Shown here: piece after piece, positions 1-8,940 of the stretch | Layout: every line of letters begins with the position of its first letter | Position numbering within the stretch: the stretch's first letter is position 1 | From: a virus | Taxonomy: Duplodnaviria; Heunggongvirae; Uroviricota; Caudoviricetes | Direction: 5' to 3' (one strand) | Virus record (IMG/VR): IMGVR_UViG_2695420456_000028 | Location: 1-8,940 of that record | Length of the DNA stretch: 8,940 nucleotides | Program-made: the position numbers and the translations under genes | The notes under the pieces: model-generated | What the model saw: the letters and a program-made list of their open reading frames with translations, nothing else | What the model was told of the DNA's origin: nothing | The model's database searches: none

Positions 1-501
1 TTAGTCTCCAGGATTCCCGGGGCGGTTCAGTAAGGGGGTATTTGTATTTATTGTCTTTTGTATATTGTCTTTTGTGTTTAGCTGACTTGGCTTATACCCA
101 TTAGCCGACTTGGCTAATGTTTTATTAGCTGTTTTAGCTAATGTTAAGCTGTCCTGGCTAATCCACTGAGAAACCACCTTGTTCACTCCGATTTTCACGC
201 CATCAGCAATGAGGAATTTACGCTCAATAAGCTGGCGCTTGGCAGCGCAAACATGAGTGTGATGAATACCTGTCATGGCTGCTATCTGCGTGTTTGTGAG
301 TCGATCCATCGGCTTATTGAATCCGTATGTCTTGCGCATGATAGCGAGCATCACCTTCAACTGCCGGACGGTTAAATCAGCCATCAGCAGACTGTCGGTA
401 ATCTCGTTAGCAACGCGCATGAAACCATCTTCGGTATCTGCCACGCGATGCTCCACGACCTCCAGTTGAGGCCTGTAATCAGCTAACTTAACGACGCCCA
501 T
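1..501 (-). CDS. O: Lambda O-like replication initiator, N-terminal iteron-binding part only (166 aa); stop codon at window bases 1-3
   Basis: Minus-strand ORF with ATG at 499-501 and AGGAG SD 6 nt upstream (rc of 502-515). Residues ADLTVRQLKVMLAIMRKTYGFNKPMDRLT resemble the N-terminal domain of lambda O as recalled. The 3' part of the ORF encodes repetitive LAKTANKTLAKSANG over the iteron array. Confidence 0.75.
   Translation of the reverse strand: MGVVKLADYRPQLEVVEHRVADTEDGFMRVANEITDSLLMADLTVRQLKVMLAIMRKTYGFNKPMDRLTNTQIAAMTGIHHTHVCAAKRQLIERKFLIADGVKIGVNKVVSQWISQDSLTLAKTANKTLAKSANGYKPSQLNTKDNIQKTINTNTPLLNRPGNPGD
36..78. repeat. AT-rich tract flanking the iterons, with 11-bp direct repeat TTGTCTTTTGT at 51-61 and 65-75; candidate DNA-unwinding element of the origin
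   Basis: Sequence composition and the direct repeat read directly; placement downstream of the iterons in the direction of O transcription matches the lambda ori layout. Confidence 0.45.
79..160. repeat. Origin-type iteron array: four ~15-bp imperfectly palindromic repeats of form TAGCY-N5-GGCTA, spaced ~23 bp
   Basis: Copies at 79-92 (TAGCTGACTTGGCT), 102-116 (TAGCCGACTTGGCTA), 126-140 (TAGCTGTTTTAGCTA) and 145-160 (TAAGCTGTCCTGGCTA), read directly. Position inside the O-like gene and an adjacent AT-rich tract mirror the lambda ori arrangement. Confidence 0.6.
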
Positions 502-649
502 GTTTCACTCCTGCTTTGGCTAGTCTGTAAACACCAACAAGGCGTTCTACGAACGCCCTGTTATTTGCTGCGGCTACCACTAATCCCTCAGGTGAATCAG
601 GGTGTCGAATCTCTTCTTTTTCCTGGTATTTCTTACGACGTTTTGTCAT
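488..649 (-). CDS. Hypothetical small basic protein (53 aa, MTKRRKKYQEKEEIRHPDSPEGLVVAAANNRAFVERLVGVYRLAKAGVKHGRR) between cII and O
   Basis: ATG at 647-649 (minus) with AGGAG SD 5 nt upstream; stop TAA at 488-490 overlaps the O start. Not in the supplied ORF track (below its size cut-off). No family recognised. Confidence 0.35.
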   Translation of the reverse strand: MTKRRKKYQEKEEIRHPDSPEGLVVAAANNRAFVERLVGVYRLAKAGVKHGRR

Positions 650-726
650 AATTACTCCTGTAGATTGATCCAGTCTTTCTACATCAGGCCTCGAAGAATT
701 CGCCGTTCTTCGGGGCTTTTTCTTTT
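650..726 (+). ncRNA. oop: Candidate OOP-like antisense RNA, antisense to the cII 3' end; 5' end not defined
   Basis: A plus-strand intrinsic terminator (688-726) sits inside the last codons of the minus-strand cII gene, with no plus-strand gene upstream. This matches the lambda OOP arrangement. Promoter not confidently placed (CATAAT at 647-652 is one possible -10). Confidence 0.35.
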
Positions 727-965
727 GTCAGGTAATCGGCAAGCCGCTTAGTCAATTCAGCCATTTCATCGTCTTCGATTCCGTATTCCAGAACAGCAAG
801 CATCATGCTTACCTGCGAGAAGAAACCATTCTTCCATCGGCTTACCTGATATTCAGGAACCCCCATTGCTCGAGCGAATGTCTTCTGCCCCATCAGTGCC
901 AGTTTGTTCAGCAAGGCCGACTCGATGCGAGCCGCTTTCTTGCTTTTAGTTGCAATAGTACCCAT
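684..965 (-). CDS. cII: CII-type transcriptional activator (93 aa)
   Basis: ATG at 963-965 (minus) with AAGGA SD. Motif RIESALLNKLA...SRWK...FSQVSMMLAVLEYGIEDDEMA parallels lambda CII (RIESALLNKIA...SRWKR...FSMLLAVLEWGVVDDDMA) as recalled. Position downstream of cro and nutR. Confidence 0.85.
   Translation of the reverse strand: MGTIATKSKKAARIESALLNKLALMGQKTFARAMGVPEYQVSRWKNGFFSQVSMMLAVLEYGIEDDEMAELTKRLADYLTKEKAPKNGEFFEA
688..726 (+). terminator. Intrinsic terminator on plus strand: stem GCCTCGAAGAA / TTCTTCGGGGC, loop TTCGCCG, then TTTTTCTTTT
   Basis: 11-bp stem with one G-U pair followed by a T-run, read directly; the minus strand has no T-run after the hairpin, so it is orientation-specific. 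Confidence 0.65.
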
Positions 966-972
966 AGATAAT
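940..972 (+). promoter_or_regulatory. Candidate pRE-type CII-dependent promoter: TTGC-N6-TTGC (940-943 and 950-953) with putative -10 GATAAT at 967-972
   Basis: TTGC direct repeats spaced 6 bp lie inside the first codons of cII on the opposite strand, the same geometry as lambda pRE. Transcription would run antisense through cro toward cI. Confidence 0.55.
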
Positions 973-1041
973 TTCCTTAATGATTAGATAGAGTTGGCTT
1001 CGCAAAGAAACGCAAAACCATAGAGATTTGTTTCTGGTAAT

Positions 1042-1073
1042 GCCCTTTTTCAGGGCGGGGATGTGTAAGAGCG
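1042..1073 (-). promoter_or_regulatory. nutR: nutR antitermination site: boxA CGCTCTTAC (rc of 1065-1073) and boxB GCCCTGAAAAAGGGC (rc of 1042-1056)
   Basis: boxB hairpin sequence equals lambda nutR boxB as recalled, and boxA matches the CGCTCTTA consensus. Located between cro and cII on the transcribed strand. Confidence 0.8.
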
Positions 1074-1081
1074 GGAATGTC

Positions 1082-1297
1082 TTAAGCGGCTTTGTGTTCC
1101 GGCGGGAACACGTCATCAAGACTGACTTTTGCGCCTAACTTGTTTAGGCACTCAACAAGAGCACGGCATGTTTTAAGGTCTGGGAAGCGACGACCAGATT
1201 CCCAATGTCCGATAGCTCCCTGTGTGCATCCAACTGCCTTAGCAAGTGTTGTTTGAGAGATATTCAGTGACTCTCGATATTTTCGTAGGTTGCTCAT
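1082..1297 (-). CDS. cro: Cro-type HTH repressor (71 aa, start at internal ATG MSNLRK...)
   Basis: GGAGGG SD 3-4 nt before the ATG at 1295-1297 (minus); HTH segment [21 protein letters not shown]. Divergent from cI. The track ORF extends 9 codons upstream without an SD. Confidence 0.8.
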
Positions 1298-1323
1298 ATG
1301 CCCTCCATAGTAACCATGAAACA

Positions 1324-1352
1324 ATAATACGATATGTACTTTTAGAATGCAA
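1324..1352 (-). promoter_or_regulatory. Candidate pR promoter for cro: -35 TTGCAT (rc of 1347-1352), 17-bp spacer, -10 TATTAT (rc of 1324-1329)
   Basis: Hexamers and spacing read directly on the minus strand; an operator-like site overlaps the spacer and -10. Confidence 0.6.
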
Positions 1353-1398
1353 GCAAAAATACATCTTGTGCATGGATGGTTTTAGTACAGAGCGTAAT
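1326..1398. promoter_or_regulatory. OR operator region: candidate 15-bp repressor sites at 1326-1340 (minus: AGTACATATCGTATT) and 1384-1398 (plus: AGTACAGAGCGTAAT), weaker middle site 1358-1372
   Basis: Sites share AGTACA-N-A-N-CGTA-Y-T with the site in pL; half-sites AGTAC and GTAYT are inverted repeats. A leaderless cI transcript is possible (putative pRM -10 TAATAA at 1395-1400). Confidence 0.5.
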
Positions 1399-1407
1399 AA
1401 TAAGGGT

Positions 1408-2067
1408 ATGAAAATGAAATGGTATGAACTGGCTAGATCCAGAATGAAAGAGCTCGGCATAACTCAAGAGAAGTTAGCTGAAGAGCTTGGTATGACGCAG
1501 GGTGGAATTGGTCACTGGTTGCGCGGATCTCGTCATCCATCTCTTGACGAGATTGGTGTGGTGTTTAAATACCTTGGTATTGATAACGTCTCATTCAACC
1601 ACGACGGTACATTTTCACCTGTTGGCGAATACTCATCTGCCCCCGTTAAAAAACAATATGAGTACCCTGTTTTTTCTCATGTTCAGGCAGGGATGTTCTC
1701 GCCTGAGCTTAGAACCTTTACCAAAGGTGATGCGGAGAGATGGGTCAGCACAACCAAAAAAGCCAGTGATTGTGCGTTTTGGCTTGAAGTTGAAGGTAAT
1801 TCCATGACCGCGCCAACAGGATCGAAGCCAAGCTTTCCTGACGGGATGTTAATTCTCGTTGACCCCGAGCAGGCTGTTGAGCCAGGTGATTTCTGCATAG
1901 CCAGACTTGGTGGTGACGAGTTTACCTTCAAGAAACTGATCAGGGATAGCGGTCAGGTGTTCCTACAGCCACTAAACCCGCAATATCCAATGATTCCATG
2001 CAATGATAGCTGTTCCGTAGTAGGGAAAGTTATCGCCAGCCAGTGGCCTGAAGAGACATTTAGTTAA
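1408..2067 (+). CDS. cI: CI-type prophage repressor, N-terminal HTH plus C-terminal LexA/S24-type autocleavage domain (219 aa)
   Basis: [24 protein letters not shown] nearly matches the Cro recognition helix. Ala-Gly site in HVQAGMF, catalytic Ser in EGNSM and Lys in FKKL fit the S24 peptidase layout. Start at 1408 chosen over the track start at 1246 (1414 also possible). Confidence 0.9.
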
Positions 2068-2098
2068 CAGCCTCACCACTCTAAAACACACAACAATA

Positions 2099-2127
2099 AC
2101 CCGACCTTAGCGTCGGGTTTTCTTTTT
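2099..2127 (+). terminator. Intrinsic terminator after cI: stem ACCCGAC / GTCGGGT, loop CTTAGC, then TTTTCTTTTT
   Basis: 7-bp GC-rich stem and T-run read directly, 32 nt after the cI stop. Confidence 0.7.
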
Positions 2128-2146
2128 CCAAAATATAAACCCATTA

Positions 2147-2221
2147 AATACAAAGCGTTATAAAAAAGTAGTTATATTTAGAACATTTTGTATTGACTCG
2201 ATAAAGTACAAATCGTACTAT
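2147..2221 (+). promoter_or_regulatory. pL promoter with OL operators: -35 TTGACT (2193-2198), 17-bp spacer, -10 TACTAT (2216-2221); sites at 2205-2219 (AGTACAAATCGTACT), 2180-2194 (weaker) and 2147-2161
   Basis: Promoter hexamers read directly. Downstream sequence CATCAGCAGGACGCACTGACCACCATGAAGGTGA matches the start of the lambda pL transcript as recalled. Operator sites share the OR consensus. Confidence 0.7.
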
Positions 2222-2261
2222 TTAGCCATCAGCAGGACGCACTGACCACCATGAAGGTGAG

Positions 2262-2291
2262 GCTCTTAAAAATTAAGCCCTGAAGAAGGGC
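2262..2291 (+). promoter_or_regulatory. nutL: nutL antitermination site: boxA GCTCTTAAA (2262-2270) and boxB GCCCTGAAGAAGGGC (2277-2291)
   Basis: boxB equals lambda nutL boxB as recalled; it lies between pL and N. Confidence 0.85.
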
Positions 2292-2489
2292 AGCATTCAA
2301 AGCAGAAGGCTTTGGGATTGGATGAATGAGCAGGCTTATGCTCGACCAATGTATAAACAGCGCTCATGGCAAGCAGTAACCAATCTGCGCCTCAAGACAG
2401 CGTCACTGGTAGTGCGGGCGCTCTAACCAGTAAGCCGGGGTTCAGCGCCGGCCATCCAATCACCAAAGCTAACTGACAGGAGAATCCAG

Positions 2490-2822
2490 ATGGATGCACA
2501 AACACGCCGCCGCGAACGTCGCGCAGAGAAACAGGCTCAATGGAAAGCAGCAAATCCCCTGTTGGTTGGGGTAAGCGCAAAACCAGTTAACCGCCCTATT
2601 CTCTCGCTGAATCGCAAACCGAAATCACGAGTAGAAAGCGCACTGAATCCGATAGACCTTACAGTGCTGGCTGAATACCACGAACAGATTGAAAGCAACC
2701 TGCAACGTATTGAGCGCAAGAATCAGCGCACATGGTACAGCAAGCCACGCAGTGAAATGGGTGTGACCTGTTCAGGCCGCCAGAAGCAACGCGGAAAATC
2801 AATTCCAGCTTATTACGATTGA
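2490..2822 (+). CDS. N: N transcription antiterminator (110 aa), lambda N-like
   Basis: AGGAG SD 7 nt upstream. N-terminal arginine-rich motif MDAQTRRRERRAEKQAQWKAAN and most of the remaining sequence match lambda N as recalled. Preceded by nutL. Confidence 0.9.
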   Translation: MDAQTRRRERRAEKQAQWKAANPLLVGVSAKPVNRPILSLNRKPKSRVESALNPIDLTVLAEYHEQIESNLQRIERKNQRTWYSKPRSEMGVTCSGRQKQRGKSIPAYYD

Positions 2823-2829
2823 GGTGGTC

Positions 2830-2967
2830 ATGCTCAAGAAAATCAAACGCCGACTTTACAAAGAAGGTAGATATTCATGCCAATTGCCAAAATGCGACAC
2901 AACAAAATGGAGTGTCGATGATTGGTGTAACTGGATAGATAGATACGGAACTTGGTGGGATAAATAA
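2830..2967 (+). CDS. Hypothetical small Cys/Trp-rich protein (45 aa, MLKKIKRRLYKEGRYSCQLPKCDTTKWSVDDWCNWIDRYGTWWDK)
   Basis: ATG 8 nt after the N stop, GAGGTG SD with short spacing; basic N-terminus and three Cys. Not in the ORF track (short). No family recognised. Confidence 0.3.
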   Translation: MLKKIKRRLYKEGRYSCQLPKCDTTKWSVDDWCNWIDRYGTWWDK

Positions 2968-3020
2968 CAGGTAACTTAAGCGTATTTACTTTCGCGGCAA
3001 ACCACATATTTGAGGTGAGA

Positions 3021-3095
3021 TATGGAAGAAGAATTTGAAGAGTTCGAAGAGCATCCGCAGGATGTGATGGAACAATACCAGGACTATCCGTATGA
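3021..3095 (+). CDS. Hypothetical 24-aa acidic peptide (MEEEFEEFEEHPQGCDGTIPGLSV), stop overlaps the ral start (ATGA)
   Basis: Strong GAGGTGA SD 4 nt upstream of the ATG at 3021; stop TGA 3093-3095 overlaps the ATG at 3092-3094 of the next ORF, which has no SD of its own. May act as a translational-coupling leader. Confidence 0.2.
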
Positions 3096-3292
3096 CTACG
3101 ACTATTGATACAAATCAATGGTGTGGACAATTCAAGCGATGCAATGGATGCAAGCTGCAATCGGAATACATGGTTAAGCCTGAAGAAATGTTTCCTGTAA
3201 TGGAAGATGGGAAATATGTCGATAAATGGGCAATACGAACGACGGCAATGATTGCCAGAGAACTTGGTAAACAGAATAACAAGGCTGCCTGA
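3092..3292 (+). CDS. ral: Ral-like restriction-alleviation protein (66 aa)
   Basis: Sequence MTTTIDTNQWCGQFKRCNGCKLQSEYMVKPEEMFPVMEDGKYVDKWAIRTTAMIARELGKQNNKAA matches my recollection of lambda Ral in length and sequence, and sits downstream of N as in lambda. Identity rests on memory and needs alignment. Confidence 0.6.
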   Translation: MTTTIDTNQWCGQFKRCNGCKLQSEYMVKPEEMFPVMEDGKYVDKWAIRTTAMIARELGKQNNKAA

Positions 3293-3309
3293 TGGTGGCC
3301 TTTATTTTT
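3281..3309 (+). terminator. Terminator-like hairpin AAGGCTGCC-TGAT-GGTGGCCTT followed by TATTTTT; the ral stop lies in its loop
   Basis: 9-bp stem with two G-U pairs and a T-rich tail, read directly; the motif is related to the hairpin at 8289-8312. Confidence 0.5.
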
Positions 3310-3331
3310 GGCATAAACAACAGAGGATAAC

Positions 3332-3628
3332 ATGGAATTTAAAGGTACTGAAGGCAAGTGGGAAATAATGATGGATGGCGATGAGATTAAAATAATCCAG
3401 GCAGACTCACTTGAAAATGGCGCAGGCTGGCGTTCGTATATTGCAATCTGTGAGGAAGTTCAATGTATTGAAGATGCCAATCTAATAGCGGCAGCACCTG
3501 ACCTTCTCGAAGCACTTCAGTTATTACTTAAGCAATCCAAAAATAGAACAACGACAACATATCCAGAATGGTATGGAGCTGTTAATAAAGGTCTTGCAGC
3601 AATCAGCAAGGCTCTGGGAGGTGAATGA
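3332..3628 (+). CDS. Hypothetical protein (98 aa), first gene of a coupled pair
   Basis: GAGGA SD before the ATG at 3332; stop overlaps the next start (ATGATG at 3625-3630). No family recognised; motif ANLIAAAPDLLEALQLL. Confidence 0.6.
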   Translation: MEFKGTEGKWEIMMDGDEIKIIQADSLENGAGWRSYIAICEEVQCIEDANLIAAAPDLLEALQLLLKQSKNRTTTTYPEWYGAVNKGLAAISKALGGE

Positions 3629-3828
3629 TGTGCGAGTTTTATGAAGCAGATATCAAACGCCCAGAAATGGCAAGTGATGCGACATTACGTGATTACTTCG
3701 CGGCAAAGGCTATGCAAGCAATGATTAGCAATCCATCGATTATCGATAATGATTCTGATGGAGTTGTTAATTATGCAGCAAGCGCTGCATATAAGTTTGC
3801 AGACGCAATGCTCAAAGCTCGCGAATAA
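3625..3828 (+). CDS. Hypothetical protein (67 aa), second gene of the coupled pair
   Basis: GGAGGTG SD directly upstream; start at 3625 or 3628. No family recognised. Confidence 0.6.
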   Translation: MMCEFYEADIKRPEMASDATLRDYFAAKAMQAMISNPSIIDNDSDGVVNYAASAAYKFADAMLKARE

Positions 3829-3833
3829 GCACT

Positions 3834-3861
3834 GTGTATTCATTCCAACGAGTGAATACAC
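3834..3861. other. Perfect 9-bp inverted repeat GTGTATTCA ... TGAATACAC; as RNA a ~13-bp stem with a 4-nt loop
   Basis: Read directly, 6 nt after the stop of the 67-aa ORF; no T-run follows. Could be an RNA processing or stability hairpin, or a dimeric protein-binding site. Confidence 0.5.
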
Positions 3862-3924
3862 GGAGCAATGTCGCTCGTAACTAAACAGGAGCCGACTTGT
3901 TCTGATTATTGGAAATCTTCTTTG

Positions 3925-3948
3925 CCCTCCGATGTGGGGGGCCTTTTT
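3925..3948 (+). terminator. Possible intrinsic terminator: CCCTCC-GATGT-GGGGGG then CCTTTTT
   Basis: GC-rich hairpin with one G-U pair and a T5 run, read directly; it lies in the non-coding gap upstream of the cIII-like gene. Confidence 0.35.
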
Positions 3949-4014
3949 ATATGCATACCAATAACGCTTCACTCGAGGCGTTTTCGTTATGCAATCAAAC
4001 AGAAGGAGCATCCT

Positions 4015-4185
4015 ATGCAACAGTTCACTATTGCAGGGGCGGCATCGGTTCGCCCTTTCAACCCGATTTTATCGGTACAGCATTCACGAAAAAACATTTT
4101 AACCGGAGCAGACTTTAAACAACCAAGAATGAAAAGTTTGCTCGAAAAGCTTTGGGATATTTTGAAACAACAAGGCCGTCCATGA
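4015..4185 (+). CDS. cIII: CIII-like small protein (56 aa), candidate FtsH-inhibitor type
   Basis: AAGGAG SD 6 nt upstream. N-terminus MQQFTIAG and C-terminal KSLLEKLWDILKQQGRP resemble lambda CIII (MQYAIAG ... KRLIDILNQPGVP) as recalled. The track ORF start at 3868 has no SD and spans a terminator-like hairpin. Confidence 0.5.
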   Translation: MQQFTIAGAASVRPFNPILSVQHSRKNILTGADFKQPRMKSLLEKLWDILKQQGRP

Positions 4186-4352
4186 GTTTTACAGATAACT
4201 GGTCAGACGAAGAATTCATTCGTCAGATGAAAGAATTAATCGGTAACGAAGGAGATATTCATGTCACTTGCAACCACAGTGAAGGAGAGCAAGTTACAGA
4301 GACGCATGTACACGCAGCAGGCGTTAATGTATCGCCAGAAGGGAGATCGTGA
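4182..4352 (+). CDS. Hypothetical small protein (56 aa, MSFTDNWSDEEFIRQMKELIGNEGDIH...), coupled to cIII via ATGA overlap
   Basis: Start ATG overlaps the cIII stop; the N-terminal half looks protein-like and the C-terminal half is low complexity. It overlaps the next ORF in another frame. Confidence 0.3.
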   Translation: MSFTDNWSDEEFIRQMKELIGNEGDIHVTCNHSEGEQVTETHVHAAGVNVSPEGRS

Positions 4353-4431
4353 AGGTGTTCGCGTATTTTTAAATGCGGCAAAGACTGAAGTATTAAATCA
4401 GCGTTATTTCCTTGGGCCATGTCCATTCTGA
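4261..4431 (+). CDS. Hypothetical small protein (56 aa, MSLATTVKESKLQRRMYTQQALMYRQKGDREGVRVFLNAAKTEVLNQRYFLGPCPF)
   Basis: GGAG SD 6 nt upstream of the ATG at 4261; ends 9 nt before the recombinase start. In the position lambda uses for kil, but no sequence identity is claimed. Confidence 0.35.
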   Translation: MSLATTVKESKLQRRMYTQQALMYRQKGDREGVRVFLNAAKTEVLNQRYFLGPCPF

Positions 4432-4439
4432 GGTGAATT

Positions 4440-5147
4440 ATGGATTTGAATAAATTCGATGAGCCATTCAGCCCTGAAGATATCGAATGGCGAATACAGC
4501 AAAGCGGTAAAACACGCGATGGCAAAGTGTGGGCTATGGTGCTGGCTTATGTCACGAACCGGGCAATCATGAAACGCCTGGACGATGTTTGCGGCAAAGC
4601 AGGATGGCGCAATGAATACCGCGATATTCCCAACAACGGCGGCGTTGAATGCGGCATATCGATAAAGATTGATTCCGAATGGGTAACCAAATGGGATGCT
4701 GCTGAAAACACGCAGGTAGAAGCCGTCAAAGGTGGTCGTTCCGGTGCAATGAAGCGCGCTGCCGTTCAGTGGGGAATCGGTCGGTATCTGTATAACCTTG
4801 AGGAAGGTTTCGCACAAACATCTCTCGATAAAAAGCAGGGGTGGCACAGGGCAAAACTGAAGGATGGAACAGGATTTTACTGGCTACCTCCATCGCTGCC
4901 GGGATGGGCAATCCCAGCATCAGATAACAAACCATCACCAGAAAATACCAACCAGAAATCTCCATCGGTTGACTGCGAACAAATCCTGAAAGACTTCAGC
5001 GATTATGCATCAACAGAAACTGACAAGAAAAAACTCATAGAACGTTATCAGCATGACTGGCAATTAATGGCTGGCAATGAGGATGCGCAGGCTAAATGCG
5101 TTCAGGTAATGAACATCAGAGTTAACGAACTAAAACAGGCGGCATAA
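4440..5147 (+). CDS. Rad52/Sak-family single-strand annealing protein (235 aa)
   Basis: GAGGTGA SD; motif AMKRAAVQWGIGRYLY matches the conserved GIGRYLY signature of Rad52-type phage recombinases as recalled. An ssb gene follows immediately. Confidence 0.8.
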   Translation: MDLNKFDEPFSPEDIEWRIQQSGKTRDGKVWAMVLAYVTNRAIMKRLDDVCGKAGWRNEYRDIPNNGGVECGISIKIDSEWVTKWDAAENTQVEAVKGGRSGAMKRAAVQWGIGRYLYNLEEGFAQTSLDKKQGWHRAKLKDGTGFYWLPPSLPGWAIPASDNKPSPENTNQKSPSVDCEQILKDFSDYASTETDKKKLIERYQHDWQLMAGNEDAQAKCVQVMNIRVNELKQAA

Positions 5148-5654
5148 ATGGCAAGCAGAGGCGTAAATAAGGTGATTATCCTTGGTCGGGTAGGACAAGA
5201 CCCGGAAGTTCGATACTCACCATCAGGAACAGCGTTCGCTAACCTGACAATAGCCACGTCAGAACAATGGCGAGATAAAAATACTGGCGAGCAAAAGGAA
5301 TTGACTGAATGGCATCGTGTTGCTGTATCCGGGAAACTGGCTGAGGTCGTGGGGCAGTATGTGAAAAAAGGTGATCAGATTTATTTCGAGGGAATGCTGA
5401 GAACCAGAAAGTGGAAAGACCAGTCAGGGCAAGACCGTTACACAACCGAGGTTCATGTCGGAATTAATGGCGTGATGCAAATGCTTGGCGGCATTGGCGA
5501 CAGCAAACAACAAGCAGCCAGCAGGCAATCACAGAAGCCACAGCAGCAATCATCACCAGCACAACACAACGAACCTCCGATGGATTTTGACGACGATATA
5601 CCCTTTGCACCAGTAACTCTCCCCTTCCCTCGTCACGCTATTCACGCAATTTAA
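5148..5654 (+). CDS. ssb: Single-stranded DNA-binding protein (168 aa) with internal DFDDDIPF motif plus a 15-residue C-terminal extension
   Basis: OB-fold N-terminus ([18 protein letters not shown] ... TEWHRV), Gln/Pro-rich linker and [11 protein letters not shown] motif; the ORF continues [15 protein letters not shown] before TAA at 5652-5654. Confidence 0.9.
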
Positions 5655-5667
5655 TCAGGAGAAAATC

Positions 5668-5964
5668 ATGCCAGCGCCTCTGTATGGTGCGGATGACCCG
5701 CGCCGCTGTTCCGGCAATTCCGTATCGGAGGTGCTGGATAAATTCAGAAAAAACTACGATCGGATAATGTCTCTACCGCAGGAAACGAAAGATGAAAAGG
5801 AATTTCGCCATTGTATATGGCTTGCAGAGAAAGAAGAACGAGAGCGAATTTACCAGACATCAATCCGACCATTCCGCAAAGCCACATATACCCACTTCCC
5901 TGAATATATCGACCCGCGCCTGCGTAATTACCGCTCACGCTATGGCGCTATCAGTAATGACTGA
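5668..5964 (+). CDS. Hypothetical protein (98 aa)
   Basis: AGGAG SD 6 nt upstream of the ATG at 5668; no family recognised. Confidence 0.55.
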
Positions 5965-5974
5965 GGAATTTACC

Positions 5975-6139
5975 ATGAGAGGACTTGCATACAATCCCGG
6001 CATTCTTCCGGCAGAAATGATTATTCGCCAACGCGTAAAGCCAATGCCATCGAGAGAGGAATTGCTTAAGAGAAATAGTTTCTGTTCTGTTAATGACAAC
6101 AAATATCTGAATGCAATGTGGCGGAGTGGGAAAAAATGA
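5975..6139 (+). CDS. Hypothetical small protein (54 aa)
   Basis: GAGGA SD 7 nt upstream of the ATG at 5975; stop overlaps the next start (ATGA at 6136-6139). The track ORF 5792-6139 extends upstream across the previous gene without an SD. Confidence 0.4.
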
Positions 6140-6453
6140 CAATCACAAAACAACGTGTAGAAGAAATCATATCCCGCATTGAAATGTATGGGCATGGTGC
6201 AGGGTATACCGCTGACGAGGTTTATGACCTGGCTGTACTGGCGCTGAATTTATCAAATATCGCAAAACTCAAGCGATACGAGCTTGATATGGATGGTTGT
6301 GACTCGTTCGGTCAGGATTGTGGCGCTGACATGACTGAAGATTCTGATGGCGATTATGTCCTGTTTGATGACGTGGTTAAGTTGTTTGAGTTTGATACAA
6401 CCACTCAGAAGATAGAAAGCCCAGCAAAGGAGGCAACCAGTGAGCGAAATTAA
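6136..6453 (+). CDS. Hypothetical acidic protein (105 aa)
   Basis: ATG at 6136 is coupled to the upstream stop; the track start at 6118 is a GTG. The 3' end overlaps the next gene by 14 nt. Confidence 0.55.
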
Positions 6454-7090
6454 TTACCAGGCACTGCGTGAGGCGGCAGAGCGTGCAATTCCGGCAATGG
6501 AACGCCTGTTAATGTTGCCAGTTGATGATGATTTGTTAAGTGAACAGGAACTTAAAGATTACGGTGTGGATATTGATGCGCTCAACGCCTTCAAATTTCT
6601 GGCCGGACCAGAAACCGTGCTGGCACTACTGGATGAATGGGAAAGAAACCAGCAATACATCAAACGCCGCGACCAGGAGAACGAGGATATTGCGCTTACG
6701 GTTGGGAAGCTGCGCGTTGAGCTGGAAGGCAAAGACAGCAAAATAGCCAATCTTACCGCCGAACGCGATGCTCTTCGTGAAGGTGAGATGGGCGACGCTA
6801 GGCATAGCAACACACGGGCCGCAGCTGATATCTACTTCCAACTGGTCGAGGAATGCGAAATTCCTGCTGGCGGATCTCTGGTCGAGTACGTTGACGATAT
6901 GCGCGAGAAGCTGGAAGCCGCAGAGAAGCGGATTGCTGAACTGGAAGCGCGGGAAATATCGCTCCCAGAACGTAGCAGCATGCTTCATCGAACAGATTTT
7001 CACGAGGATTACCAAACGGTAATGGCATACAAAGTTTCTGAAGTCATCGATGCAATCCGCGCTACTGGCATTCGCATCAAAGGAGAGTGA
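6440..7090 (+). CDS. Ea22-like coiled-coil protein (216 aa), GTG start
   Basis: AAGGAGG SD 6 nt before the GTG at 6440. Segment LLDEWERNQQYIKRRDQENEDIALTVGKLRVELE resembles lambdoid Ea22-family proteins as recalled (moderate certainty). Confidence 0.65.
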   Translation: MSEINYQALREAAERAIPAMERLLMLPVDDDLLSEQELKDYGVDIDALNAFKFLAGPETVLALLDEWERNQQYIKRRDQENEDIALTVGKLRVELEGKDSKIANLTAERDALREGEMGDARHSNTRAAADIYFQLVEECEIPAGGSLVEYVDDMREKLEAAEKRIAELEAREISLPERSSMLHRTDFHEDYQTVMAYKVSEVIDAIRATGIRIKGE

Positions 7091-7091
7091 T

Positions 7092-7949
7092 ATGAGCACT
7101 ATCACTAAAGAACGTATCGAATTGTTCATTAAATCCCCGCTTGAAAACGGGCTTACTCGTGGCGAACAAATGGAACTGGCACGAATTGCGCTGGCATCGC
7201 TGGAAGCAGAGCCTGTGGCGTATATCATTCAGGACTCTGACGCTCGTAGTCGTGGAGAGAAAGGCATCCTTCGCTATTTCGCAAATATCAGCGACGAGGA
7301 TATAAACGAGTACGAAATTACCGTAACTCCGCTTTACGCCGCCCCTCCAGAGACGGTATCTGTGCCTGATGCGATGGAAATGGATGATGACTTTGACAGC
7401 GCGTTTGAACACGGAAAAGCTGTCGGCTGGAACGCCTATCGCGCAGCCATGCTTCAGTCCGGAAACTTTCGGGAAAACAAGAATTCGTCAACCAATAATT
7501 TTCGTGAAATCGCGGAAACGTCAACCAACTATCCGGTAATTCCTAGTGAGGTGTTGTCCGCAATCCAGAAGGTTGCCAAGATTCGTGCCGATTTCGATGA
7601 TTTTGACGGTGACAGGCGAGGTATCTGTGATTGTCTGGATGAGGCTGAGCAAGAGCTTATCGTTACCATTAACAAATATGCCAGTCAGTTGGCAGCAGAA
7701 CCTATCGCGCCTAATGACGTTCGAGAGCAGACAGCCATTCCGCAAGTTCCGGTAACTCCGGATGGTTGGATAAGCTGTAGTGAGCGAATGCCGAAAGGGT
7801 ATGCTGATGTGTTAGTGACCGATGGCGAGCATGTCGAGGTTAAATGGTGGGATGAATCTGGGTATTGGAATAGTTGGACGGAACTTAACTCAGATATCTT
7901 TGCCGATGAAATAACTCACTGGATGCCGCTACCAGAGCCTCCACTTTGA
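7092..7949 (+). CDS. DUF551-domain protein (285 aa)
   Basis: AAGGAGAG SD; the C-terminal segment ending THWMPLPEPPL is typical of DUF551 proteins of lambdoid prophages as recalled. Start at 7092 rather than the track start 7050. Confidence 0.7.
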   Translation: MSTITKERIELFIKSPLENGLTRGEQMELARIALASLEAEPVAYIIQDSDARSRGEKGILRYFANISDEDINEYEITVTPLYAAPPETVSVPDAMEMDDDFDSAFEHGKAVGWNAYRAAMLQSGNFRENKNSSTNNFREIAETSTNYPVIPSEVLSAIQKVAKIRADFDDFDGDRRGICDCLDEAEQELIVTINKYASQLAAEPIAPNDVREQTAIPQVPVTPDGWISCSERMPKGYADVLVTDGEHVEVKWWDESGYWNSWTELNSDIFADEITHWMPLPEPPL

Positions 7950-8045
7950 AAGCGAAGCTTATACATATCTTTTACATCAGCAATCTATTGTTAATCTCCA
8001 ATCAATGTTACGTTGTCATCTCACTCATGCTTTGGAGGTAGTGAT

Positions 8046-8225
8046 ATGTCTTGTCCAAAATGCGGTTCTGGAAATATTGCAAAAGAAAAAACAATGCGTG
8101 GATGGTCTGATGATTATGTGTGCTGCGATTGCGGATACAACGACTCTAAAGACGCATTTGGAGAGCGTGGTAAAAACGAGTTTGTCAAAATTAATAAAGA
8201 ACGCGAAGGCAACGAAAAAAGCTAA
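8046..8225 (+). CDS. Small zinc-ribbon protein (59 aa, CPKC ... CCDCG)
   Basis: GGAGG SD 7 nt upstream of the ATG at 8046; four-Cys arrangement C-x2-C ... C-x-C. The track start at 8013 has no SD. Confidence 0.55.
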   Translation: MSCPKCGSGNIAKEKTMRGWSDDYVCCDCGYNDSKDAFGERGKNEFVKINKEREGNEKS

Positions 8226-8288
8226 TTTATTTATTCATATATGAAAACAATGTAACCAATATTCGAATTGAAGAACTGAAAGAACACC

Positions 8289-8312
8289 AAGCCGCCTGAT
8301 GGCGGTTTTTTT
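8289..8312 (+). terminator. Intrinsic terminator: AAGCCGCC-TGAT-GGCGGTT then TTTTTTT
   Basis: GC-rich stem and T7 run read directly; the SD of the next ORF follows immediately. Confidence 0.65.
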
Positions 8313-8326
8313 ATTGGAGACAAGAA

Positions 8327-8671
8327 ATGTCAGATTTGGCTATGAAGGTTTTGAAATGGCAATCGACTGGCGATGTCGGCATCAGTAGCGCAACTCTTGC
8401 CTCAATCGCATGTGGACTGAAAAAGAATATCTATGGTCATCACTTCGGCGCTCCACATGACGCAGCCGATTTCCGGCGATGCGTTGCACTTGTTGAGCAG
8501 ATTCCAGAAATCAGAGATTCATTCGACAAGGTTGCAAAGCGCGTTCCGGCATTCAAAGGAATCCTCAACGAATGGGATTCACTCGTTGCTCTGTTGAAGT
8601 CTGAAATGAAGATACACGAAAACAAAGCACCAGAGACTTACAGAAGAATTAGCGAGCTACGCAAGGACTAA
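8327..8671 (+). CDS. Hypothetical protein (114 aa)
   Basis: GGAG SD 7 nt upstream of the ATG at 8327; bracketed by terminator-like hairpins. No family recognised. Confidence 0.6.
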   Translation: MSDLAMKVLKWQSTGDVGISSATLASIACGLKKNIYGHHFGAPHDAADFRRCVALVEQIPEIRDSFDKVAKRVPAFKGILNEWDSLVALLKSEMKIHENKAPETYRRISELRKD

Positions 8672-8710
8672 CGCCTCACACTCGATGAGGCCTGTACATA
8701 TCTGATAGAT

Positions 8711-8733
8711 CCGCTATATGGCGGTTTCTTTTT
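8711..8733 (+). terminator. Weak terminator-like hairpin CCGC-TATATG-GCGG followed by TTTCTTTTT
   Basis: Short 4-bp stem and T-rich tail read directly; a second hairpin GCCTCA-N7-TGAGGC lies at 8673-8691. Confidence 0.35.
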
Positions 8734-8748
8734 GCCTGGAGAATTAAG

Positions 8749-8940
8749 ATGACCGATACCAGCCTGATTCCTGAGAAAGAAGTGATGAACAAGCTCGGTG
8801 TTTCATCACGTCAGACAATCTGGAACTATACCAAACGGCACGGATTTCCGAAGCCAGTCAGAACCCACCCCAAATCATACCTTCGTGAAGCTGTTGAGGG
8901 GTGGATTCTTAACGGTGGCGTTAATCAGAAATGCTCCTGA
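8749..8940 (+). CDS. xis: AlpA/Xis-family DNA-binding protein, candidate excisionase (63 aa)
   Basis: GGAG SD 7 nt upstream. Segment KEVMNKLGVSSRQTIWNYTKRHGFPKP resembles AlpA/excisionase-type regulators as recalled; it is the last gene of the pL operon, so an integrase is expected just beyond the window. Confidence 0.7.
   Translation: MTDTSLIPEKEVMNKLGVSSRQTIWNYTKRHGFPKPVRTHPKSYLREAVEGWILNGGVNQKCS

Follow-up and report, generated by a model that had tools for sequence, protein, structure and literature searches.

A conserved peptide beyond the acidic tip of SSB proteins from Enterobacterales mobile elements, and a putative endonuclease insertion site at its boundary

Described SSBs and the gene in the window

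The C-terminal peptide of bacterial SSB (SSB-Ct) is a docking hub for more than 12 genome-maintenance enzymes and an antibacterial drug target. To our knowledge, the tip is treated as a universal hub that depends on a free protein end. In E. coli SSB it forms the very end of the chain, and partner proteins bind the free carboxylate there; an arginine of RecO anchors the carboxyl end of the SSB-Ct (PMC3152348). SSB carrying a C-terminal GFP loses ExoI binding, and SSB blocked at its C-terminus acts as a dominant negative when present in high copy (PMC7293020). The block in that precedent is bulky GFP rather than a peptide of 15 residues.

Mobile elements carry SSBs of several types. The lambdoid SSB-1 genes of phages Sf6 and ES18 (PMC12315714) belong to the same family as the gene studied here and take the same place in the Rec module, between the annealase gene and abc2. 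They show 77-98% nucleotide identity to relatives of our gene. The passages of that survey found by term search describe SSB-1 as experimentally unstudied and make no mention of an extension. A putative endonuclease gene directly downstream makes the SSB-1 proteins of Sf6 and ES18 stop at IPF. The SSB of phage HK620 (HkaK) is likewise a phage SSB with partner-specific C-terminal residues, its NDYPPF tip recruiting Sak4 (PMC5928155), but it is of a distant, unrelated SSB type with the functional motif at the true C-terminus and no extension. Conjugative plasmids likewise hold mobile-element copies of a bacterial-type SSB (the leading-region ssb of F-like plasmids), and the SSB of the IncT plasmid Rts1 is tailed. 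Most plasmid SSBs in a sample spread over the 5,000 best-scoring records align no further than residue 153, and the one inspected, from a Serratia plasmid, ends at IPF.

The DNA analysed here, referred to as the window, is a stretch of 8,940 nucleotides from a virus of the Caudoviricetes (IMG/VR record IMGVR_UViG_2695420456_000028, positions 1 to 8,940). Its SSB gene (5148-5654, + strand; 168 codons plus stop) is an uninterrupted, endonuclease-free allele. It follows a gene for a Rad52/Rad22-type single-strand annealing protein (4440-5147, +; Pfam PF04098, E = 5.1e-26), the TAA stop of which (5145-5147) abuts the SSB start codon, so that TAAATG at 5145-5150 points to translational coupling. 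A spacer with the Shine-Dalgarno sequence TCAGGAGAAAATC (5655-5667, +) leads to abc2, the gene for anti-RecBCD protein 2 (5668-5964, +; PF11043, E = 1.3e-61).

Pfam PF00436 matches SSB residues 6-104 (E = 1.6e-36), and TIGR00621 scores 166.9 bits against a cutoff of 53.95. The PDB entries 7f2n and 1eqq match residues 1-153 (E ~1e-58); 7f2n is the closest entry, with ∼70% identity in the OB fold. The protein shares the OB fold and linker architecture of E. coli SSB (PDB 1EQQ/4MZ9). Residues 1-112 (5148-5483) form the OB-fold DNA-binding and tetramerisation domain, predicted by AlphaFold as a beta-barrel at pLDDT ~85. They are followed by a Q/P-rich, intrinsically disordered linker of low complexity (residues 113-142; 5484-5573; pLDDT ~30), which is rich in indels in the alignment, and by the acidic tip (residues 143-153; 5574-5606), 11 residues ending in DDDIPF and identical to E. 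coli SSB residues 168-178. The tip is not the extreme C-terminus, and its Phe therefore lacks the free alpha-carboxylate that partner proteins use in canonical SSBs. A conserved extension of 15 residues (154-168; 5607-5651), predicted to be disordered, opens with GCA (Ala154, 5607-5609) and runs to the TAA stop at 5652-5654. An earlier sequence-only reading had placed ORF, tip, GCA codon, extension and stop at exactly these positions. All PDB and NCBIfam matches to the SSB stop at residue 153, the Phe of IPF, hence the last 15 residues lie past the canonical end; none of the solved SSB structures or the NCBIfam/TIGR models matched has an extension past this Phe. In the AlphaFold monomer model (108 sequences) residues 115-168 stand at pLDDT ~30, which gives no support for a tail that docks back on the OB fold of its own chain.

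Spread of the extension and selection on it

The 168-residue SSBs of phages HK75 and mEp235 are identical to that of the window. The SSB of epsilon34 has an identical tail, and the same tail is found in ECP1 and CP-1639. The tip/tail junction of the window is present in 204 of 5,426 complete E. coli genomes, and tail DNA is fused to SSB in ∼93 of the 120 IMG/VR contigs that hold tail DNA. When SSBs were clustered at 90% identity, ∼110 of the best 120 clusters carried the 15-residue extension with conservative variation. There are 33 unique tail variants, each of 15 residues (16 in the ICE/Rts1 branch), with no stops and no indels. They follow the pattern [AS]-P-[VI]-[TG]-L-[PQ]-[FY]-P-[RK]-H-x-[IV]-[HY]-x-[IL]-COOH, in which the extreme C-terminus, [AT]-I-[HY]-x-[IL], is the most conserved stretch. 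Diverged tails occur in Tatumella, Mixta, Xenorhabdus and Providencia, in ICE-type loci and in the IncT plasmid Rts1, the SSB of which ends …NDDIPF-AGLGASFGKHTIHAIC. A phrog_743-type SSB and a divergent SSB core also bear tip plus tail. A search for related loci in genome contigs gave at least 8 clearly extended loci, with chromosomal SSBs predominating among the matches listed. An exhaustive phmmer search with a 31-residue tip-plus-tail query is no true census: it gave just 14 hits, fragments for the most part, since full-length SSBs are covered through representatives of clusters at 50% identity. Neither the SSB extension nor an ssb-targeting endonuclease was found described in a literature search that took in few of the subscription journals.

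These counts bear on the suggestion that the extension results from a sequencing or assembly error, or from a private loss of the stop codon after DDDIPF. Close relatives ending in IPF-stop, which had been named as the sign of such an error, do exist (Huey, ∼98% identical, Sf6 and ES18). Their existence does not imply an error or private mutation in the window, as these alleles are derived by endonuclease insertion (see below). The same 168-residue protein is encoded by independently sequenced phages, the 204 complete E. coli genomes and many metagenomes, and a change from TAA or TAG to GCA needs several base changes. The tail varies yet persists across genera. The census refutes this explanation, and we give it practically no credence. 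The extension is probably a genuine, ancient and selected C-terminal peptide that defines a mobile-element SSB clade in Enterobacterales, of which the window carries an intact allele. Members of the clade come from phages of the lambdoid and P22-like kinds, from ICE-type elements and from at least one plasmid of the IncT group.

We estimated the selection acting on the segments of ssb. The tail gave a pN/pS of 0.42-0.43 (∼0.17-0.24 after correction), a signal that comes from the deeper comparisons (13 genes), in which synonymous sites are saturated. Five disjoint pairs gave Sd = 40.7 and Nd = 49.3 for the tail (binomial P = 3e-5). In the deeper comparisons the tail DNA has diverged to a pS of ∼0.64-0.71 with peptide pattern and length retained. 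The pN/pS was 0.60-0.72 for the linker, 0.19-0.21 for the OB fold and 0.06 for the internal tip, which is the most constrained segment of the gene. By these substitution patterns the tail is under purifying selection.

The picture is different at close range. Among the E. coli and Salmonella phages, the 45 nt of the tail are near-invariant at an ssb divergence of 10-23%. There are no differences in these 45 nt among the window, epsilon34 (∼90% identity in ssb) and CP-1639 (∼77%), whereas 3-9 positions differ in the tip codons next to them. Since the 45 nt stay invariant while ssb diverges, this local conservation reflects recent exchange and not selection on the peptide. The tail could then be a neutral passenger, kept as DNA because it serves as a module boundary in homologous exchange or belongs to the endonuclease target, with an inert peptide. 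The tail joins either SSB or HNH upstream to either abc2 or an exonuclease downstream, and all four combinations were found; elsewhere among phages this tail precedes another spacer, GGACTTAC, and a DnaQ-like exonuclease gene. Phages with a tail-less SSB (Sf6, Huey, Bas106 and ES18) are viable, thus the tail is dispensable at least under some conditions. However, an inert peptide is hard to square with a pattern and length that outlast the divergence of the DNA, with 33 variants free of stops and indels, with tip plus tail on other SSB cores, and with the decay of the tail away from SSB in L221. A passenger tail is thus quite improbable in our judgement. RNA structure was rejected as the cause of the local DNA invariance (fold of 5580-5680, z = +1.56). 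Programmed frameshifting or alternative termination at CCC-TTT-G (5601-5607) was likewise rejected: the heptamer is out of the X-XXY-YYZ register, and homologues have CCA TTT, CCT TTT or CCG TTC at these codons. A +1 shift there would yield ...IP-LHQ*.

A selected peptide might be the place at which the Rad52-type annealase of the same phage docks, a pairing that the sequence-only reading had proposed. The two genes are adjacent and translationally coupled, and SSB C-termini are used by annealases elsewhere, as by HK620 Sak4 with its SSB (PMC5928155) and, reportedly, by Red-beta with the SSB-Ct (PMC6393309). Near-identical tails, however, stand beside Rad52, RecT, ERF and AAA_24/Sak4 annealases, and tails are also found in topoisomerase + DUF3577 ICE-type loci and in plasmid Rts1, with no annealase there. 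Huey and Sf6, on the other hand, pair the same Rad52-type annealase with a tail-less SSB. Judged from these gene neighbourhoods the tail is independent of the Rad52-type recombinase; the proposed specific pairing is not borne out, and a dedicated annealase dock is very unlikely. The broader idea of a phage strategy fared better, as a tail that is conserved and under purifying selection is no accident.

A putative endonuclease gene between tip and tail

The tail-less alleles were compared with the window. In Huey, Sf6 and Bas106 the SSB ends DIPF-stop, and a putative endonuclease gene lies exactly between the Phe codon and the tail. The inserted gene supplies the stop, so that the SSB ends with the canonical IPF-COOH, and its own ORF reads out through the captured tail codons; its last 45 nt are identical to the tail of the window. 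The SSB of ES18 also ends IPF-stop, but the HNH gene there is a different one and is not followed by any remnant of the tail. Window and Huey have no mismatches in 431 nt of ssb (5148-5578) and 8 mismatches within the next 25 nt (5579-5603). The 468-nt endonuclease gene of Huey lies at the insertion point, between 5606 and 5607 of the window, and is followed by 1 mismatch (5608) and none until 5694. The region 5579-5609 (+) of the window is therefore taken from this comparison as the empty insertion site. The 25 nt to the left of the insertion point form a patch that differs in endonuclease-carrying alleles, and such clustered substitutions are consistent with a co-conversion tract or a cleavage-immune target. 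Presence and absence at one precise site in otherwise near-identical genomes was seen both for window vs. Huey and for ECP1 vs. Sf6. Junctions of ssb with HNH were found in 99 + 10 E. coli genomes, and the insert-bearing and insert-free states are both common. Because the relatives ending at DIPF carry the insertion, the window represents the uninterrupted allele. On this comparison of alleles, the IPF-stop alleles of Huey, Sf6 and ES18 are derived, with an endonuclease gene inserted at the tip/tail boundary.

The opposite polarity was also considered, in which the tail is native to the endonuclease ORF and was fused to SSB by deletion of the SSB stop and most of the endonuclease gene. This would account for the exact match between the window tail and the final 45 nt of the endonuclease gene in Sf6, Huey and Bas106, and SSB-endonuclease deletion chimeras do exist (P0016 and P0017). 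However, endonuclease homologues at 62-78% identity end just past ...KPIYPE with unrelated residues and no tail, and both the family core and the PHROG profile (phrog_2340, ‘endonuclease’) end before the tail. The tail is the sole low-confidence part of the endonuclease structure model, being disordered there, and in L221 the endonuclease-linked remnant is frameshifted, which indicates that selection acts on the SSB version. Endonuclease-linked tails show a single E. coli/Salmonella sequence type, whereas diverged SSB tails are found in genera and element types without a nearby endonuclease gene. A relic of the endonuclease is therefore a highly improbable origin for the tail, and insertion into a tailed ssb is the reading that we retain.

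The inserted gene has the invariant residues C-x2-C...HH-x-DY...W-x-C-x3-H-x3-H, and a beta-beta-alpha unit is predicted at residues 106-132 (pLDDT 90.9). Fold matches in BFVD were EndoVII and HNHc proteins (E = 2.5e-6 to 1e-3). Sequence searches of Pfam, NCBIfam and PDB gave no significant match, and the best PDB fold match, PacI, was weak (E = 0.43). The gene is thus a putative HNH/EndoVII-fold endonuclease, an assignment drawn from PHROG and BFVD fold matches only. Its relatives always stand 10-15 nt behind a short ssb, irrespective of the annealase, and the family was found here solely at the 3′ end of ssb. In its presence/absence polymorphism at one site, the accompanying substitution patch and the small predicted beta-beta-alpha metal-finger core, the insert resembles free-standing homing endonucleases (T4 seg/mob; HNH/His-Me finger). 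It differs from T4 seg/mob in that it sits inside a coding sequence, truncates the host protein to its canonical form and borrows the last 14-15 ssb codons and the stop. We regard it as a putative homing endonuclease, one that is not recognised by Pfam or PDB searches.

Possible consequences of an internal tip

Given the RecO contact (PMC3152348) and the GFP-blocked SSB (PMC7293020), a change in partner interactions upon internalisation of the tip, as suggested in the sequence-only reading, would be expected. The most likely effect is that the tail caps the free carboxylate of the tip Phe and offers a different C-terminus. The host partners ExoI, RecO, RecQ, PriA and chi anchor the alpha-carboxylate of the terminal Phe, and a longer chain would then give weaker or no recruitment of these proteins to ssDNA coated by the element's SSB. 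Recombination and transfer intermediates of the element may in this way be shielded from host nucleases and from loading of the RecFOR type. The new end, basic and hydrophobic ([RK]-H-x-I-[HY]-x-[IL]-COOH), may be offered to another factor, probably one of the host since the tail is independent of annealase type. Gain or loss of the endonuclease gene would toggle the SSB between capped and canonical forms. We tentatively favour this role of the tail as a cap and partner switch, which has about as much against it as for it.

The internal tip, at a pN/pS of 0.06, is hard to reconcile with a tip that is permanently disabled. Its constraint leaves room for removal of the tail, for a bipartite motif or for carboxylate-independent partners. 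Removal is a component of a further explanation, in which the tail is a turnover or processing signal, either a C-terminal degron or a pro-peptide clipped to expose IPF-COOH. The tip conservation is easiest to explain if the tip is eventually exposed, and the tail is most conserved at its extreme C-terminus. Given the dominant-negative effect of such a protein at high copy (PMC7293020), a limit on the amount of blocked SSB would also be reasonable. The endonuclease tolerates the tail too, and a degron would be of use on that protein as well. MuA-type C-motif 2, a ClpX signal, has a short non-polar C-terminus preceded by basic residues and directs ClpXP-dependent turnover, and the ...R-H-A-I-H-A-I-COOH end of the tail presumably resembles it. 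Against these points, no protease site at F|AP is known, and the decay of the endonuclease-linked copy argues against a generally useful tag. A degron or pro-peptide is on balance unlikely, and the cap and partner switch remains our tentative choice.

A beta-clamp-binding motif (QL[SD]LF / QLxLxL) was considered at P-V-T-L-P-F and rejected. The motif is a penta- or hexapeptide that keeps Gln in its first position and Leu in its fourth. The tails have Pro or Tyr at position 1 and never Gln, and those of Xenorhabdus and the ICE/Rts1 branch show K, Y or A at position 4.

We suggest, as a tentative proposal that may well need revision, that tip and cap form a previously undescribed transferable module, widespread in the SSBs of Enterobacterales phages, ICEs and plasmids. 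In it a conserved 15-residue peptide would bury the SSB-Ct, give a new C-terminal docking or turnover signal and rewire the hub, so that ssDNA of the element is handled unlike host ssDNA; a homing HNH-family endonuclease at the tip/cap boundary would restore the canonical form. A selected family with an internal tip may be a natural way to switch off or re-address the SSB hub, or else some partners may read an internal tip. Switching of the hub would bear on how phages, ICEs and plasmids protect ssDNA from ExoI, RecJ, RecQ and RecFOR and escape being sensed by SOS or defence. For recombineering the tail may matter where phage SSBs are co-expressed, as compatibility between annealase and SSB tail limits portability. 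Annotation pipelines label the tailed proteins simply as ‘ssb’ and either leave the inserted endonuclease gene as a ‘hypothetical protein’ or omit it. The precise insertion of the endonuclease gene provides a clean natural experiment in near-isogenic phages, HK75 or mEp235 vs. Huey.

The C-terminal extension of the window SSB

The gene for the SSB (single-stranded-DNA-binding protein) lies at 5148-5654 (+) and encodes 168 residues, with a TAA stop at 5652-5654. By family and structure matches the product is a standard bacterial-type SSB: it matched Pfam PF00436 (E=1.6e-36), scored well over the TIGR00621 cutoff, and its nearest solved structures are enterobacterial SSBs (E about 1e-58). The TIGR00621 and PDB matches all end at residue 153 of the query, which is the Phe of IPF, and no PDB chain matched the last 15 residues. 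The 11-residue acidic tip, ending in DDDIPF, was located at 5574-5606 (+) and is followed by the GCA codon of Ala154 (5607-5609, +), the first of the tail, confirming the extension noticed in the sequence-only reading. Fold, linker and tip are like those of the bacterial SSB family, whereas the tip lacks the terminal position that the field takes as defining for its function.

The window is an immunity and early-left region of lambdoid type that carries O, cII, a cro-like gene, cI, N and ral, followed by an Arf-like gene, the Rad52-type annealase (4440-5147), SSB, Abc2 (5668-5964), an Ea22-like gene, DUF551 and an excisionase-like gene. The lambda-type N antiterminator (2490-2822; PF11438 N36 motif, E=1.6e-26), the restriction-alleviation gene ral (3092-3292; phrog_1055) and the small Arf-like ORF upstream of the annealase (4152-4352; phrog_2123) make up an ordinary lambdoid early-left operon. 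The annealase stop abuts the SSB start (TAAATG, 5145-5150), as it does in HK75, mEp235, epsilon34, Sf6 and metagenomic loci; such abutting codons would imply that the Rad52-type annealase and SSB are translationally coupled.

The SSBs of HK75 and mEp235 are identical to the window SSB residue for residue. In epsilon34 (about 90% nucleotide identity), ECP1 and CP-1639 (both about 77%), the SSB bodies differ and the tail is unchanged. A 141-nt query spanning tip, tail and abc2 start (at least 80% coverage) detected the junction in 204 of 5,426 complete E. coli genomes. The alternative of a lost stop codon or a sequencing error was refuted by this count and by the identical proteins of HK75 and mEp235. 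Among the best 120 90%-identity clusters nearest the window SSB in a collection of 5.8 billion proteins, about 110 continue beyond [IV]PF, always by 15 residues. These extensions fall into 33 distinct variants, one being SPVGLQYGKHRVYAL, and come from hosts such as Klebsiella, Citrobacter, Enterobacter, Kluyvera, Salmonella, Pluralibacter and Phytobacter. More diverged tails came from one-genome-per-species contigs, with variants from Tatumella (APIGLQHPAHFIYSI), Mixta (AYIGLQYPSHAIHSI) and Xenorhabdus (APIGKQYPNHTIYVI). Another is shared by Providencia and the IncT conjugative plasmid Rts1 (AGLGASFGKHTIHAIC), and ICE-type loci with topoisomerase and DUF3577 carry LGFGYGVCRKAIYAIS and IGFGYDCSRVAIHAL. 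Among the matches listed from one-genome-per-species contigs, 70 of 80 SSBs end at IPF; most of these look like chromosomal copies.

An exhaustive search with the 31-residue tip and tail alone returned additional variants. Tip and tail are found on the divergent SSB core of protein P0174 (161 aa; phrog_44 match, no Pfam SSB match), as DDIPF-APFGLQYSSHAIHSL, and on a phrog_743-type SSB fragment (P0166, 118 aa), which suggests that they may move between SSB types as a module. In a common variant from a Salmonella cluster of 588 sequences (P0041, 165 aa), the tail is cut to 12 residues and lacks the conserved [HY]-x-[IL] end; this natural partial-tail allele could be informative experimentally.

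Probable nuclease genes at the tip/tail boundary and around ssb

The ssb gene of phage Huey is identical to that of the window over all 431 nt of 5148-5578, and eight substitutions are packed into 5579-5603. After 5603 Huey reads TTT-TAA and, beyond a spacer of 15 nt, has a gene of 155 codons (L005:1478-1945) before abc2; the final 45 nt of this gene equal window 5610-5654. Sf6 (gp27/gp26; gp26 at L004:1984-2463) and Bas106 (L009:1484-1963) have a Huey-like arrangement on a different SSB background. Sf6 gp26 is a putative HNH/EndoVII-fold gene that sits as an insert at the boundary between ssb tip and tail. That it reads out through captured SSB tail codons accounts for its old GenBank note, "14 contiguous amino acids identical to E. 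coli SSB". Each of the two alleles is common among complete E. coli genomes, with 204 fused junctions against 99 Sf6-type and 10 Huey-type ssb|endonuclease junctions. In IMG/VR, about 93 contigs have the tail DNA at the end of an SSB ORF and about 27 at the end of an endonuclease ORF, with abc2 or a DnaQ-like exonuclease downstream; all four upstream/downstream combinations are present.

We considered whether the tail belongs to SSB or to the inserted gene. The invariant core of the inserted protein (C-x2-C...HH-x-DY...W-x-C-x3-H-x3-H) ends at H130. Its AlphaFold model (pLDDT 90.9; beta-beta-alpha unit at 106-132) is of low confidence only in the tail, and the PHROG family profile ends before it. 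Homologues with 62-78% identity end a few residues past KPIYPE with unrelated sequences. For three tail-less homologues five loci were examined; at every one the gene lies 10-15 nt behind a short ssb with IPF-stop, with ERF, AAA_24 or Rad52 as the annealase. One of these loci, L221, retains recognisable tail DNA (35 of 41 aligned bases), which carries a 2-nt insertion and now reads SITPYPSLATQYTHSK. These results show that the tail is native to SSB and that the inserted gene captured it, a setting in which it decays.

The inserted protein is putatively assigned to the HNH/EndoVII superfamily from its motif, from a PHROG family labelled "endonuclease" and from fold matches in BFVD (E 2.5e-6 to 1e-3); searches of Pfam, NCBIfam and PDB by sequence and PDB by fold gave nothing significant. 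The precise insertion, adjoining substitution patch and strict single-target association are hallmarks of a free-standing homing endonuclease gene. At its ssb 3' end ES18 carries another HNH gene (gp47, L008:2010-2531), which resembles T7 gene 7.7 and has no remnant of the tail behind it; at two other loci a PF13392 HNH_3 gene (L223:1577-2044; L225:1510-2034) is wedged between annealase and ssb. The ssb flanks are a hot spot for nuclease genes. Deletion chimeras are also present in E. coli genomes. In two proteins whose annotation says only SSB (P0016, 178 aa; P0017, 139 aa), the N-terminal part comes from SSB and the C-terminal half from the endonuclease; P0162 (120 aa) has the linker, tip and tail of SSB behind an N-terminus that seems unrelated and may be Ea22-like. 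All three are likely non-functional products of illegitimate recombination at this hot spot.

Selection on the tail and its possible roles

Thirteen tail-bearing genes were codon-aligned, and synonymous and nonsynonymous differences were counted by the Nei-Gojobori method. The pN/pS values were 0.19-0.21 for the OB fold, 0.60-0.72 for the disordered linker, 0.06 for the acidic tip and 0.42-0.43 for the tail (about 0.17-0.24 after Jukes-Cantor correction). Five disjoint pairs gave 40.7 synonymous vs. 49.3 nonsynonymous differences in the tail (neutral synonymous share 0.255; binomial P 3e-5). Selection acts on the tail peptide, with the caveats of saturated synonymous sites and a small sample (13 genes). 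No RNA structure signal was found at the tail (z = +1.56). The 45 nt are practically invariant in E. coli, Salmonella and Shigella phages though ssb differs by 10-23%; at this shallow level invariance reflects recent exchange, not peptide selection.

The position pattern is [AS]-P-[VI]-[TG]-L-[PQ]-[FY]-P-[RK]-H-x-[IV]-[HY]-x-[IL], and in distant variants the extreme C-terminus is the most persistent part. In the AlphaFold model of SSB (108 homologues), the OB fold is confident, and from residue 115 onward pLDDT is about 30; the tail therefore behaves like a flexibly tethered short linear motif. Within it, T-L-P-F-P (5616-5630) forms a second, degenerate hydrophobic-Pro-aromatic element (cf. 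D-I-P-F, 5595-5606), its Leu five residues beyond the Phe of IPF, with variants GLPY, GLQY and GLQF. It might stem from an ancient duplication of the tip or be a further pocket-binding element.

In published structures and biochemistry an arginine of partner proteins, e.g., RecO R132 (PMC3152348), grips the terminal carboxyl of the SSB tip, and an SSB with GFP fused to its C-terminus is reported to lose ExoI binding (PMC7293020); the 15-residue extension should therefore weaken or block canonical docking. Altered partner interactions, as proposed from the sequence, are plausible and strengthened by tail conservation; the specific link to a Rad52-type recombinase is not supported. Similar tails accompany Rad52, RecT, ERF and Sak4/AAA_24 annealases and occur on ICE and plasmid SSBs, and the tail is therefore not a handle for one phage recombinase. 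It either acts in its own right or addresses something that Enterobacterales hosts share. We tentatively prefer a model of the tail as cap and partner switch, in which the element's SSB would cover the element's ssDNA but recruit no host nucleases or mediators, and the tail would offer a new, basic-hydrophobic C-terminal end. The chief problem for this model is that the tip, though internal, is still the most constrained segment of the gene; this fits equally well with removal of the tail from SSB, a bipartite tip and tail motif, or a tail serving as turnover signal.

A recent survey, the most detailed one of lambdoid Rec modules, names such proteins "SSB-1", experimentally unstudied, and its passages on SSB-1 do not mention the extension (PMC12315714). 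Within incomplete literature coverage, no description was found of the tail or of an ssb-targeted endonuclease gene, and the tail is apparently an undescribed variant of the known bacterial SSB family. Viable phages without the SSB tail show that it is dispensable.

Follow-up and report, generated by a model that had tools for sequence, protein, structure and literature searches.

Three small genes packed between ssb and the Ead/Ea22 gene of a phage genome do not form the single accessory cluster that an earlier sequence-only reading of this DNA had proposed. As judged from its sequence, the first of them, ORF1, is Abc2, the anti-RecBCD protein of bacteriophage P22, and together with the second, the DUF2737 gene ORF2, it makes up a conserved pair which belongs to the recombination (Rec) module upstream. 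The third, ORF3, encodes a protein of family phrog_3126, and its direct joint with ORF2 is rare. The trio is mostly known anatomy of lambdoid phages, and its "unrecognised" first gene is a classic phage modulator of RecBCD. Two hypotheses stand: a tentative one, that DUF2737 is an accessory of the Abc2 module, and a considerably weaker one, that ORF3 is counter-defence cargo.

Gene organization and translation signals

The window, meaning the whole 8,940-nt stretch of DNA analysed, carries the three tightly spaced genes on the plus strand at 5668-5964, 5975-6139 and 6136-6453, as read from the sequence. They are listed here with their signals, internal elements and upstream neighbours.

4182-4352, plus strand: Gp33, 100% identical to HK75 Gp33
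4440-5147, plus strand: Erf/Rad52-like annealase (PF04098, 5e-26; phrog_1097, 4.6e-130)
5148-5654, plus strand: SSB (PF00436, 1.6e-36), the upstream neighbour of abc2
5657-5661, plus strand: Shine-Dalgarno sequence AGGAG of abc2, 6 nt upstream of the ATG at 5668; 13 nt past the ssb stop
5668-5964, plus strand: ORF1, abc2, 98 aa (ATG 5668, TGA 5962-5964)
5869-5871, plus strand: Abc2 Pro68 codon; R67-P68-F69 (IRPFRK) is kept in the alignment to 8b1t_A
5963-5967, plus strand: Shine-Dalgarno sequence of the DUF2737 gene (GAGGA), which shares nucleotides with the stop codon of abc2
5975-6139, plus strand: ORF2, DUF2737 gene, 54 aa (ATG 5975, TGA 6137-6139)
6123-6139, plus strand: ORF2/ORF3 joint, Shine-Dalgarno sequence GGAG at 6123-6126 followed by ATGA at 6136-6139
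6136-6453, plus strand: ORF3, phrog_3126 gene, 105 aa (ATG 6136, TAA 6451-6453)
6136-6249, plus strand: N-terminal helical module of ORF3, residues 1-38, common to the N termini of many ea-region proteins
6274-6378, plus strand: acidic Cys motif module of ORF3, residues 47-81, from the alignment
6427-6453, plus strand: 3' end of ORF3, within which lie the Shine-Dalgarno sequence (AAGGAGG, 6427-6433) and GTG start (6440) of the Ead/Ea22 gene

The intergenic gap between abc2 and the DUF2737 gene is 10 nt in the window, the start of ORF3 overlaps the stop of ORF2 in the ATGA at 6136-6139, and ORF3 shares 14 nt with the Ead/Ea22 gene, which was recognized in the downstream flank by profile search (PF13935, 3.9e-30). 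The sequence-only reading had described small ORFs of 98, 54 and 105 aa with Shine-Dalgarno sequences, the ATGA, the 14-nt overlap and the position between ssb and Ea22, and all of this was confirmed in the sequence. Junctions of the ATGA kind are general across this operon. Since each of the three ORFs matches a family profile over its full length, and since pN/pS against natural variants is 0.22 for ORF1, 0.25 for ORF2 and 0.15 for ORF3 (1.59 and 0.95 for the two other frames of the ORF3 region), they are more than chance ORFs.

On the plus strand of 4400-7200 no promoter-like or terminator-like site was detected, which fits co-transcription from pL. An internal promoter or terminator, such as would set the trio apart as a transcription unit, was sought and not found. 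Chi sites were also sought in the window and none was found. Very likely the genes belong to the early-left (pL) operon of an Escherichia phage or prophage of the lambdoid group, similar to P22 and HK97.

ORF1 and the Rec module

The ORF1 product matched PF11043 (Anti-RecBCD_p2) at 1.3e-61 and 205.2 bits (cut-off 25), with residues 1-98 falling on profile positions 1-97 of 97, phrog_656 at 1.1e-56, and the P22 protein in PDB entry 8b1t_A at 3.4e-56 with about 90% identity. The helical region of Abc2 which contacts RecC was modelled for residues 3-66 in 8B1T/8B1U (PMC9836394), which show the RecBCD-Abc2 complex with or without PpiB, and within residues 1-66 ORF1 carries only three substitutions relative to 8b1t_A (R32L, D42E and S65A). 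The only PADLOC-DB hit of ORF1 was at chance level (E 0.041). The sequence-only reading recognised none of the three ORFs, which for ORF1 does not hold: it corresponds to a recombination accessory protein with a solved structure (PF11043, 8b1t_A). Homology to a known accessory protein of this kind was what that reading had itself named as refuting its proposal of moron cargo, and as core Rec-module equipment ORF1 is no such cargo.

The DNA of HK75 is 98.6% identical to the window over 5148-6139, that is from ssb through abc2 to the DUF2737 gene, and the order annealase-SSB-abc2 is the same in both. The 'anti-RecBCD + SSB + annealase' type of module has HK75 as its prototype, and ORF1 closes a module of this type, composed of Gp33, the Erf/Rad52-like annealase, SSB and Abc2. 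In all likelihood the interval covers the last genes of a Rec module of the HK75 type and, next to them, the gene with which the mosaic ea region begins, all of them co-transcribed from pL.

From the identity of about 90% we infer that ORF1 shares the activity which experiments have established for P22 Abc2. In the structure, Pro68 of the P22 protein sits in the active site of host PpiB (PMC9836394), and Pro68 of ORF1 would be engaged by PpiB in the same manner. RecBCD bound by Abc2 would keep its helicase and nuclease largely intact, with the response to Chi blocked and the enzyme redirected, and single-stranded DNA would then pass to the annealase of the phage itself, here the Erf/Rad52-like protein, and to SSB.

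ORF2 and its pairing with abc2

ORF2 matched PF10930 (DUF2737) at 3.4e-30 and 104.1 bits (cut-off 25), residues 1-52 lying on profile positions 1-52 of 53, and phrog_1117 at 9.7e-38 over 1-54 of 54; for comparison, P22 Orf56 gave 6.9e-42 against PF10930. All the invariant DUF2737 columns (P23, R27, R33, F36, N42 and L45) are present in ORF2, together with the core motif (P... N-K-Y-L). These matches identify ORF2 as the orthologue of P22 Orf56, HK97 gp38, HK620 HkaI, HK75 gp29 and HK446 gp28. The peptide is basic (pI 10.4), and DUF2737 alone looks poorly structured in the model, which reached a pTM of 0.24 with short helices only and was too poor for a fold search. The DUF2737 alignment profile gave nothing better than E 0.2 against PDB sequences, ORF2 had no match in NCBIfam or PADLOC, and a literature search returned no function for DUF2737, PF10930, phrog_1117, hkaI or orf56.

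The association of this peptide with Abc2 is very regular. DUF2737 was present in all 79 Abc2-centred IMG/VR loci with downstream DNA, and among GenBank phages near-full Abc2 occurred in 225 records and near-full DUF2737 in 223. The pair was seen in P22, HK97, HK75, HK446, HK620, Stx2a phages, UAB_Phi20 and VSe13; in mEp554 abc2 and DUF2737 follow in the same order. It is kept where Abc2 identity is only about 30-35%, and two loci (L258 and L259) carry a phrog_656 match at 1e-22 followed by phrog_1117 at 1e-22 to 1e-24. The gap between the two genes was 10 nt in 148 of 175 loci, a DUF5405 gene lying between them in the other 27. Across Abc2 identities of about 30-99%, DUF2737 is as faithful to abc2 as any module gene.

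The identities of the two alleles are decoupled: Abc2 of 55-70% identity may be accompanied by DUF2737 of 94-98%, and the reverse was also found, which indicates that recombination has occurred between the two genes without separating them. This decoupling speaks against a tightly co-evolving interface of Abc2 and DUF2737. The adjacency itself could reflect conserved mosaic boundaries and not a shared function.

DUF2737 was also found without Abc2, in some E. coli prophages, where the genes before it encode RecT, Gp157 and an HTH-like protein of 104 aa, and a relative sharing its C-terminal motif occurs in virulent Jersey-like phages devoid of abc2. The target of DUF2737 therefore cannot be Abc2 alone. 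The 104-aa protein of the RecT-type modules was considered as a divergent Abc2 and rejected for want of any alignment; with P22 Abc1 it has phrog_323 in common, and no pairwise alignment was obtained.

Adjacency to abc2 across the Abc2 family, and this adjacency only, leads us to consider, with less than even confidence, that ORF2 is an accessory of the RecBCD step of Abc2, which would bind either something in the host or a part of the module that stays conserved with any Abc2 allele. On its own Abc2 is unstable. The effects of Abc2 on RecBCD in vitro are oddly mild and its mechanism in vivo is still unclear (PMC9836394), which makes a missing cofactor worth testing. A more specific and slightly more doubtful proposal is that DUF2737 works as a so far neglected component of the module by which Abc2 hijacks RecBCD, a small basic peptide that folds on its partner. 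It would either help Abc2 to act on RecBCD or mask the tampering with RecBCD from host guard systems. If this is true, the Rec modules of P22, HK620 and HK75 as defined in print, all ending at abc2, are one gene short. The recombineering and OLD-trigger constructs defined the module without DUF2737, and no missing function was reported.

It may well be, although we would put it somewhat short of an even chance, that DUF2737 is unrelated to RecBCD and recombination and is an independent host-takeover or regulatory peptide which settled at a preferred mosaic junction. Its placement after non-Abc2 genes in RecT-type modules, the relative in Jersey-like virulent phages without abc2, the DUF5405 gene intervening in 27 of the 175 loci and the decoupled allele identities are all in keeping with such independence. 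Against it, Abc2 is always accompanied by DUF2737 where downstream DNA is available, even at about 30% Abc2 identity, and in the non-Abc2 cases DUF2737 is still found at the far end of a Rec module, one that holds Gp157 with a weak Mu-Gam-like match and the 104-aa phrog_323 protein, phrog_323 being also the family of P22 Abc1.

ORF3 and its joint with ORF2

The ORF3 product is acidic (pI 4.2) and matched phrog_3126, an uncurated PHROG family, at 3.7e-67 over 1-105 of 105. We collected 269 close homologues (107 representatives at 50% identity), and forms above 80% identity were found in both temperate and virulent enterobacterial phages. No match was obtained in Pfam, NCBIfam or PADLOC, the alignment profile gave nothing better than E 0.2 against PDB sequences, and the literature search returned no function for phrog_3126. 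The AF2 model is of moderate quality (pLDDT 67.8), with helices at 5-18 and 26-43, and its fold search produced no match.

Two modules can be distinguished in the protein. Matches confined to residues 1-38 occur in proteins of 140-285 aa, and the N terminus of ORF3 is 43% identical over 37 residues to that of the DUF551 protein encoded in the same window. In the acidic Cys motif module D56, C62, D65, M66, E68 and G72 are invariant and C55 is nearly so; this module is also present in proteins carrying DUF551, a MazG-like PF04447 domain or Ead/Ea22. ORF3 very probably represents a smallest form within a family of acidic ea-region proteins that shuffle their domains, with a helical hairpin at the N terminus and a second hairpin motif rich in Cys and Asp. 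Binding to a protein partner is its most likely mode of action.

The direct contact of ORF3 with the DUF2737 gene is unusual. An EaE/HNH gene, with an insert of 358-1769 nt, separated them in 62 of 62 sampled IMG/VR loci that have both, and the contiguous arrangement was met in a few E. coli genomes (H52, H53 and H59). The microhomology GGAG(G)TG..AA(A/G)AA|ATGA is present at each of the two natural boundaries, and the joint probably arose by deletion, through loss of an EaE/Oad2-type gene at gene-boundary microhomology. It is probably a rare boundary-deletion variant and not a conserved coupling.

In HK446 the slot after DUF2737 is occupied by oad2 (gp27, anti-OLD), the recombination locus has been described as an anti-defence hotspot, and the Oad2 homologue of HK75 itself does not inhibit OLD. 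We examined ORF3 as a homologue of HK446 gp27, HK75 gp28, HK620 HkaH or P22 EaE and rejected it (E 0.56-1.8). Searching the whole window by tblastn with HK446 gp27, HK75 gp28 and P22 EaE gave nothing at E <= 1; as a positive control, HK75 gp28 aligned with Oad2 at 54% identity and 3e-58.

Two further explanations of ORF3 were weighed, and we regard neither as probable. One takes it for the detached N-terminal part of an Ead/Ea22-type protein, acting jointly with the remainder or occasionally as one chain. A 278-aa protein (P0241) is indeed an in-frame fusion of an ORF3 homologue and Ead/Ea22 at exactly this junction, the two genes overlap here by 14 nt, Ea22 comes after ORF3 in many loci, and elsewhere the ORF3 modules are fused to DUF551, MazG-like and Ea22 domains. 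However, only one cluster shows the fusion, while separate forms of 100-105 aa number in the hundreds, ORF3 also precedes DUF551 genes or nothing recognisable, and virulent phages carry it in other settings, all of which makes this origin improbable.

The other, to which we give a similarly low chance, is that ORF3 is a counter-defence protein replacing the missing Oad2/EaE, for example guarding a carrier of Gp33 from OLD or another RecBCD guard. Gp33 of the window is 100% identical to the HK75 OLD trigger, an Oad2/EaE homologue is missing from the window, and ORF3 lies directly after DUF2737, in the place of oad2 in HK446; its acidic character and its identity above 80% across temperate and virulent phages, as is often the case for mobile accessory genes, agree with such a role. 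On the other hand ORF3 has no sequence similarity to Oad2, EaE or HkaH and no fold match, it coexists with an EaE/Oad2-type gene in most relatives, and position predicts little, given that the HK75 Oad2 homologue does not inhibit OLD. The presence of the OLD trigger Gp33 without an Oad2-family gene, with ORF3 in the slot, predicts either sensitivity to OLD or a new inhibitor. Membership in the domain-shuffling ea-region family is the reading of ORF3 which we retain.

The interval as a whole

The mosaic nature of the interval, pointed out in the sequence-only reading, is borne out by the DUF5405 insert (27/175 loci) and by the EaE/HNH gene between DUF2737 and ORF3 (62/62). The anti-defence flavour given to it there is reasonable insofar as Abc2 targets RecBCD and the slot holds oad2 in HK446, but nothing shows a role of this kind for ORF3. 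It is very improbable that the three ORFs are one coupled moron/anti-defence cassette, a unit separate from replication and recombination. Such a cassette would agree with the tight packing and overlapping stop-start junction, with the mosaic region and with the description of the recombination locus as an anti-defence hotspot. ORF1, however, is the Rec-module protein Abc2, ORF3 was joined directly to DUF2737 in none of the 62 sampled IMG/VR loci, and the whole trio (at least 80% coverage) was found in 33 of 5426 E. coli genomes as opposed to 1078 with the abc2-DUF2737 pair. ATGA junctions are moreover general in the operon, and PADLOC gave no match. With ORF1 homologous to Abc2 and ORF3 showing no conserved linkage to the other two, this cassette is largely refuted; the conserved unit is the abc2-DUF2737 pair.

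The suggestion that a 115-aa ORF at 5792-6139 is the real gene in place of the 54-aa ORF2 can be practically dismissed, for although the frame is open and has an ATG in the window, it is only the ORF2 frame extended to an upstream start, overlapping abc2 by 173 nt with no Shine-Dalgarno sequence, the DUF2737 and phrog_1117 profiles cover just its last 54 residues (62-115), a similarly distant ATG (60 codons upstream; 61 in the window) exists in 1 of 134 distinct homologous sequences, and in 38 of the 134 a stop codon lies within 41 codons upstream.

Comparison with known systems

The lambda Ea22 protein is a true homologue of Ea22 of the window: the two are 56% identical over the N-terminal 102 residues, with a GTG-SEIN start in both. 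On the map, the small ORFs of the lambda exo-xis region lie where ORF2 and ORF3 do, with the Rec module on one side and ea22/xis on the other, within the pL operon. ORF2 and ORF3 were considered as members of this group (orf60a/DUF1317, orf63/DUF1382, orf61 and ea8.5) and rejected, the best BLASTP value for both being E 0.075 (ORF2 with orf60a); two profiles run against the lambda ORFs gave nothing better than E 0.088.

The genes of HK446 Oad2, P22 EaE and HK620 HkaH start at the ATGA which ends DUF2737, exactly where ORF3 starts here, and the likeness is one of position only. In most relatives ORF3 comes after an Oad2/EaE-type gene, whereas in the window it stands in place of such a gene.

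The relatives of ORF2 named above (P22 Orf56, HK97 gp38, HK620 HkaI, HK75 gp29 and HK446 gp28) are 54-56 aa long and 72-98% identical to it, and like ORF2 they follow abc2 after a 10-nt gap and overlap the start of the next gene; nothing of note differs in the sequences. P22 Abc1, an auxiliary anti-RecBCD protein, resembles DUF2737 in being encoded by a small accessory gene next to abc2 with a putative part in RecBCD modulation, and a like role is proposed for DUF2737. Abc1 is, however, encoded upstream of abc2 and is HTH/sigma-70 region-4-like; the window lacks it and has ssb in that position. The sequences of the two are unrelated, and DUF2737 is far more constantly linked to abc2.

The closest known counterpart of the interval is P22 Abc2, which has the same length as ORF1, about 90% identity with it, Pro68 in common and few changes in the RecC-contacting residues 1-66; most of the substitutions are concentrated in the last 25 residues, a stretch disordered in the P22 Abc2 structure. 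In each case abc2 stands at the far end of the Rec module of the pL operon, with an annealase gene before it; the upstream partners differ, being of HK75 type in the window (Gp33, the Rad52/Erf-like annealase and SSB) and Arf, Erf and Abc1 in P22.

Layout of the early-left operon

Along the + strand the window has the layout of a lambdoid phage's early-left (pL) operon, with genes and features in the following order.

Genes and junctions in the window
First in gene order: cI-type repressor
2490-2822, +: N-like antiterminator
3092-3292, +: ral, restriction alleviation (phrog_1055, 1.7e-48)
Between ral and the Gp33 gene, +: cIII
4182-4352, +: Gp33, 56 aa (phrog_2123, annotated 'recombinase')
4440-5147, +: Erf/Rad52-like annealase
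5148-5654, +: SSB
5668-5964, +: ORF1, 98 aa; SD AGGAG, 6 nt from the start
5975-6139, +: ORF2, 54 aa; SD GAGGA overlapping the ORF1 stop, 7 nt from the start
6136-6453, +: ORF3, 105 aa; SD GGAG, 9 nt from the start
6136-6139, +: ATGA junction of ORF2 and ORF3
6440-7090, +: Ead/Ea22 gene; GTG start 14 nt before the ORF3 stop, SD AAGGAGG
Listed as 7050-7949, +: DUF551 gene, after Ead/Ea22
Right end of the window: excisionase-like gene

The ORF listing gives the Gp33 gene as a 66-aa frame with a TTG start (4152-4352), and the DUF551 gene almost certainly starts not at 7050 but at ATG 7092, after AAGGAG and 1 nt past the Ea22 stop. The product of ral is a further counter-defence function carried by the same transcript as ORF1-3. 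No promoter-like or terminator-like sites were found on the + strand in 4400-7200, and neither strand of the 8.9 kb has a Chi site (GCTGGTGG). At a coverage of at least 80% the window was found in no complete E. coli genome and in no GenBank phage, thus its exact mosaic is absent from those collections.

The sequence-only reading had described ORF1-3, their SDs, the ATGA junction and the 14-nt overlap correctly. Comparison with natural variants indicates purifying selection on all three, with pN/pS values of 0.22, 0.25 and 0.15, respectively; in the ORF3 region the other two frames gave 1.59 and 0.95.

ORF1 is Abc2, the last gene of an HK75-type Rec module

None of the three products had been recognised in that reading. 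By profile and sequence matches ORF1 is the already known Abc2, a recombination accessory protein: along its full length it fits the Pfam model PF11043 (bacteriophage P22 anti-RecBCD protein 2; 1.3e-61), and it matches phrog_656 'abc2 anti-RecBCD' (1.1e-56) and, as the sole PDB-sequence match, 8b1t_A/8b1u 'Anti-RecBCD protein 2' (3.4e-56). Homology to such a protein is what that reading had itself named as evidence against it. Relative to 8b1t_A there are three substitutions within residues 1-66, and the tripeptide R67-P68-F69 is unchanged. Abc2 is unstable if expressed alone and barely alters the helicase/nuclease activity of isolated RecBCD; host PpiB co-purifies with it, P68 being almost certainly in the PpiB active site (PMC9836394). 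Earlier work, as cited in PMC9836394 and PMC12315714, shows that Chi activation is lost and that the phage annealase takes over.

Phage HK75 shares 98.6% DNA identity with the window over 5148-6139 (ssb, abc2 and ORF2); its gene order is gp33, Erf (gp32), SSB (gp31), Abc2 (gp30), DUF2737 (gp29) and gp28, and the product of 4182-4352 is 100% identical to HK75 Gp33. A 2025 survey covering 325 lambdoid phages has HK75 as prototype for one type of Rec module, 'anti-RecBCD + SSB + annealase, no nuclease' (PMC12315714). Given this shared context, abc2 closes a known module and does not open a separate cluster; it is a Rec-module gene and not cargo as had been proposed.

ORF2 is a DUF2737 protein and the near-constant neighbour of Abc2

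ORF2 is likewise assigned, on its profile matches, to a known, uncharacterised Pfam family, DUF2737 (PF10930, 3.4e-30, profile positions 1-52 of 53; phrog_1117, 9.7e-38), and has counterparts in P22 Orf56, HK97 gp38, HK620 HkaI, HK75 gp29 and HK446 gp28. With 142 clusters at 90% identity, this is a small, enterobacterial family, and the literature searched contained nothing on its function. The peptide is basic (pI 10.4), and its AF2 model of short helices only (pTM 0.24) fits a protein folding on a partner. A 115-aa ORF at 5792-6139, in the same frame with an upstream start, had been suggested as the possible true gene and was rejected: DUF2737 and phrog_1117 profiles align with no more than its final 54 residues, no SD precedes its ATG, an ATG 60 codons upstream (61 in the window) occurs in 1 of 134 distinct homologous sequences, and 38 of the 134 have a stop within 41 codons upstream of DUF2737.

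The pairing was followed in two sets of 80 IMG/VR loci, centred on relatives of Abc2 and of DUF2737, respectively. Among the Abc2 loci, all 79 whose downstream DNA exceeded 40 nt had DUF2737 next, and Abc2 lay directly upstream in 74 of the 80 DUF2737 loci. The gap was 10 nt in 148 of 175 loci; in the other 27 it was 297 nt and occupied by a DUF5405 gene, so that this boundary is an insertion point too. The inserted gene belongs to phrog_154, annotated 'replication initiation protein' (e.g. loci L170, 1724-2005; L256; L259; and HK446 gp29, L262, 5194-5484). Near-complete Abc2 and DUF2737 were found in 225 and 223 GenBank phage records, respectively, and the contiguous pair in 1078 of 5426 complete E. 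coli genomes.

The pair was also seen with divergent Abc2, identities being 63% for Abc2 and 94% for DUF2737 in Stx2a phages, 67% for Abc2 in UAB_Phi20, at most 32% (phrog_656 ~1e-22) and 50-54% in Pseudocitrobacter faecalis as well as a Chryseobacterium-labelled contig, and 35% for Abc2 (phrog_656 2.5e-31) in mEp554, where a 74-aa ORF with weak DUF2737 matches follows (Pfam 0.0039, below threshold; phrog_4684 2.7e-5). Across loci, Abc2 and DUF2737 differ from the window to independent extents; recombination has therefore occurred between both genes, leaving the pair unseparated. Two assemblies labelled as Bacteroidota carry enterobacterial-type loci, Chryseobacterium sp. 18061 (L258; annealase 77% and SSB 71% identical to those of the window, with divergent abc2 and DUF2737) and Taishania pollutisoli (L260); contamination or mislabelling is likely.

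DUF2737 is also found apart from Abc2. Its upstream neighbours in some E. coli prophages are RecT, a Gp157 protein with a weak Mu-Gam-like match and a 104-aa HTH-like protein (L038, 2170-2484; L169, 1682-1996), and virulent Jersey-like phages lacking abc2 have a DUF2737 relative that keeps the C-terminal motif. The 104-aa protein was rejected as an Abc2 relative, being unrelated to it; it shares phrog_323 with P22 Abc1 (2.8e-20 versus 1.3e-23), gave no pairwise alignment with Abc1, and may be a remote Abc1 analogue. That DUF2737 is an unrelated small host-takeover peptide, retained at a preferred mosaic boundary, is the main rival explanation and approaches an even chance. Synteny by itself tentatively suggests an accessory of the Rec/anti-RecBCD step, whose target would be conserved across Abc2 alleles; we hold this to be possible, somewhat short of probable. 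In three papers (PMC12315714 and 10.64898/2026.07.10.737580 among them) the P22, HK620 and HK75 modules are taken to end at abc2, and the DUF2737 gene is left out of their constructs.

ORF3 and probable domain shuffling among ea genes

Judged by homology, ORF3 belongs to an uncurated phage family: it matches phrog_3126 over the full length (3.7e-67), and Pfam, NCBIfam and PADLOC gave no match. Close homologues number 269, and 107 were found when 1.8 billion representatives were searched exhaustively. Residues 1-38 form a helical hairpin common to the N termini of many ea-region proteins; over 37 residues the N terminus of the window's DUF551 protein is 43% identical to it. Residues ~47-81 are an acidic Cys motif, R-[YF]...[YF]-V, in which D56, C62, D65, M66, E68 and G72 are invariant and C55 nearly so; most relatives have C-D-S-C and the window C-D-S-F. 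This module recurs in proteins with DUF551, a MazG-like pyrophosphohydrolase domain or Ead/Ea22. ORF3 is acidic (pI 4.2), and AF2 gives two helices, a small hairpin, a helix and a disordered tail (pLDDT 68).

The ORF3 N-terminal module has a variant in the DUF551 N terminus (MSTITKERIELFIK...), and database protein P0258 joins this DUF551-type N terminus to the Cys motif of ORF3, which suggests that ea genes shuffle domains. Another database protein, P0241 (278 aa), has an ORF3 homologue fused in frame to an Ead/Ea22 domain at the junction (6427-6453) that in the window contains a 14-nt out-of-frame overlap, the window having one base more than the fused reading; the fusion could be genuine or a sequencing error.

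Temperate lambdoid phages and virulent siphoviruses, e.g. Skatevirus LPST10, both have ORF3 homologues at more than 80% identity. Early small-gene clusters of virulent Skatevirus/Jerseyvirus-type siphoviruses hold an ORF3 homologue (80-86% identity) and a protein with the DUF2737 C-terminal motif (Salmonella phage LPST10, L162, 3501-3848; Jersey, L164, 2441-2599). This suggests that temperate and virulent enterobacterial phages have recently exchanged ORF3/DUF2737-type accessory genes.

The ORF2/ORF3 joint

In all 62 IMG/VR loci with both genes, ORF2 and ORF3 are 358-1769 nt apart, and what lies between them is either an EaE-HNH fusion or a gene of the EaE/HkaH type. The two natural boundaries share the ending ...GGAG(G)TG..AA(A/G)AA immediately before ATGA, so the window junction looks like a precise gene-boundary deletion, and the direct joint like a rare deletion variant. 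The trio was found at a coverage of at least 80% in 33 E. coli genomes, and the contiguous ORF2-ORF3 form only in a few (H52, H53, H59). ATGA junctions are widespread in the pL operon and are no sign of ORF1-3 as a functional unit. The earlier interpretation is right in part, on the mosaic and anti-defence flavour of the region; the unity of the three genes, like the cargo status, does not hold, as abc2 ends the Rec module and the ORF2/ORF3 joint is rare.

The Oad2 slot in a Gp33-positive phage

According to a July 2026 preprint (10.64898/2026.07.10.737580), Gp33 of HK75/HK446 alone sets off the P2 OLD abortive tRNase and is proposed as a new RecBCD manipulator; OLD is inhibited by HK446 gp27 (Oad2), an EaE relative at times fused to HNH or Ea22, and is not blocked by the Oad2 homologue of HK75. 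The gp27 gene starts at the end of DUF2737, and HK75 gp28 is its 54% homologue, in agreement with the preprint. The whole window has no homologue of Oad2 or EaE/HkaH (tblastn, E <= 1) and it encodes Gp33; the OLD trigger is therefore carried without the known inhibitor family. Either the phage is OLD-sensitive or the role is filled by something else, possibly ORF3. Takeover of the anti-OLD role by ORF3 or another factor appears unlikely, because HK75's own homologue is ineffective against OLD and EaE-type genes usually coexist with ORF3.

The novelty is modest and comparative: abc2 has DUF2737 as a near-obligate companion, and in a Gp33-positive phage the Oad2 slot is filled by ORF3, which begins at 6136, exactly where the relatives' gene starts, but is unrelated to Oad2 in sequence (E 0.64).
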